Source: Nitrospirota bacterium
GTDB lineage: Bacteria > Nitrospirota > UBA9217
Length of the DNA: 64,000 nucleotides
NCBI GenBank assembly: GCA_963663225.1
Contig: OY760142.1
Span: 2,176,001 to 2,240,000 of the forward strand
Direction: 5' to 3'
The translations under genes were made by a program, and so were the position numbers. Shown here piece by piece: positions 1 through 64,000 of the stretch. The notes below the pieces were generated by a model, which was not told the origin of the DNA, did not search any database, and saw only the letters and a program-made list of their open reading frames with translations. Position 1 is the stretch's first letter; each line of letters opens with the position of its first letter.

Positions 1-1722
1 CCCGGTTCCTGGAATGGATTCGAGCTTACGGGGAAGAAGTTGGGTGGAGCCGGGTTTGCAACGTTCCGGCTCCGTGTCTTGCCGGGTCCTGCCAGGCACG
101 ACTTGGCATTGCACATCGGCTTGATAAATTCCGCTTATAAACTATGGGCGAACGGCAAATTGCTTCTTGAAAATGGCGTAATCGGTAAAAATGCAGCGGA
201 AGAAATTCCGATACAATCCTTTCAACAAGTCAAATTGCGGACCGAAAACCGACCGATCGAACTGGTGCTGCAGATATCCAACTTCCATGATCGTGAGGGG
301 GGTGTTATATCCCCGCTGCTTCTCGGACATCCGGACAAACTGGCTGCGCACTGGATGAAAGAGCGCTCTCTGACGCTGATCAGCATCGGCAGTCTCATGG
401 TTATGGGCGTGTATCATATTTTTTTGTACATTTTCCGCGCAAAGAACACGGCGCCGCTCTATTTCGGCATGTATTGCCTGCTCTGGATGGTGTTCTCCCT
501 GACCAACAATGCGAACGGCTGGCCGGTGCGTGTGCTTATCGGAGATATTCCCGCGTGGCTGTTAAACCGCATTGATATGATCTGCGTCGTAATTTCGGTT
601 CCCGTTATTTATGGATTCGTAAGATCCCTGTATCCTCTGGAGTTCTCTTTTCGGGTGCAGCAGGTGACATGGTTTGCGGCCTCAGTTTATCTGGTCCTCG
701 GGCTGCTCGCATCGACCATGATGTTTACTTCTTTCATATATCTTTATTACATTTTCTGCATGGCCCTGATATGCTACATGGTGATCATGCTGGGTGTGGC
801 AATACGAAGAGAGCGGGAAAGTGCATTCTATATTCTGTTGGGATTTCTTGGCTTGGGGCTCGTTTCCATCAACGACATGCTTTATGACCTTCAGGTGATC
901 CGGTCGGTATACCTTATGGAAGTAGGTATGCTCGGCTTTATTCTGCTTCAGGCGTGTGCGTTGTCCCGGCGATTTTCACGCGCCTTCTCCTCGGTAGAAC
1001 AGCTGTCAGGAGAACTGGGGGACAAGAATGTAATTCTGGAACGGGAGATTGTAGAGCGGACGAGGTTAGAACGGGAGATCATAAGCACGAGCGAAGAAGA
1101 ACGCCGCCGGATCAGCCGCGAACTTCATGACGGATTGTGCCAGAAACTGACCGGTGCCAGGCTGCAGTTTTCTGTACTGACGCGGAAGCTTGCAGGCGCA
1201 GATAAGAAAACCGCAGAACTGTCTTCTGTCTCATCACTGCTGGAGGAATCGGTCAATCAGGCATATGATCTGTCACGCGGTTTGTGGCCCGTGGAGCATG
1301 ATCCCCAGGGGACCAGTCCGTCACTGGAGAAGCTTGCCCGGCGACTGTCCGAGTCGAGCGGCATTGCCATTGAACTCAGCCAGAAGCAGGGCTGCGAAAA
1401 ATGTAAAAACACTGCCGTCATCCAGCTGTACCGGATAGCGCAGGAGGCAATCACGAACGCGGTAAAGCATGCCCGGCCGGAGAGAATCACGATCAATTTC
1501 GATTGTGCGGACAGAAAACAGATTACCCTCGCAATTCAGGATAACGGCATAGGCAGGAGTGCCGCAGCAGCGACGCGGGGAGGACTTGGTATCAGCATCA
1601 TGTATCATCGGGCGAGGATGATCGGCGGCGGATTGACAATTGCCGATGCGGACGACGGAGGAACCCTGGTCAGCTGCGTTGTGCCTTGTATAATGGGGAA
1701 GGGTGATGGTGAGGTGAGGTGA
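1..1722 (+). CDS. Membrane sensor histidine kinase (7TM-DISM-type input, HisKA_3/NarX-type kinase), 5'-truncated
   Basis: Frame is open from base 1 (PGSWNG...); about 7 hydrophobic helices; H-box EEERRRISRELHDGLCQ; N-box YRIAQEAITNAVKHA; G-boxes DNGIG and GLGI. Confidence 0.9.
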   Translation, partial: PGSWNGFELTGKKLGGAGFATFRLRVLPGPARHDLALHIGLINSAYKLWANGKLLLENGVIGKNAAEEIPIQSFQQVKLRTENRPIELVLQISNFHDREGGVISPLLLGHPDKLAAHWMKERSLTLISIGSLMVMGVYHIFLYIFRAKNTAPLYFGMYCLLWMVFSLTNNANGWPVRVLIGDIPAWLLNRIDMICVVISVPVIYGFVRSLYPLEFSFRVQQVTWFAASVYLVLGLLASTMMFTSFIYLYYIFCMALICYMVIMLGVAIRRERESAFYILLGFLGLGLVSINDMLYDLQVIRSVYLMEVGMLGFILLQACALSRRFSRAFSSVEQLSGELGDKNVILEREIVERTRLEREIISTSEEERRRISRELHDGLCQKLTGARLQFSVLTRKLAGADKKTAELSSVSSLLEESVNQAYDLSRGLWPVEHDPQGTSPSLEKLARRLSESSGIAIELSQKQGCEKCKNTAVIQLYRIAQEAITNAVKHARPERITINFDCADRKQITLAIQDNGIGRSAAAATRGGLGISIMYHRARMIGGGLTIADADDGGTLVSCVVPCIMGKGDGEVR

Positions 1723-1723
1723 A

Positions 1724-2362
1724 ATGAAGAACGCTAGGCTGAAAAAAACGAAGCGCATTTTCATGATTGACGATCATCCCGCGGTGCGGCAGGGAGTGAA
1801 GCTGTTGCTGGAACAGGAAGGCTACGTTGTCTGCGGCGAGGCAGGCAGCAGCGCTGAGGCAATGGCACGCATACAGTCCTCGCGCGCTGATCTGGCTTTG
1901 CTCGATATTTCCCTTGGAGAAGAGAACGGGCTTGCGTGCATTGCGGAGCTGCGCAAGCGAGGCATCAATGTACTGGTATATTCCATGCATGAAGATGCCG
2001 CCACGATTGACAAGGCCTTCGCCGCAGGAGCAGATGGATATGTTTCAAAGCGGGAACAGCCGGAGGTGCTGCTTGTGGCGCTTGGCGATGTTCTGGGAGG
2101 AAAGCGACACATCAGTCCGGCAACGGCCCAGAGTCTTGCGAAGAGGGTCCTTGCTTCGCCCGAAGCAGGTCGGGAATCCACGCTGAGTGAACGAGAAAAG
2201 CAGATCCTGCATCGGCTCGGCCGGGGCGAGTCAAATGCGGAAATAGCCGATGCCCTCGCAATCGGCGTGCGCACGGTGGAGACCTACTGCACCAGAATTA
2301 TCGAAAAACTCGAGTTGGACGGCATGAAAGAGCTCAGGCGCTACGCCATACAGAAGAAATAG
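1724..2362 (+). CDS. NarL/LuxR-family response regulator
   Basis: REC domain (IDDHPAVR, LLDISL, YVSK) plus LuxR HTH (LSEREKQIL...SNAEIADALAIGVRTVETY); starts 1 nt after the kinase stop. Confidence 0.93.
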   Translation: MKNARLKKTKRIFMIDDHPAVRQGVKLLLEQEGYVVCGEAGSSAEAMARIQSSRADLALLDISLGEENGLACIAELRKRGINVLVYSMHEDAATIDKAFAAGADGYVSKREQPEVLLVALGDVLGGKRHISPATAQSLAKRVLASPEAGRESTLSEREKQILHRLGRGESNAEIADALAIGVRTVETYCTRIIEKLELDGMKELRRYAIQKK

Positions 2363-2407
2363 TTATCTCTTTTAAAATACGCTCTCGTCTTCTTTCTTTT
2401 TCCCTGT

Positions 2408-2447
2408 CCGTAATTTCCCGTACAAAGAAACCGTAATTCTCCGTGCA
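2408..2447 (+). promoter_or_regulatory. Tandem 17-nt direct repeat, candidate operator of the adjacent NarL-type regulator
   Basis: CCGTAATTTCCCGTACA (2408) and CCGTAATTCTCCGTGCA (2431), 23-nt period, in the intergenic region upstream of the lipoprotein genes. Confidence 0.5.
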
Positions 2448-2567
2448 TACAAGTTTCATATTTTCATCTACTATTACAGCGCAGTTTTTTGCAGGATGAA
2501 TGTCTCAGGCTGTATTGTTAACCATCCCTTTACAATTCCGTTGTTTATACATGAGGAGAAAATTGCT

Positions 2568-3731
2568 ATGGCAAAGAGTTTTTTCATATTTTTTGCATCA
2601 GCAGCACTATGCAGTGTATTGTTGCTGGCCGGTTGCGGTGGCGGAAGCGGCAGCAGTAACAATACTATGAATGGGATTGCCCTCCCTCAAACAGGGCAGA
2701 TTATTTCTTATACCACTGACTCAACTGATGATGGTGGATTGCAAAAGGGTGTAGTCTGGCCGAGTCCCAGGTTTGCAGCTGTCAGCAGCGGCACCGGCAC
2801 GGTTGTCACTGACAGCCTTACCGGGCTGATGTGGGAAGCAGACGCGGGAACTCCGGCGTTCAGCAGCTGCACCGGGGGCGCGAAAACCTGGCAGGCTGCA
2901 TTGGATCGTATGACCTGCCTGAATGCCGGCAATTATCTCGGCCATAACGACTGGCGGCTGCCGAATATCAGGGAGCTCAGAAGTCTTGTTAATTACGGTC
3001 AGGACAATACGGCAACCTGGCTCAATACCCAGGGTTTCATCAATGTAATCCCCACCACCTACTGGGCGTCCACTACGAATGCGGGTGGTACGTCCATGGC
3101 GTGGTATGTCAGCATGTACAATGGCAGCACATCCGCCGACACCAAAACAGCCTCCTACCGCGTCTTGGCCGTGCGTACCGGACAGGATGTTGCCACGGCC
3201 GAAGTGGCCGCGACCGGCCAGCTCATATCCTACGGCACCGGACCGACGGATGACGGCGCATTGCGGAAGGGGGCGGCATGGCCGAATCCGAGATTTACCG
3301 TTGCGAGCAGCGGCACCGGCACCTTCGCGGGCACGGTCGTCACTGATAATCTTACAGGGCTCATGTGGGCGGGCGATGCGGGAATTCCAACGTTCGGCAG
3401 CTGCACCGGAAGCTATAAACTCTGGCAGGGCGCGCTGGATTATGTGGCATGCCTGAATGCCGGAAACTACCTCGGCCATAACGACTGGCGTCTGCCGAAC
3501 CTGGACGAACTGGAAAGCCTTGTCAACTATGAACGGGACAGCATGTCGAGCTGGCTGAACACGCAGGGTTTCAGTAATGCGCGAAATGCTTACTATTGGT
3601 CCTCAACCACGATCTGCCCAACCTGCTCTCTCACGATCGCGTGGTACGTCAGTATGTGGTCCGGCAACATATACTACACGTATAAAGAAACCGACTCGCG
3701 TTCCGTCTGGCCGGTCCGCGCCGGACGATAA
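2568..3731 (+). CDS. Lipoprotein with two DUF1566 (Lcl-type, C-type-lectin-like) domains
   Basis: AGGAG RBS before ATG 2568; lipobox LLAGC followed by a G/S linker; two copies of VTDxLTGLMW...GHNDWRLPNxxELxSLV...YW(A/S)ST...AW.V...V.AVR/VWPVR. Confidence 0.85.
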   Translation: MAKSFFIFFASAALCSVLLLAGCGGGSGSSNNTMNGIALPQTGQIISYTTDSTDDGGLQKGVVWPSPRFAAVSSGTGTVVTDSLTGLMWEADAGTPAFSSCTGGAKTWQAALDRMTCLNAGNYLGHNDWRLPNIRELRSLVNYGQDNTATWLNTQGFINVIPTTYWASTTNAGGTSMAWYVSMYNGSTSADTKTASYRVLAVRTGQDVATAEVAATGQLISYGTGPTDDGALRKGAAWPNPRFTVASSGTGTFAGTVVTDNLTGLMWAGDAGIPTFGSCTGSYKLWQGALDYVACLNAGNYLGHNDWRLPNLDELESLVNYERDSMSSWLNTQGFSNARNAYYWSSTTICPTCSLTIAWYVSMWSGNIYYTYKETDSRSVWPVRAGR

Positions 3732-3829
3732 ATTATTTGTTCGTTCCATTATTATCGAGCAGGAACAACTTAGTTCCATCTCCGGGTCTCTCGGTGTCGT
3801 GAGGGAGAGTGCCGGCAGAAACGAGTTCT

Positions 3830-4255
3830 ATGCAAAATATGAGCAATGATAAGGCAGCGCGCATTTTTCTCATCGACGATCATCCGGCGGTGCGGCAGGG
3901 GTTGCAGCTGCTGTTTGAACAAGAGGGCCACATCGTCTGCGGTGAGGCCGATGGCACTGCTGAAACTTTGGAGCGTATTAAGACGTCAGCGGCAGATCTG
4001 GCCCTGCTCGACATCTCCCTCGGTGAAGAGAACGGGTTTGCGTGCATCGCGGAGCTGCGCAATCGAAGCATCCCCGTGCTTGTGTACTCCATGCATGAAG
4101 ACGAAAACACCATTGACAGGGCATTTGACGCCGGGGCTGCCGGGTACGTTTCGAAGCGGGAACAGCCGGAGGTGCTGCTGGCTGCGGTGGCTGACGTTTT
4201 TGCGGGCAAGTGTCACGTCAGCCCCCGGGCGGTACGGAGCCTGAGAAGAACGTAA
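3830..4255 (+). CDS. Stand-alone receiver-domain protein, paralog of 1724-2362 lacking the HTH
   Basis: Near-identical REC motifs (DDHPAVRQG, DLALLDISLGEENG, YSMHED, YVSKREQPEVLL); ends at SPRAVRSLRRT* before the HTH; start is 3830 or 3839. Confidence 0.8.
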   Translation: MQNMSNDKAARIFLIDDHPAVRQGLQLLFEQEGHIVCGEADGTAETLERIKTSAADLALLDISLGEENGFACIAELRNRSIPVLVYSMHEDENTIDRAFDAGAAGYVSKREQPEVLLAAVADVFAGKCHVSPRAVRSLRRT

Positions 4256-4290
4256 GCCTGAGAACGGGATATAAAATAGAAGGGGAACAT

Positions 4291-6258
4291 ATGAAAGAGA
4301 TCGTCAACGAGGTATTCGCCTGCATGATAGTCGTGATCATGGGGCTGTCATCAATCGGTTGCAGCAGCAGCGGCAGCGGAGCCGCCGGCACGGCCCCAGT
4401 AACAAACTACTATCCACGCTTTGCCTACGTAGCGAACTACCTCGATAATACCATCTCAACGTATGCGATCGATTCGGCGACCGGCAGGATGAAATACATC
4501 GGCAAGGTCGCAGCAGGGTCGGGTCCGAATTCCGTCGCAATTGACCCTTCCGGCAAATATATCTATGCAGCGAACTATGCTTCCAATACCGTTACGCAGT
4601 ATACGATTGACGCTAATGGGGTGCTTGCGGCCATGACGCCGCCGAGCGTCTCGGCAGGGATGGGGCCTTATTCCGTCACGGTCGATCCCTCCGGCAAGTA
4701 TGTCTATGTTACGAATTGCGCCGACGGTACCGTTTCGCAGTATACGATCGGCGTCAACGGCGCGCTCACGGCCATGATACCGTCGAGCGTCCCTGCAGGG
4801 GCGAACCCCTATTCCGTCACGGTTGATCCCACAGGCAAATATGTTTATGTCGCAAATTTTGGCGCCAGCACCGTTTCGCAGTACACGATCGGCACCAACG
4901 GCGCGCTCACGGCTATGACGCCGTCGAGTATTCCGTCGGGAACAAATCCCTACTCCGTCACCATCGATCCGTCCGGCAAGTATGTCTATGTGGCAAACTA
5001 TCTTGCCAACACAGTCTCGCAGTATACAATCGGCGCCGGTGGTGGGCTTACGGCTATGACATCACCCAGTATCGCCGCAGGAACGGGCCCTTATGCTGCC
5101 GTTGTCGACCCGTCGGGGAAATATGCCTATACTGCGAATGGCGACAATAACACCGTCTCGCAGTATATTATCGGCACCAATGGCACACTCTCGTCCAATA
5201 CACCGGCAACGGCAGTGGCGCAGTCCTCGCCGACAGGCATTGTAATCAGCCGCGGTACGACAACGCACGCGGCCACGCCCAAGTACGCCTATGTGGCGAA
5301 TACCAACGGCAACAGCGTTTCGCAGTATGCAATCGCCGCAAGCGGTTCGTTTACGGCCTTGACGCCGGCGAGCATTGCGGCAGGGTCGTCCCCCGAATTC
5401 GTCACAACCGACCCGTTCGGCAGGTACGTTTACGTGGCGAATACCATGGACAACACTGTTTCGCAGTATACGATCGGTGCCGATGGTTCGCTTACGCCTA
5501 TGACGCCGCCAAGCGTCGCGGCGGGGACATACCCCGTCGCAGTTACGGTCGACCCGACGGGCAGGTATGCCTACGTGGCGAATTACTACACTATTTCGCA
5601 GTATACCATCGGCGTTGACGGCGCTCTGACGCCCATGACCCCGTCAGGCTTCTCGTCGTATGCTCCGTATTTTATTGCGGTACATCCGTCAGGCAAATAC
5701 GCCTATGTAACGAATCAAAGCGCCTATACCGTCTCGCAGTATACCATCGGCTCCAACGGTACGCTCACAGCCATGGGCACACCGACCATTGCAACAGAAG
5801 CAGTTCCCAAATTTATTGCCGTCGACCCCTCAGGAAAATACGCCTATGTGGCGAATTCAAACAGCAACACGGTTTCCCAGTATACTATCGACAGCAACGG
5901 AGCGCTCACGGCCATGACGCCGTCGAGCATCACTGCGGGGACGAGGCCCTATGGCGTCACGGTGGATCCATCCGGAAAGTATGTCTATGTTGCAAATATG
6001 ACCGGTTCTAATGTTTCACAGTATACCATTGGCGCCGACGGCGCGCTTACCCTGATCGGAACCATCGCGGCGGGTGCGTGGACCTATGCCGTCACGGTCG
6101 ATCCTTCGGGCAAGTATGCATACACGGCGAATAAAGGCACCGGCACTGTTTCGCAGTACACGATCGGCGCAGGTGGTGCGCTCACGCCCATGACGCCATC
6201 GGGGGTTGGAACAGGGAGTGATCCCGTTTCCGTTGTTACGGTGGGCGCCTATGAATAG
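4291..6258 (+). CDS. Lipoprotein with tandem lactonase/YVTN-like beta-propellers (about 13 blades, 6+7)
   Basis: Lipobox-like SIGC plus S/G linker; about 47-aa repeats P.SVTVDPSGKYVYVAN....TVSQYTIG.NGALTAMTP. Confidence 0.85.
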   Translation: MKEIVNEVFACMIVVIMGLSSIGCSSSGSGAAGTAPVTNYYPRFAYVANYLDNTISTYAIDSATGRMKYIGKVAAGSGPNSVAIDPSGKYIYAANYASNTVTQYTIDANGVLAAMTPPSVSAGMGPYSVTVDPSGKYVYVTNCADGTVSQYTIGVNGALTAMIPSSVPAGANPYSVTVDPTGKYVYVANFGASTVSQYTIGTNGALTAMTPSSIPSGTNPYSVTIDPSGKYVYVANYLANTVSQYTIGAGGGLTAMTSPSIAAGTGPYAAVVDPSGKYAYTANGDNNTVSQYIIGTNGTLSSNTPATAVAQSSPTGIVISRGTTTHAATPKYAYVANTNGNSVSQYAIAASGSFTALTPASIAAGSSPEFVTTDPFGRYVYVANTMDNTVSQYTIGADGSLTPMTPPSVAAGTYPVAVTVDPTGRYAYVANYYTISQYTIGVDGALTPMTPSGFSSYAPYFIAVHPSGKYAYVTNQSAYTVSQYTIGSNGTLTAMGTPTIATEAVPKFIAVDPSGKYAYVANSNSNTVSQYTIDSNGALTAMTPSSITAGTRPYGVTVDPSGKYVYVANMTGSNVSQYTIGADGALTLIGTIAAGAWTYAVTVDPSGKYAYTANKGTGTVSQYTIGAGGALTPMTPSGVGTGSDPVSVVTVGAYE

Positions 6259-6410
6259 GCCGGCCGCAGCATCCATGAGAAGGCGGTTACTCGTTTAATA
6301 CCCGCGCTTGCAGGCGACATGAGTCTTTACCGTCCGGGTGTTCATCTTGTCATTTTTGAGAATACTGATATACTACAAAAATTACATTGCAAGATAAAGG
6401 GCAGATAAAA

Positions 6411-7781
6411 ATGAAAAATAGACGATTGCATTTTTTACTAACAGTTTTTTTGTCCATTGTTTTCATAGCGGCATGCAGCGGGAACAATGAAGGCAAGACA
6501 GCAGCGGTTTTGATCAGCAGCATCACGGTCACTCCCCAACCTGTCGTAAGTTCGGCAACATTTACCGCATCGGTTTCCGTCGCATCCGGCGTGACACCGA
6601 GCTACCAGTGGAGTGTGAGCGGCATCACGGCCGGCACATCGAACAGCATAACCTGGACATCGCCGGGCATACCGGGGAATTACACGGTCAACCTGCTGGT
6701 GAGCGCGGCAACCGATACCGCGTCCCTGAGCACCACTATGACCGTTACCAGCAACAACCCGTGGCCGAAATTCCACCGCGATGCGCAGGCCACTGGCCTC
6801 AGCCCGGTCACATCGAACGCAACAGGCCATCTTAAGTGGAGCTACACGACAGGAGACTATATCGTCTGGTCTTCTCCGGCAATAGCTGCGGATGGTACCG
6901 TGTATGTGGGGTCGTATGACAACAGACTGTATGCGTTCACGTCCACCGGCGGCCTCAAATGGAGCTATCTTACGGGGGACTTCGTCTCATCTTCTCCTGC
7001 AATCGGCGCGGACGGGACCGTGTACACGGGATCGTGGGACGGCAAACTGTACGCCCTCAGAGCAGATGGTACCCTCAAGTGGAGCTATACGATAGGCGGA
7101 CGAGTTTCTTCTCCTGCCATCGGACCGGATGGAATGGTGTATGTGGGGTCGTGGGACGGCAAACTGTACGCCCTCAGAGCAGATGGTACCCTCAAGTGGA
7201 GCTATACGACAGGAGGCACCGTCTTTTCTACTCCTGCCATAGCCCCGGATGGGACCGTATATGTGGGATCGGATGACGCCAAGGTGTATGCGATCAAGCC
7301 TGATGGCACCCTCAAATGGACCTATACCACCGGACACTGGGTAGAGTCTTCAGCGGCGATAGCCCCGGATGGGACCGTGTACGTGGGGTCGTGTGATCGA
7401 AACCTTTATGCGTTTAACCCGGACGGCAGCCTTAAGTGGAGGTATACCGCGGCCGGTCCTGTTTATTCTTCCCCTGCCATAGGGTCGGATGGGACCGTAT
7501 ATGTGGGTTCGGATGACTACAATCTGTATGCGATCAAGTCCGACGGCAGTCTCAAGTGGAGCTACAATACGGGAGGCTCGGTTATTTCTTCTCCCGCTAT
7601 CGGCGCGGACGGGACGGTATACGTCGCCTCCTCCTCTCCCTATCTGTATGCGATCAGGTCCGACGGCAGCCTCAACTGGAGGTATGATATACTAACCATG
7701 GCCTATTCTTCTCCCGCCATAGGAGCGGATGGAACCGTGTACGTGGGGTCGTTTAACAGAAAGCTTTTTGCTATACAGTAA
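6411..7781 (+). CDS. Lipoprotein with PKD/Ig-like domain and 8-bladed PQQ-type (BamB-like) beta-propeller
   Basis: Lipobox IAAC; YQW...PGNYTV Ig-like segment; PWPKFHRD start of the propeller; eight SSPAIGxDGTVYVGSxD..LYA...DG.LKW repeats. Confidence 0.85.
   Translation: MKNRRLHFLLTVFLSIVFIAACSGNNEGKTAAVLISSITVTPQPVVSSATFTASVSVASGVTPSYQWSVSGITAGTSNSITWTSPGIPGNYTVNLLVSAATDTASLSTTMTVTSNNPWPKFHRDAQATGLSPVTSNATGHLKWSYTTGDYIVWSSPAIAADGTVYVGSYDNRLYAFTSTGGLKWSYLTGDFVSSSPAIGADGTVYTGSWDGKLYALRADGTLKWSYTIGGRVSSPAIGPDGMVYVGSWDGKLYALRADGTLKWSYTTGGTVFSTPAIAPDGTVYVGSDDAKVYAIKPDGTLKWTYTTGHWVESSAAIAPDGTVYVGSCDRNLYAFNPDGSLKWRYTAAGPVYSSPAIGSDGTVYVGSDDYNLYAIKSDGSLKWSYNTGGSVISSPAIGADGTVYVASSSPYLYAIRSDGSLNWRYDILTMAYSSPAIGADGTVYVGSFNRKLFAIQ
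7032..7209 (+). repeat. Identical 61-nt direct repeat in adjacent propeller blades
   Basis: TCGTGGGACGGCAAACTGTACGCCCTCAGAGCAGATGGTACCCTCAAGTGGAGCTATACGA at 7032-7092 and 7149-7209. Confidence 0.9.
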
Positions 7782-7788
7782 AGTATCA

Positions 7789-7818
7789 GCCGGCAAGGAT
7801 AAATTCTTGCCGGCATTT
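7789..7818 (+). terminator. Putative intrinsic terminator
   Basis: GCCGGCAAGGA-taaat-TCTTGCCGGC hairpin followed by ATTT, just after the stop at 7781. Confidence 0.6.
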
Positions 7819-7956
7819 CCGTATTATTATAAAGAACAAAGCGATTAGCTGTATTCCTTCACGACATCTCCTTTATGCACTTCTCAATCCACTGCCGCGT
7901 TTGCCTCCTCTTCGCGGAGCATCTTTTCTGCAGGGAGTCATCTTCCCGTTGCCTGA

Positions 7957-8011
7957 TGTAACCGAACTGTAACCCAACAGTAATGCTCGTGTAATCCATA
8001 CCTGTTACATT
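7957..8011 (+). promoter_or_regulatory. Pho-box/OmpR-type array (4 x 11-bp period) plus extended -10
   Basis: TGTAAC 7957, TGTAAC 7968, AGTAAT 7979, TGTAAT 7990; 10 nt later TACATT (8006) preceded by TGn. Confidence 0.65.
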
Positions 8012-8073
8012 TCTGTATATTGTCATTTAACCAGCAACCAGCTTGATTAGTCCAAATTGATTGGAGATGCTGC

Positions 8074-9522
8074 GTGAAAAATAAATACGGCGGTATTCGC
8101 ATCAAAACGATTTCATTCATTGAGCCGGGCGCGCCCGGCCTCCATATCTTCAGGAAATATCCTATACCCCGGCTTGGAGCGGTGCTGCTGGCAACGATTC
8201 TCAAAGAGCGAGGCTATGAGGTTAGAGTTTTCATCGAAGACATTGCCGAGCCTGACTGGTCGTACATTGAAAACTCGGACGTTGTCTGCATATCCACGAT
8301 CACGTCCACGGCAAACAAAGCGTACGCCCTGGGAAAACGTCTGCGGAATATCGGCATTCCCGTGGTCATGGGCGGCGCGCATGCCACGTTTCTCCCTGAC
8401 GAAGCGCTGGATCATGCAGATTTTGTTATACGGGGTGAAGGGGAGCAATCTCTCGGAGAGCTGCTTGAGTGTCTGGAAACTGGCACTTCAGGATTGGGGC
8501 ATATTAGCGGCCTTTCCTATAAAGACAATGAGGGAAGAAATATTCACAACCCTTCCGGCGAGTTCATACAAAATCTTGATGATCTTCCGATTCCCGATTT
8601 TTCACTCGTCCATGGCTGGAACACGAACACGCCGTACCCTGTCTCCACATCGCGGGGCTGCCCGTTCGCTTGCAGTTTCTGCTCCGTCATCAATATGTTC
8701 GGCCGAAAATATCGTTTTAAATCCGTTGAGGGGTCCCTGAGTGAACTGCGTCATGCGTCATCAGTGTCCCAGGCGACGAAGTTCATTGTGGACGACAATT
8801 TTGCTGCGCATCCGGAAAGGACGAAAGCAATCCTGCAGGGGATGATTGCAGAGGAGATCAAGACTTCATGGTCGGCGCAAGTAAGGGTGGACGTTGCAAA
8901 GGACGAGGAACTTCTGCGTTTGATGGCAGAGTCGGGATGCTATACGCTGTTTATAGGGTTCGAATCCATAAATCCGCGCACGCTTGCGGCATACAATAAA
9001 AAACAGAATAAACAGGACATTGTTTCATGCATTCGATCTGTTCAGAGTCACGGCATCCATATTCACGGTATGTTTGTTTTCGGCGCTGATACCGATGATG
9101 TCGGCACGATTCGGGATACGGCTGCTTTTGCGACCGATCTCGGCATTGACACGGTGCAGTTCATGATTCTCACACCGCTTCCGGGAACGACATTTTATGC
9201 CGACATGGAAAAAAGCGGGAGACTGATGCACAAAGACTGGAGCAAATACGATTCCCATCATGTGGTCTTTACTCCTTTATTGCTTTCTCATTCGATTCTG
9301 CAGACTGAAACGTTCAGGGCAATGGGACGCTTTTATACCTGGAAACATATTTTCAGATATTTAATACGATTGGAGTTTCAGTATGCTGCTATAGGACTGT
9401 TCGGTAAAACGGCAGTGAACAAATTCCTAAAATCATCAGATCGATATCTTGCTGACATGACGAGGCGGTTTAAAAATCCTGACTGTACAGAAATGCGTGA
9501 AGGTGATTTTTCCGGAAAATGA
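8074..9522 (+). CDS. Cobalamin-binding radical SAM protein
   Basis: B12-binding VVMGGAHAT; SRGCPFACSFC CxxxCxxC motif; DDNF, GFES, LTPLPGT; GTG start with GGAG RBS. Confidence 0.9.
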   Translation: MKNKYGGIRIKTISFIEPGAPGLHIFRKYPIPRLGAVLLATILKERGYEVRVFIEDIAEPDWSYIENSDVVCISTITSTANKAYALGKRLRNIGIPVVMGGAHATFLPDEALDHADFVIRGEGEQSLGELLECLETGTSGLGHISGLSYKDNEGRNIHNPSGEFIQNLDDLPIPDFSLVHGWNTNTPYPVSTSRGCPFACSFCSVINMFGRKYRFKSVEGSLSELRHASSVSQATKFIVDDNFAAHPERTKAILQGMIAEEIKTSWSAQVRVDVAKDEELLRLMAESGCYTLFIGFESINPRTLAAYNKKQNKQDIVSCIRSVQSHGIHIHGMFVFGADTDDVGTIRDTAAFATDLGIDTVQFMILTPLPGTTFYADMEKSGRLMHKDWSKYDSHHVVFTPLLLSHSILQTETFRAMGRFYTWKHIFRYLIRLEFQYAAIGLFGKTAVNKFLKSSDRYLADMTRRFKNPDCTEMREGDFSGK

Positions 9523-9553
9523 ACTTAACCGGCATAGCCGCTAAAAAAATAAT

Positions 9554-9586
9554 TGTAATAATATTGTAACAATTTGCTGCTATGAT
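9554..9586 (+). promoter_or_regulatory. Pho-box-like pair plus extended -10
   Basis: TGTAAT 9554 and TGTAAC 9565 (11-bp period); 10 nt later TATGAT (9581) preceded by TGn. Confidence 0.65.
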
Positions 9587-9607
9587 TCAACCAAACAGGA
9601 GGCACTT

Positions 9608-9820
9608 ATGCACATTCGCCGGTTGGCTCCGGGAATAGAGCAGATTTTCATCGATGATTATTCTTCAGGATGTCCCTATGTTCCCATCAACAAGGATTAT
9701 TGTTCCGCATCGGTAATGTCGGTTCCGATCACGGATCGCACCATGGATAGTTACTGCAGTTCGGAAGACTTCGACCGCTGCCCGTTGTTTCTGGCCAAAG
9801 TATTACGAAGATGCTCCTGA
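9608..9820 (+). CDS. Small Cys-containing hypothetical protein (70 aa)
   Basis: AGGAGG RBS; C-x9-C-x17-C-x7-CP pattern. Confidence 0.7.
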   Translation: MHIRRLAPGIEQIFIDDYSSGCPYVPINKDYCSASVMSVPITDRTMDSYCSSEDFDRCPLFLAKVLRRCS

Positions 9821-9882
9821 GTGCGCTGTTGTCTCAGGACAGTTTTTTACGCGGGAAGGATTCATGAGAGGGAGTGTTTACC

Positions 9883-10119
9883 ATGAGTGAAATCAGTGTA
9901 AACAGTACGTCTGTGCTGTCAAATGAAAAAGAAAAAAACAAACGGGAAGACACAATTATGAAACTAGCGCAGGAACTGGGGCTTCCTGTAGAAGATGTTA
10001 AAAAATCGTATGAAGAGATATTAGAAAAATTCAGGAATGCGACAATCAAAGACTTTGTGCCTATTTTCGTCACCCGTAGTACCAGAGAGCGTCTGAAGCA
10101 TTTGCAACATACGAATTGA
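9883..10119 (+). CDS. Small helical protein, DUF3562-like
   Basis: GGGAG RBS; motif LAQELGLPVEDVKKSYEEILEKFRNATIKDFVPIFVTRSTRERL. Confidence 0.65.
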   Translation: MSEISVNSTSVLSNEKEKNKREDTIMKLAQELGLPVEDVKKSYEEILEKFRNATIKDFVPIFVTRSTRERLKHLQHTN

Positions 10120-10233
10120 TTTTTTCGCGATCAACGGAACATTATCCCTGTTTTGACCTTCAGCTACAACTCTACCCGTAATGCTTTTGTAGCAAAACCT
10201 TCAATTGTAAGCCCGTCTGATTATTCCTGTAAA

Positions 10234-10288
10234 ATTAATCCAATCTTAACATACTCGTAATCCGGGCGTAACGAATCCCTGGCAACAT
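10234..10288 (+). promoter_or_regulatory. Pho-box-like array (4 x 11-bp period) plus weak extended -10
   Basis: ATTAAT 10234, CTTAAC 10245, CGTAAT 10256, CGTAAC 10267; 10 nt later CAACAT preceded by TGn. Confidence 0.5.
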
Positions 10289-10434
10289 TTCGTACAAAAT
10301 GATTATTGTCGTAAAACACTGAGGTGAACAATATTGATAGATCGGGGGTGATTCAACAAGAATAATCTGGTTACTTTAACAATTTGTTGTGAGCTGAGAT
10401 AAATTATACGCTCTTATCGAAAGGAGTGCCGTTC

Positions 10435-12207
10435 ATGAATATCCTTGTTTCCCGTAAAAACATACTGGCCACTTTGCTGGCAATTGCCGTTGCGGCCGCT
10501 TTAACAGGGACAAGCTTTGCTCACGATCAGGAATTTGGTTTTCAGAAGCCATGGAAGTTCGGCATCATGGCCGACACCCAGTGGAAAACATCTCCTGACG
10601 GCAAGAATCCAAACAATGTTGCCATCGGGGTAATCAACCATCTTAATCAGGAATTCATCAAGCATGGGGTCAAGTTCGTGATTCAGGTCGGTGACCTGAC
10701 GGAAAACGGCAATAATATGGAAATGGACACCACAGCCACCTTCAGACAGGCGCTGTACAACGCTGGCATAGGCTTTTATCCTTTGCGTGGAAACCACGAG
10801 ACGTCTGCGGCTGTTGCAGAAGAATTCAGGCGAGTTTTTCCTCAAACCCGGACCGGCATGAATAACCAGACTCCGTCAGATGCCTTCGTCACGACTGCGT
10901 ATTACGGTGCGCCGCCGGCCAATACCAACACTGCGTTTATTACCGGCTCAAACTTTACCAGCCCCCTGGACATCGATCAGAATTATGCCGGACTGAGCTA
11001 CTCCTTTGATTACAATAATGCGCTTTTTCTGCTGCTCGACGGATTCACCATCCCGAACATTGCATGCAATCTGATCGAAAATCAGCAGCCCTGGATATCG
11101 AATACTCTTGCAGCCAGAGAATCTGACGCCCACGCCTTTGTTTTCAGTCATAAAGGCATGATTACGGAAAACCACAAAGACATTCTTTTTACAGAACCCG
11201 GCAAATGCAATGGAAGCAGCACCAACAGCACTCCTGCAGCCAAGCCCGCCGAACAGAATACTTTTCTAAGCAGCCTGTTCAACAACGGAGTACGGTTGTA
11301 TATAAACGGCCACGACCACATGCACAATCGTGCGATCGTTGAAAGTCCGGACCGCACATCGGTGGTGCAGAATATTACCGCCTCTTCAAACAGCTACAAG
11401 TTCTATATACCGTTGATTCCCTCAAACGACGAAACGTATAATCTTCCTGCATTCGGATTTCGGCGAGAGACTGTGGTGGCGCAGGAACTTTTTACCGTCG
11501 GCTACTATATTGTGACCGTAGATGGGCCGCGGGTGACGGTGGATTACTATTCTTCGCCTAATGGTTGCAGCGGCGATTGCGACCAGACGAACGATGTAAT
11601 ACCCTATACATTTACCAAGAGGGAAAGCTTTGGTTACAGCCTGAACGGCAAAGATTTCTTAATTCCGCAAGGCGCTTCGTATGCTTCTGTTCGAGACCAT
11701 CATCATGGTACGAACGGTGCAATCCTTGAAGGTATGAACAACAGTACGGCAAAAGCATATGATGGACGGTCTTTGACCAAAATTGTCAGCACCGGATGGT
11801 CTCCGAAAACGCAGGGTACGAACAATGGTGCGTTTACGCTCTGGGGCATGGCAGGTAGTTTGGGAAGCGACCAGACGGACGTGTTTGCGCTTTCCTTGAG
11901 CTATGAACATGCCGATGTGGACCATAAGGATTTAAAGCGAGGTGGGTTCGGTTTGGTCACAAAAGACGCCTATGGCAACTGGACCAACGCAGTGGATAAG
12001 AATTACGGTGGTGCAAAAAAGTTTATATACGGTCCGTGGCAATCCGGCTATGAACTCGGCACGTATGGCGTGGATCCGCACACGCATACAGTTTGGGCGG
12101 TGATTAATTATAATGGTGATTTTTCATCAGGTGAATTTCACGCAGTGCATCCTCAAGATCACAAGAACGAGCAGCGGGGAGGGCGGAGCACCGATGATCA
12201 TAAGTGA
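10435..12207 (+). CDS. Secreted calcineurin-like metallophosphoesterase
   Basis: Signal peptide; DTQ, GDL, GNHE, FSH and GHDH metal-binding motifs; AAGGAG RBS favours ATG 10435. Confidence 0.88.
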   Translation: MNILVSRKNILATLLAIAVAAALTGTSFAHDQEFGFQKPWKFGIMADTQWKTSPDGKNPNNVAIGVINHLNQEFIKHGVKFVIQVGDLTENGNNMEMDTTATFRQALYNAGIGFYPLRGNHETSAAVAEEFRRVFPQTRTGMNNQTPSDAFVTTAYYGAPPANTNTAFITGSNFTSPLDIDQNYAGLSYSFDYNNALFLLLDGFTIPNIACNLIENQQPWISNTLAARESDAHAFVFSHKGMITENHKDILFTEPGKCNGSSTNSTPAAKPAEQNTFLSSLFNNGVRLYINGHDHMHNRAIVESPDRTSVVQNITASSNSYKFYIPLIPSNDETYNLPAFGFRRETVVAQELFTVGYYIVTVDGPRVTVDYYSSPNGCSGDCDQTNDVIPYTFTKRESFGYSLNGKDFLIPQGASYASVRDHHHGTNGAILEGMNNSTAKAYDGRSLTKIVSTGWSPKTQGTNNGAFTLWGMAGSLGSDQTDVFALSLSYEHADVDHKDLKRGGFGLVTKDAYGNWTNAVDKNYGGAKKFIYGPWQSGYELGTYGVDPHTHTVWAVINYNGDFSSGEFHAVHPQDHKNEQRGGRSTDDHK

Positions 12208-12252
12208 AATTTTCGGAACGGCAGTTTTTAGAACCGGCAGCTGAAGTCGTTT

Positions 12253-12296
12253 ATGCCGGGGAGTCCGTGCCTGTTCCGCGGGCTCTCCGGCATTTT
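12253..12296 (+). terminator. Putative terminator between convergent genes
   Basis: ATGCCGGGGAGTCCGTG...CGCGGGCTCTCCGGCAT long stem with G-U pairs, followed by TTT. Confidence 0.6.
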
Positions 12297-12351
12297 AAAT
12301 TGTATTCGACATCCTCGACCCGGTACTCCCACAGTGTGTTTAATTCTTTTT

Positions 12352-13026
12352 TTATTCAAAACCGAACAATATACTCTGGAACAACCTTGTTCCTGCCTGT
12401 ATTTGTTCCCCGACCACATAATTCCCCGGAGTGCCGTGGTTTATTTCCCGGTGTTCTTTTGTGTGTTCTTCTGACCAGAAGAAGATTGTTCTTTTTCAGA
12501 ACGCCTTAATAATGTTCTTTTCCGGGAGCGTAAAGAGGTCCAGGTCAGGCGCATAGACCACGGGTTCGCACCCTTTTCCAGCGGCTGAATAATTAAGCTC
12601 ACTGTCTATCGTCAGTTCCATCGGCTTTTTGCAGTGTGCGCATTCAGTGTGGACCGTGACCGTAAGCTGTTCATTTCGTAATCGCCCTTGCACGAAGGGC
12701 GTGGCAAACGCATCCACTGCTCAGGCCGCGTATACCTGCTCGCCGGTGCTGAAGGTCAGATGATGGGGCGTTTTCTCTATTGTTACCGGATATGCCCATG
12801 TCACCGATCCTTCAGGATTTCTGAACAGGAACGTCATGCGCTTTTCCATGTCCTCAAGAAGGAATGCGACCCGGTCGCGGGGCATATTCAGCTTTTGCGC
12901 GATAACATCGGGCGGGAGAGGCTTTCCTGTACGGGGAAGTTCTCTGACTGTAAAATGATGCACTCGCCGGTGATCGGCGGTCATAAAACGCACCGCATTT
13001 TTAAACCTCCTGATCTTGTCTTCCAT
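12352..13026 (-). CDS. MerB-like (alkylmercury lyase family) protein with two predicted selenocysteines (U102, U177), 224 aa
   Basis: AAGGAG RBS before ATG 13026. One frame continues through TGA 12723-12721 (VYAA-U-AVD, aligning with MerB LYAWCALD Cys96/Asp99) and TGA 12498-12496 (KAF-U-KRTIFFWS, aligning with MerB QSFCCHVHFFAS Cys159) to TAA 12354-12352. AYP...TPH and CAHC motifs are kept. SECIS-like hairpins follow both TGAs. Confidence 0.88.
12466..12483 (-). promoter_or_regulatory. SECIS-like hairpin for the second UGA
   Basis: UUCUUCU-GGUC-AGAAGAA: perfect 7-bp stem starting 12 nt after the UGA; the GGUC apex resembles the E. coli fdhF SECIS. Confidence 0.75.
12683..12701 (-). promoter_or_regulatory. 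SECIS-like hairpin for the first UGA
   Basis: CGCCCUU-CGUGC-AAGGGCG: perfect 7-bp stem starting 19 nt after the UGA, with G at loop position 2. Confidence 0.7.
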
Positions 13027-13068
13027 GCAGTCTCCTTTCGTAACGCGAATAAGCTATGTATACTTTTA

Positions 13069-13605
13069 TCATATTTGCCGCTCCGTCCGCGATTGCTTTC
13101 TGATGAGGATGATTTCTGCTGCTGGAATACCGAGCGACTCAAGAAAGTCCTGATGGGCTTCCGGGGCGAGCCGTTCAAATTCCGTATGCCATTTGCTTCG
13201 TGCCGTTTCATCCAGTCCGGAGTTCTGCAGCAATTGTATCCAGCGTTTTTTGTCCATGAACCCCGCCCTGGCAATTGCGCGATTGTTCTTTAAAAGAGTG
13301 ACAATAAAATGCTGCTGATTGCGCAAAGCACGGATTTCGTTGTTTAAGTCTTCAAGCCGCTTTTTAAGGAGATAAACGACGCCTTTTCCGCCATTGGTTT
13401 TTATGACCCTGTCGATGTCTTTGAGCGGCAGTCCCGCCCTGCGGTACGTGCATATTTGTTCAAGACGGGCGCAGTCTTTTTCGGTGTAGGCCCGGTAATT
13501 CGAGCTGCTTCTTCCCGAGGGAGAGAACAGTCCGAGCGAATCATAGTAAAGCAGGGTGCTGCGGGAAAGGCCGAATTTTTTCGACAATTTGCCGATGGTA
13601 TACAT
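13069..13605 (-). CDS. MerR-family transcriptional regulator (not the Hg-sensing MerR type)
   Basis: GGAGG RBS before ATG 13605; YTIGKLSKKFGLSRSTLLYYDSLGL...NYRAY winged HTH; coiled coil; C-terminal WHxEFERLAPEAHQDFLESLGI domain. Confidence 0.92.
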   Translation of the reverse strand: MYTIGKLSKKFGLSRSTLLYYDSLGLFSPSGRSSSNYRAYTEKDCARLEQICTYRRAGLPLKDIDRVIKTNGGKGVVYLLKKRLEDLNNEIRALRNQQHFIVTLLKNNRAIARAGFMDKKRWIQLLQNSGLDETARSKWHTEFERLAPEAHQDFLESLGIPAAEIILIRKQSRTERQI

Positions 13606-13629
13606 GATCACCTCCTGCATCAGCAGTGT

Positions 13630-13660
13630 AGCATAAACTATAAAGCAATAGACAGGTCAA
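13630..13660 (-). promoter_or_regulatory. MerR-type sigma70 promoter with 19-bp spacer and dyad operator
   Basis: TTGACC-TGTCTATTGCTTTATAGTT(19 nt)-TATGCT; inverted repeat CTAT-N6-ATAG inside the spacer. Confidence 0.8.
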
Positions 13661-13806
13661 GGTGTTTTTTTAATTTCAGGTCTTTCCGGGTTAAACGGTA
13701 CGCAGGGGCGGGGAGATTGAGAAAAGCTGTTTTCTTGTTGCATCAGTAAATCAAGCCGAAATTCCGTTGTGCGATGTTTTAAGGTATAATCATAAACGGG
13801 AGTTTT

Positions 13807-14286
13807 ATGAACAGGGATATCTTCATGATAAAGAAAAGGGTTTACACATTGTGTATCTGTTTTATCATTACACTCGGTTCATCCGGATGTTCGGGCGTTC
13901 GGCCCGCAACGCTCGGCGTCAAAGACGGACGGCTGTCGCCCTGTCCATCTTCGCCGAACTGTGTTTCGAGCCAGAGCCTTGACAGAGAGCATGCGATCAG
14001 TCCGCTGATGTATGCGCCCCTGTCTGCGTCTGCCGCGCATGATAAATTAAAAAAAATAATTTGGGGCATGAAAAGGACCGAGATTATAACCGACACCGGC
14101 ACGTATATCCACGCGGAGTTTACCAGCGCGGTCTGGCGGTTTGTGGACGATGTGGAATTCTTTTTTGACGAGTCGTCGAATACGATTCATATTCGTTCCG
14201 CGTCGCGACTTGGGAAATCGGATTTCGGCGTGAACCGGAAAAGAATAGAGTCTATCCGGTCGCTTTGGAATGCCAGGGAGCATTGA
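13807..14286 (+). CDS. DUF1499 family lipoprotein
   Basis: SSGC lipobox; LSPCPSSPNCVSSQ, FVDDVEF and IRSASRLGKSDFGVNRKRIE motifs. Confidence 0.88.
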   Translation: MNRDIFMIKKRVYTLCICFIITLGSSGCSGVRPATLGVKDGRLSPCPSSPNCVSSQSLDREHAISPLMYAPLSASAAHDKLKKIIWGMKRTEIITDTGTYIHAEFTSAVWRFVDDVEFFFDESSNTIHIRSASRLGKSDFGVNRKRIESIRSLWNAREH

Positions 14287-14292
14287 CGGCGT

Positions 14293-14979
14293 ATGGCCCC
14301 GTTTTTTTCCATCATCGTGCCTGTTTTGAATGAGTCCGCCGCAATCAACGAATTGATCGGACATATTCGCACCCTTGACGTCACCGGTATTGCCGAGATT
14401 ATCGTGGTTGATGGCGACCCCGGCGGAAGCACGATCAATGCTGTCCAGGATAATGGCGTGCTCAAAGCTACCTCATCCAAGGGCCGCGCGCGCCAAATGA
14501 ACCACGGCGCGGCGCTTGCTTCAGGCACCATCCTGCTTTTTTTGCATGCCGATACCCGGCTCCCTGAAAATGCCTTTACTCATATTTCCGGAACGATGCG
14601 CGACCAGCTCGTTGTGGGGGGCGCTTTTGATCTGGGATTGGACACCAGGCGCTGTATTTTCAGGATCACCGAACGGTATGTGTTTTTTCGCACACGAGTG
14701 ACCAGAATTCCCTTTGGTGACCAGGCTATTTTTCTCAGAAAGGAATATTTTAGTGCGATCGGCGGCTACCGGGACATTCCCCTGATGGAGGATGTGGAAA
14801 TCATGTCCCGAATAAAAAAGCGGGGGGATCGCATCAACATCATTCCCGAAAAAGTGCGGACTTCTCCACGGAGATGGGAAGAGGAAGGCATTCTGTACTG
14901 CACGGTCCGCAACATGGCTTTGCAAGTGCTTTTCGCGCTGGGCGTTTCACCGGAGCGGCTTGTTGCCTGGTACAAATAA
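14293..14979 (+). CDS. GT2 glycosyltransferase, TIGR04283-like
   Basis: SIIVPVLNE, VVDG, GRARQMNHGA, FLHADT, PFGDQAIF, PLMEDVE, TSPRRW. Confidence 0.85.
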   Translation: MAPFFSIIVPVLNESAAINELIGHIRTLDVTGIAEIIVVDGDPGGSTINAVQDNGVLKATSSKGRARQMNHGAALASGTILLFLHADTRLPENAFTHISGTMRDQLVVGGAFDLGLDTRRCIFRITERYVFFRTRVTRIPFGDQAIFLRKEYFSAIGGYRDIPLMEDVEIMSRIKKRGDRINIIPEKVRTSPRRWEEEGILYCTVRNMALQVLFALGVSPERLVAWYK

Positions 14980-15115
14980 TCACGAACAACGATAGTTTTG
15001 CATGATTGTTATTTTTTCTGTCCGGGCGGCGAAGCGGACCGGGTCGTGCTACAATAGGAAGGTGTTCATGAAGATTCCGGTGAACCAAATCTATTGATGC
15101 AGGAGGATACGTATC

Positions 15116-15544
15116 ATGCCAGTACGGAGTGCTGAAGCGCGCTGGGAAGGAAATCTCAAAAAAGGAAAAGGGAGTGTGAAACTGGGAAGCGGTGTTTTTG
15201 AAGGCAAATATTCGTTCGGGTCACGTTTCGAAAAAGACCCCGGTACGAATCCAGAAGAGTTAATAGGGGCCGCTCATGCAGGCTGTTTCAGTATGGCTCT
15301 TTCAATGATATTGGAACAGGCCGGGTATACGGCAGACAGCATTCACACTAGTGCACGGGTTTCGATTGACAAATCAGGAGATGGGTTTAAAATCACTTCC
15401 ATTGCGCTTGAAACAGAAGGGAAGATTCCGGGAATCGATGAAAACACCTTCAAAGAAAAAGCCGAGATGGCCAAAAAAGGATGTCCGGTTTCCGTGGCAT
15501 TGTCCAGTGTTGCCATCACGCTTCAGGCAAAGCTTGTAAAATAG
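15116..15544 (+). CDS. osmC: OsmC-family peroxiredoxin
   Basis: GTNPEELIGAAHAGCFSMAL and AKKGCPVS. Confidence 0.93.
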   Translation: MPVRSAEARWEGNLKKGKGSVKLGSGVFEGKYSFGSRFEKDPGTNPEELIGAAHAGCFSMALSMILEQAGYTADSIHTSARVSIDKSGDGFKITSIALETEGKIPGIDENTFKEKAEMAKKGCPVSVALSSVAITLQAKLVK

Positions 15545-15606
15545 TAACCACCGAAAAAACCCGGGGCGACAGGGGAAACTGCAAGCGGACGAACGAGGTA
15601 AAATAC

Positions 15607-16071
15607 ATGTTTCTTTATTTAGTGCGGCATGGCGAGGCGAAACCGGAGACAGAAGATCCTGCGCGGGGCCTGACGGATAAAGGCTTCCGAGATGTTTCGC
15701 TGACGGCGCTGTACGTTCACGACCGGGACATAAAACCCGACGTTATTTATCACAGCGGCAGAAAACGGGCCCAGCAGACCGCGCAGATTTTCAACGATTA
15801 TGTAAAACCGCTTAAAGGCATAATTGAAGCCGACAATCTTGCGCCGATGGACGATCCCGCCATATGGGCCGGGCGCATTTCCGGGATGCGTGAAAACATT
15901 ATGCTCGTGGGACATCTTCCGTACCTGGCAAGGCTTGCCGGTCTGTTGTTGTGCGGGGACAAGGATAAGCTGGCTGCCGATTTCAAGACCGGAGGAATTG
16001 CCTGCTTCGAGCGGCTGAGCGACGGCAGGTGGATCGTTGCGTGGATGCTTTCACCGGCCATGCTCTCTTAG
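15607..16071 (+). CDS. sixA: Phosphohistidine phosphatase SixA
   Basis: LYLVRHGEA, RAQQTA and LVGHLP motifs; GAGG RBS before ATG 15607. Confidence 0.88.
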   Translation: MFLYLVRHGEAKPETEDPARGLTDKGFRDVSLTALYVHDRDIKPDVIYHSGRKRAQQTAQIFNDYVKPLKGIIEADNLAPMDDPAIWAGRISGMRENIMLVGHLPYLARLAGLLLCGDKDKLAADFKTGGIACFERLSDGRWIVAWMLSPAMLS

Positions 16072-16125
16072 GAGAAACAGACGGCGAAGCCGGTTACTAC
16101 AGTCACTGAAAGGAGATGTTGAATT

Positions 16126-16536
16126 ATGGAAACACTGACATTGGAAAAGGTCAAAGTATTGCTGGATCGCGGAGTTGAAAAAATTGCCAGGGATTTTCAA
16201 CGCCCCGCCTGCGTCTCAATTTGCGATGCAAACGGTTTTTTACTCGGTTTCATCCGCATGGATGGCGGGCCGGTCAGAAGCATCCAGATAGCCCAGTGCA
16301 AGGCCCACACCGCCATCCGGATGGGAGTATCCACGGACGCCTTTCAGGAAAGACTTCGCAAGGACAACACCGATATCCGGTATTTTTGCGATCCGCTTCT
16401 TACCGCGCTACCGGGCGGCAGTCTGCTGAAAAACAAGGAAGGGAAAGTAGTCGGAGCTGCCGGTGTCAGCGGTCTCGCCCCGAGTGAAGATCAGATGGTT
16501 ACGAATGATCTGGCGAGCCTGGTGAGTACCTGGTGA
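16126..16536 (+). CDS. GlcG/HbpS-family (heme-binding) protein
   Basis: DANGFLLGFIRMDG...IAQCKAHTA...GG...VVGAAGVSG...ED. Confidence 0.85.
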   Translation: METLTLEKVKVLLDRGVEKIARDFQRPACVSICDANGFLLGFIRMDGGPVRSIQIAQCKAHTAIRMGVSTDAFQERLRKDNTDIRYFCDPLLTALPGGSLLKNKEGKVVGAAGVSGLAPSEDQMVTNDLASLVSTW

Positions 16537-16603
16537 CGAATCCGCGGCTGGTGGGTATCGGATCGTCAGGAGTTGATGATTAAAACAGTTCCTAGAAATC
16601 GAT

Positions 16604-16635
16604 AACGGGCCGGCAGTGAAAGCTGCCGGCCCGTT
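16604..16635. terminator. Bidirectional terminator hairpin
   Basis: AACGGGCCGGCAG-tgaaag-CTGCCGGCCCGTT, perfect 13-bp stem between convergent genes. Confidence 0.8.
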
Positions 16636-16657
16636 TGGCTGTTTCAGGAGCGAACGT

Positions 16658-16978
16658 TTACGTGCCTGATGCGGTGTTCAGCTTTCCTTTTACGCTTTTG
16701 ATCTTGTCTTCCATGGTTTGTGCCCGGTCAGACCGTGATCCCAGTTTTATCACCGTGGATATGCGGGGTGCCCCCATTTGATGCACAGCTTCATGGCAGC
16801 GCTTGATGGCGGCAAAAACCGCGTCCCATTCTCCTTCTACATTCGTCCCATAGGCATGCAGAGAAGTTTTCAGGCTAGCCTCGGCAAGTATTTTTTCGCA
16901 CGCTGCAACGTATGAGGACAGCGAAACTCCCACGCCGATCGGGACGATACAAACATCTACTATGACATCCATTTTCAA
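16658..16978 (-). CDS. MTH1187/YkoF-family thiamine-binding protein
   Basis: VPIGVGVSLSSYVA...HAYGTNVEGEWD...CHEAVH.MGAPR...KIKSV. Confidence 0.88.
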   Translation of the reverse strand: MKMDVIVDVCIVPIGVGVSLSSYVAACEKILAEASLKTSLHAYGTNVEGEWDAVFAAIKRCHEAVHQMGAPRISTVIKLGSRSDRAQTMEDKIKSVKGKLNTASGT

Positions 16979-17292
16979 TAAACCCCTTTCGTAAAATATA
17001 ATGCTAAAGACTGATTATGCCAACAACCGGCAACCGGTACCGATCTTGCTTCCGGCAACCAGCAATCATATCGATTTTTTTCAGTTTATCAGCTTTTGTC
17101 GCGAATGTAACAGAACTTTCTTGTTATTTCAAGTGAATAGTAAAATCCTGTTGACAGGTGCAGGGAATTTCAAGTATATAATTTCAAAGACATTCGCCTG
17201 CTGGCTTCAGATATACGGTCTGTTCGTATTATCACCGGCAGGCCGAAGAAAAGTTTCCGTTTGAAAATCTTTCCCGGAAGGAATGGCTCAGT

Positions 17293-19209
17293 ATGAAAAA
17301 TAAAATTTGTTTTGTCGCCTGCTATCCGGAACTTGCCGCGCTGGCCAATGAAGTCAAGAAGGAGCAAAGCCTTCCTTTTGACGTTGTGGTCGGAAATCTG
17401 GAGGAAGGGGTCCGGCAGGCGCTGGAAGCCGAGAAAAAAGGCGCCCAGGTTATTATCAGCCGGGGAGGGACGGCCTCCCTGATCCAGCAGCACGTAAAAG
17501 TTGCGGTGATGGAAATTCCGGTCACTGGCTATGATATCCTGCGTGTTATTTATCCTCTGTCCGGCCAGAACAGGACCGTGGCAATCCTCGGGTATCAAAA
17601 TGTCGTGCTCGGCTGCCGCACGGCGGCCAAGATTCTCGGCATCCCCATACGGGAAGAGATCATCCTCGGTTTGAACGGACCCGTGACCGACTGGAAGGAT
17701 GTACGCGCACAGGTCGAGCGCATGATCAAGGAAGACGGCGTGAACACGATCATCGGCGACATCAACGTGCAGACGAAACTTGACTTTCCGGGCATAGATA
17801 TGCGGGTGATCGTGTCCGGTAGGGAATCCATCATCCCGGCGGTGGAAGAGGCGGCGCGCATCGTTAAAGTGCGTGAGGAGGAGCAGAAGGCTGCCCAACG
17901 GCTGCAGGCCATCCTTAATTTTGTACACGACGGTATTATCGCTACCGATGAGCACGGCAACATCACCGTTTTGAACCCGGCCGCCAAAAAGACCTTCGAT
18001 ATACGGCAGAACCAGGTCATCGGACGCCATATCACATCCCTGATCAAGAATACGCGCATTGACGAGGTCTTGAAATCCGGAAAAGCCGAAGTCGGCCAGA
18101 TGCAGAAGGCGGCGAGCGGCCATATTCTCACCAATCGGATCCCCATTCACGTCGATGGAGAAGTGAAAGGCGTCGTGGCAACGTTCCAGGAAGCGACGCA
18201 GATTCAGGACGCGGAACGGACAATCCGTCAGACCCTGTATGGAAAAGGCCTTGTGGCCACCTACACTTTTGATGATATTCTGACAGTCGATCCCCATATG
18301 AAACGGCTTGTCGAAATCGCAAAGGGATATTCTGAAACCGGAGCCACGGTGCTCATCCAGGGAGAGAGCGGGACCGGCAAGGAACTATTTGCGCAAAGTA
18401 TTCATACCCAGAGCCCCCGCTCGCGCGGCCCCTTCGTAGCGGTCAATTGCGCGGCGTTGCCGCATCATCTTCTGGAAAGCGAGTTGTTCGGATATGTGGA
18501 AGGTGCGTTCACCGGGGCGAAAAAAGTCGGCAAAATCGGTCTGTTTGAACTGGCGCATACGGGAACGATCTTTCTGGACGAAATAGGCGACATGGACAAG
18601 GTTCTGCAATCCCGGTTGCTTCGGGTTCTCGCTGAGCGCCAGGTCATGCGTCTCGGCTCCGACGCGCTTATCCCGGTTGATATCCGGGTCATCGCGGCCA
18701 CCAACACCGATCTCAGAAAGCAGGTGCAGTCCGGCCAGTTCCGCAAGGACCTCTATTACCGGCTGAATGTGCTGAATCTTTCGATTATCCCTCTCCGGGA
18801 GCGGCATAATGATATTCCTCTACTCGCGGCCCATTTTTTTGAGCGATTCAACCATGAACACAAACGGAATATTAAAAAGCTGCCGGTCGAGGTCATGCGT
18901 ATGTTCGGCAACTATGCATGGCCCGGCAATGTCCGAGAACTCGAAAATGTCATGGAGCGCATTGTGCTTTCGGCAGAGAAAAAGGCCATCCATCTCCCGA
19001 CCGTACGCCTGATCGTCGATGAACTTCTTGCTGCGCATGCAGATGAAGCCGGTGGCTTAAACCAGGATAAAGATTTGTTCTCGGGTTCATTTCAGGACAT
19101 AAAACGGCGCATTATCACGCACGTATTGAAAGAAGAAAACTGGAACAAGAGTAAAACTGCGAGAAGATTGGGGGTTGACAGGACCACGGTCGATCGCTTC
19201 TGCGAATAG
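17293..19209 (+). CDS. PrpR-like sigma54-dependent activator (PrpR_N-PAS-AAA-HTH)
   Basis: IISRGGTA, PAS segment, GESGTGKE, ESELFGYVEGAFTGA, FLDEIG, WPGNVREL, Fis-type HTH. Confidence 0.92.
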   Translation: MKNKICFVACYPELAALANEVKKEQSLPFDVVVGNLEEGVRQALEAEKKGAQVIISRGGTASLIQQHVKVAVMEIPVTGYDILRVIYPLSGQNRTVAILGYQNVVLGCRTAAKILGIPIREEIILGLNGPVTDWKDVRAQVERMIKEDGVNTIIGDINVQTKLDFPGIDMRVIVSGRESIIPAVEEAARIVKVREEEQKAAQRLQAILNFVHDGIIATDEHGNITVLNPAAKKTFDIRQNQVIGRHITSLIKNTRIDEVLKSGKAEVGQMQKAASGHILTNRIPIHVDGEVKGVVATFQEATQIQDAERTIRQTLYGKGLVATYTFDDILTVDPHMKRLVEIAKGYSETGATVLIQGESGTGKELFAQSIHTQSPRSRGPFVAVNCAALPHHLLESELFGYVEGAFTGAKKVGKIGLFELAHTGTIFLDEIGDMDKVLQSRLLRVLAERQVMRLGSDALIPVDIRVIAATNTDLRKQVQSGQFRKDLYYRLNVLNLSIIPLRERHNDIPLLAAHFFERFNHEHKRNIKKLPVEVMRMFGNYAWPGNVRELENVMERIVLSAEKKAIHLPTVRLIVDELLAAHADEAGGLNQDKDLFSGSFQDIKRRIITHVLKEENWNKSKTARRLGVDRTTVDRFCE

Positions 19210-19229
19210 CTTTCTATTAAGATGTTAAC

Positions 19230-19246
19230 TGTTGTAAAAAACAGCA
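19230..19246. promoter_or_regulatory. Candidate enhancer (UAS) for the sigma54 activator
   Basis: Imperfect palindrome TGTTGT-AAAAA-ACAGCA about 75 bp upstream of the -24/-12 site. Confidence 0.45.
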
Positions 19247-19248
19247 CT

Positions 19249-19290
19249 ACAAGCAGATAATATGCACATTATCTGCTTGTTTTTGTTTTT
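19249..19290 (+). terminator. Intrinsic terminator
   Basis: ACAAGCAGATAAT-atgcac-ATTATCTGCTTGT followed by TTTTGTTTTT. Confidence 0.75.
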
Positions 19291-19320
19291 ATAATGCGTA
19301 ACAGTATGAAAAATAAATAA

Positions 19321-19336
19321 TGGCATGCAATGTGCA
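19321..19336 (+). promoter_or_regulatory. Sigma54 -24/-12 promoter
   Basis: TGGCAT-GCAAT-GTGCA (GG-N10-GC), downstream of a sigma54 activator gene. Confidence 0.6.
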
Positions 19337-19823
19337 TAAAAGAAAATAAAAAATACTGCTATTAACCTCAGCTAGGACGGCTTTGTTGCACTGAAATGAA
19401 TAAACGAATATATAAAAAGCTTTGAAATTAAACTGATATTTTGCCGAATTCGTATGATACAATTAGAAAACAATATGCTATCGTTCTGTCTTCATCCATA
19501 GCTGTGTGCATCGTTTACGGAAATTTGAGCCTAACGGTTATAATGTGTTTGTTACAAAAGTCATACTCGTAATAGCTGTTGAAGGAATGATTCGGAAAAG
19601 GTGAATGCTTTTCCCTCCCTGTGGCGAGACCGCGATGTTATAAGCCGCACTTCGACCGATGTATTCAGTCTGACTGTCATAACAAGGCGATATTGACGGC
19701 GCAGCGCAAAGCAGGTGGGAAATAATAGCCGATACTGATGAGACTTTGAACAACATCTTTTCTATTCGCAAGTGTAAAAAGAAACGTCGGATGTAAAAAA
19801 TTATCGTTAGGGAGGATTCTGAA

Positions 19824-20603
19824 ATGCCGAAGTTTAATGCCAATCTTACAATGCTTTTCGCGGACGTGCCGTTCCTTGACCGCTTTCGTCTGGCGTCCCA
19901 GCATGGATTTAAGGGAGTTGAGTTTCTGTTCCCCTATGCATGGGAAAAAGACCAGCTGGTTGAACGGCTGAAAAGCAACAATCTTGTGCAGGTGTTGCAT
20001 AATATGCCTGCAGGCAACTGGGACGGTGGTGAACGCGGTATCGCCTGTATCCCCGGCAGGGAGTCCGAATTCGAAGCAGGTGTCGGCCGCGCAATTGAAT
20101 ACGCACAGGCTTTGGGTTGTACCCAATTGAACTGCCTTGCCGGAAAGACACCGCAGGGCGCCAAACCGGAAACCGTACGGAAGACGCTTGTGGACAATCT
20201 GCGTTTTGCCGCACAAGAGCTTGAGAAGCGTAATATCCGTCTCCTCGTGGAAATGTTGAATAATCGAGACATCCCCGGTTTTCATCTGGTCACGACCGCG
20301 GACGCACTCTCGCTGATCACTGATGTCAGCCACCCCAATATTTATATGCAGTACGACGTTTACCATATGCAGATCATGGAGGGAAACCTGACAACAACGA
20401 TACGCGAGAATCTGAAGCATATTGCCCATATCCAAATTGCGGATGTTCCGGGCCGTCATGAACCCGGTACCGGAGAAATCAATTATGCAAATCTCTTCCG
20501 GTTTATCGACGAAATGGGCTACAAGGGATGGATCGGTTGTGAATATGTCCCTGCGGGGAAAACAGCTGAAGGGTTGTCCTGGATGAACGCCTATCGCTCC
20601 TGA
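19824..20603 (+). CDS. hyi: Hydroxypyruvate isomerase
   Basis: MPKFNANLTMLF, VEFLFPY, GERGIACIPGRE, YDVYHMQIMEG, QIADVPGRHEPGTGEINY, GCEY. Confidence 0.93.
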   Translation: MPKFNANLTMLFADVPFLDRFRLASQHGFKGVEFLFPYAWEKDQLVERLKSNNLVQVLHNMPAGNWDGGERGIACIPGRESEFEAGVGRAIEYAQALGCTQLNCLAGKTPQGAKPETVRKTLVDNLRFAAQELEKRNIRLLVEMLNNRDIPGFHLVTTADALSLITDVSHPNIYMQYDVYHMQIMEGNLTTTIRENLKHIAHIQIADVPGRHEPGTGEINYANLFRFIDEMGYKGWIGCEYVPAGKTAEGLSWMNAYRS

Positions 20604-20723
20604 GTATGCACAAGGGGTCCGGAAGCGATCATTTCTCAGACTGAATTTTTTGTTCCGTGCGATGTGAATGCCGGATGCAGCAATAATGCTCAATTTTAAA
20701 GGTAATGATAAGGAGGAACTACT

Positions 20724-21617
20724 ATGGCAGTACTTGGATTTGTAGGGCTTGGTATTATGGGAAAACCGATGGCTGGTCATCTTTTGGCCGGAGGACATAC
20801 GGTCAATGTTTACAATATCGTTCCGGAGCCGATGCAGGAACTGGCAAAAAAAGGGGCGGTCGTGTGCAACTCCTGCAAGGAAGTCGCGGTAAAATCCGAT
20901 ATCATCATCACCATGGTTCCGGACACCCCTGATGTTGAAATTGTGCTTTTCGGCAAAGACGGTCTGGCTGAAGGTCTGAAGCAAGGGGCTATCGTCGTTG
21001 ACATGAGCTCGATTTCACCGATCGCGACAAAGGAGTTCGCCCAGCGCCTCGCCAAACAGGGGGTCAGCATGCTTGATGCCCCGGTTTCCGGCGGACAGGT
21101 CGGCGCGGAGCAGGCAACGCTTTCGATCATGGTGGGCGGCAGCAAAGATGTATTCGATAACGTGAAGCCGATTCTTGATCTTATGGGGAAAAAGATCACG
21201 CATGTGGGCGGCAATGGAGACGGCCAGACGTGCAAAGTGGCAAACCAGATAGTTGTTGCGGGCACGATCCAAACCATCAGCGAAGCGCTGCTTTTTGCTG
21301 CAAAAGCAGGGGCCGATCCGGCCAAAGTCCGCGAAGCGCTTCTCGGCGGATTTGCTCAGAGCCGTATTCTGGAACTGCACGGCGACCGCATGATCAAGCG
21401 GAACTTTCAGCCGGGATTCCGGATCAGACTGCAGCAGAAGGACCTGAACAACGCACTGCAGTCGGCACGCAGCCTGGGGCTTTCGCTTCCTGCGACTGCA
21501 ATCGCCCAGGAATTGTACAATTGCGTTTCCGCGCATGACGGGGTCGATCTCGACCATTCGGCGCTTGTGCTGGCGCTTGAGCAGCTTGCGAATTTTCAAG
21601 TTGCAAAGGAAAAATAA
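20724..21617 (+). CDS. glxR: 2-hydroxy-3-oxopropionate (tartronate semialdehyde) reductase
   Basis: GFVGLGIMGKPMA, MVPDTPDV, DAPVSGG, GDGQTCKVANQIVVA, GGFAQSRILELHG, FQPGFRI. Confidence 0.9.
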   Translation: MAVLGFVGLGIMGKPMAGHLLAGGHTVNVYNIVPEPMQELAKKGAVVCNSCKEVAVKSDIIITMVPDTPDVEIVLFGKDGLAEGLKQGAIVVDMSSISPIATKEFAQRLAKQGVSMLDAPVSGGQVGAEQATLSIMVGGSKDVFDNVKPILDLMGKKITHVGGNGDGQTCKVANQIVVAGTIQTISEALLFAAKAGADPAKVREALLGGFAQSRILELHGDRMIKRNFQPGFRIRLQQKDLNNALQSARSLGLSLPATAIAQELYNCVSAHDGVDLDHSALVLALEQLANFQVAKEK

Positions 21618-21743
21618 AAGCTGCCTACCCGTCGATACTGTTATGACAATAGAATGCTGGTGGAGGAGTTTTGCTGAGAATTGTTTTTCATCTTCCGGAG
21701 GTGGGCATATGCTCACCTCCTTTTTTTGTATGGCGGGAAAACG

Positions 21744-22430
21744 CTATCGGCCGGTAAGGTAAGAAAGCACCTGACCCATCAGAGCATTAACCCGATCATA
21801 CGCCGCATTGGCTACGCTACGCAATTCCTGCTCGGACTGCACGAAAGGACCGGGCAGGAGTTCCCCCTTGCAGTTATTCAGAATGTCTGCGGCGGTTTCC
21901 GGGGTCGTTTCAAGATGGAATTGTAGGCCAATAACGTGTTTCCCGATCTGAAACGCCTGGTTTTCGCAAACAGCACTCCTTGCAAGACGCACGGCACGAG
22001 GAGGTAGATCAAAGGTTTCGCCGTGCCAGTGAAACACCGTGCATTTTTTAGGAAACAGAAATGCTTCTCCTCCAGTAGTCACTGCCTCTATCGGGAACCA
22101 GCCTATTTCCTTTTGCGGATTCTGATACACGCGCGATCCGAGCGCGCTGGCGATAAGCTGCGCTCCGAGGCAGACACCGAGCAGTGGTATACCGTGTTTT
22201 ACCGCATCGCGCAAAAACTGCTTTTCAGGCCTGAGCCACGTCAGGATGGATTCATCATTAACGCTCATCGGACCGCCCATGGCGATGATGAGATCAAGGT
22301 TGTCCAACCGTGGGAGTGTTTGGCCATCAAAAAAACGGGTATATTGTATTTTTGCGCTTCGTGATTCCAGCCAGGGATCCATACTGCCGATGTCTTCAAA
22401 CGCAACGTGCTGCAAAACGTGCACGTTCAT
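21744..22430 (-). CDS. Class I glutamine amidotransferase-like protein
   Basis: QHVAFED, MGGPMSVND, GVCLGAQL, HWHGETFDLP, QFHLE. Confidence 0.9.
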   Translation of the reverse strand: MNVHVLQHVAFEDIGSMDPWLESRSAKIQYTRFFDGQTLPRLDNLDLIIAMGGPMSVNDESILTWLRPEKQFLRDAVKHGIPLLGVCLGAQLIASALGSRVYQNPQKEIGWFPIEAVTTGGEAFLFPKKCTVFHWHGETFDLPPRAVRLARSAVCENQAFQIGKHVIGLQFHLETTPETAADILNNCKGELLPGPFVQSEQELRSVANAAYDRVNALMGQVLSYLTGR

Positions 22431-22470
22431 ATAGTTCTCTCCATTTATGATGTCCCGCAGCCGGGACGGT

Positions 22471-22989
22471 TTACTGCTTTAAGAACAGTTCCATCCTGTC
22501 CGACCACACCGCGTATCCTTTGCTGCTCAAATGCGAACCGTCTTCCAGAAAATATTCAGAAATTGTTTTTCCCTGTTGGTCTACAAAAAGGCTGCAGACG
22601 TCAAGATACGCAGCGCCGTATTTCAGCGCACATTCACGAATCCGGAGATTGATGGCGTGAATGCGGTTATTGTCTATCCACGTCAGTGTGGTGGGCAGAA
22701 TGCTCTGCACGACTGTTTTTGAAGAGCGGAAACCCGCTGTAACGGCATGCACGGTTTCCTGATAGGTTCCGAGAAAATCATAGTGCCCTTCACCGATATT
22801 GTTGATGCCGGTCATGAGAAAAATATAATCGGGGATTTCTGATTCAGCCTGAACCCGGGGGATGCGCGCGAGCAGTGCCTCAACGCGTTCACTGGAGATG
22901 CCGAGGTTGGTTACGCGGTACTCCGGAAACCGTTTTTGCCAGTCAAATCGCTGGGTCAGAGAATCTCCTAACAAGAGAAGCCGTTTCAT
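22471..22989 (-). CDS. SGNH/GDSL hydrolase
   Basis: GDSLT, NLGISS, GINN, DGSH. Confidence 0.88.
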   Translation of the reverse strand: MKRLLLLGDSLTQRFDWQKRFPEYRVTNLGISSERVEALLARIPRVQAESEIPDYIFLMTGINNIGEGHYDFLGTYQETVHAVTAGFRSSKTVVQSILPTTLTWIDNNRIHAINLRIRECALKYGAAYLDVCSLFVDQQGKTISEYFLEDGSHLSSKGYAVWSDRMELFLKQ

Positions 22990-23020
22990 TTTTCTGCATC
23001 CGTTCTTTCTCTCATGTCCG

Positions 23021-23788
23021 TCAATCCTCTGCGGAATTTTGATTTTGATCGCCGTGCAAATATTTCTTTCTTTTGTTATGCCGGTATCGCAGCTGCAGCA
23101 GCTCTACGAAAAGAGCAAATCCCATGGGCAGATAAATATACGCTTTCGGAACGTGCTGATGCATGCCTTCCAGAAATATGGTGACTCCGATGGTGATCAG
23201 AAAGGAAAGGGCCAGTATTTTCAGCGAAGGACGCTGAAGGATAAAGTCTCCGATTGGTCTTGCGAATGCGAGAATGGCAAGAAAGGAGACAACGACGGCG
23301 GTGATGATTACCCATATTTCATCGGTCAGTCCTATTGCGGTAATGACTGAATCAATGGAAAAAACGATGTCCAGCAGGATGATCTGGACAATAACGCCGC
23401 GAAACTTTTTGGATCCGCTGACGATTCCGGATGGCTGACTATCCATTAACTCTATGGTATGGTGTATTTCCGTTACCGCCTTCCAGAGCAGAAACAATCC
23501 GCCCGACAGCAAAATAACATCGCGGACTGAAACGCTGGAAAAAAACGGTTGTGTCAGATTTGACAGGGTGAGCAGGATGAAGAGCAAGAGGATCCTTGCA
23601 AACAGGGCCATGGTGAGCCCGATGATTCTCGCCTTGCTCCTTTGTGATTCAGGCAACCTCCCCACAAAGATGGTGATGACGAGAATATTGTCTACCCCCA
23701 AAACCAGCTCCAGGCCGATGAGCAGAAATAATAACGCTAGTATGTCGGTCATATGGTCCAATATTTCGATCAGGCTGAAATCCTGCAC
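23021..23788 (-). CDS. TerC-family membrane protein
   Basis: LELVLGVDN, GGLFLLWKA..EI, QIILLDIVFSIDSVITAIG, LALSFLI.IG, PKAYIY..MGF; start may be 23752. Confidence 0.9.
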   Translation of the reverse strand: MQDFSLIEILDHMTDILALLFLLIGLELVLGVDNILVITIFVGRLPESQRSKARIIGLTMALFARILLLFILLTLSNLTQPFFSSVSVRDVILLSGGLFLLWKAVTEIHHTIELMDSQPSGIVSGSKKFRGVIVQIILLDIVFSIDSVITAIGLTDEIWVIITAVVVSFLAILAFARPIGDFILQRPSLKILALSFLITIGVTIFLEGMHQHVPKAYIYLPMGFALFVELLQLRYRHNKRKKYLHGDQNQNSAED

Positions 23789-23860
23789 ACGGTTCCGCCG
23801 TGCAGGACTGTGCTGTTTAACTGCACGGGAACAGGAACCGGTTCCCCTGAAAACCGTTTG

Positions 23861-24472
23861 CTAATGGATACTATGCTTTCTGGTTTGCGCAGAGGAAAGA
23901 AGATTCAAGCTCTTGCGAGCGCCGAGGAGCTGCTGGCGAATTGAGTCTACCTGGCGCGCCACATCTTTGAAGTTTTCCTCGTTTGCCGCGAGTGACACTT
24001 GGCCGGCACTCTCGATAAGGTCCGTCATCGCCTGCTGTACGACGTAGAGAGAGGGCGCATTTTCCACGGACGCCGCTCCGTCATTCCGGCGTGTGTCTGC
24101 AAATGCCATGATGAGCCCGTGCAGTCCTTGGGCCGTCTGGACGAGTGAACCGTAGCTCGTCAGCAGTTTCTGAAACACCTCTCGGCGGCGCCGCAGTTCA
24201 TCCGCCCGGTCTTTGATCGCCATGGCCTGGGCCTGCTGCGTGTTCACGATTGTTTTTACGGCTTCCATGAGGGCATTCACCAAAGGCTGAAGCCTCTGGT
24301 CCACCGTTCCGAGTTCCGATAACTTCCCCGCCGTAATCTCTAAATTGTGTTGTGAATCGAGAGGCAGCCGCTGCGCTTCAGTGGCAATGGATACAATCTG
24401 TCGAAGCTCATCCTCAAGCGCCAAGGCGGCCTGGACAAGGCCGCTTGTCGGTTTTAGCTCCTGATTTTTCAT
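23861..24472 (-). CDS. Hypothetical all-helical/coiled-coil protein
   Basis: 203-aa ORF; its ATG overlaps the upstream GDSL stop; GGAG RBS. Confidence 0.7.
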   Translation of the reverse strand: MKNQELKPTSGLVQAALALEDELRQIVSIATEAQRLPLDSQHNLEITAGKLSELGTVDQRLQPLVNALMEAVKTIVNTQQAQAMAIKDRADELRRRREVFQKLLTSYGSLVQTAQGLHGLIMAFADTRRNDGAASVENAPSLYVVQQAMTDLIESAGQVSLAANEENFKDVARQVDSIRQQLLGARKSLNLLSSAQTRKHSIH

Positions 24473-25008
24473 CGTGATGCTCCTGTTCGTAAAAAATGTT
24501 CCACTTCAATCGACCATGCTTCATATCCGCTGCTGCTTACATGGACTCCGTCTTCCTGCAGATATCGTTCGTTCGGAGCCCCCTTCGCGTCAACAAAGGC
24601 CTGATACACGTCAAGATATTCAGCACTGAACTCGCCGGCCATTTCGCGTATCCTGCGGTTGCAATCCTGTATCCGTTTGTTCTCTATCCATTCGAGCGTA
24701 GTCGGCAGGATGCTTTGCACAACCGTTTTTGCACTCTTATAGTGCGTGGTGAGATTCCGGATTATCTCCCTGTAGTCGTCAAAAAAGCGATAATCTCCTT
24801 CGCCGATGTTGTTGATGCCGGTCATAAGAAAGATGAAACCCGGATGAAGAACCTCGTCATAGATATCAGGCATCCGGGTCCGCAGTTCTTCAACCCGCTC
24901 TCCGGAAATGCCGAGATTAAGCACGTTGTATTCCGGGAAACGTCTGTCCCATCCGAACCACTGTGTCAGCGAGTCACCTATGAAGGCAAGCGTTTGCAAG
25001 ATATTCAT
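24469..25008 (-). CDS. SGNH/GDSL hydrolase (paralog of 22471-22989)
   Basis: GDSLT, NLGISG, GINN, DGVH; ATG 25008 lies downstream of the predicted promoter. Confidence 0.88.
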   Translation of the reverse strand: MNILQTLAFIGDSLTQWFGWDRRFPEYNVLNLGISGERVEELRTRMPDIYDEVLHPGFIFLMTGINNIGEGDYRFFDDYREIIRNLTTHYKSAKTVVQSILPTTLEWIENKRIQDCNRRIREMAGEFSAEYLDVYQAFVDAKGAPNERYLQEDGVHVSSSGYEAWSIEVEHFLRTGASR

Positions 25009-25040
25009 CCTTTCGTACCGGCAGGCGCACCGCAGTGTCA

Positions 25041-25069
25041 AGTGTATGCAAATAGAACTGAAGAGTCAA
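25041..25069 (-). promoter_or_regulatory. Sigma70 promoter for the GDSL-terC operon
   Basis: TTGACT-17 nt-TACACT. Confidence 0.6.
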
Positions 25070-25102
25070 GAAGATAAGATACCTTCGGTGCGTTTCCCCG
25101 TC

Positions 25103-25131
25103 TTGACAATTTCGCGTTTACAGGGTATTTT
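25103..25131 (+). promoter_or_regulatory. Sigma70 promoter for the repeat protein gene
   Basis: TTGACA-17 nt-TATTTT. Confidence 0.55.
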
Positions 25132-25160
25132 GTTGCGTACTGCAATATGAGGAGGGAAAT

Positions 25161-25502
25161 ATGAGTTTTCCGGGTTTTTTCCTGGGATTATTTTTTCTGG
25201 CTGTTCCTCTGGTAGCTTCTGCGGAGAGTGTCGGAGATAAAGCAAAACATGATGTCAATACCATTCATCAGAACCAGAAGCATGATATAAAGAAGGTGCA
25301 CCAGAACCAGAAAAACGACGTAAAAAAAGTCCATCAAAACCAGAAGCATGACGCCAAAAAGATTCATCAGAACCAGAAGCATGATATAAAAAAGGTGCAC
25401 CAGAACCAGAAAAATGACGTAAAAAAGATCCATCAAAACCAGAAACAAGATGCCGGGACGATTCATGAACAGCAGAAGCGCGATTTGAAAGCTTTAAATT
25501 AA
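25161..25502 (+). CDS. Secreted small protein made of 11-residue repeats K(H/N)DxKKxHQNQ
   Basis: GAGGAGG RBS; signal peptide ending ASA; seven 11-mers. Confidence 0.85.
   Translation: MSFPGFFLGLFFLAVPLVASAESVGDKAKHDVNTIHQNQKHDIKKVHQNQKNDVKKVHQNQKHDAKKIHQNQKHDIKKVHQNQKNDVKKIHQNQKQDAGTIHEQQKRDLKALN
25245..25475 (+). repeat. 33-bp coding tandem repeat (7 units) with a 99-bp higher-order period
   Basis: Units 2-4 are nearly duplicated as units 5-7 (AAGCATGATATAAARAAGGTGCACCAGAACCAGAAAAAYGACGTAAAAAA...). Confidence 0.9.
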
Positions 25503-25656
25503 GGAAGCACAAGCGCGATGATACACCGATCCGGCGCGGACATTTAAAAAAATCACCAGACAGCAGCGTCTGTCATGAATGCCGGTAGTTATCCCCTCCG
25601 TACGCAGCATATACTATTCTCAAATAGCGTTCACCGCACAGGGCGAGAGGTATACG

Positions 25657-28263
25657 ATGATTCTGACCAGGTTTCAGGAAGCCGCACGGTCCTTTCCGGA
25701 CAATGTTGCTGTTCGTTTCAAGGAAGGCCAACGCGTTGAACAGTACACCTATCAACGTTTTCTGCGGATGATTGCTTCCCTTGCACAGGCGCTTTCTGAA
25801 AACGGGATTAACAAGGGAGACCGTGTCGCTGTCTTGTCGGAGAACAGACCGGAATGGTTGGCAGCGTATCTTGCTGTCGTTTCCCTGGGGGCGGTGATCG
25901 TACCGCTTGATGCGCAGCTTACGGAGAGAGAGGTCGCGCTTCTGCTCGAAAGCGCGGAGGCAAAAGCGATCTTTATCTCGGCGGCGTGCAGGCAGAAGCT
26001 TCCCCGTGGTTTTTCCGGAATGATCATCGCGCTGGATCCGGGAGACGGGCACGTGTTTGCCGACATGGCGTCCGCCCACGCTGACGCCATGCTTTCCCCC
26101 GGACCTCCGGGAAACTCCCTTGCCGCGCTTTTGTATACATCGGGGACAACGGGTGATCCCAAAGGGGTGATGCTTTCGCAAAGCAACCTTGCCTCCAATC
26201 TGGAAAGCATCCTCAAACTCAACCTCTTCGACCATCGCGATAATTTTCTCTGCATCCTTCCCCTGCACCATACGTATGCCGCCATGGCATGTGTTCTGCT
26301 CCCTCTGAGCCTCGGGGGATGCGTCACCATCTTAAACAGCCTGAAAGGACCGGAGATTCTTTCCTGTATACAGGAAACCGGCGTCAGCGTGCTGGTCGGC
26401 GTGCCTCAGCTGTTTGCAGGACTGCGCCGGGCCATCTTTGATGAGATCCAGAAAAAACCGCTGCCGCTGCGTCTTCTGGTCAGACTTCTTCTCGGGTTCA
26501 ACAGCCTGGTGCGCAGGACCACGGGGGGCAATTTCGGCAAAATCCTTTTCAAGGCAGTGCATTCAAAATTCGGCCCTCAATTTAAACTTTCAGCCTGCGG
26601 AGGCGCACGGCTCGAACCGGACATATACACTGACATGACCAATATCGGCTTCTGGATTGTTGAAGGGTACGGACTTACGGAAACATCGCCGCTCTGCACG
26701 TTTAATCTCAGAAAGCCGGGATCCATCGGCATTGCAATCCCGGGCGTGGAAGTGAAACTATCAAATCCTGATGAGCAGGGGCAGGGAGAGATCACGGTGC
26801 GCGGTCCGAACGTGATGCTGGGGTATTATAAAAAACCGCAGGAGACGGCCGACGTGCTGAAGGACGGCTGGTTCTACACCGGCGACCTTGCCTATCAGGA
26901 TCAGGAGGGTTTTTTCTTCATCACGGGCAGGTCCAAAGAAATGATCGTGCTGCCGACCGGCAAAAAAATATTTCCGGAAGAGCTTGAGAAGTTCTATAAA
27001 CAAATCCCGGCCATCAAGGAAATCTGCCTTCTGCAGGGGGAACGAGGTCTTGAAGCGGCCGTTGTTCCCGATTTTGACTATCTCAGAAAAATGAACTTGT
27101 CCAATTCCCGCGAAACGATCGCCTTCGAGATTGCGGACCTGTCGAAAAATCTTCCCTTATACCAGCACATAACGGGGCTGAAGATATTCAAAGACCCTCT
27201 GCCCGCAACGCGTCTTGGAAAACTGCGACGAAGCAAGATAAAAGACCTGTATCAGCAGGGAGGAGAGCGTGTCGAGAAAACCGCACGTGAAACCGACGGC
27301 GACCTTTTGAAGGATCCGGTGGCGCAAAAACTGATCGCCTGCCTGGAGCCGTTTTCCGCCAAGAAAACCATCGTGCCTGATGACAACCTGGAGCTGGATT
27401 TGGGGCTTGATTCGCTCAGCCGTGTGGAACTGGTGGTGAGCATCGAAGAGTCATTCGCCTTGAGCCTGCCCGATTCGTTCGGGTCGGAGGTTTTTACGGT
27501 GAAAGACGCTGTGCTCCAACTCAGAGAACTCCTTGCTGCGGGGCCGGTATACACCGGTGAACGGGTGCACAAGTCGTGGAGCGATATCCTTTCCCAGGAA
27601 CCGCCTCCCGAACTCAGGACGTCTCTTCCGCTGGAGCGGGGAATATTTCGCAACACGCTGATGTTTCTGATCAAGCAGACGCTTACTTTCGCGTTCAAGG
27701 TGTACGGGCGCCTTTCCGTGCAGGGGCTGGATCATCTGCCGGTGCGCGGGCCGTACATCATCGCCCCGAACCATCTGAGCCTTATGGATGCTCCGGCCGT
27801 TATCGCGGGCCTGCCGTGGAAAATTACTTCGCAGGCGTTCTTTCTCGGCGCCACTGAGTATTTCAGCGGGGCGCTTTCGTCACGGATTGCCAGGATGATT
27901 CACGTGGTCCCTGTCGACATGGAAACGCGGCTTCACAGCGCGATGCAGTTGTCCGCGTACATGCTCAGGCGGGGTAGCATTCTGTGTGTGTTCCCCGAAG
28001 GCAGCCGCTCTCGGGACGGCAGCATTAAGGAATTCAAGAAAGGCGTCGGGATTCTTGCAGGTGAACTGCAGATCCCCGTTGTTCCGGTCGCCATCAGGGG
28101 TACATATGAAATGCTTTCATCCGGCAAGAGATTTCCCAGACCGGTAAAAATCAACGTGTCTTTCGGCAAACCACTGTACCCCGGGAGTATGGACAGCGAT
28201 GAAATTGCAAAAAAACTCCGGGACGATGTGGAATCTTTGCTGAAAGAAGAACCCGGGCAATGA
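25657..28263 (+). CDS. Long-chain acyl-adenylate ligase / ACP / lysophospholipid acyltransferase fusion
   Basis: YTSGTTGDPKG, EGYGLTETSP, TGD; carrier-domain DLGLDSLSRVEL; acyltransferase NHLSLMD and FPEGSRS. Confidence 0.9.
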   Translation: MILTRFQEAARSFPDNVAVRFKEGQRVEQYTYQRFLRMIASLAQALSENGINKGDRVAVLSENRPEWLAAYLAVVSLGAVIVPLDAQLTEREVALLLESAEAKAIFISAACRQKLPRGFSGMIIALDPGDGHVFADMASAHADAMLSPGPPGNSLAALLYTSGTTGDPKGVMLSQSNLASNLESILKLNLFDHRDNFLCILPLHHTYAAMACVLLPLSLGGCVTILNSLKGPEILSCIQETGVSVLVGVPQLFAGLRRAIFDEIQKKPLPLRLLVRLLLGFNSLVRRTTGGNFGKILFKAVHSKFGPQFKLSACGGARLEPDIYTDMTNIGFWIVEGYGLTETSPLCTFNLRKPGSIGIAIPGVEVKLSNPDEQGQGEITVRGPNVMLGYYKKPQETADVLKDGWFYTGDLAYQDQEGFFFITGRSKEMIVLPTGKKIFPEELEKFYKQIPAIKEICLLQGERGLEAAVVPDFDYLRKMNLSNSRETIAFEIADLSKNLPLYQHITGLKIFKDPLPATRLGKLRRSKIKDLYQQGGERVEKTARETDGDLLKDPVAQKLIACLEPFSAKKTIVPDDNLELDLGLDSLSRVELVVSIEESFALSLPDSFGSEVFTVKDAVLQLRELLAAGPVYTGERVHKSWSDILSQEPPPELRTSLPLERGIFRNTLMFLIKQTLTFAFKVYGRLSVQGLDHLPVRGPYIIAPNHLSLMDAPAVIAGLPWKITSQAFFLGATEYFSGALSSRIARMIHVVPVDMETRLHSAMQLSAYMLRRGSILCVFPEGSRSRDGSIKEFKKGVGILAGELQIPVVPVAIRGTYEMLSSGKRFPRPVKINVSFGKPLYPGSMDSDEIAKKLRDDVESLLKEEPGQ

Positions 28264-28306
28264 CAACCGTAAACCAATGCAAAAATGCAATGGAAAGGAA
28301 GTGCGT

Positions 28307-29200
28307 ATGAAGAAAATACCCCTGTTGTTTTTCCTGATTGCTGCTGCGTTTTTTTCTTCCTGCGCATCGACACAGGGGCCGGCTGCGCCGGAGATAATAA
28401 AACCGAAAATAGCCCTGGTGCTCGGCGGAGGGGCAGCCCGCGGCTTTGCGCATGTGGGGGTGATCCGCCAGCTTGAACATGAAAAGATTCCAATCGATAT
28501 GATTGTGGGGACGAGCGTCGGCAGCCTTATCGGCGCGATTTACGCGAACGATCTGAACAGCTTTGAACTCGAATGGACGGCGTTCGCCCTGGAAAAAGAT
28601 GATGTATTTGATTATGCGATTCTGTCGGCTTTTACCGGAATGGGGCTTGCAAAAGGGGACAAGCTGGAAGAGTTTTTAAAGAAGAAGGTTTCCGTACCGA
28701 ATATCGAAAACCTCAAACTTCCGTTTGCCGCCGTGGCTACGGACCTGAATCGGGGAACGCGCGTTGTTCTCGACCGCGGTTCGGTGGCCAAGGCTGTTCA
28801 TGCAAGCAGCGCCATTCCTGGTGTCTTCACGCCGGTGGATTATCAGGGCCGCCTGCTGGTGGACGGCGGTCTCATTGACAATATCCCCATCGCAGTTGCC
28901 CGGGAAAAGGGCGCGGACATTATTATTGCTGTCGACATCAGCGAAAATGTGACTAATTTTAATATAACCAATCCTATTGACGTACTGCTTCAGTCCGTTA
29001 ACATTATGTTCAACCAAAATGTGCAATATAAAAAGAAAAACGCGGACATACTAATCAGTCCGCAAATAGGCGACGTGGGAATGCTCGATTTTACTCAGAA
29101 AAAGCGGTGTATGCAGGCAGGAATCGAAGCGACGCGTCAGGCAATGCCGGAAATCATGAAAAAAATCGAGGAGTGGGGAAAGAAGCAGACTCAGAAATAA
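28307..29200 (+). CDS. Patatin-like phospholipase, lipoprotein
   Basis: Lipobox FSSC; GGGAARG, GTSVG, SAIPG, DGG. Confidence 0.9.
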   Translation: MKKIPLLFFLIAAAFFSSCASTQGPAAPEIIKPKIALVLGGGAARGFAHVGVIRQLEHEKIPIDMIVGTSVGSLIGAIYANDLNSFELEWTAFALEKDDVFDYAILSAFTGMGLAKGDKLEEFLKKKVSVPNIENLKLPFAAVATDLNRGTRVVLDRGSVAKAVHASSAIPGVFTPVDYQGRLLVDGGLIDNIPIAVAREKGADIIIAVDISENVTNFNITNPIDVLLQSVNIMFNQNVQYKKKNADILISPQIGDVGMLDFTQKKRCMQAGIEATRQAMPEIMKKIEEWGKKQTQK

Positions 29201-29304
29201 GAATATTCCTGGTACGGCTGCTGGACATCGGCAAATTTTCGCCGAGGATCATTTTTACTGTTTAATGCCGACGTGTCGGCATATTTCTTTCCGTGCAGTT
29301 TCCT

Positions 29305-30156
29305 ATGATTAAAAAAATCAAGATCATTCTTGAAATGATCAAATTCGAGCATACTGTTTTTGCATTGCCGTTCGCCTTTACTGCAGCGCTGATGGCGGCA
29401 AAAGGCTTGCCGTCGGGATGGCAGATTCTCTGGATTAGCATGGCTATGGTCGGGGCGCGTTCCGCAGCCATGGGATTCAACCGCTGGGCAGACCGGAAAT
29501 TCGACGCCGAAAATCCACGGACAAAGACCAGGGCGCTGCCTCTGGGACTTGTTTCTCCTTCGCAGGTGGTCGTTTTTACCGCTGTTTCTTCGACAGTGCT
29601 CATTTTTGCCGCCTACCAGCTGAACCCGCTTGCCTTTTATCTTTCACCAGTCGCGCTCGGTACGGTATTCTTTTATTCTTACACAAAACGATTCACATTT
29701 TTGTCGCATGCTTTTCTGGGACTTGCCATTGCCGGTGCCCCACTGGGTGCCTGGATTGCGGTTACGGGAAGGATTGAAATACCGGCGATTGTGCTCGGCA
29801 CGGCCGTCCTGTTCTGGCTTCTGGGGTTTGATGTCCTCTATGCGCTTCAGGACATGGAGTTTGATCGAAAAGCCGGGTTGCATTCCATCCCCCAACAGTT
29901 CGGCGTGCGGCGGTCTCTCCTGATATCGAGGACGTCACATGCAGTCACTATTGCGGCATTGTTCTGGCTTGCTTTTTTAGTGCCCCTCGACGGCTCCTAT
30001 ATAACAGGAGTTGCTCTTGCCTTCTGCCTCATTTTGTATGAACATGCTCTGGTGAAGGAACATGACCTCTCCAAGCTGAATATGGCTTTTTTCAATATGA
30101 ACGGATACATCAGCGTCACCATTTTTGTTTTTACGCTGTTGGATGTTCTTTTGTAG
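29305..30156 (+). CDS. UbiA-family polyprenyltransferase (MqnP-like)
   Basis: IKFEHTVFALPF, ARSAAMGFNRWAD..FDAENPRT, YSYTKRFT, FDVLYALQD, AFFNMNG. Confidence 0.9.
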   Translation: MIKKIKIILEMIKFEHTVFALPFAFTAALMAAKGLPSGWQILWISMAMVGARSAAMGFNRWADRKFDAENPRTKTRALPLGLVSPSQVVVFTAVSSTVLIFAAYQLNPLAFYLSPVALGTVFFYSYTKRFTFLSHAFLGLAIAGAPLGAWIAVTGRIEIPAIVLGTAVLFWLLGFDVLYALQDMEFDRKAGLHSIPQQFGVRRSLLISRTSHAVTIAALFWLAFLVPLDGSYITGVALAFCLILYEHALVKEHDLSKLNMAFFNMNGYISVTIFVFTLLDVLL

Positions 30157-30185
30157 ATAATGATTCGAAATAAAAAGGAGATACT

Positions 30186-30689
30186 ATGAAATTAAGATTG
30201 ATAATACTGTTTTGCGTTGTCTTTGCGGCAACTTTCGCTTTTGCGGCGGAAGCGCCTGAAAAAAACCAGCAGAGCAAATCACAAAACACAATCGCTGAAA
30301 AAAATAAAAAAGACGGAATGGCGTTCCTTGCCGAGAATAAAAAGAAAAAAGGTGTAAAGGTTCTTGCAAGCGGTTTGCAGTACAAGATAATTACGGCGGG
30401 GAAAGGAAAAGTTCCCAAGATAACTGACCAGGTTACCGTGCATTACAAAGGCAGCCTTATTGACGGGACGGAATTTGACAGCTCTTACAAGCGCGGTCAA
30501 CCCGCAGTTTTTCCGGTTAATCGCGTGATCAAGGGGTGGGTCCAGGCGCTGCAGCTTATGAAGGAAGGTTCAAAATGGCAACTCGTCATTCCAGCGGACC
30601 TTGCGTACGGCGAGCGAGGAACTCCGGGAGGTCCTATCGGCCCGAACGCTGTTTTGATTTTTGAGGTCGAATTGCTTTCGGTGAAGTGA
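30186..30689 (+). CDS. Periplasmic FKBP-type peptidyl-prolyl isomerase
   Basis: Signal peptide; SGLQY, VHYKG.LIDGTEFDSS, VIKGW, LAYG, LIFEVELL. Confidence 0.93.
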   Translation: MKLRLIILFCVVFAATFAFAAEAPEKNQQSKSQNTIAEKNKKDGMAFLAENKKKKGVKVLASGLQYKIITAGKGKVPKITDQVTVHYKGSLIDGTEFDSSYKRGQPAVFPVNRVIKGWVQALQLMKEGSKWQLVIPADLAYGERGTPGGPIGPNAVLIFEVELLSVK

Positions 30690-30796
30690 TGCTGGAATCA
30701 TAGAGACGGTTTTTGCAGGCAATTGTTGGTGGAACATTTAGGAGAGATGAAAACCGGATGGGCACTTTTGTGTAAGCAGTGCATTACCAATCACGG

Positions 30797-31594
30797 TTAA
30801 CCTTTTGCCGATGAATCGCCTCCCCATTCGCGCAGCTTGCCGGTGATAAACTCAATGATCTTTTGATGTTCCTCGGCCCCGCGGTCCTTGATCCGCAACG
30901 GTTCTCCGAACGCGATGTGGGCTTTTTTTGCCGGGTCTATCCAGCCGTAGTCTTTTAGATAGCTGCCGGTGCCCCATGCATCAGTTTTGAGAGCAATGGG
31001 TACCACCGGCACGTCCGCCTTTTTCGCAAGCTTGACTCCAATGGTGTTGAACTGATCGGGGTCAAATACCGTCGTGCGTGTGGTTTGCGGAAAAATGATG
31101 ATGGAAGTTCCCGCGTGCAACCTCTCCGTGCCTCCCTCCAGAACGGCCTTTAAATCATCGCGGGGGTTTGACCTGCCTACCGTAACGGGGTTCCGTGCCC
31201 GCATGACGTACTTGAACACCGGATACTCGATAAGGTCCTGCTTGACGACAAACGTTGTCTCTCTGAACGGGGCGATGATTGTCGGCAGGACGAAGGTTTC
31301 GAACGTGCTCATGTGGTTGCCGATGAACACGCAGGGGCCGTCAAGCTTTTTAAAAAAGTCCATGCCGGTCACTTCGAGCTGAACGCCGACCCGTTCCAAG
31401 GCGCGCAGCACCTCAATGCTGCTATTGCACCATTCCGCGGTGTCATAGCGATTGCGCTTTGCCTTTCTGCTTGCGCGCATGACGACGGAAATGACGTCCA
31501 GATAGAAAACAAAGGACGGCATTTTTTTGATAAAAAATGACACGGGATGGATTTTTGTGCTGTATGTGTCGCCTTCCAGCTTTACCGCTTCCAC
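30797..31594 (-). CDS. PlsC-family lysophospholipid acyltransferase
   Basis: GNHMSTFE, FVVK, IFPQTTR, VPVVPIAL. Confidence 0.82.
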   Translation of the reverse strand: MEAVKLEGDTYSTKIHPVSFFIKKMPSFVFYLDVISVVMRASRKAKRNRYDTAEWCNSSIEVLRALERVGVQLEVTGMDFFKKLDGPCVFIGNHMSTFETFVLPTIIAPFRETTFVVKQDLIEYPVFKYVMRARNPVTVGRSNPRDDLKAVLEGGTERLHAGTSIIIFPQTTRTTVFDPDQFNTIGVKLAKKADVPVVPIALKTDAWGTGSYLKDYGWIDPAKKAHIAFGEPLRIKDRGAEEHQKIIEFITGKLREWGGDSSAKG

Positions 31595-31762
31595 GAGTTT
31601 TTCCCGCCTCCGAAAGAATATTCTAAAATTTCAATCAGTATATCATGTCAGCGGAGAAGAGTGAAGAGGGAAAATATGCTCTGCAACAAAAGGGAACAGC
31701 GGTTTGCATGAACGGTGAAATAAAAGCTTGCAATGCCGCAATGAAAAAGAGAAAATAGGTCC

Positions 31763-33322
31763 ATGAATAATCTGACGCTTAGGCAGCAAGTCGCTCAAAT
31801 GGTTATGCCTCGCCTTGATGGTGCGAAGCTTGATGATCCCCGCTATCTCTCAAGAATCCAGGACCTTATTCAGGACGGCATCGGAGGTTTCATTCTATTC
31901 GGAGGAATCCTTGAACAGACTTCCCGTCATCTTCGGGAAATACAGGCTTTTGCCGGGATACCGCTTCTGATTGCCTCTGACATAGAACGCGGCCTTGGAC
32001 AGCAGCTTGCGGGCGGGACACGGTTTCCCAACCAGCGCGCGGTCGCGTCCGCCATTAACCGGAGATCGAAACGCGACCTCGATCTGCTTGACAGGATGCT
32101 TGACGCGGTAAGGAACGAGACGCGCGCCGCGGGCATTCATGTGGTTTTTTCTCCGGTTGTGGATGTGAACAACAATCCTGCCAATCCGATAATCTGCACG
32201 CGGGCTTTCGGCGATGAACCGGACGTCGTTGAATGGTATGCTTCCCGCTATATCGACCGTCTTCAGAAGCCGTTGCGGAAAGGCCGTTTGGCGGTCCTGG
32301 CCTGCGCCAAACATTTTCCCGGCCATGGAGACACCGATCAGGATTCGCATACTGTGCTGCCGGTGATCCATGCAGGCAAACCCCGGTTGAACCGCATTGA
32401 ATTGCCGCCGTTTCGGCAGGCGGTAAAAGACGGCGTCGGCATGGTCATGGTGGCGCACCTGCTGGTGCCCGCTCTTGAACCGGAAAAGCCGACGACATTT
32501 TCGAAAAAAATCGTAACTGCTCTGCTTCGGGAAGGGATGGAATTTGACGGTCTGGTCGTTTCCGATGCTCTTGATATGGGGGCGCTGGCCGGCAGCTATT
32601 CCCAGGAGGAAATTGCCGTGCGCTCCGTGGAAGCAGGGATGGACATACTGCTTCATCCGGTGGATGCAATCGAGACCATCAGTGCGGTTGTTTCGGCTGT
32701 GGAGCAGGGGAGGTTGACCCGACAGCGAATCAGCGAATCCGTTGAACGCATTCTTGCCGCGAAGACAGCATTAGGGCTGTTCGAGAAAACGGAACCGGAA
32801 ATCGGCCGGATAGACGTCCAAAAGCACCGCAGGATCGCGCGCGACATGAGCCGCAAAGCGGTCCGCATTGTGTCCGGAAACAAGAAAGCACTTCCTCTGA
32901 ATCGCGATGGAGGAACGGCTTGTTTTATTCTCGATGACGACAATGTTCCCGAATCAGGAGACGTCTTCATCCATGCGATGAGAGAACAGTTCAAATTTTT
33001 GTCCATCATGACGCTGACCCCCGGGTCTGACATGCCCGAGTCTTTGGTGCTCGACAGCATCAATGCCGCCGAATCGGTTGTTATTGCGATTTACTCAAAG
33101 ATTTCCGCATCAAAAGGCCATTCCGGACTTACCGAGAAACTGCGCGGTCGGGCCATACAGATTCTCAAGGCGGCGCGATCAGTAAAAGCAAAGACCGCCG
33201 TAATCTCCTTCGACAGCCCGTATCTGCTGGATTTGTTCAGGGATGCAGACGTACGCATTGCAGCGTATGACCGGATGGATGAGATACAGCAGGCGGCTGG
33301 TAAACTGCTAGCGGGAGCGTAA
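31763..33322 (+). CDS. nagZ: GH3 beta-N-acetylhexosaminidase (NagZ-type) with C-terminal domain
   Basis: SDIERG, PVVDVNNNP.NPII..RAFG, KHFPGHGDTDQDSH, SDALDM. Confidence 0.85.
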   Translation: MNNLTLRQQVAQMVMPRLDGAKLDDPRYLSRIQDLIQDGIGGFILFGGILEQTSRHLREIQAFAGIPLLIASDIERGLGQQLAGGTRFPNQRAVASAINRRSKRDLDLLDRMLDAVRNETRAAGIHVVFSPVVDVNNNPANPIICTRAFGDEPDVVEWYASRYIDRLQKPLRKGRLAVLACAKHFPGHGDTDQDSHTVLPVIHAGKPRLNRIELPPFRQAVKDGVGMVMVAHLLVPALEPEKPTTFSKKIVTALLREGMEFDGLVVSDALDMGALAGSYSQEEIAVRSVEAGMDILLHPVDAIETISAVVSAVEQGRLTRQRISESVERILAAKTALGLFEKTEPEIGRIDVQKHRRIARDMSRKAVRIVSGNKKALPLNRDGGTACFILDDDNVPESGDVFIHAMREQFKFLSIMTLTPGSDMPESLVLDSINAAESVVIAIYSKISASKGHSGLTEKLRGRAIQILKAARSVKAKTAVISFDSPYLLDLFRDADVRIAAYDRMDEIQQAAGKLLAGA

Positions 33323-33347
33323 CGGCCTGACAGAGCGCCCAACTTTT

Positions 33348-33989
33348 ATGCTCACCCTGTTCCTCATCTTTTTTTCATTCGCGTTCATTCACAGCATTAC
33401 AACAGCGCCGGTGTTTAAGCGCGCTTGCGAAAAACGTGCCGGAAAAATTTTCATGCAGGCATTCTATCGGTTGCTCTATACCGTGGTCAGCGTTGTGACT
33501 GCAGCCGCGGCGTTCTCACTCATCTCCCGGCTCCCCGACCGGGAACTGTGGACGGCGCCGGAGTGGGCCGCGTGGCTCATGCAGGGCATCCGGGGAGGAG
33601 CGGTTGTTGCTGCGCTGTCTGCGTTCAGGCATCTGGACGGTTGGGAGTTTCTCGGCATTAAACAAGCGTGGAGATTTGCCACCCGGCATGAAACATCAGG
33701 AGACATCGACGGCCTGACGCAGCAAGAGCTGATTACGACCGGCGTGTATGGGCTTGTGCGCCATCCTCTGTATCTGGCCGGGATCATTTTTTTTACCATT
33801 GACCCGCGTATCACGGTTAACAGCCTTGCGGTTACTATTCTTGCGGATGCCTATTTTCTGTTCGGCATGTTCATCGAGGAACGAAGATTTCTCACAATTT
33901 TCGGTGAAGAATATGCACGATACATGAAGCGCGTCCCAAGAATGTTTCCAAGCATCTCCGGTGGTGCATTCGATGAAAAGAGGCGTTGA
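33348..33989 (+). CDS. Isoprenylcysteine carboxyl methyltransferase/NnrU-like membrane methyltransferase
   Basis: Several TM helices; GVYGLVRHPLY and EERR...FGEEY..YMKRVP. Confidence 0.8.
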   Translation: MLTLFLIFFSFAFIHSITTAPVFKRACEKRAGKIFMQAFYRLLYTVVSVVTAAAAFSLISRLPDRELWTAPEWAAWLMQGIRGGAVVAALSAFRHLDGWEFLGIKQAWRFATRHETSGDIDGLTQQELITTGVYGLVRHPLYLAGIIFFTIDPRITVNSLAVTILADAYFLFGMFIEERRFLTIFGEEYARYMKRVPRMFPSISGGAFDEKRR

Positions 33990-34184
33990 GCCGCGAAACT
34001 AAAAACGCAAGTACAGAGTTTTTTCTCGTGATGTTCACCCTGTATCTTCTTTTCGGGTGTATGCTACAATAGTGAAAAACATCATTTGTCCGGCATCAAT
34101 CCGCAGAATGAGAAGACCAGAAAGTAAAAGTAAGGCGAGATCCAGATAAAGGGTTCTGTTTGTTTTTCATAAGGAGGAAATGAA

Positions 34185-35252
34185 ATGACGAGAAAAATAT
34201 TTGAACCGTTTACCCTCCGCAGCGTGGAGTTCCGAAACCGGATTTTTGTTTCCCCGATGTGCCAATACTCCTGCGCAGACGGCGTTCCGAACGACTGGCA
34301 CCTTGTGCATCTGGGCAGCAGGGCGGTGGGCGGGGCGGGGTTGATAATTGCGGAAGCAACCGCGGTTGTTCCGGAGGGCCGGATATCCGCGAGCGACACC
34401 GGGATATGGAACGATGCGCAGGTCAGCGCCTTTCAAAGGATCACCGCGTTCATCGAATCCCAGGGTTCTGTTCCGGCCATCCAGCTTGCCCATGCAGGCA
34501 GGAAGGCATCAACAGCAGTCCCCTGGAAAGGCAGGCACCCCGTGGCCGGACGCGATGAGAGCTGGCAGCCGGTTGCGCCCAGCCCTCTTCCCTTCGAAAA
34601 GGGCCAGCCGCTGCCCCATGAACTATCTGCAGCAGAGATTGAACAGGTGATCAAGCTTTTTGCCGCCGGTGCTGAAAGAGCGCTGCGGGCCGGTTTCAAG
34701 GTCGCAGAAATTCATATGGCGCACGGCTACCTGCTGCATGAATTCCTGTCGCCGCTTACCAACCAACGGCAGGACGAATACGGAGGAAGCTTTGAGAACC
34801 GCACGAAAGTTCCGCTCAAAGTCGCGGAAGCGGTGCGTAGGGTCTGGCCTGATACTCTTCCGGTTTTTGTGCGCATTTCCGCCACGGACTGGAAGGAACA
34901 GGGATGGGACCTGGAACAGTCCATAGCATTCTGCCGGAAGCTGCGCGAGGCAGGCATCGATCTTATCGACTGCTCCAGCGGCGGCCTTGTTCCCGATGCC
35001 ATGATCCCCGCGGGGCCCGGCTACCAGGTTCCTTTTTCAGCCGCGATTCGGCGCGAATCGGGAATTCCCACAGCGGCAGTGGGATTGATTGTGAACGCGC
35101 AGCAGGCGGAGCAGATACTGGTCTGCGGCGAAGCCGATGCGGTTGTTCTGGCACGTGAAATGCTTCGGGATCCGTATTGGCCGCTGCATGCCGCGCGCGA
35201 GCTGGGAGCGGACATCCGGTGGCCTGTCCAGTACGAACGGGCGAAACCCTAG
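34185..35252 (+). CDS. NADH:flavin oxidoreductase (Old Yellow Enzyme, YqjM/NamA-like)
   Basis: NRIFVSPMCQYS, EATAVVPEGRIS, QLAHAGRKAS, HMAHGYLLHEFLSP, LRDPYWPLHAA. Confidence 0.93.
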   Translation: MTRKIFEPFTLRSVEFRNRIFVSPMCQYSCADGVPNDWHLVHLGSRAVGGAGLIIAEATAVVPEGRISASDTGIWNDAQVSAFQRITAFIESQGSVPAIQLAHAGRKASTAVPWKGRHPVAGRDESWQPVAPSPLPFEKGQPLPHELSAAEIEQVIKLFAAGAERALRAGFKVAEIHMAHGYLLHEFLSPLTNQRQDEYGGSFENRTKVPLKVAEAVRRVWPDTLPVFVRISATDWKEQGWDLEQSIAFCRKLREAGIDLIDCSSGGLVPDAMIPAGPGYQVPFSAAIRRESGIPTAAVGLIVNAQQAEQILVCGEADAVVLAREMLRDPYWPLHAARELGADIRWPVQYERAKP

Positions 35253-35362
35253 CGTTTTCTACTGTAAAGCGTTTGCGGCGGGACTATATTATGAATTTGT
35301 CTGCATCAGCATAATCGTTCCTATAGTGAGAACGGGTATGCAGATGCGAAGTTGGAGGTTGC

Positions 35363-35803
35363 ATGTCTGATCTAATTTTACTGATACTGATGTTTTGCGC
35401 GGGTACGACAGTCGCGATACAGCCGTCCATTAACGCACGGCTGGCAGAGAAAGTCGGAATCGTGGAAAGCGCTTTTATCTCCTTTGCAGTAGGAACGCTC
35501 GCATTGCTGATGGTCCTGCTGGCAACCAGCGGCAGGCTGAACACAAAGGGCCTGGGCGAAACCGCTTGGTGGGAATGGACGGGTGGAATTCTCGGGGCGA
35601 TATTTGTCTCGGCCACGATTACGATTGTTCCGCGCATCGGAACCGCGGCTGCAATGGCGGCCACGATTGCCGCACAACTGATAACCGGCTTACTCCTCGA
35701 TCATTTCGGCGCATTCGGTTTCAAGGGCGCACCTCTTGACTTCAAGCGTGTTCTTGGTTGCTGTCTTCTTTTATGCGGCGTTGCGCTTGTCGGGAAACGC
35801 TGA
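35363..35803 (+). CDS. DMT-superfamily transporter (YdcZ/DUF606)
   Basis: Q.SINARL, SFAVG, WWEWTGGILGA, QLITGLLLDHFG. Confidence 0.88.
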   Translation: MSDLILLILMFCAGTTVAIQPSINARLAEKVGIVESAFISFAVGTLALLMVLLATSGRLNTKGLGETAWWEWTGGILGAIFVSATITIVPRIGTAAAMAATIAAQLITGLLLDHFGAFGFKGAPLDFKRVLGCCLLLCGVALVGKR

Positions 35804-35897
35804 GCAAGTCGATTCTGAAAGATCGGAAAAGATCGGATGAAGCGGTGCGTGCCGAACATACAGTTCGGCGTTTTCATGGCCAGGAGCAGGAGACGGA

Positions 35898-36917
35898 ATG
35901 CCTAACCTTTGCAGATATTTTATTGCCGCCGCTATGCTGTTTTCCCTGACGGCCTGCCAGTCTCAATCGCGCGCGAATCTGCTGCGCCTGATTGATGAAA
36001 CACCGGCGAAGAAGCTCCAGTCGTATCATTTTGATCCGTCGTCACCGCTTCCGGCGCGGATAAAACCGGCCCCGGATTTCGTCGTAGCCTTCTGGAGCCA
36101 GACGGACAAGGCAACTGACTATGCTTCCTACACACCGACCGATGCCGAGAAGGGGATGATCGACGGTTACCTTTCCAAACTGCCGCGCCATTTCAAAGAC
36201 GTTCTGCAACAGCGGCTGGTAGCGGTCTATTTTATCGAAAACCTCCTCGGGAGCGGTGTCACCGATTATGTTCTGGACGACCGGGGGAACGTTTACGTCG
36301 TCATGCTGTTTAATCCGGCGGCACTCAGAACGGACCTCTCCACGTGGATGACTTTTCGCGAGAACTCCAGCTTTATCGCAGATGACCCTGCTGCGCAGAT
36401 AAAGATCAACTGCGGCACGCAATATACCGGTTTTCTATACTCGCTGGTCCACGAATCGACGCATGCCGTCGACTATGCTGAATTGTACACGCCGTATCCC
36501 GAAAAACAGATAAAAATCATAAAGCAGATCAAAAAAATCCGGACGCCTTTTACGGAAGACGTCTGGATCGACATGCACACTCCCCGGGCTTCTTACGATT
36601 TCAATGCCCGCAATAGTCTGTCGTTTTATGGGGCGGATGGTGGACCGAAAACCAGCATCAGAGATGCGCCTCAAAACTACAAACAGCTTTCAGAAACGCC
36701 GTTTGTTTCGCTTTACGGGAGCACGAGCTGGGCCGAGGATTTTGCAGACTTCGTGATGTTCTATCACCTGACGCAGGTGTTGAAGCAGCCGTACGAAATA
36801 CATGTAACGGAAAAATCGGGTCCCACCCGGATTTTTAGACCTATGGATTCTCCCTTGGTGCAAAAACGGTTTCCGATCGTTCAGAAGTTCTATGAGCGGA
36901 GAGCGGGCCTTAAGTGA
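35898..36917 (+). CDS. Hypothetical lipoprotein with zincin-like HExxH motif
   Basis: Lipobox LTAC; LVHESTHAVD; SLYGSTSWAEDFAD. Confidence 0.75.
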   Translation: MPNLCRYFIAAAMLFSLTACQSQSRANLLRLIDETPAKKLQSYHFDPSSPLPARIKPAPDFVVAFWSQTDKATDYASYTPTDAEKGMIDGYLSKLPRHFKDVLQQRLVAVYFIENLLGSGVTDYVLDDRGNVYVVMLFNPAALRTDLSTWMTFRENSSFIADDPAAQIKINCGTQYTGFLYSLVHESTHAVDYAELYTPYPEKQIKIIKQIKKIRTPFTEDVWIDMHTPRASYDFNARNSLSFYGADGGPKTSIRDAPQNYKQLSETPFVSLYGSTSWAEDFADFVMFYHLTQVLKQPYEIHVTEKSGPTRIFRPMDSPLVQKRFPIVQKFYERRAGLK

Positions 36918-36955
36918 ACGGAATCGCCACATGACAATGTGTTAAGGAGAGGAAA

Positions 36956-37741
36956 ATGATCTATCAGGACATCCAACGTATCCGCACCGAATCACCGCTG
37001 GTGCATAATATCACCAATTATGTGGTCATGAACAGCACGGCTAACGCACTGTTGGCCATCGGCGCGTCTCCTGTGATGGCCCATGCCATTGAGGAAGTCA
37101 CCGAGATGGTCAGCATTGCCCGGGCGCTGGTCATTAATATAGGGACCCTGAGTGCGCCATGGGTCGAGGCAATGATCAGAGCCGGACAGGAAGCCCGTGT
37201 GCGCAAGATTCCGATCATTTTGGATCCGGTCGGCTGCGGCGCCACGCAGTTCCGTACCGCCACCGCCCAAAGACTGATGCAGCAACTCCGCCCCACGATC
37301 ATCCGGGGCAATGCTTCAGAAATCCGATCTCTGCTTCGCGCGGACCGGGGAACCAGAGGAGTGGACAGCCAGCACTCGCCTGAGGAAGTCGCAGACGATG
37401 CCCGGGTTTTGTCCCGCTCCGCAGGATGTGTTGTGTCGATGAGCGGTCCGGTGGACATGATTGTTGAAGGTGATTCCATGATATTGGTCGAGAATGGACA
37501 TCCGATGATGGCGAAGGTCACCGGCATGGGCTGTACGGCCAGCGCCGTAACCGGAGCATTTGCAGCGATCAATCCTTCTCCGCTCAGGGCTGCTGCGCAT
37601 GCCATGGCGGTCATGGGCATTGCCGGAGAAATGGCTGCTGAGCGCTCCACCGGACCGGGAAGTTTTCAGGTAAATTTTCTGGATATTTTGCACTGCATTC
37701 AGGAAACCGATATCGCGCAGCGGCTTAAAATGAAGGATTAA
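36956..37741 (+). CDS. thiM: Hydroxyethylthiazole kinase
   Basis: PLVHNITNYVV, GASPVMAH, INIGTL, DPVG, RGNASEI, VTGMGC. Confidence 0.95.
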   Translation: MIYQDIQRIRTESPLVHNITNYVVMNSTANALLAIGASPVMAHAIEEVTEMVSIARALVINIGTLSAPWVEAMIRAGQEARVRKIPIILDPVGCGATQFRTATAQRLMQQLRPTIIRGNASEIRSLLRADRGTRGVDSQHSPEEVADDARVLSRSAGCVVSMSGPVDMIVEGDSMILVENGHPMMAKVTGMGCTASAVTGAFAAINPSPLRAAAHAMAVMGIAGEMAAERSTGPGSFQVNFLDILHCIQETDIAQRLKMKD

Positions 37742-37753
37742 TACGGCAAAAAA

Positions 37754-38395
37754 ATGAACGATCTTGACATCCAGACAGCTTACTGGGATCGCGTTGCCGC
37801 ATCCAAAACATTTACCCACCCCATCCCGCTTTCAATATTGCATGATCTTTTACCGTCCTCGGCCAAAATACTAGATTATGGATGCGGCTATGGACGAACA
37901 TGCTCCGAATTATCCGACGCTGGATACCGCAACGTAGTTGGAATTGATATTTCCGGAGAAATGGTAAGGCGCGGCCAGCGTCTGTTCAAAAGCCTGGATC
38001 TCCGCACGTTCGACGGAATATCCACCGGATTCGATGATAATTCGTTTGACGCCTGCCTTTTAATGGCTGTCCTGACCTGCATACCGTCGGACAGGGGGCA
38101 GGAGCGCGCTATCGAGGAAATATGCAGATTGTTAAGGCCCGGCGGCATTCTGTTTGTCAGCGACTATCCTTTGCAGACTGATGCGAGAAACCTGAAGCGA
38201 TATCAGGAATTCGAAAAAGAGTTCGGCGGATTCGGCGTGTTTCGCACTGAGGATGCCGTGGTCCGGCATCATGACATGAAGCATATGCAAAGGTTATTGT
38301 TGTACTTTGACGTTTTATGGCAGGAGAATATAAGAGTCAGCACCATGAACGGCAATGAATCGGACGCGTTCCAGATCATAGCTCGAAAGAGCTAG
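37754..38395 (+). CDS. Class I SAM-dependent methyltransferase
   Basis: ILDYGCGYGR, GIDIS, RLLRPGG. Confidence 0.9.
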   Translation: MNDLDIQTAYWDRVAASKTFTHPIPLSILHDLLPSSAKILDYGCGYGRTCSELSDAGYRNVVGIDISGEMVRRGQRLFKSLDLRTFDGISTGFDDNSFDACLLMAVLTCIPSDRGQERAIEEICRLLRPGGILFVSDYPLQTDARNLKRYQEFEKEFGGFGVFRTEDAVVRHHDMKHMQRLLLYFDVLWQENIRVSTMNGNESDAFQIIARKS

Positions 38396-38458
38396 AATAC
38401 GACAATGCTCCAACTTCGCTCTTAAATAGACAGCCTTATGACGCGCTGTGAGTGGCTG

Positions 38459-38532
38459 TTATTTGCTGTCGGTATTATTGTTCGCCTTCATCCCTTCCTC
38501 GAGCGTTTTGAGAAATATTGCGCGGGCCGGTT
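38459..38532 (-). pseudogene. Orphan 3'-end fragment of the hydrolase gene at 44362-45714 (left direct repeat)
   Basis: 38463-38532 matches 44369-44438 at 67/70 nt; encodes PARAIFLKTLEEGMKANNNTDSK* with its own TAA. Confidence 0.88.
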
Positions 38533-38858
38533 TAACGCCGATAAAAAGACCGTGCGGCACAGAGAGCTATTTCCCCTGGATTGTCAAAAAGCCTTTGAGC
38601 TGAGGGCACGGCTCGTACGGGGTGGGAATGAAGGAGGAAGCCCCCCAGTCAGATTCATGATGCCGGCTGAGCAGCATTTCCAGTGGACGCCCGGCGGCCA
38701 TCGCGTGTATAGGAGAAGTGGAACATTGCTTGCAAGGGTTTTAATGGTTCAATTATTTGAAATCACGCTGCCTCGCTTGCAACGTTGCTGGACGATGAAT
38801 GTAAGATTGAATAAGTCTATTCTCAGGAAGCTGTTCCTCTATAGAAAAAGGTAAAAAT

Positions 38859-40724
38859 ATGAAGCCAATTTTGATAATAGTCCCGCACGAAAAGATAGAA
38901 TGTGTTGCAAAAACGGTATCGGCACATTATGACGATGTTGACGTCGAATTCGGTCTTCTAAAGGATTCAATCGAAATAGTCAAACGTGCAGAGATCGAAG
39001 GTGTTGAAGCCATAATATCAAGGGGCGGGACTGCAAAGATGATTATAGAGAACTTTCCGAACATGCCCGTTGTGGAGATGCCGGTTTCGCCATATGATAT
39101 GATTTCTGCCATCTATAATGCAAAACGGTACGGAAGAGATGTGTATGTGCTCGGTTTTGACAATATTATACGCGGAGTCGAAAACCTTGAATCGATTTTG
39201 GATATAAATATTCATTCGTATCTAATACAAAGTGAGGAAGATGGGGAAGCCTATATCAGCAGTATAATCGGATCGGGAGCCCGCATTGATGCTCTTCTCG
39301 GCGGTACGGCTGCCGAAAAGATTGCGCGAAAACACAGTATTAATACTGTGTTCCTGGAAACGAGTGCAGGTGCAATCGAATGCGGAATAAAAGAAGCCAG
39401 AAAAATGATCGAAATTGCCCGCAAGGAAAAACAAAAAACCGAGCAGGCCAAATCGATTCTGCATTATATAACCCAGGGCGTGATTTCTGTTGATAGCAGC
39501 AGCAGAATAGTGACATTCAACAACTCTGCCGAAAAGATGACGGGGCTTTCCTGTGAAGAGGCGATCGGAAAATCGATTAAGGACGTCATGCCCGAAATTG
39601 ACCTGTCAGGCGTGATGGCAAGCAATGTTCCCGAGCTCGGCCAGTTGCATCGTATCGGGAGGATGCAGGTTATGGTCAACAAAGGTCCAGTTATGATCAA
39701 GGGTAATACAGGCGGCGCAGTTGCTACATTTGAAGACGTTACGATAATACAGGAGTATGAACGGCAGATACGGGCAAAGCTCCTGAACAAAGGACATATC
39801 GCCAAATACAGTTTAAACGATATTCTAGGGGAGAGCGACGCTATTGTAAAAATGAAAGAGAAAGCAAAAAGATATGCCGCGATGGACAGCACCATATTAA
39901 TTGAGGGTAAGAGCGGCACCGGAAAAGAGATGTTTGCGCAGGGGGTTCATCTGGCCAGCAGCAGGCGGAAAGGGCCTTTCGTTGCGGTAAACTGCTCGAC
40001 AATTCCGCGTGATCTGATCGAAAGTGAACTTTTTGGATACGAGGAAGGAGCCTTCACCGGCGCGAGAAAGGTCGGCAAACAGGGGCTGTTTGTCGAAGCC
40101 CATTGCGGTACCATATTTCTTGATGAGATTGGAGAGGTTCCCCTGGAGCTTCAAAGCCGTCTTTTACGGGTCTTGCAGGAGAAAGAGATCCGTCCCTTGG
40201 GATCGAATAAAATAATACCTGTCGATGTCAGGATCATAGCTGCGACTAACAGAAATCTTCTTAAGGAAGTCAGGGACAATCGGTTCAGGGTCGATCTGTA
40301 TTACCGGCTCAATATCCTCAATCTGATGATTCCGACCCTCAATGAGAGGGGTGATGATATAAAATTACTAAGTCGCCATTTGCTGAAAAAAAAATCTACA
40401 AGATATAATAAGACCTTAACTGTAACAGATGATGCACTCAACAGACTGTATGACTATCACTGGCCGGGAAATATCCGCGAACTTGAAAATATCATAGAAA
40501 GGCTTATCGCAATGAATGATAGTTCGATATCATCTGCCGACGTTGATGAGCTGATCTGCGAGAATCTCCAAAATAGCGACGAAGCAGATGCCGAATCAAT
40601 GGAGGCTGTGAAAAAGAAGCATATTCTGCAAATTCTTTCTGAATGCAAGGGCAACCAGACACTGGCAGCAAAAAAACTAGGCATCAGCCGAACACACCTG
40701 TGGCGCATACTTCAAGACAGATAA
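38859..40724 (+). CDS. Second PrpR-like sigma54-dependent activator
   Basis: IISRGGTA, PAS, GKSGTGKE, ESELFGYEEGAFTGA, WPGNIREL, HTH. Confidence 0.92.
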   Translation: MKPILIIVPHEKIECVAKTVSAHYDDVDVEFGLLKDSIEIVKRAEIEGVEAIISRGGTAKMIIENFPNMPVVEMPVSPYDMISAIYNAKRYGRDVYVLGFDNIIRGVENLESILDINIHSYLIQSEEDGEAYISSIIGSGARIDALLGGTAAEKIARKHSINTVFLETSAGAIECGIKEARKMIEIARKEKQKTEQAKSILHYITQGVISVDSSSRIVTFNNSAEKMTGLSCEEAIGKSIKDVMPEIDLSGVMASNVPELGQLHRIGRMQVMVNKGPVMIKGNTGGAVATFEDVTIIQEYERQIRAKLLNKGHIAKYSLNDILGESDAIVKMKEKAKRYAAMDSTILIEGKSGTGKEMFAQGVHLASSRRKGPFVAVNCSTIPRDLIESELFGYEEGAFTGARKVGKQGLFVEAHCGTIFLDEIGEVPLELQSRLLRVLQEKEIRPLGSNKIIPVDVRIIAATNRNLLKEVRDNRFRVDLYYRLNILNLMIPTLNERGDDIKLLSRHLLKKKSTRYNKTLTVTDDALNRLYDYHWPGNIRELENIIERLIAMNDSSISSADVDELICENLQNSDEADAESMEAVKKKHILQILSECKGNQTLAAKKLGISRTHLWRILQDR

Positions 40725-40737
40725 AATTGAGTGCGGG

Positions 40738-40775
40738 TGTTACATTATGTAATATGGCTGATAATTTTTGTAACA
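40738..40775. promoter_or_regulatory. Tandem candidate UAS sites for the activator
   Basis: TGTTACATTATGTAATA (40738) and TGATAATTTTTGTAACA (40759), 21 bp apart, about 200 bp upstream of the sigma54 promoter. Confidence 0.55.
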
Positions 40776-40944
40776 CTGTTGTTCCTGTACTATGATCTTC
40801 GGCAAATACTCTATTCTGATATATTGTAATTCCGGCAGGTTAATTGCGTAGAATATGTTTCTCAGGCAGTTAATATTGCCGAACCTTTCCCTGTTCACCG
40901 TATAAAATCATACATTATTTCATATCTAATCTCTTCTACAGTTC

Positions 40945-40960
40945 TGGCACGGATGTTGCG
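40945..40960 (+). promoter_or_regulatory. Sigma54 -24/-12 promoter
   Basis: TGGCAC-GGATG-TTGCG, near-perfect consensus. Confidence 0.85.
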
Positions 40961-41036
40961 ATTCCCTTACCTGAAATTTAAACAGCCGGTACGAAAGGAC
41001 AGGTTTTAGCGGACCTGTCCGAGGAGAGAAGGGTTT

Positions 41037-42290
41037 ATGCACGCTCTAGAAAAAATCCTTGCGCGCGCTGCGGGCATGAATTGGGTCGCAACCGGAGAAA
41101 TAATAAATTGCAGTATTGATCTTGCGGGGATCAACGATCTTTATCTTCAGACAATAAAGTCTTTTTTTGAGGTTGGAGGTAAGAATGTATCATATCCCGA
41201 AAAAATAGTGATGTTTCTTGATCACTATGCCCCCCCTTCAACGATCATGCAGGCGGATAATCAAAAACAGTTCAGAGAATTCTGCTGGGACCAGGGCATA
41301 ACACATCTGATGGATATCGACCAGGGTGTCTGTCATCAGGTGCTTGCCGACAAGGGGATGTCGTATCCGGGAGAGATCATTGTTGTAACAGATTCCCACA
41401 CGACCACACACGGAGCTTTCGGCGCGTTCGGAACCGGGGTGGGCGCCACCGATCTAGCGATAATTATGGCAACGGGAAAGCTGTGGTTCCGTGTTCCGGA
41501 GATAATCAGAATAGATCTGACTGGCGAACTTTCCAAAGGAGTCTTCGCAAAAGATATTATTCTCCACATAATCGGGGATCTTGGCGCAGATTATGGTGTA
41601 TACAAGGCGATTGAGTTTACAGGCCCATTGCTCAAGAAATTGAGTGTATCGGAGCGCATGGTCCTGTGCAATATGACGATCGAAATGGGCGCCAAAACCA
41701 GTTATATTCAGCCTGATGAAATTACCCTGGATTTTTTGAGAGACAAAGTTAAGAAAAGTTACGAAATACCAACCACGGATCCGGATTATCGATACGCTGT
41801 CGAGTTCAATTACGATGTTACGCGACTTAAACCGCAGGTTGCAGCACCGCACAGCGTCGATAACGTATCGGACCTGGCAGAACACCTTGGAACCCCTATC
41901 AATCAGGCATTTCTCGGAACTTGCACAGGCGGTCGAGTGGAAGATCTCGCTATCGCTGCGCGTATACTGTACGGAAAGAAGATAAATCCCCGGACCCGTC
42001 TTATTGTCGTTCCTGCATCAAAAAAGGTTTTTATGGACGCGATCGAAAAAGGCTATATCCAGACGCTCATCGAATCCGGAGCTACTTTTGTAACGCCAGG
42101 ATGCGCCGCGTGTCTTGGCACACATCAGGGGATGATTGCATCAGGAGAGAAGTGCATCACGTCATCAAGCAGAAATTTCCCGGGACGTATGGGACACAAC
42201 AAGGGTGAAATATTTTTAGCTTCACCTGCCGCAGTAGCAGCTTCGGCTCTTGAAGGCCGAATAGCAGATCCGTCACGTTATATGGATTAA
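41037..42290 (+). CDS. Aconitase-family hydratase large subunit (LeuC/HacA/DmdA-like)
   Basis: DH, GVCHQV, DSHTTTHGA, GTCTGGR, PGCAACLG, RNFPGRMG, LASPA. Confidence 0.92.
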   Translation: MHALEKILARAAGMNWVATGEIINCSIDLAGINDLYLQTIKSFFEVGGKNVSYPEKIVMFLDHYAPPSTIMQADNQKQFREFCWDQGITHLMDIDQGVCHQVLADKGMSYPGEIIVVTDSHTTTHGAFGAFGTGVGATDLAIIMATGKLWFRVPEIIRIDLTGELSKGVFAKDIILHIIGDLGADYGVYKAIEFTGPLLKKLSVSERMVLCNMTIEMGAKTSYIQPDEITLDFLRDKVKKSYEIPTTDPDYRYAVEFNYDVTRLKPQVAAPHSVDNVSDLAEHLGTPINQAFLGTCTGGRVEDLAIAARILYGKKINPRTRLIVVPASKKVFMDAIEKGYIQTLIESGATFVTPGCAACLGTHQGMIASGEKCITSSSRNFPGRMGHNKGEIFLASPAAVAASALEGRIADPSRYMD

Positions 42291-42302
42291 GGAAAATCAA
42301 AT

Positions 42303-42812
42303 ATGAATACTATTGTCAAGGGAAGAGCTTTCGTATTCGGAGATAATATTTCGACCGATGAAATATATCCCGGTCAGTTTCTTGATCTTACAGATCCGCA
42401 GGACGTAGGTAAGCATGCGATGCAAGGATCTGATCCGAATTTTGTGAGCCAGTTTAAAACCGGAGATGTAATTGTGGCGGCAAGCAATTTCGGTTGCGGA
42501 TCAAGCCGCGAGCACGCTGTCGTGACACTGAAGGCTATCGGTGTCGGGGTAGTTATAGCGGAATCATTCGGGCGCATATTCTATCGAAATGCGATAAACC
42601 TCGGAATACCGTTAATCGTATGTCTTGGGATCAGTCAGGCTGTCAGAAACGGAGACGTGATAAGCGTAGATATAGCAAAAGGGGTTATCAAGAATGAAAC
42701 CACTCATTCTTCTGCCAAGGCTGAACCGCTCTCGGCCTATGTTATGGAAATATTGTCTCATGACGGAATAAAACCCATGGTCAAAAAACAGATGGAATCT
42801 GCTTCGGAATAA
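42303..42812 (+). CDS. Aconitase-family hydratase small subunit (LeuD/HacB-like)
   Basis: GDNISTDEIYPG, NFGCGSSREHA, SFGRIFYRNAINLG. Confidence 0.92.
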   Translation: MNTIVKGRAFVFGDNISTDEIYPGQFLDLTDPQDVGKHAMQGSDPNFVSQFKTGDVIVAASNFGCGSSREHAVVTLKAIGVGVVIAESFGRIFYRNAINLGIPLIVCLGISQAVRNGDVISVDIAKGVIKNETTHSSAKAEPLSAYVMEILSHDGIKPMVKKQMESASE

Positions 42813-42858
42813 AACCTTCGAGAATGAGGCTTCATAAACCAATAAAAAGGGGGAGTTC

Positions 42859-44193
42859 ATGGGGAATGGCGAGATTATTCTTAACAAAGCAAAATCCGGG
42901 TTCTTTCTGAAAATCACGGATTACAAGATCGGATTGATACCGATACCGCTGTTCATAATACTGGCTGTGATTGCAATTACTGCAGCGTATACGAAGAAAC
43001 TGCCGAGCGATCTGGTCGGCGGCTTTGCTATTACGCTGGTAATAGGAGGATTATTGTGGGATATCGGAACACGTGTTCCGATATTGCGAAACATCGGCGG
43101 CCCTGCAATCATGTGCGTTTTTGTACCCTCGGCCCTGGTCGGATACAACTTGCTGAATGATGATGTTGTAAGAGCTACGACGACGCTTATAAAAGGCACA
43201 AACTTCCTGTATCTCTATATTGCAATAGTTGTCGTAGGCAGCATACTTGGTATGAATAGGAAGGTCCTGATCCAGGGATTTTCAAGAATGTTCATACCGC
43301 TCCTGGTTGGGACAATTGCGGCTATAACAGTAGGTTGTCTCGTTGGACTGGTTTTCGGTTATGAATTGAAAAAAACATTTTTCTTTATTGTCATTCCGAT
43401 TATTGGAGGAGGTGTCGGTGAAGGCGTTCTTCCCTTGTCGATAGCGTATTCCGAGCTTCTCGGAAAGCCTCAAGCAGAGTTTATCTCTCAGTTGATCCCA
43501 GCTGCCATGCTTGGCAATGTATGTGCAGTGGTCGGTGCCGGATTGCTGAAGTGGATCGGTGAGAAAAAACCTGAGTATAATGGCAAGGGAATCCTCGTAA
43601 AGACCGGTGCAGATAGCGAATTGCTGGCTGAAGAGAAAAAAATGTCGGAAAAACCGGTTGAATTCGCACTTATGGGGGTCGGTATTCTGATCGCATGTGT
43701 TTTTTTTATTTTTGGAGGACTTACGACGAAACTGTTTTTCGGAATTCCCGGACCGATTATCATGATTCTTGTTGCGGCACTTGTAAAAATCCTTGATATT
43801 ATGCCTCCAAGAATGGAACAGGGCGCATATCATGTATACAAATTTTTTACCTCAAGTTTTACTTTTATAATACTTGCAGGGCTCGGAGTAATTTATGTAT
43901 CGTGGAACGACCTGCTAAAAGCGCTTACTCCAGGGTATTTATTGATATGTCTGTCGACAGTGACGGCTATGATGACTTCAGGCTGGTTTGTCGGTAAAAT
44001 CATGAAGATGTATCCTGTCGAGTCATCGATAGTCACAGGATGTCATAGCGGACTGGGAGGCACTGGTGATGTTGCAATACTTTCTGCGGCTGACAGAATG
44101 GGCCTTATGCCATTTGCGCAGATATCAACACGCATAGGGGGTGCCTGCATGGTTGTTCTTGCGGTGTTCCTCATGAAGATATTAGGCGGTTGA
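42859..44193 (+). CDS. 2-hydroxycarboxylate transporter (CitS/MaeN/CimH family)
   Basis: GSILGMNRKVLI, PIIGGGVGEG..PLS, CHSGLGGTGDVAILSAADRM.LMPFAQISTRIGGA. Confidence 0.93.
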   Translation: MGNGEIILNKAKSGFFLKITDYKIGLIPIPLFIILAVIAITAAYTKKLPSDLVGGFAITLVIGGLLWDIGTRVPILRNIGGPAIMCVFVPSALVGYNLLNDDVVRATTTLIKGTNFLYLYIAIVVVGSILGMNRKVLIQGFSRMFIPLLVGTIAAITVGCLVGLVFGYELKKTFFFIVIPIIGGGVGEGVLPLSIAYSELLGKPQAEFISQLIPAAMLGNVCAVVGAGLLKWIGEKKPEYNGKGILVKTGADSELLAEEKKMSEKPVEFALMGVGILIACVFFIFGGLTTKLFFGIPGPIIMILVAALVKILDIMPPRMEQGAYHVYKFFTSSFTFIILAGLGVIYVSWNDLLKALTPGYLLICLSTVTAMMTSGWFVGKIMKMYPVESSIVTGCHSGLGGTGDVAILSAADRMGLMPFAQISTRIGGACMVVLAVFLMKILGG

Positions 44194-44361
44194 TGCCTCC
44201 CCAGTTCCTGGACGCACTTGAAATCTTTTACGGTTTCAGGTGCGTCTTTCACTATAAGATTCTGCATCCACATTATTTATAAGCAGCCGCTTTGTATGCT
44301 GAATCAGATCCGTACCCAAAAAATCACGACGCCAGAAATCACAACCTAAGCGCCGTGGAAC

Positions 44362-45714
44362 TCACTGCTTGCTGTCGGCATTATTGTTCGCCTTCATCCC
44401 TTCCTCGAGCGTCTTGAGAAATATTGCGCGGGCTGGTTCGCTGTTCAGGATTCCCATATGGGTTTCATTGAAACCGACCACCCGCGTAGCGCTGGTCTGG
44501 AACCCCAACTCAAGCTGAGAACGAATGCTGACAGCGCCGTCGCTGTTTTCAGGTTGTTTGACGGTTGACGGGGTCTTGTACGAGAAAAAAAGATAGAAGG
44601 GCAGTTGGCCGGGAAGCGGCTTGCCGGTTAATGCCTGAACGAAATCGCTCTGGGACCGGACATCGAGCCACACCGGTATTTTGGCCGGCGCCTTTCCAGC
44701 CCATTCCTGCGCGATATCGCTGCCGCCGTACGGGGTGGAAAAAGAGCAGAACATTTTGAGGTACGAAGGAACGCCGTTTTGGGCAAGCTTGTTGATTGCG
44801 GACACTGCGACAAGCCCTCCCATACTGTGGGCCACCAGTATGATCTTCCGCGGGTGTCTGATGGAATTGTTGCTTCCGATATAATTCAATGTTTCTGCGA
44901 GCAGAGTGCCCAGCTTGTCAAGCTGGAGGCCGGAGGGATAGTAGAAGAAAAAAGGTTGATACCGGCTGCGATCAAGTCCCGCTGCTAAAAATTTCCAGTC
45001 CCGCGGCGTACCGGCCACGCCGTGGACAAACAGAACAGTAGTTTTGCGCGGATCATACTCTTCAAGTCCGAAAACAAATCCCTGGATATGGTAAATCAAT
45101 TCCGTTGGATAATAGAGGCCTGTTTTGCCGTGACTAGGGTCGAAGAAATCATCATCCAGCGATGTATACACGTAGCTTGACGGCTTGACCATCTCCCGTA
45201 CATGAAAACCTGCCCGGCCCGGATGTTCCATGTCCAGCGTGATTGAAGGCCCTTCGAGCACTGCCCCGGAGATGGATTGCGCAGGATCAACATGAACGGA
45301 GGCCCTGCCCACAACCTCCTCCGTCTCGAAATCCAGGCTCTTGTTCAAATCCGCAAGAATATAAAGATCATAGTTCCCCTTGGGAAGAAAAACCATGTAG
45401 AGCTCGTTCGATTGCTGAATTTGTATTGCAGCAACAATTTCGTTTTTCCGGTATTGATTGCTGACGGCAAGAAGCAGCAGCGGTTCTTGACGGTTACGGG
45501 GTTTGATGATCTGTCCAGCCACAACCAGCGAATCTTCTGGCGCAAGATTGTTCAGGGTAGACATACTCGGCATTCCTTTGAAGGTGATTCCCCAATGAGC
45601 TTTTCTCGCGGCAAAGTTCATATAGCTGCAACCGGAGAGGAAACAGATGCCGACAACCAGAGCAGCAGATATCAGAAAACGAATAAAGATCAGTCGGGAG
45701 TGTTTGGTATTCAT
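44362..45714 (-). CDS. Alpha/beta-hydrolase lipoprotein
   Basis: GGAGG RBS before ATG 45714; lipobox LSGC; VLFVHG, AHSMGG nucleophile elbow, STPYGG, SDGAV, ETH. Confidence 0.85.
   Translation of the reverse strand: MNTKHSRLIFIRFLISAALVVGICFLSGCSYMNFAARKAHWGITFKGMPSMSTLNNLAPEDSLVVAGQIIKPRNRQEPLLLLAVSNQYRKNEIVAAIQIQQSNELYMVFLPKGNYDLYILADLNKSLDFETEEVVGRASVHVDPAQSISGAVLEGPSITLDMEHPGRAGFHVREMVKPSSYVYTSLDDDFFDPSHGKTGLYYPTELIYHIQGFVFGLEEYDPRKTTVLFVHGVAGTPRDWKFLAAGLDRSRYQPFFFYYPSGLQLDKLGTLLAETLNYIGSNNSIRHPRKIILVAHSMGGLVAVSAINKLAQNGVPSYLKMFCSFSTPYGGSDIAQEWAGKAPAKIPVWLDVRSQSDFVQALTGKPLPGQLPFYLFFSYKTPSTVKQPENSDGAVSIRSQLELGFQTSATRVVGFNETHMGILNSEPARAIFLKTLEEGMKANNNADSKQ
44369..44438. repeat. Right copy of the 70-bp direct repeat (within the hydrolase 3' end)
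   Basis: 67/70 identity to 38463-38532. Confidence 0.9.
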
Positions 45715-46081
45715 TAGGCGGCAACCTCCGATAAACAGGTTGAAGAAAGCCGAAAACAAATGATTCTCTTCATGAGCAGATTAACGCATGATTTACGCTA
45801 TATGATGCGCTAACAAAATACTATATGATCAAGTAAGTCCTCTCGTCAAGGTCATTTTCAGGTAAAAAAATATCAGATGTTAATAATCTTTAATGGCAAA
45901 AGAATGCCGTAGCCTGTTTGAATGTTACAAAATGCATTAATTTGTACATACTTAAATTCGTTTTTGTATAGGTTTTGCTTGCAAATATTTTTTTGAAATG
46001 CTAAAATTTAATGGTTTTTGGTCATGCCACCATAATTTAGAATACAGATTCTGTAAATCCGAAATTTAAGGAGGGGAGTCA

Positions 46082-46942
46082 TTGAACAATAGATCTCTGA
46101 TATTCCTTTCGATGTTCCTTGCTGTGATAGCTGTTCTATTTAACATGTCAGCAAAGAAACAGCCTGCAGACGACGAGGCAAAAATGTTTGAGTTTATGAA
46201 TCAACCACTTCAGTGGCGGGGAAAACCTGCACCTGACTTTACTATTGATTGCCTGAATAACGAAAAATTCATTTTTTCGGAGCATGTAGGCAAAAAAGTA
46301 GTTATCCTTAATTTTTTTGCAACGTGGTGTAATCCGTGCAAAGAAGAAATGCACGAACTTGTCCGTTTCTATGAAATGCACAGAAAAGACCCGGTAGTTT
46401 TCATCGGTATCAACGCGAATGAATCAGAAAACGCAGTCAGCAGCTTTATTCGTGATTTCTCCATAACATACCCTGTCGCAATTGATAAGAAGAACAGGTT
46501 GCAGAAACTATTTTCAGTCAGGTCCTTTCCTACCACTATATTCATCGGCGCGGACGGCGTTGTCCATATTTATGAAGTTGGACAGATCAAGAATGCCGAC
46601 ATCGCTTTTGACGAACCGCTGAAAACAGGCATGGAAACAATAAAAGCCGGCGCAGGTATTACGAAGGAAGGTTTTTTGGTAAAGTTGGAAGCAGAGAAGA
46701 AAAAAAATGCGACAGAGACCACGCCGAGGGCGAATGAGGAATCAACTGAACCGTCGATCACCGGCCGGGCAAAAACCATAGTTGAAAAAATGCGCTGCCC
46801 CTGCGGATGTTCCCATACCGTCATGGACTGTACCTGTTCGACGGCAAAAGATATCAAAGAGCAACTTAAGAAACGCGACATCTCAAGCATGACAGATGCC
46901 GATCTCATCAAATCCCTTAATCAGGAGTTTTGCATGAAATGA
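46082..46942 (+). CDS. TlpA-family thiol-disulfide oxidoreductase with C-terminal Cys-rich (CcmH-like) domain
   Basis: N-terminal anchor; APDF, NFFATWCNPCKEE, FPTT; tail MRCPCGCSHTVMDCTCSTA; TTG start with GGAGG RBS. Confidence 0.85.
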   Translation: MNNRSLIFLSMFLAVIAVLFNMSAKKQPADDEAKMFEFMNQPLQWRGKPAPDFTIDCLNNEKFIFSEHVGKKVVILNFFATWCNPCKEEMHELVRFYEMHRKDPVVFIGINANESENAVSSFIRDFSITYPVAIDKKNRLQKLFSVRSFPTTIFIGADGVVHIYEVGQIKNADIAFDEPLKTGMETIKAGAGITKEGFLVKLEAEKKKNATETTPRANEESTEPSITGRAKTIVEKMRCPCGCSHTVMDCTCSTAKDIKEQLKKRDISSMTDADLIKSLNQEFCMK

Positions 46943-47841
46943 TACTACATGCCGAAAACGTTTTGGTGAATTTTAACAGGGGTGCTTTCAGAAAAAAAAT
47001 AAAAGCCCTGGACGACTTCTCCCTTTCCGTCCAAGAAGGAGATATCTTTGCCCTTCTCGGGCCCAACGGTGCGGGCAAATCAACAGCCATGTATTGTTTC
47101 CTCGGCCTTATCCGCCCGAACAATGGTGTCATATCGGTCCTTGGTAGACAACCTGAGCTCGGTTCCGACCTGTTTGGTAGGATAGCATACCTGCCGGAAG
47201 AGCCTCACTATCATCTCTACCTTACCGTAGAAGAAGCAGTTACGTATTATGTGCGGCTTTATGGAAATGGTCTGGACAGCAGGCGTGTGCGCATGGTGCT
47301 TGAACGCGTCGGCATGGCCGAGTTTCGAGATCTGAGGCTTTCGAAGTGCTCCAAAGGTATGAAACAGAAGGTCGGCATCGCTCAATGCCTTCTCAACGAA
47401 CCAGAACTTATTTTCCTTGATGAACCGACGCGGGGACTGGATCCCATCGCGGTCAAGGAGTTGAGGGCCATCCTTAGTGAAATGAATAAAAAAGGAACAA
47501 CGATTGTCTTTAATTCACATGTGCTTTCCGAAATTGAAATGATCTGCAACAGGGCGGCCATCATGAATCAGGGAAAAGTCATAGCACAGGACGAGATGAA
47601 CCGTTTGCGTGGCATGGGCCTCGAGACCTATCAAGTCGAATTTGATCAACTGGATCCCGTTCCGGACTATGTAAATATTATAGTCAAGTCTCCTACTACT
47701 ATTAAAGGTGAGATTCCGGCAGAAAGATTGAAAGACTTTGTACAGCTGGTGGATGGTTCAGGACACAAGCTGTATGAATGTTCGCTTAAAAAGATGTCGC
47801 TTGAGTATTCCTTTTTCAATATTTTAAAAGGAGGCGCTTGA
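46939..47841 (+). CDS. ABC transporter ATP-binding protein
   Basis: GPNGAGKS, SKGMKQ, LDEPTRGLD; ATGA overlap with the upstream stop. Confidence 0.93.
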   Translation: MILHAENVLVNFNRGAFRKKIKALDDFSLSVQEGDIFALLGPNGAGKSTAMYCFLGLIRPNNGVISVLGRQPELGSDLFGRIAYLPEEPHYHLYLTVEEAVTYYVRLYGNGLDSRRVRMVLERVGMAEFRDLRLSKCSKGMKQKVGIAQCLLNEPELIFLDEPTRGLDPIAVKELRAILSEMNKKGTTIVFNSHVLSEIEMICNRAAIMNQGKVIAQDEMNRLRGMGLETYQVEFDQLDPVPDYVNIIVKSPTTIKGEIPAERLKDFVQLVDGSGHKLYECSLKKMSLEYSFFNILKGGA

Positions 47842-47842
47842 C

Positions 47843-48655
47843 GTGTATCAACAGCTTTTGGCAAATATGAGTACAAATCTTATTTTTTATCGGCGGAATA
47901 AACTCTTAATAGCCGCGTCGATTTTTGTCACACTTGTCCTTGGACTTACCGCGCTGCCCGCATTGTTCTTCTCATCACAAACACAGCACCTAGAGCAGCT
48001 AAACATGGTGTTCACGCATGTAAACCAGCTGGCGATGTGCATTGCCGCCGGGATCGGCCTGCTGATGGTCTCTCAGCATATTAAAGACCGTTCAATAAAA
48101 ATGGTTTTCACCAAACCCTGCCTTCCAGAAATATGGCTTTTATCAAGCTTCCTTTCTGCAGCGTTCCTTGCATTCCTGCTCTATTGTGGATCGATCCTGA
48201 TCGCGTCTGTTCTTGCTTCCGTCTGGAAGATGCCATTTCCCCTGGGAATTTTTTACATTACCCTCAACGAGTTTTTTCAGACCGTGAGCATCATTGCGTA
48301 TGTTACTTTTCTTTCAGTTATTTTCCATCCAGTTCTTGCTCTTATGTTCCTCTTTGTTTTTCATGAAAGTTTGTTTTACTGGCTCAAGATTCTGATTGCC
48401 AGCGGAATTAAAGCGGCCAGCGCGAATGCTTTCATTCCGTTGTTGAAATTTCTCAAGGTGCTTGTGGATACTATATATATGATTCTTCCCACCTTCAGTC
48501 CTTATGCAGAGAAGACACATCAGGTTTATTCAAGCCTTAGGGGTTCCGACGGAGACTGGAGCATCTTGCTGCTGAATATTAGCTATTCGCTGATTCTTAC
48601 AACGTTGTTTTACTTGCTAACAGTCTATGTGCTGAAAAAAAAGCGGTATGTTTAG
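47843..48655 (+). CDS. ABC-2-type transporter permease
   Basis: About 6 TM helices; follows the ATPase by 1 nt. Confidence 0.8.
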   Translation: MYQQLLANMSTNLIFYRRNKLLIAASIFVTLVLGLTALPALFFSSQTQHLEQLNMVFTHVNQLAMCIAAGIGLLMVSQHIKDRSIKMVFTKPCLPEIWLLSSFLSAAFLAFLLYCGSILIASVLASVWKMPFPLGIFYITLNEFFQTVSIIAYVTFLSVIFHPVLALMFLFVFHESLFYWLKILIASGIKAASANAFIPLLKFLKVLVDTIYMILPTFSPYAEKTHQVYSSLRGSDGDWSILLLNISYSLILTTLFYLLTVYVLKKKRYV

Positions 48656-48810
48656 GAATATAGAAATTATTTGCTGTGAACACGTGTGTAAAGACAAAGT
48701 TCCTGAATATACTGATCTGCAATAAAACTAAAATTAGCAGCTTTGCTGTGAAGAGAGAACGTGCTGCAATTTGCACAAACAGGGAAACAATTTGATTGGA
48801 GAAAATGGAT

Positions 48811-50688
48811 ATGAAAACAATTATTGCAACAGTGTTGGCGGCAGTTCTCATTTCAACGAGTGCTCAGGCAGAAAGCGGCAAGGTTGTCCCTTACGCCGGC
48901 AATTATAAATATGAAAGATATCATGGCAATTATGACGTCAACGCCGATGGAACCCATACCGAAACACATGACATCATTATTGGCATACTTACAGAAGAGG
49001 GCGTAAAATCATCCAACCAGGCAAATATCAGCTACAGCGAGAGTCTGGAGGAGGCTGTCCTGCTTTCTGCTTATACGCTTAAAAAAGACGGTCGCCGTAT
49101 TGACGTCCCACCGGCAAATATTAAGGAACGTGAGGCTTATGCCGGAGGTGGTCCGATGTATAGTGATATAAAAACGAAAGTTATCATTTTCCCTGATGTC
49201 GCTGCTGGAGATAAAGTGGGTTACTCATACAAAATTATCCAGAAACAGGCATATTTCCCAGGGCACTTTTCTATAACCCAAACATATTCGAAGTTCATAG
49301 TCTATGATGACGTCCGGGTCAAGGTAACCGCTCCCGTAAATACCCTCAAGCTGCAAGTTTTTTCCGCCGGTGTCCAGGGGGGACGCACAAAAGATGAAAA
49401 TGGCAGAATGCAGTGGGTCTGGACTTATAGAAACAACGAAATCGCAACTCCTGAATATGGGTCAGTTGATCCGATAGATTATGGGCCCCGAGTTATCGTC
49501 TCTTCATTTAAAGATTATGGCGCTGTTGCGGCAGCATATGAAAAACGGGCCAGACCAAAGGCTGTCGTAACGGACAGAATCCGAGTCTTAGCCGAAGCAA
49601 TCACACACGGTATGAAGAGTCAGCGGGAACAGGCAAAAGCGCTTTATACCTGGGTTTCAAAAAATATCAACTATGCAGGGAATTGCATTGGGACCGGTTC
49701 TATTGTGCCGCATGACACTGACATGATTCTTGACAACAAACTGGGTGACTGCAAAGACCATGCGGTGTTATTGCAGGCGCTTCTTGCTGCCAAAGGTATA
49801 GAAAGTACGCAGGTTCTGATAAATGCCGGATCAAGCTTCAAGCTGCCCGAAGTTCCCTCAATGCATGTTCTTAATCATGTTATAAATTATATTCCCAGCC
49901 TTGATCTTTATGCAGACGCCACCTCCAAGCATATTCCTTTCGGATTATTACCCATGCATGAATCTGGAAAACCCGCAGTCCATACGGCCGATTTCACCGG
50001 TATTCACAAGACACCGTCTTCCAACTTCAAAATAAATACGTCAACCATGAAAATGATCATACACATTCACGAGGACGGTTCCGCGGACGGCGAGACAGTC
50101 AACGAGGAAACGGGCATATTATCGAGTGGTATGAAAGCATATATGGCTCACGTGGAGCCGAACATGGAGGATTATATAGTGCGGAGTATTATTGCACGAA
50201 GCGGGTTTACCGGAACCGGCACTCTGATCAAGGGAGATTTTCAGGACTTATCAGACCGATATATCTATGGCGCCAAATACCATATCACGAACATAGCAAA
50301 CATGCCCGGGCCGGGCGGCTTTCTTATTACGCCCATTTTTTCGCATGTTTTACCGCTCACCTATGCCACGGCCATACTTAGTACCCCGAAACAGACTATA
50401 GACAGCATTTGTTTCGGTGGTATTTCCTCCGAGGAATATGTTTTTGTTTTTCCGAAAAACGTCAAAATCCTTACTCTTCCCAAGGATGTGCATTTTGACA
50501 ATGGCGAAGAACGGTATGATTCAACTTATCGACAGGAAGGCAAAAAAATTACAGTCGTTCGCAAACTGGAAGACAGGACCCCGGGACCCGTCTGCACTCC
50601 GCAAGATGTGAACGGATTCCGGCTGTACGCTGAAAAAATTTTCAAGGATCTCCGGTCACAAATTATTTACCAGCCCGCATCGGAATAG
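48811..50688 (+). CDS. DUF3857 / transglutaminase-like domain secreted protein
   Basis: Signal peptide; GDCKDHA, NHVI.Y and DAT catalytic-triad motifs. Confidence 0.88.
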   Translation: MKTIIATVLAAVLISTSAQAESGKVVPYAGNYKYERYHGNYDVNADGTHTETHDIIIGILTEEGVKSSNQANISYSESLEEAVLLSAYTLKKDGRRIDVPPANIKEREAYAGGGPMYSDIKTKVIIFPDVAAGDKVGYSYKIIQKQAYFPGHFSITQTYSKFIVYDDVRVKVTAPVNTLKLQVFSAGVQGGRTKDENGRMQWVWTYRNNEIATPEYGSVDPIDYGPRVIVSSFKDYGAVAAAYEKRARPKAVVTDRIRVLAEAITHGMKSQREQAKALYTWVSKNINYAGNCIGTGSIVPHDTDMILDNKLGDCKDHAVLLQALLAAKGIESTQVLINAGSSFKLPEVPSMHVLNHVINYIPSLDLYADATSKHIPFGLLPMHESGKPAVHTADFTGIHKTPSSNFKINTSTMKMIIHIHEDGSADGETVNEETGILSSGMKAYMAHVEPNMEDYIVRSIIARSGFTGTGTLIKGDFQDLSDRYIYGAKYHITNIANMPGPGGFLITPIFSHVLPLTYATAILSTPKQTIDSICFGGISSEEYVFVFPKNVKILTLPKDVHFDNGEERYDSTYRQEGKKITVVRKLEDRTPGPVCTPQDVNGFRLYAEKIFKDLRSQIIYQPASE

Positions 50689-50864
50689 CCGATGATACCT
50701 AGCGCGTGTGGAGTACACCGTCGAACAATGTCATTCTAGTTGCCAATTTCGCCTTTAAGCGTTCTTCTCAACTGACACCCTTTGATATCAGTCAGACGGT
50801 TCTATACGATGTTGCAATAAAAACCGATTTCTAGTCTGTTAACTCTCATGGCAGGAGGAGAATC

Positions 50865-53800
50865 ATGAACAAGGCCGTGATGCTGATAAAAGCTTCTAAA
50901 CAAATTTTCCCAAAAGGCATTATTCAAGCAAGCAGATTTATTTTTCTTTTTCTATTACTTTCTACAGGCTGTTTTTCCGTACAGGAAGCATGGAGCGAAG
51001 AAGCCGAAAAACTGGTTGTTGATCTTGATGCCGCACAGGTAAATATATATGAGGGAAGTGATTCTAAATCCACTATTTTTACGTTTGGCGGGAGTTATTT
51101 TCGCGGATTCTATCCAACTCATGAGTGGGAAATGCAAACGCTTACTCCCGACCAGTATCAGCTTAGCCATAAAAGCTGGAAGAACTTTTTCTGGAAGATT
51201 GATCGTGTCCAGAAAAAAGTGTGGCGTGTGAAAGGGACTGATTTAAAAAAGCAGGGAAGCGAAACAACGCTTTTACAAAACATTGTCGTAATCGCTCCGA
51301 ACGACATGTCAAAAAAAAGCTGGCCTCCGAACGCAGCACCGATAAACGGAACAGAAACAAAACGAAATTTTTCAGAAAACAATATCCTTAAGGAACTTCA
51401 GAAAAATGATCCGGGTTGGGGGCATTCTCTCCTGATATCACTAAAGATGGAATCACCACAGATGGTTCTTGATCCAAATGATTCTTCCGTGGAGGTATTA
51501 TTCGAAGATGCGATTATATCCGGCAAAGACGCCTCTGAAGTACGACACGTGAACGCCGATGTTTTTCAATTCCGCTTTACGAATAACAGGCCATTATATT
51601 GGCAAATCAATGTCAAAAGCTTGAGACTGCTTGAGTCATGGCAGGGTAATTTTGGTTTTCTCGGCGGCCGTCTTTCCTCACTTCCAGAAAAAGTTCATTT
51701 GGAAGACCACAAAGCTAATGCTCCAAAGAACGGTGTCACAGGCGATCTTACGATGGCCCGCTATCGGGAAAAATCGTCGCAATCAACCTGGCAGGATTCC
51801 GAAAAAAAATTGAATGAAGCTATTCTACTGAAAAAATCCTACGATATACTGATTGTTCCGTTTCAAGTCAACGGTTACGCAATTGACCGCGTTGATCGCT
51901 CCTTGATGACAAGGTACCTGGATCAGGCTATTGTGTCATTGACGGATTACAAAACACCCAGCCCTACGCTGGTTACGCGGACTTTGGGTGAAGGCGCCCG
52001 CACATATAATGATTATGATATTTTCCAACTGGCCAATAAACTTGATGTTAAACAAATCATACGGGGCTATGTCGGGCACAATTTAAATCAACGAATGTCT
52101 GTAACACTCCTCGTCCAGACAAGAAACAACGGGGAATACTTTTCTCCCGCGACAAAAATCGTAAAATATGAATGGCGCGATATCCTAATCTCTGATGAGC
52201 GTACTCCGGCGGAAGCGTTTGAAAGCATACTACATGATGTGACCGAGCGCCTTTTGCCACAAAAAGCCCTCAAAAGAACGAAAAAAATTATCTCCGAAGA
52301 ACCCACCGTCACCTTGCCTCCGGACATCCTGAAGCTGTCGGCAGATTATCAATCACCGTTAATTCGCGCATACTATCTTCAATTGCTCGGCATGTTGCAT
52401 CCGGAACAATCTATCGCCAAGGAACAGCTTTTTGCGCGGTCATTGACCGCCCTGCGGGAACTGGCTCCGCAATCATCTGCGTTTAAAGTTCTCAAGGCGC
52501 GCGCATTATTCTATCTGTACCGGCGTCCGGCTGCAGTCGCCGCTCTAGGCAGTCCAAACAATGCCGAAGAACGTGCTTTTTTAGCGGTGCTGAACGGGGA
52601 TATCCTGTCGCTCAAACAGGGAATGAAAGACATTCATGATCCTTTGGCCGGACTTATAGCCCAGATTGAGCTGTCAGATCTGTACTGGTCCTACAGCCCT
52701 GACCAAGCACCGATATTGGACAAAGAATCTGTTGTTAAGACATACCCTGGATGGGAAAAGATACTAACTCGGCGTCTTCAGCATCGAGACGGATGGATCG
52801 TGCAGTCCAATCTGGAAACAAAACATGAACTGGATAGTTTATTCTCGATTAAAGACTTTACCGCACGGGACATTCTCAAGACCAAAATTGCAACCGGAGA
52901 ACTCCGGGAGTACGATGATGACATCGTTTTTTCAGTTTATAATCATTACCACCGCTTGATGGAGACCCAGCCTGAATTTCTTCTTGCGCATGAATCAACT
53001 TCGGTTGTACAACGGGACATCCTTGATTTAATGGTTGCAGTCGGAGAATCCAATCTTCTAAAAATAATAAGACTGCGGCGGATGCAAGCCCTGAATGAAG
53101 AGATTATAGCTTTGATTGACAGCTATAAAATGATCTACCAGGGGCATCCCGAAATGGCACACCAAAAAGCGCTTGCGCTGTATAGTATGGCGTATGCCAG
53201 GCAGGGGCAGGCCAAGGAGAATTTACAGAAAGAAGCGGCACAACTGCAACGTGACGCCTGCTTCTGGTCACAGGGGCAGACATGGATTGCTTCACAAAGC
53301 TGTTTTCCGAACAGTTCTTACGATGCAGATTTCCCCCGCCGGTCATATTGGAAATTTTCAAATGACCCCAAAACACTGGCGGACAGGAAGTACGCAGGGT
53401 CACGTGAACATACGCAGCGCGACAACCTAATCATAACGAGCTTCGACCGAAATGAACTTATCAATAAGGAGCTCGCTCTTCTTTATACACAGACCGATTT
53501 TTCAAAACTGGCTGATTACCATAAGAAACTGAAAGAGATACGAATGGATGAAGAAGCTGATAACCTGCTGAAGAAAAACAATCAACGGTTTCTGGGCAAC
53601 TCCAGCAGAATATATTTTTACGCGAAACTGGCGGAGGACGCCGGAAACGTGAACCAGGCGAGAACGCTTTTTGAAGAAGCTATTCTTCTTCAGCCAAATG
53701 ACTGGAGCCCTTATCAAGGCCTGAGCTCTTTGCTAATACGCTCAGGTGACTACAGGGCCGCATCAAAAGCAGCACTGAGGTATCCTTTATTTGCAGCTCC

Positions 53801-55118
53801 AAAAAGTGGAAAAGTTGATCAAAATACCGATACTGTTGCCCTATCCAATCATGCCTATCACATCGGAAGCGACCTTTGGTGGACCGGTGCGCCGGAAGAG
53901 GCCAAACCACTGTTTCTTCTGTCCGCAGGCTACCAAACCGGTTCTGGAGCGGGAATGATCAGCGAGGCTTCTTTGGCTCTTATGGAGAGTGATTATCAGA
54001 AGGCGGCTCAAATTTATTTAAAAACTGCGAAACGCTACAATCAGCCAAGAAATTACTACTGGTACGCCGAATTGCTGCATGTTATGGGATTTCATAATGA
54101 AGCATGGTCTGTATTCTCTCAAACACAAAGCCGTTCAAATAATAATCTTGCGTGGAGTCCGGTTCTGATCGGCCATAGAATCGAAGGCAAAACGTCGGCT
54201 GAGCAACTCCGCTGGCTGAACGAACAGCCGGCAAGTGTACAGGCGTCACACGATGCCTACGAGTTTATTTTTCTCATTCACGCGCTCGATCGAACCCCCG
54301 GTACGAATCTTTCAAACCTGCTGCAGGAACACAAGAACTCGATCGAGCAATCAAAGCAGCAGCAACAATCCCCTGCTGTCCAGAAAATGAATCAGCAAAA
54401 CCCTGAACCTGACTATTCCGTCGCGTTAAAAAAGAATCTTGCACAAAAATTTGGAGAACCAGCCATGCCTTTTTCGGAAGGTTATGCATATCTGAAAAAA
54501 CGCCGCTTTTCAGACGCCTATGCAGCGCTCAAGGAGAGATTCCTGAATACTTGGATAAGAAAGGATATGTTCAGTTATGCGATCCCGTATCTTGCGTGGA
54601 GCGGCGCGAAGAGCGGAGCTTCAGCGGAAGTGGAACCATATCTGGCTAAATATAAAAAAGAACTAAATGACGATTTTGATTATTATCTTGCCATGGCTTT
54701 TTTGACGGGAAGCAAAAAAGAATACAACGAGTCAATCAAAAACCTTAAATCGGCTCGCAACCACCTGTTGAACGCAAACGGGAAGCGGTTTATGCCCGCA
54801 TGGTATCAGCTAATGGAAACATGCGAATGGCTTTATAATGACACGGATGTTGAAACGTATCGGGAACTGCTTCTTGAATTGTCACGCGCATATCAAAAAA
54901 TCAGGTCGATGGATTCATGGGCGTATGCATTCGAGGCGAAATACACGAAAATCGCTGCTGACCGTATGCGGGCTTTAGCCATGACGCTTTATTTGGACAA
55001 ACGATCAGAGCGTATTTCCCGGTTTTCCAATTCCGAGAAAAAAAATGCCAAGGAGTGGCTTGAAACGAACAACCCATTTCTTCAGCAAATCCCCAGCATT
55101 CACAAAACAGAAACATGA
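50865..55118 (+). CDS. Large exported protein (1417 aa) with duplicated N-terminal beta domain and TPR-like repeats
   Basis: AGGAGG RBS; hydrophobic N-terminus; TPR-like segments such as ARTLFEEAILLQPNDWSPYQGLSSLLIRSGDYRAA. Confidence 0.75.
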   Translation: MNKAVMLIKASKQIFPKGIIQASRFIFLFLLLSTGCFSVQEAWSEEAEKLVVDLDAAQVNIYEGSDSKSTIFTFGGSYFRGFYPTHEWEMQTLTPDQYQLSHKSWKNFFWKIDRVQKKVWRVKGTDLKKQGSETTLLQNIVVIAPNDMSKKSWPPNAAPINGTETKRNFSENNILKELQKNDPGWGHSLLISLKMESPQMVLDPNDSSVEVLFEDAIISGKDASEVRHVNADVFQFRFTNNRPLYWQINVKSLRLLESWQGNFGFLGGRLSSLPEKVHLEDHKANAPKNGVTGDLTMARYREKSSQSTWQDSEKKLNEAILLKKSYDILIVPFQVNGYAIDRVDRSLMTRYLDQAIVSLTDYKTPSPTLVTRTLGEGARTYNDYDIFQLANKLDVKQIIRGYVGHNLNQRMSVTLLVQTRNNGEYFSPATKIVKYEWRDILISDERTPAEAFESILHDVTERLLPQKALKRTKKIISEEPTVTLPPDILKLSADYQSPLIRAYYLQLLGMLHPEQSIAKEQLFARSLTALRELAPQSSAFKVLKARALFYLYRRPAAVAALGSPNNAEERAFLAVLNGDILSLKQGMKDIHDPLAGLIAQIELSDLYWSYSPDQAPILDKESVVKTYPGWEKILTRRLQHRDGWIVQSNLETKHELDSLFSIKDFTARDILKTKIATGELREYDDDIVFSVYNHYHRLMETQPEFLLAHESTSVVQRDILDLMVAVGESNLLKIIRLRRMQALNEEIIALIDSYKMIYQGHPEMAHQKALALYSMAYARQGQAKENLQKEAAQLQRDACFWSQGQTWIASQSCFPNSSYDADFPRRSYWKFSNDPKTLADRKYAGSREHTQRDNLIITSFDRNELINKELALLYTQTDFSKLADYHKKLKEIRMDEEADNLLKKNNQRFLGNSSRIYFYAKLAEDAGNVNQARTLFEEAILLQPNDWSPYQGLSSLLIRSGDYRAASKAALRYPLFAAPKSGKVDQNTDTVALSNHAYHIGSDLWWTGAPEEAKPLFLLSAGYQTGSGAGMISEASLALMESDYQKAAQIYLKTAKRYNQPRNYYWYAELLHVMGFHNEAWSVFSQTQSRSNNNLAWSPVLIGHRIEGKTSAEQLRWLNEQPASVQASHDAYEFIFLIHALDRTPGTNLSNLLQEHKNSIEQSKQQQQSPAVQKMNQQNPEPDYSVALKKNLAQKFGEPAMPFSEGYAYLKKRRFSDAYAALKERFLNTWIRKDMFSYAIPYLAWSGAKSGASAEVEPYLAKYKKELNDDFDYYLAMAFLTGSKKEYNESIKNLKSARNHLLNANGKRFMPAWYQLMETCEWLYNDTDVETYRELLLELSRAYQKIRSMDSWAYAFEAKYTKIAADRMRALAMTLYLDKRSERISRFSNSEKKNAKEWLETNNPFLQQIPSIHKTET

Positions 55119-55283
55119 CTGAGTGCTGACTTCAATTGATGTATCAGTTTAGTTTCTGAAACCTTGTAATATAAGTCCCATCAGAACTGTTCTACTCACA
55201 CGGCAGGGTGTCCTTCGGTTTCTGTCTAGAAAAATATTCTGTAATATAAGAATTTTTTGCTTTTTAAAAATACCTTATCCTTC

Positions 55284-55312
55284 TTGACAGCGCTTGACAG
55301 TATATATAAAGT
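55284..55312 (+). promoter_or_regulatory. Sigma70 promoter
   Basis: TTGACA-17 nt-TAAAGT. Confidence 0.6.
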
Positions 55313-55330
55313 AGCATGAATAAATTCAAC

Positions 55331-55341
55331 GGGGGGGGGGG
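55331..55341 (+). repeat. G11 homopolymer at the ribosome-binding position
   Basis: caac-GGGGGGGGGGG-tggaat-ATG. Confidence 0.9.
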
Positions 55342-55347
55342 TGGAAT

Positions 55348-55845
55348 ATGAAATATTTTTTATCAGTTATCGCTTTCAGTTTGGTTGTGTTCCTGGCTGT
55401 TCCCGCTTTTGCTGAAGAAAGTAATGCATCATTTGGAGCGAATCAGTTTAGAATCGGCGTCGGTGGCGGTATTCCCTATGGCGGCTGGGGTGTGAATGGT
55501 GAATATCGCTTCAATAAATATGTGTCCGCTTCCGCCGGACTCGGCGTTTGGAAACATGAATCGCCGGGTTTTGCCGTAGGCGCGATGTTCTACCCTTTTA
55601 AAAATGACGGATGGATCAGTCCGCGATTTTCCGCTTATTTTGGCAGAGTTTCGACGTATGATTGGGGTAATCCGACGGGACATACCTATCGAGCCGTATA
55701 TGGCGGCGCGGTGGGTCCCGGTTTTGAATGGCGCATCTATAAGAGGCTTACGTTTGGTTTGGATCTGTTCTATCTGGCAAAAAACGCACCTAACGGTTAC
55801 AGACACGGCATAGACGCTTCCGCAGGGTTTGGGATCACGTTCTAA
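55348..55845 (+). CDS. Small outer-membrane beta-barrel protein
   Basis: Signal peptide ending AFA; alternating aromatic/Gly strands; terminal AGFGITF. Confidence 0.75.
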   Translation: MKYFLSVIAFSLVVFLAVPAFAEESNASFGANQFRIGVGGGIPYGGWGVNGEYRFNKYVSASAGLGVWKHESPGFAVGAMFYPFKNDGWISPRFSAYFGRVSTYDWGNPTGHTYRAVYGGAVGPGFEWRIYKRLTFGLDLFYLAKNAPNGYRHGIDASAGFGITF

Positions 55846-55988
55846 ATATAGATTTAAACTTTTTTGGCTGATTGTTGTCCTGATCAAAATATTTATTGAC
55901 GGGAATACTTTCAGCCTTTTTTTGCTAGAACCACAGGGTATTAATATGGTAAAATTTATAAGTTTTTTCAGCCGAGGAGACACTATCA

Positions 55989-56612
55989 TTGGGAAACACA
56001 ACGTGGGAAGTCGGATTAACGTTTTCAATCGAGCTCTTCTACAAGAGCTATGTGCCTGCCAAACTGCTTGGATGGGAGGAAGGCGCATTTCTGATGACAA
56101 CGCCGGTCACCGCGCAAGGGGATCAGGCGGGTGTCAAGAGCAACGACACTATTAAAATGCGTTTTCTGAAAGAAGGGAACGCATACGGTTGCATAGCCGA
56201 AGTCATTCATATCCAGCACTATCCATTTCCTCTTATGTTCATCAAGTATCCCGCAAATATAGAGTGTGTGAAACTGAGAGTCTCACCGAGAATAAAAATC
56301 TATCTTCCCGCCATCTTGCATGACGCTTCGGGCGCTGTAGTCTCTCCTGACGCGACAATGCTTGATATCAGCGAAGGCGGCTGCAGGGTGGTAGTGCCGG
56401 CAAGGGAGGGGTTGAAGCTTTCCCCTGATGTTTCGTATGCGATCACGTTTCTGGCGCGCGACAAGGAATTCAAAGTGGCCTGCGACATGAAACAGCTGAA
56501 GGAGGAGACGGAATTTCACTCGCTTGGTTTGGAGTTCCGGAAAGATTCAGACCAGTTCAAACAGGAGCTGAGTTCGTTTCTCGACTTTCTGAGCAAATAT
56601 GCCCGGGCATAG
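55989..56612 (+). CDS. YcgR-like PilZ-domain c-di-GMP receptor
   Basis: RVSPR (RxxxR) and DISEGG (DxSxxG); TTG start with GAGGAG RBS. Confidence 0.85.
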   Translation: MGNTTWEVGLTFSIELFYKSYVPAKLLGWEEGAFLMTTPVTAQGDQAGVKSNDTIKMRFLKEGNAYGCIAEVIHIQHYPFPLMFIKYPANIECVKLRVSPRIKIYLPAILHDASGAVVSPDATMLDISEGGCRVVVPAREGLKLSPDVSYAITFLARDKEFKVACDMKQLKEETEFHSLGLEFRKDSDQFKQELSSFLDFLSKYARA

Positions 56613-56710
56613 TATGACGTGAGTTTGTTGCGTGGTTTCTTCAGAGAGGCGTCCCAAAATTCGGTACCATAAGCGGACGAGTAATAAAGGTGTCCAGGGT
56701 ATCGTGATTT

Positions 56711-57085
56711 CTAGAACTTGTATCTTAATACGACGCCGACATATGTGTTAATAACTATCGGCGAATTTAACTGCCTGCCCATGAGCGGACCTATGCTCAA
56801 GCTTTCCGAAATGGATTTTCCCAAATCAGAGAGATGCCTTACTTCTTCGGTGTTTTTCTTCAGCATAGCGACCGTTGCAGTTTTGTTATTCGATATAATT
56901 AAAATTTGTTTTGGCTCACTCATATGGTCATCGGTCGGTGTCTGCGGCTCTGACTGCGATGTTTTTGGAAAATCGGCCCCTGATTGATCCGATGATGCCT
57001 CGATGGCCGGAATAGAAGATAAATGAAAAACCGTAGAAAATATGATAATAAGTGCTATTTTATGCCAACCGTTAATCACATCCAT
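56711..57085 (-). CDS. Hypothetical exported protein
   Basis: GAGG RBS; signal-like N-terminus; C-terminal YVGVVLRYKF strand. Confidence 0.55.
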   Translation of the reverse strand: MDVINGWHKIALIIIFSTVFHLSSIPAIEASSDQSGADFPKTSQSEPQTPTDDHMSEPKQILIISNNKTATVAMLKKNTEEVRHLSDLGKSISESLSIGPLMGRQLNSPIVINTYVGVVLRYKF

Positions 57086-57353
57086 GAGCCGTCCTCATCG
57101 CACGTAAAGTATTAGAAGCAAAACCATGATCATATTCTACCCCTACATCTATTTGATTCCAGTGACGGATATCACAGGGATGAAAATATTTCAGGGTTCC
57201 AGTTTGGTATTACAAGTAAAAGTATTGAAAACATTTTTTGCGATATTGACCTCTAACCGTAGAGCCGAGCCTACTGGGGCATATCTTGCATTGATCGGTG
57301 CGTTAGGTGCGATTGGCATCCTCAGTCAGAACTGTTTATGGAAGGCAGGTGTG

Positions 57354-57817
57354 ATGAGAAAAAACGATACAATCAGTCCTGAGACCCGTTTCAGTTAAAC
57401 CGCTTCATAATCGCTCAGGAAAAAATTTATGATGTTGTTCTTGAGGAGTTGCGAGAGGGCCAGAAGCAGTCTCACTGGATGTGGTATATCTTTCCGCAAA
57501 TTGACGGACTGGCCCAGAGCGCAACTTCAAAATATTACACCATCAAAAGCGTTGAGGAAGCTCGGCAATATCTGGAGCATCCGGTTCTGGGTAAGCAGCT
57601 GGTGGAATGTGCTGAGTTGGTGCTTGCCGTTAAGGGGCGGTCTATTTCGCAGATTTTCGGCTACCCTGACGATATGAAATTCAAATCATGCATGACATTG
57701 TTTGCGCATGCAGCTCCTTCCCACGCGGTATTTGCGCAGGCCATTGATAAGTATTTTAACGGAGAGCAGGATGCGAAAACGCTTCAGATATTAGAAAAGG
57801 GTAAATTTAGAGACTAA
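57354..57817 (+). pseudogene. DUF1810-family gene with an apparent 1-nt deletion near codon 10
   Basis: ATG 57354 (MRKNDTISP) is out of frame with DPFQLNRFIIAQEKIYDVVLEELREGQKQSHWMWYIFPQ, which begins at 57383 directly after an in-frame TGA. Confidence 0.7.
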
Positions 57818-57898
57818 TAAGCTACTTTTTTATATTAGTGACAGGATAGATTATGCTCCATATGCTGTTATATTCTGCTAAGATAAGGGTGACCGAAA

Positions 57899-58087
57899 AT
57901 GAATATCACAGAACGAGATCGGAAAATGGCTAACTTCTGCCGCAACGCGTGTCCCGTATGTAAACACGCCAGAAAAAAACAGTCAGGAGTGGCATTTCAC
58001 TTTGTGAAAGAGGTTGAAGACAGGGTTTGCCCGTTTTGCAAAGCTTATGCACGGGTCTATGGAAAAAAATCGCATGAACCTGCGTGA
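57899..58087 (+). CDS. Small Cys-rich protein (CxxxCPxC...CPFC)
   Basis: 62 aa; FCRNACPVCKHAR...VCPFCKAY. Confidence 0.75.
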   Translation: MNITERDRKMANFCRNACPVCKHARKKQSGVAFHFVKEVEDRVCPFCKAYARVYGKKSHEPA

Positions 58088-58141
58088 CGCAATACAGTAT
58101 TGTTTAGTTGATGTACATGGTTAAAAAGATGGGGAGGCAAA

Positions 58142-58861
58142 ATGAATCAGATAAGTCGTGGGTCAAAAGGAAAACAAAACTTTTGCTTTTTGATCGCGTT
58201 TTTTTTGTTTATGATTTCTGCCGCGCATGCTACAGAGCAAGCACAAACAAGTCCTCCGATTGGTTGTGATCCTTGCAAACATAACGACCTGATAGAACTA
58301 ACCAGGCTCGATTCGACAATCCACCTCGATATCCGTTACGCCACGGACAACAATTTTTTCGGCAGGGCGGTATATTCCGAGCCGCGCGCGTTTCTTCAAC
58401 GGCCTGCAGCGGAAGCGCTTGCTTCCGCCCACCGATGGCTAAAAGCGCAAGGTTATGGATTGGTGATTCATGATGCCTATCGACCCTGGTCAGTTACTAA
58501 ATTGTTTTGGGACATCACGCCGCCTGCTAAACGGATTTTCGTCGCAGATCCTTCTATCGGATCCGTGCACAACCGGGGATGCTCAGTGGATGTGGGGCTG
58601 TATGATCTCCGTACCGGCCGCGAAGTTGAAATGCCAAGCGACTATGATGAAATGACTGAGCGCGCATTCGTTACTTACACAGGCGGGACCGTTGAGCAAC
58701 GCACACGCCGGGATTTATTGCGAACAGCCATGAAGCGGGAAGGATACTTCTTCCCCTACCCGGAAGAATGGTGGCACTACGACTTCAAGGACTATCGTGA
58801 TTATAGAATTCTAGACATTCCCTTTTCAGCCATCGCACCCGCGGCAGGATCCAGGAAATAA
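58142..58861 (+). CDS. ddpX: D-Ala-D-Ala dipeptidase (M15D, VanX/DdpX-like), exported
   Basis: DIRYAT.NNF.G, DAYRP, SVHNRGCSVD, EWWH. Confidence 0.88.
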   Translation: MNQISRGSKGKQNFCFLIAFFLFMISAAHATEQAQTSPPIGCDPCKHNDLIELTRLDSTIHLDIRYATDNNFFGRAVYSEPRAFLQRPAAEALASAHRWLKAQGYGLVIHDAYRPWSVTKLFWDITPPAKRIFVADPSIGSVHNRGCSVDVGLYDLRTGREVEMPSDYDEMTERAFVTYTGGTVEQRTRRDLLRTAMKREGYFFPYPEEWWHYDFKDYRDYRILDIPFSAIAPAAGSRK

Positions 58862-59097
58862 GAACCGGATCAAGCGCGTTAAGCGCGGTATTGTCCCGCA
58901 CCTTATTTGTTCGAAGTTTAAAAAATGAAATGACGCAAAACGGTAATTTCTTTCTTCGTAACGGTTGCTGTGGATTTTTCTGGCAGGTTTGCGTGGAATG
59001 CGAATTATTGTTTAGGAAATTTCGCTGTCAGCATTCACGATGCACGGAGACTGTTGCGGCTTATGTTTAGCGCGTTCTGATGTAAAAAAACCTTTGT

Positions 59098-59511
59098 TTA
59101 CGCCTCTTCCCTGATCTCTTTCAATATGCTTTCAATATCAATGCCTGTTTTATTGAGCCATTTCAAAGCCGACTCCGCGTCACGGAACACATTTATTTGA
59201 ACAGGGGAATTGTCTTCGCTTATCAGCTGATGCATGCGACTCATTCCAAAAACGACATCATCCGGTGAAATAACCGCCAGCCTGCCGTTAGATGGATTTT
59301 TCTCCATTCTTCGTTCGGCTAACATGCGCATCTCTTCACTGGTATAGTGATGTTCAAGCCGGGTATTATCAAAAATTCCATCATAACTTGGAACAAAATC
59401 AGGATCGATTCTCAGGCGTTTGCTCATTTCCATGACGTCTTCCACAGGAGTTACTCCCCAGCTGCAAAATACGACGAGCTTGTATTCCGGAAGAATCCGA
59501 TATTTAATCAC
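59098..59511 (-). CDS. Hypothetical protein (STAS/SEC14-like small alpha/beta fold)
   Basis: GGAG RBS; RLAVISPDDVVFGMSRM...INVFRDAESALKWL. Confidence 0.65.
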   Translation of the reverse strand: MIKYRILPEYKLVVFCSWGVTPVEDVMEMSKRLRIDPDFVPSYDGIFDNTRLEHHYTSEEMRMLAERRMEKNPSNGRLAVISPDDVVFGMSRMHQLISEDNSPVQINVFRDAESALKWLNKTGIDIESILKEIREEA

Positions 59512-59648
59512 TCTATCTCCTTGGTATTGGAGTCTGAAATGGGAGTATCTGTCCCAATTACATATGATATCATATTAGCAGTTTTCAACGCCGGTCGTCA
59601 ACAATGCGTGCCGGTCCCTTGATCTTAATGGTTTTTGAAATTTCTGTA

Positions 59649-60701
59649 TTAATTCTTCTGCTTTTTTACTGATTTAATGAACCGGCCAAAGGCTTTGTCC
59701 TTTTTTCGTTTGTCCAGATATGACATCCCGTGAAATTCCGACTCTTTTTTGAGCTTGATATAGTTTGCATAACGATCCTCGGACAAGTCACCATTCTCGA
59801 CCGCGGCGCGGACCGCGCAACCCGGCTCGTGTTCATGGATGCAATCCGTATAACGGCACTGCGCGGAAAGACCGAGAAATTCTTCGAAACCCATGTTGAC
59901 CCCATCGGTTGCACCAACAATGCCCAGTTCCCTCATGCCGGGCGTATCAATCAACATCGCGCCCTGGTTCAGAACAAGAAGGTGCCGTCGGGAAGTAGTA
60001 TGGGTGCCTTCTCCCGTGGCGCTGACAGCTTTTGTTTCGAAAGTTTCCCGGCCGATAAGGCGGTTGATGAGAGTCGTCTTCCCGACTCCCGAGGAACCAA
60101 GCAGACAGTACGTGTTTCCCGAGGAGAGAGTCTGTTGAAACTCATCAAAGCCGGTACCGGTGACATTGCTCAGAGCGATTACTCTGGCTTTGGTGGCAGA
60201 GCTGATGATTTCGATCTTCTGTTCCAATTCATCGAGGGATATCAAATCCGTTTTGGTGAGTATGACAACCGGTTCAACATGTCCATCGGCCGCCATTACA
60301 AGATACCGGTCCAAACGGCGCGGGTTGAAATCAAAATGGCATGATTGAACAATAAAAGCGGTGTCTATATTGGCGGCAATCATCTGGACATCGACGTTTT
60401 CACCAGCGGTCTTGCGCCGCAGGAACGTTTTTCGCGGAAGCACCAGGTGGATAAGAGCTGCCGTGTCATTGTTGTAATAGTTTGCCGTCACCCAATCTCC
60501 GACACACGGCAGTTCTACGGAACTTTCAATTTGATAAGAAAGCTTTCCTGTCAGTTCAGCCGGAACTTCTCCGGATTCGTTCTTTATGAGATATGAGCCG
60601 CGGTCAACCGCGGTTACGCGGGCAAAGCTGCATCCCTCTCGTCGGAACTCTGCGGAATGTGCGTCAAACCATTGGTCAAATCCCAGATCAGTTAATTTCA
60701 T
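59649..60701 (-). CDS. rsgA: Ribosome small subunit-dependent GTPase A
   Basis: VGDWV, AANID, TKTD, GSSGVGKTT, GTHTT, IDTPG, CRYTDCIHEHEPGC. Confidence 0.93.
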   Translation of the reverse strand: MKLTDLGFDQWFDAHSAEFRREGCSFARVTAVDRGSYLIKNESGEVPAELTGKLSYQIESSVELPCVGDWVTANYYNNDTAALIHLVLPRKTFLRRKTAGENVDVQMIAANIDTAFIVQSCHFDFNPRRLDRYLVMAADGHVEPVVILTKTDLISLDELEQKIEIISSATKARVIALSNVTGTGFDEFQQTLSSGNTYCLLGSSGVGKTTLINRLIGRETFETKAVSATGEGTHTTSRRHLLVLNQGAMLIDTPGMRELGIVGATDGVNMGFEEFLGLSAQCRYTDCIHEHEPGCAVRAAVENGDLSEDRYANYIKLKKESEFHGMSYLDKRKKDKAFGRFIKSVKKQKN

Positions 60702-60801
60702 AGAAGCGTACCATCGAATGGGGGTATGAGTCGCACGTCATTGTGCGTTGGCTTCGAGTCGTTTGTTGATATTTTGGTTTATTTCGTTCAGCGCTATTAT
60801 A

Positions 60802-60834
60802 TCGGGGTTCGCTGCGCTCTACTACCCGACCTGC
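60802..60834. repeat. REP-like palindrome, copy 1
   Basis: TCGGGGTTCGCTGCGCTCTACTACCCGACCTGC. Confidence 0.55.
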
Positions 60835-60867
60835 TGACTTATCTTGTCGATCCAGTTTATACGGTGA

Positions 60868-61284
60868 TTATGCATTGTCGTCTTTCGGCCCGGGCCAAAA
60901 ATGAGGGTTCCAGGCTACTTCCCATAGATGTCCATCGGGATCGGCGAAGTATCCCGAGTAGCCTCCCCAAAATACGGTTTGGGCCGGTTTGACAATTTTT
61001 CCGCCAGATCGCACAGCTTGATCTAGAACCTTCACGACTTCCTCTTTGCTCGATACAACGTGTGCTAAGGTAATCCCTCGAAAACCATTTCCGCTAGGAG
61101 CAACCATAGCATCTTCAGCAAGCGCATCCCAAGGATACAGTGACAGCCATGACCCGTTCAACGTGAAGAAAGCGGCGCCTCCTTCAAAAGGCATACGAGG
61201 AAGGCCAAGTCCTTTTTCGTAGAACCGAACTGACCTTTCCATATCTGTAACACCGAGTGTAATCATGCTGACACGTGGTTTCAT
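60868..61284 (-). CDS. VOC/glyoxalase-family protein
   Basis: ITLGVTD..RS.RFYE.GLG; KPAQTVFWGGYSGYFADPDGHLWEVAWNP. Confidence 0.92.
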   Translation of the reverse strand: MKPRVSMITLGVTDMERSVRFYEKGLGLPRMPFEGGAAFFTLNGSWLSLYPWDALAEDAMVAPSGNGFRGITLAHVVSSKEEVVKVLDQAVRSGGKIVKPAQTVFWGGYSGYFADPDGHLWEVAWNPHFWPGPKDDNA

Positions 61285-61304
61285 TTATCATTCCTTTCTA
61301 GATC

Positions 61305-61340
61305 GTATGTCGGGTTTCGCTGTGCTCTACCACGACTGTA
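61305..61340. repeat. REP-like palindrome, copy 2
   Basis: GTATGTCGGGTTTCGCTGTGCTCTACCACGACTGTA, same orientation as copy 1. Confidence 0.55.
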
Positions 61341-61557
61341 TCATGCAACACAACGCTAAAAGTCTATCATACTGAAGCATATTCGTAAATTGAAATTTCC
61401 TTAACAGGATAACACGCTACTGTAGTATCTTCATTAATATTGTACAATTGATAAATACACTACGACATAAATTCTACTCAATATTCTATCCGTTTAATTT
61501 ATGCACTAACTTTTTGGTTGTTTGCACCGACTGAAGAGCAGCAAAAGGGATATTTCC

Positions 61558-61585
61558 TTGACAAGAAAGGTGTTTTACGTATAAT
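61558..61585 (+). promoter_or_regulatory. Sigma70 promoter of glyQS
   Basis: TTGACA-16 nt-TATAAT. Confidence 0.8.
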
Positions 61586-61619
61586 AACTATCTGTTTTTA
61601 AAATTCATTACAGGAGTTA

Positions 61620-62492
61620 TTGTTGACATTTCAAGAGCTTATACTGACTTTGCAAAATTTCTGGGCCTCAAAGGGCTGCGTTATTCAGCAGCCGTACGAT
61701 ACTGAGGTCGGAGCAGGAACATTTCATCCCGCAACCTTTCTTCGGGTCCTGGGGCCCGAGCCGTGGAGCGCGGCATACGTCCAGCCGTCCCGCAGACCGA
61801 CGGACGGCCGCTACGGTGAAAATCCGAACCGTCTGCAGCACTACTATCAGTTCCAGGTTGTTCTGAAACCCCATCCCGAAAATGTGCAAGAAATCTACCT
61901 TGAGAGTCTTGTGCAGCTGGGCATCAATCCGCTGAAGCATGATATACGTTTTGTGGAAGACGACTGGGAATCGCCGACGCTCGGAGCGTGGGGGCTCGGC
62001 TGGGAGGTCTGGCTCGACGGCATGGAAATCACGCAGTTTACCTATTTCCAGCAGGTCGGCGGCATTGACCTGAAGCCGATTACGGCCGAGTTGACGTACG
62101 GCGTGGAGCGCATTGCCATGTATCTCCAGGGAGTGAACAACGTCTACGATCTCGCGTGGACCAAAAATGTAAAGTACGGCGATGTGCACCATGAAACCGA
62201 AGTCCAGTTTTCGAAGTACAATTTCGAGCTTTCGGACAAAGAAATGCTGTTCCATCAGTTCGAATCGTACGAAAAGGAATGCGACCGTCTGGTGAAGGCG
62301 GGCGTTGTTCTTCCGGCATACGACTACTGCCTCAAGTGTTCGCATACCTTCAACCTTCTTGACGCGGCAGGAGCCATCAGCGTGACCGAGCGCACGGGCT
62401 ACATCGCGCGCGTGCGCAAACTGGCGAGGGCCTGCGCCCATGCATATCTCGCGAACCGCGAGGAAAAGGGCTTTCCGATGCTGAAAAAATAA
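61620..62492 (+). CDS. glyQ: Glycine-tRNA ligase alpha subunit
   Basis: [50 protein letters not shown]. Confidence 0.98.
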
Positions 62493-62568
62493 TTATTCTT
62501 TGCTGTAATGGGCACATCGTTTTTTGCGGTTGTCCGCCGTTACTATTTCTGGTTGTCAGGAGTTGTCT

Positions 62569-64000
62569 TTGTCAAAAGAATTTGTATTAGAGATTGGTAC
62601 CGAAGAAATTCCCTCCCGGTTTCTGAATCCGGCAATTGAGAAAATGCAGGAGCTGTTCGTCGCGCTTCTCGCCTCCGGCAGAATCGCCTCGTTCGGAGAG
62701 ATCAAGGCCTATGCCACTCCCCGCCGTCTTGCTCTGCATGCCCCCGAACTGGCCGAAAGCCAGGCAGACATTTCAAAGGAAGTGATCGGGCCTCCCAAAA
62801 AAGTCGCATACGATGCCGGAGGCAAGCCCACCAAAGCCGCCCTGGTTTTTGCTGAAAAGAACAAAGTGAGCGTGGACGCTCTTACCATCAAGGCCACGGA
62901 CAAGGGTGAATACCTTGTGGCAAAGGTGGACGAGCGGGGTGGTGATACGGCTGACTGGCTCAAACAAATGCTGCCCGGCTACATCCTGTCGATCCCGTTC
63001 CAGAAAACCATGCGCTGGATGGACAAGGACATTCGGTTTGCGCGGCCCATTCACTGGCTCCTTGCCGTGTGGGGAGGGGCGGTTATCGATTTCGAACTGA
63101 ACGGCATCAAAAGCAGCAATCTTTCGCGCGGCCACCGGTTTATGAGTCCCGGCGCATTCCTGGTCAAGGATTTCAAATCGTATCTTTCCCAGACGGAACC
63201 GAATTATATCACCGTCGACCCCGAAGTCCGCAAACAGCGGATCATAAAGCAGACGCAGGAGCTCGCGAAAGCAAAAAACGGCGTGGTGCTGGACGATCCG
63301 GGCCTGGTCGAGGAAACGGCGAATCTTGTGGAATATCCGGTGGCTGTGCTGGGGACCATTGACAAGGAATACCTCCGTATCCCCAAGGAAATACTGATCA
63401 CCGCCATGCGCGAGCATCAGCGGTATTTCAGCGTGGTTTCAGCGAACGATGGCGCGCTCCTGCCGTACTTTATCACCATCAGCAACACCCGCGCCCAGGA
63501 CATGGACGTCATCCAGGCGGGAAATGAGCGTGTGCTTGCCGCACGGCTTTCGGATGCCGCATACTTTTTCGACCATGATATAAAACAGCCGCTCGAAAGC
63601 AGGGTAGAGGGGCTCAAAAAAGTCACCTATCAGGAAAAACTCGGATCGCTGTTTGACAAAACCGAACGGGTAAAGAAAATGGCAGTGCATCTTGCCGGCC
63701 TTTTGAATGCCGACGCCTCAATTTCGGAACGCGCCGCTACCCTCTGCAAGGCGGACTTGATCACCGGAGTGGTGGGAGAGTTCCCCAAACTCCAGGGCGT
63801 CATGGGCAGGCAGTACGCGCTCCTTTCCGGAGAAGATCCGAAGACCGCGGACGCGGTCCTTGAACATTATCTGCCCCGGTTCGCCGGCGATACCCTGCCC
63901 GCGACACGGGAAGGCATGTGCGTGGGGATCGCAGACCGGATCGACACGATCGCCGGCTGTTTTTCGGTCGGGCTCATTCCGAGCGGATCAGAGGATCCGT
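62569..64000 (+). CDS. glyS: Glycine-tRNA ligase beta subunit, 3'-truncated (absent from the ORF track)
   Basis: TTG 62569 after AGGAG; LEIGTEEIP, ATPRRL, GPP, MRW...FARPIHW, LVEYP, GNERVL.ARL.DA, CKADL, LQGVMG, EHYLPRF, GSEDP; runs off the window end. Confidence 0.96.
   Translation, partial: MSKEFVLEIGTEEIPSRFLNPAIEKMQELFVALLASGRIASFGEIKAYATPRRLALHAPELAESQADISKEVIGPPKKVAYDAGGKPTKAALVFAEKNKVSVDALTIKATDKGEYLVAKVDERGGDTADWLKQMLPGYILSIPFQKTMRWMDKDIRFARPIHWLLAVWGGAVIDFELNGIKSSNLSRGHRFMSPGAFLVKDFKSYLSQTEPNYITVDPEVRKQRIIKQTQELAKAKNGVVLDDPGLVEETANLVEYPVAVLGTIDKEYLRIPKEILITAMREHQRYFSVVSANDGALLPYFITISNTRAQDMDVIQAGNERVLAARLSDAAYFFDHDIKQPLESRVEGLKKVTYQEKLGSLFDKTERVKKMAVHLAGLLNADASISERAATLCKADLITGVVGEFPKLQGVMGRQYALLSGEDPKTADAVLEHYLPRFAGDTLPATREGMCVGIADRIDTIAGCFSVGLIPSGSEDP

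What the first reader, a model, noticed from the sequence alone, without database searches (positions are those of the whole stretch)
12352..13026. Hidden double-selenocysteine MerB-like lyase: both catalytic Cys positions are UGA codons
Seen: two ORF-track fragments (13026-12721 and 12717-12496) plus an uncalled 47-codon tail share one frame and are separated only by TGA codons. Read through, they give 224 aa: ...GEQVYAA-U-AVDAFATP...TECAHCKKP...NIIKAF-U-KRTIFFWSEEH...ILFGFE-TAA. Established: MerB uses Cys96, Asp99 and Cys159 in the contexts YAWCALD and SFCCHVHFFAS. The two TGAs fall exactly on Cys96 and Cys159, with the Asp kept at +3. Two random nonsense mutations hitting exactly those codons is unlikely. 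Inference: this is a Sec/Asp/Sec organometal lyase. Sec-containing MerB-like proteins have been reported (SaoL-type); I cannot tell whether this two-Sec, MerR-coupled form has been described. Standard gene callers would split it into hypothetical proteins.
Basis: partly seen in the sequence, partly recalled or inferred. Interest (0 to 1): 0.95.

Follow-up and report, generated by a model that had tools for sequence, protein, structure and literature searches.

The report
Two-selenocysteine MerB-like lyase family
This gene encodes a relative of the mercury-carbon bond-cutting enzyme MerB in which both metal-holding cysteines are replaced by selenocysteine, and it belongs to a widespread, unannotated family in anaerobic bacteria, many of which make methylmercury.

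Summary
Window 13026-12352 (-) reads as one 224-aa frame broken only by two TGA codons (codons 102 and 177). They align with MerB Cys96 and Cys159, and Asp is kept at +3.

It is a real selenoprotein, not a broken gene.
- All 80 of 80 related loci from other genomes carry TGA at both columns.
- Synonymous codon choice freezes only at two conserved hairpins just downstream of each TGA, each with compensatory changes.
- A nested relative has Cys at site 1, and distant relatives have Cys at both sites.
- The genome has selA, selB, selD and tRNA-Sec, and uses TGA as an ordinary stop.

The AlphaFold model (pLDDT 91.6) matches only MerB structures.

It is not SaoL, the known one-Sec MerB-like protein. 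It scores 42 bits against a cut-off of 140, is 22.6% identical, has no Cys-Sec dipeptide, and the genome has no sao locus. It is not canonical MerB either: no MerA was found and the neighbouring MerR-type regulator lacks Cys in its effector part.

Databases hold the family as 125-127-aa "hypothetical protein" stubs. A 2026 inventory of 119 selenoprotein families lists only SaoL.

Lyase activity and substrate are inferred, not shown. HgcA co-occurrence is modest. Verdict: new variant of a known kind, high interest.

The parts
12352..13026 (-). Coding sequence of the two-selenocysteine MerB-like protein: 224 codons plus a TAA stop, ATG at 13026-13024.
   Evidence: Pfam MerB PF03243 scores 51.5 bits against a cut-off of 27. 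AlphaFold2 pLDDT is 91.6, and the top 11 PDB fold matches are all MerB.
12721..12723 (-). First in-frame TGA (codon 102), read as selenocysteine. It occupies the column of MerB Cys96.
   Evidence: TGA stands here in 80 of 80 related loci. Cys stands here in the nested relatives P0013/P0014 and in SaoL and the Cys/Cys forms.
12712..12714 (-). Asp105 codon, at the column of MerB Asp99, the proton donor.
   Evidence: Aligned. Invariant in the 87-row alignment A5.
12683..12701 (-). Hairpin 1, the candidate SECIS for the first TGA: a 7-bp stem with a 5-nt loop holding G-U, starting 20 nt after the TGA.
   Evidence: Alignment A3 columns 23-29 pair with 35-41. 94.1% of cells are paired, against 33-59% when the partner is slid, and there are 5 G-C to U-A double changes. 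Codons 110-114 have almost no synonymous variation.
12496..12498 (-). Second in-frame TGA (codon 177), read as selenocysteine. It occupies the column of MerB Cys159.
   Evidence: TGA stands here in 80 of 80 related loci. Cys stands here in the distant Cys/Cys forms L020-L022.
12466..12483 (-). Hairpin 2, the candidate SECIS for the second TGA: a 7-bp stem with a GGUC loop, starting 12 nt after the TGA.
   Evidence: Alignment A4 has 97.7% of cells paired, against 39-65% when slid. There are 10 U-A to C-G double changes, made by a Trp-to-Arg change together with a silent Ser change. Codons 182-187 are frozen at synonymous sites. The loop G-U sits at +24/+25 from the UGA, as in this genome's own selD.
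12631..12642 (-). Cys129-x-x-Cys132. Cys129 aligns with MerB Cys117.
   Evidence: C129 is invariant in A5. C132 is present in 70 of 80.
13032..13037 (-). AAGGAG ribosome-binding site, 5 nt before the ATG.
   Evidence: Read directly.
13069..13620 (-). MerR-family regulator gene (183 aa), same strand, 42 nt upstream. No Cys after residue 52.
   Evidence: Pfam MerR_1 scores 57.3 bits. NCBIfam MerR scores 37 bits against a cut-off of 150.85, and only residues 6-111 match metal-sensor models. Orthologous neighbours occur in 20 of 80 loci.
12253..12293 (.). 17-bp G+C-rich hairpin between the convergent gene ends. Possibly a terminator.
   Evidence: Consensus scan only. The T-run lies on the + strand side.

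Best explanation
The gene encodes a genuine selenoprotein of the MerB fold. Both metal-ligating cysteines of MerB (Cys96, Cys159) are replaced by selenocysteine, and the proton-donor Asp is kept (Sec102/Asp105/Sec177).

Each UGA is recoded by SelB and tRNA-Sec at its own hairpin inside the coding sequence. These steps are shown by comparative evidence, not by protein chemistry.

By inference, the enzyme cleaves a carbon-metal bond. The two selenolates clamp the soft metal of an organometallic compound, with organomercurials such as methylmercury the leading candidate, and Asp105 protonates the leaving carbon.

It works as a stand-alone gene, often paired with a regulator, in strictly anaerobic Sec-using bacteria. 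There is no MerA, so the metal product would be passed to sulfide or thiols rather than reduced to Hg(0). The selenoprotein part I hold at about 0.93. The carbon-metal lyase part I hold at about 0.6, and mercury as the metal at about 0.4.
For: Homology and fold:
- Pfam MerB E = 1.2e-13.
- The columns of C96, D99 and C159 are occupied by U, D and U.
- The model has pLDDT 91.6 and pTM 0.89. Its top 11 PDB matches are all MerB or MerB2, with E 1e-12 to 2e-7, and the next hit has E 0.34.

Selenocysteine:
- TGA stands at both columns in 80 of 80 loci spanning Nitrospirota, Thermodesulfobacteriota and other labels, at 48-96% identity.
- It also stands at both in 23 of 23 strong homologues in an even sample of 301 genomes of one phylum.
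- No TAA or TAG was seen at either column.
- Cys replaces Sec at site 1 in P0013/P0014, which nest inside the clade, and at both sites in L020-L022.
- Residues after the second TGA are conserved while their codons vary freely, for example Y203 TAC 42 / TAT 37 and F221 TTC 49 / TTT 30.
- Codon entropy falls to about 0 only at codons 110-114 and 182-187. These form hairpins with compensatory changes.

Sec machinery and genetic code:
- selA 597 bits, selB 376 bits, selD 372 bits with its own TGA, and tRNA-SeC.
- TGA ends 613 of 1676 long ORFs. The MerR-type gene's TGA stop is TAA or TAG in a same-genus relative.

Context:
- A regulator gene lies directly upstream on the same strand in 40 of 79 loci analysed: MerR-type in 19, MarR-type in 21.
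- HgcA is over its cut-off in the window's own genome (394.8 vs 275 bits) and in 23 of 39 holders examined.
Against: - No RNA or protein evidence. No RNA run holds the stretch.
- Folding energies of the window's own hairpins are no better than shuffles (z -0.33 to -1.23).
- No Rfam family matched.
- The loop of hairpin 1 lies 7 nt further from its UGA than in selD.
- The window's copy lacks the lower stem of hairpin 2 that most relatives have.

On function:
- No MerA is over its cut-off (best 367.9 vs 454.45 bits). I did not search for mer transport genes. The window ORFs checked with Pfam around the gene are a phosphoesterase, DUF1499, a glycosyltransferase, OsmC and a B12/radical SAM protein.
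- The regulator is not a MerR equivalog and has no Cys in its effector part.
- Half of the loci have no conserved neighbour.
- The protein scores far below the MerB equivalog cut-offs (51.9 vs 193 bits).
- By inference, Hg(II) held by two selenolates should be very hard to release. That argues against fast turnover on mercury.

On HgcA:
- The link is modest: 13 of 23 holders against 81 of 278 non-holders (odds ratio 3.2, uncorrected for kinship).
- It is absent within the window's own family: 4 of 6 holders against 25 of 31 non-holders.
Confidence: 0.6

Rival explanations
1. It is a real two-selenocysteine MerB-fold protein, but not a mercury-carbon lyase. It could cleave or bind another organometal(loid), such as tin, lead, arsenic, selenium or tellurium compounds. 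It could act once as a high-affinity metal trap or chaperone. Or it could use the Sec pair as a redox-active diselenide.
For: No MerA was found, and mer transport genes were not searched for. The regulators are a Cys-poor MerR-type or a MarR-type protein rather than MerR. The protein falls below the MerB equivalog cut-offs. Other double-Sec lineages replace the Asp by Glu or Gly, so the chemistry is not fixed across relatives. Haft and Gwadz argue that a Sec at the metal site makes mercury uncertain for SaoL (passages read). Tight Hg-Se binding would hinder turnover (inference).
Against: Asp105 is invariant in 87 of 87 rows of the window-type family and its near relatives. A proton donor has no obvious use in a pure binding protein. 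The whole MerB core is kept. The host lineages are rich in HgcA.
Confidence: 0.33
2. It is a pseudogene or a split gene. Two nonsense mutations broke a former merB-like gene, and the pieces are either not translated or translated separately.
For: Table 11 gives three pieces. Databases list 125-127-aa products. In one relative (L019) the first ~40 codons are replaced by a remnant of the regulator gene.
Against: TGA, and never TAA or TAG, stands at both columns in 80 of 80 loci at 48-96% identity. Protein-level conservation continues after each TGA. The conserved hairpins carry compensatory changes. Cys stands at the same columns in relatives.
Confidence: 0.01
3. TGA is read here as an ordinary amino acid, either through an altered genetic code or through near-cognate read-through (Trp, Cys or Gly), not as selenocysteine.
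For: JGI gene calls translate relatives with W at both sites, because their caller chose table 4.
Against: TGA ends 613 of 1676 long ORFs in this genome. It also ends the neighbouring gene, where a same-genus relative has TAA or TAG. The full Sec machinery is present. The columns alternate only between TGA and Cys codons. Hairpins sit at SECIS-like distance from each TGA.
Confidence: 0.03
4. It is simply a member of the published SaoL family (selenocysteine-assisted organometallic lyase).
For: SaoL is the second-best NCBIfam hit (42.2 bits). Both are MerB-like proteins with Sec at the Cys159 column.
Against: The score is below the SaoL cut-off (42.2 and 35.5 vs 140 bits). It is 22.6% identical to a bona fide SaoL (L119). 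Site 1 is Sec rather than Cys, and there is no Cys-Sec dipeptide. SaoC was not found and no SaoP is over its cut-off in this genome. A branch of length 2.19 with support 99 separates the two groups.
Confidence: 0.03

Closest known systems
MerB organomercurial lyase (EC 4.99.1.2; Pfam PF03243; PDB 3F0O, 3F0P, 1S6L)
   Same: Same fold: TM 0.69-0.79 and E about 1e-12. It passes the Pfam model. The same three catalytic columns, and the Cys117 column, are occupied. The likely chemistry is the same: two soft ligands on the metal plus an Asp proton donor (inference).
   Different: Both ligand Cys are Sec. Identity is about 21%. It falls far below the MerB equivalog cut-offs. The genome has no MerA over its cut-off, and the regulator is co-directional rather than divergent and lacks effector-domain Cys. 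The hosts are strict anaerobes carrying Sec machinery.
SaoL, the MerB-like organometallic lyase of the SAO system (NCBIfam NF040728; Haft and Gwadz, bioRxiv 10.1101/2022.07.06.499078; abstract, passages and sections 25 and 30 read)
   Same: A MerB-like selenoprotein with Sec at the Cys159 column. It is likewise truncated in databases at the TGA and found only in anaerobes.
   Different: SaoL has one Sec in a Cys-Sec dipeptide and keeps Cys at the Cys96 column. It sits in a nine-gene sao locus, which was not found here. Identity is 22.6%, and it lies on a separate long branch.
Other Cys/Sec MerB-like genes seen here (L121, L124) and the Cys/Cys relatives in the window's own family (L020-L022)
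   Same: MerB-like proteins with the same columns and Asp kept. L020-L022 occur in genomes of the same taxonomic family as the window.
   Different: They have Cys at site 1, or at both sites. Identity to the window protein is 23-31%. I found no published name for them.
Selenoproteins with two metal-facing Sec, listed in Table 1 of PMC13188914 (for example the UxxU metal-binding protein NF041115 and the double selenoprotein MbdU NF045648)
   Same: Two Sec per chain in proteins thought to bind soft metals.
   Different: The folds are unrelated. Neither model was among the three NCBIfam hits at E <= 1. In those proteins the two Sec are close in sequence. Here they are 75 residues apart and meet only in the fold.

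Membership tests
MerB superfamily (Pfam PF03243) | Scores above the Pfam gathering threshold. | tested here: met
   51.5 bits against 27, E = 1.2e-13, residues 83-215. It is the only match in the genome.
MerB superfamily (Pfam PF03243) | MerB three-dimensional fold. | tested here: met
   The model has pLDDT 91.6. The top 11 Foldseek PDB hits are all MerB or MerB2, TM 0.53-0.79.
Organomercurial lyase MerB proper (NCBIfam NF009710, NF033555) | Scores above the equivalog cut-off. | tested here: not met
   51.9 vs 193 bits and 39.9 vs 200 bits.
Organomercurial lyase MerB proper (NCBIfam NF009710, NF033555) | Cys96 / Asp99 / Cys159 catalytic triad. | tested here: inconclusive
   All three columns are occupied and Asp is kept, but both Cys are TGA (Sec). 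This is chemically analogous, not identical.
Organomercurial lyase MerB proper (NCBIfam NF009710, NF033555) | mer operon context: MerA and a Cys-bearing MerR. | tested here: not met
   No MerA is over its cut-off in the genome. The neighbouring regulator scores 37 vs 150.85 bits for MerR and has no Cys after residue 52.
Organomercurial lyase MerB proper (NCBIfam NF009710, NF033555) | Cleaves C-Hg bonds. | not testable with these tools
   Needs an enzyme assay.
SaoL (NCBIfam NF040728) | Scores above the equivalog cut-off. | tested here: not met
   42.2 and 35.5 bits vs 140. A true SaoL in the sample scores 175.7.
SaoL (NCBIfam NF040728) | Cys-Sec dipeptide at the Cys159 column, with Cys at the Cys96 column. 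| tested here: not met
   The window has Phe-Sec-Lys at site 2 and Sec at site 1.
SaoL (NCBIfam NF040728) | Lies in the nine-gene sao locus. | tested here: not met
   SaoC has no match, though the control genomes also gave none. SaoP's best hit is 195.8 vs 295 bits and lies elsewhere in the genome. The checked neighbours are a MerR-type gene, a phosphoesterase, DUF1499, a glycosyltransferase and OsmC.
Bacterial selenoprotein | In-frame TGA conserved across homologues, with conservation continuing downstream. | tested here: met
   80 of 80 loci at both sites. Downstream residues are conserved while codons vary.
Bacterial selenoprotein | Cys-containing homologues at the same column. | tested here: met
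   Site 1: P0013/P0014, SaoL, L121, L124, L020-L022. Site 2: L020-L022.
Bacterial selenoprotein | SECIS hairpin just downstream of the UGA. | tested here: met
   Two conserved hairpins, 94.1% and 97.7% paired, with 5 and 10 double changes and frozen synonymous sites. Caveats: single-sequence energies are not exceptional, and there is no Rfam hit.
Bacterial selenoprotein | selA, selB, selC and selD in the genome. | tested here: met
Bacterial selenoprotein | Selenium detected in the protein. | not testable with these tools
   Needs 75Se labelling or mass spectrometry.

The most novel reading that the evidence does not exclude
The Sec/Asp/Sec MerB-like family could be a main mer-operon-independent methylmercury demethylase of anaerobic communities, including mercury methylators themselves. 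A bis-selenolate site would let it capture and protonolyse methylmercury at trace levels and hand Hg(II) to sulfide. Selenium supply would then help set net methylmercury production in sediments, peat and digesters. The further double-Sec lineages with Glu or Gly at the Asp column would be sister enzymes for other organometals.
Probability: 0.22. Interest if true: 0.9.

Novelty: new variant of a known kind. Interest (0 to 1): 0.75.

Why it matters
MerB is the only known enzyme that cleaves the mercury-carbon bond. How strict anaerobes degrade methylmercury without a mer operon is an open question in mercury cycling (my own knowledge, not from a call).

This gene defines a large family that was in practice invisible, because gene callers cut it into stubs. 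In this family both metal ligands of MerB are selenocysteine. It is common in Thermodesulfobacteriota (23 of 301 sampled genomes) and present in Nitrospirota, lineages that often carry the methylation gene hgcA.

- It offers a concrete candidate enzyme to test.
- It links selenium biology to mercury or other organometal chemistry beyond the SAO system.
- It gives a natural Sec/Cys series (U/U, C/U, C/C) for studying what selenium adds to carbon-metal bond cleavage.
- Annotation pipelines would need a new model with two recoded UGAs.

Tried and rejected
- Folding each hairpin alone: energies are within the range of shuffles, so single-sequence folding says nothing. I relied on comparative data instead.
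- Rfam scan of 12300-13100 at E <= 10: only three chance-level hits and no SECIS family.
- Promoter and operator search: no convincing sigma-70 site for the operon, and no inverted repeat upstream of the regulator gene.
- RNA evidence: no RNA holder listed.
- Contigs laid show presence only. Depth and gaps there are not evidence.
- HgcA linkage. I considered a strict functional coupling and rejected it. The genes are more than 1.2 Mb apart in this genome. Enrichment is modest in one phylum sample and absent within the window's own family. The window's HgcA has Cys-Cys motifs and no TGA in its N-terminal part.
- SaoL membership, pseudogene and altered genetic code were all rejected. See the rival explanations.
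- Only 39 of the 80 holder genomes were searched for HgcA.
- I did not put canonical MerB in the tree, because no stored sequence of it was available. The tree is therefore unrooted with respect to MerB.
- Supplementary files of the papers were closed. The SaoL alignments and selenoprotein lists in them could hold a two-Sec form that I could not see.
- The claim that the family is not in print rests on these searches of the held library only: the passages and sections read, single passages, passages, and all of Table 1 of PMC13188914.
Full report
**1. The observation**

On the minus strand of the window, an ATG at 13026 follows an AAGGAG site and opens a frame that runs to a TAA at 12352-12354. 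Only two TGA codons interrupt it, at codon 102 (12721-12723) and codon 177 (12496-12498). Under table 11 this appears as ORFs 12721..13026 (101 aa) and 12496..12717 (73 aa), plus an uncalled 47-codon tail.

**2. What the protein is**

- The read-through product passes the Pfam MerB model (51.5 bits against a cut-off of 27).
- phmmer against PDB chains aligns U102 with MerB Cys96, D105 with Asp99, and U177 with Cys159. It also aligns C129 with Cys117.
- An AlphaFold2 model built on an 87-row alignment is confident: mean pLDDT 91.6, pTM 0.89.
- Its 11 best Foldseek matches in the PDB are all MerB or MerB2, with E 1.4e-12 to 2.2e-7 and TM 0.53-0.79. The next match has E 0.34.
- It is the only MerB-like gene in this 3.26-Mb single-contig genome.

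**3. Are the TGAs selenocysteine codons?**

*Conservation of the TGAs.*
- Among 61 related genomes, including the window's own, 9 had a match. The 6 close ones (54-99% identity, five genera) each carry exactly two TGAs at the same columns. The 3 distant ones (26-28%) have Cys at both.
- A scan of one genome per species found 149 relatives and kept 80. All 80 carry TGA at both columns: 75 were found by pattern, and the other 5 were read. Codons were rechecked for 79.
- In an even sample of 301 genomes of the phylum of one holder, all 23 strong homologues carry two TGAs.

*Sec/Cys exchange.*
- Two NCBI proteins (P0013, P0014) have Cys at site 1 and end just before site 2. They nest inside the clade.

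*Translation continues past the TGAs.*
- Beyond each TGA the amino acids stay conserved while their codons vary freely.

*RNA-level constraint.*
- Codon choice is almost frozen at two places only. Codons 110-114 read CCC 79/80, TTC 80/80, GTG 80/80 and GGG 80/80. Codons 182-187 read TTC 80/80, TTC 80/80 and GAA 80/80.
- Invariant residues elsewhere use all their codons.
- The frozen stretches form hairpins. Hairpin 1 has a 7-bp stem and a 5-nt loop, 94.1% of cells paired, and 5 G-C to U-A double changes. Hairpin 2 has a 7-bp stem and a GGUC loop, plus a lower stem in most relatives. It has 97.7% of cells paired and 10 U-A to C-G double changes, made by a Trp-to-Arg change together with a silent Ser change.
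- Sliding the partner strand drops pairing to 33-65%.
- The loop G-U of hairpin 2 lies at +24/+25 from the UGA, exactly as in this genome's own selD. That of hairpin 1 lies at +31/+32.

*Machinery and genetic code.*
- The genome has selA, selB, a Sec-containing selD, and tRNA-SeC.
- TGA is a normal stop here: 613 of 1676 long ORFs end in it. The TGA stop of the neighbouring gene is TAA or TAG in a same-genus relative.

*Independent assemblies.*
- Contigs from two other studies cover both codons with 23-26 differences elsewhere. None is listed at the TGAs (2 rows were not shown).

*Points against.*
- The window's hairpins fold no better than shuffled sequence when taken alone.
- Rfam has no match.
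- There is no RNA or protein evidence.

I put the probability of a genuine two-Sec protein at about 0.93.

**4. Relation to known families**

- The known MerB-like selenoprotein is SaoL. It has one Sec in a Cys-Sec dipeptide at the Cys159 column, keeps Cys at the Cys96 column, and lies in a nine-gene sao locus (Haft and Gwadz; abstract, passages and sections 25 and 30 read).
- The window protein scores 42.2 and 35.5 bits against the SaoL cut-off of 140.
- It is 22.6% identical to a bona fide SaoL found in the sample (L119, 175.7 bits).
- It has Phe-Sec-Lys at site 2 and Sec at site 1.
- It lies in a genome where SaoC was not found and no SaoP is over its cut-off.
- In a tree of 91 rows, a branch of length 2.19 (SH-aLRT 99) separates the 85 window-type rows from SaoL, two other Cys/Sec forms and the Cys/Cys forms. 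The tree is unrooted with respect to canonical MerB, and its long branches are flagged as unsafe.
- It is not MerB proper either. It falls below both equivalog cut-offs, and there is no MerA over its cut-off.

**5. Context**

- In the window the gene follows a MerR-family gene on the same strand, 42 nt downstream. That gene matches metal-sensor models only in its DNA-binding half, and far below their cut-offs. It has no Cys after residue 52.
- Such a neighbour occurs in 20 of 80 loci, 19 of them upstream.
- Another 21 of 79 loci have a MarR-type gene in the same position, and 10 have a thioesterase nearby. No other neighbour is conserved.
- The picture is a stand-alone gene, often paired with a regulator, as in inducible detoxification.
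- The window's genome encodes HgcA (394.8 vs 275 bits), more than 1.2 Mb away. This HgcA has no TGA in its N-terminal part.
- HgcA is over its cut-off in 23 of 39 holder genomes examined.
- In the 301-genome sample, HgcA occurs in 13 of 23 holders and 81 of 278 non-holders: odds ratio 3.2, Fisher p about 0.01, uncorrected for kinship and with one holder chosen as the centre of the sample.
- Within the window's own family there is no enrichment: 4 of 6 holders against 25 of 31 non-holders.
- The link to mercury methylators is therefore a lead, not a finding.

**6. Mechanism**

Shown:
- the fold;
- the conserved U/D/U columns;
- the recoding signals.

Inferred:
- The two selenolates bind the soft metal of an organometal, and Asp105 protonates the leaving carbon, as proposed for MerB. 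Asp105 is invariant in 87 of 87 rows.
- Selenolates are deprotonated at neutral pH and bind mercury more tightly than thiolates (established chemistry, my own knowledge). That should favour capture and bond cleavage at trace substrate levels but hinder product release.
- Without MerA, release would need sulfide, thiols or a partner protein. Alternatively the protein may act on another metal, or act only once.

This uncertainty is why the lyase part stands at about 0.6 and mercury as the metal at about 0.4.

**7. State of annotation and the literature**

- In the 5.8-billion-protein collection the family appears mostly as 125-127-aa stubs named "hypothetical protein". A few JGI calls show W at both sites, because the caller chose table 4.
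- NCBIfam release 20.0 has no model that the protein passes.
- A 2026 review calls its Table 1 the most comprehensive inventory. I read all of it. It lists 119 families and only SaoL, with one Sec, for the MerB fold.
- Four full-text searches found nothing on a two-Sec MerB-like protein.
- Supplements were closed and subscription journals are not in the library, so prior description cannot be excluded.

**8. Wider pattern**

Three more divergent MerB-like genes also carry TGA at both columns. L125 has Gly at the Asp column. L126 and L127 have Glu there, and L126 lies in a genome that also holds the window-type gene. L121 and L124 are Cys/Sec forms without the Cys-Sec dipeptide. Selenocysteine at the first ligand position therefore appears in at least three lineages of this superfamily.

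**9. Verdict**

This is a new, widespread variant of a known kind (MerB-like selenoproteins). Its biochemical role is not yet shown.

Noticed in passing
L125 (G208:C1:3285810-3286298, -), L126 (G096:C44:30495-30878, +), L127 (G247:C612:2080-2454, +): Three further, very divergent MerB-like genes with TGA at both ligand columns. The Asp column holds Gly in L125 and Glu in L126 and L127. L126 lies in a genome that also has the window-type gene.
   Followed up: partly
L121 (G135:C171:6577-6864) and L124 (G261:C50:1306-1581): MerB-like genes with Cys at site 1 and TGA at site 2, but without the Cys-Sec dipeptide of SaoL. Both fall below the SaoL cut-off (54.8 and 53 bits).
   Followed up: partly
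L019 (G011:C138), about 1365-2055: In this relative the first ~40 codons of the lyase gene are missing, and a ~46-codon remnant of the MerR-type gene runs into it. This looks like a deletion or a mis-assembly. Both TGAs and the rest of the frame are intact.
   Followed up: no
L017, L018 and most of L025-L102, upstream of the aligned core: Most orthologues start 25-30 residues earlier, with a conserved hydrophobic stretch. The window's genus lacks it: stops lie just upstream of its ATG.
   Followed up: no
window 12462-12488 and 12678-12731: When metagenome contigs were laid on the gene, summed depth rose up to 20-fold exactly over the two hairpin regions. Short contigs of other organisms match only there, which fits nucleotide-level conservation of the hairpins.
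   Followed up: partly
G000:C1:975295-976275 (-), outside the window: The genome encodes HgcA (394.8 bits against a cut-off of 275). Its N-terminal part carries Cys-Cys motifs and no TGA, so it is the non-Sec form. No MerA is over its cut-off anywhere in the genome.
   Followed up: partly
window 8074-9522 (+): A B12-binding radical SAM protein (Pfam B12-binding 58.3 bits, Radical_SAM 57.5 bits) lies about 3 kb from the lyase gene. No link to it was tested.
   Followed up: no
window 4042-6258 (+) and 6387-7781 (+): Two long ORFs made of many similar repeats of about 45 residues, both starting with hydrophobic leader-like stretches. No family search was run on them.
   Followed up: no
window 12253-12293: A 17-bp G+C-rich hairpin lies between the convergent ends of the phosphoesterase gene and the lyase gene. 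It may be a shared terminator.
   Followed up: no
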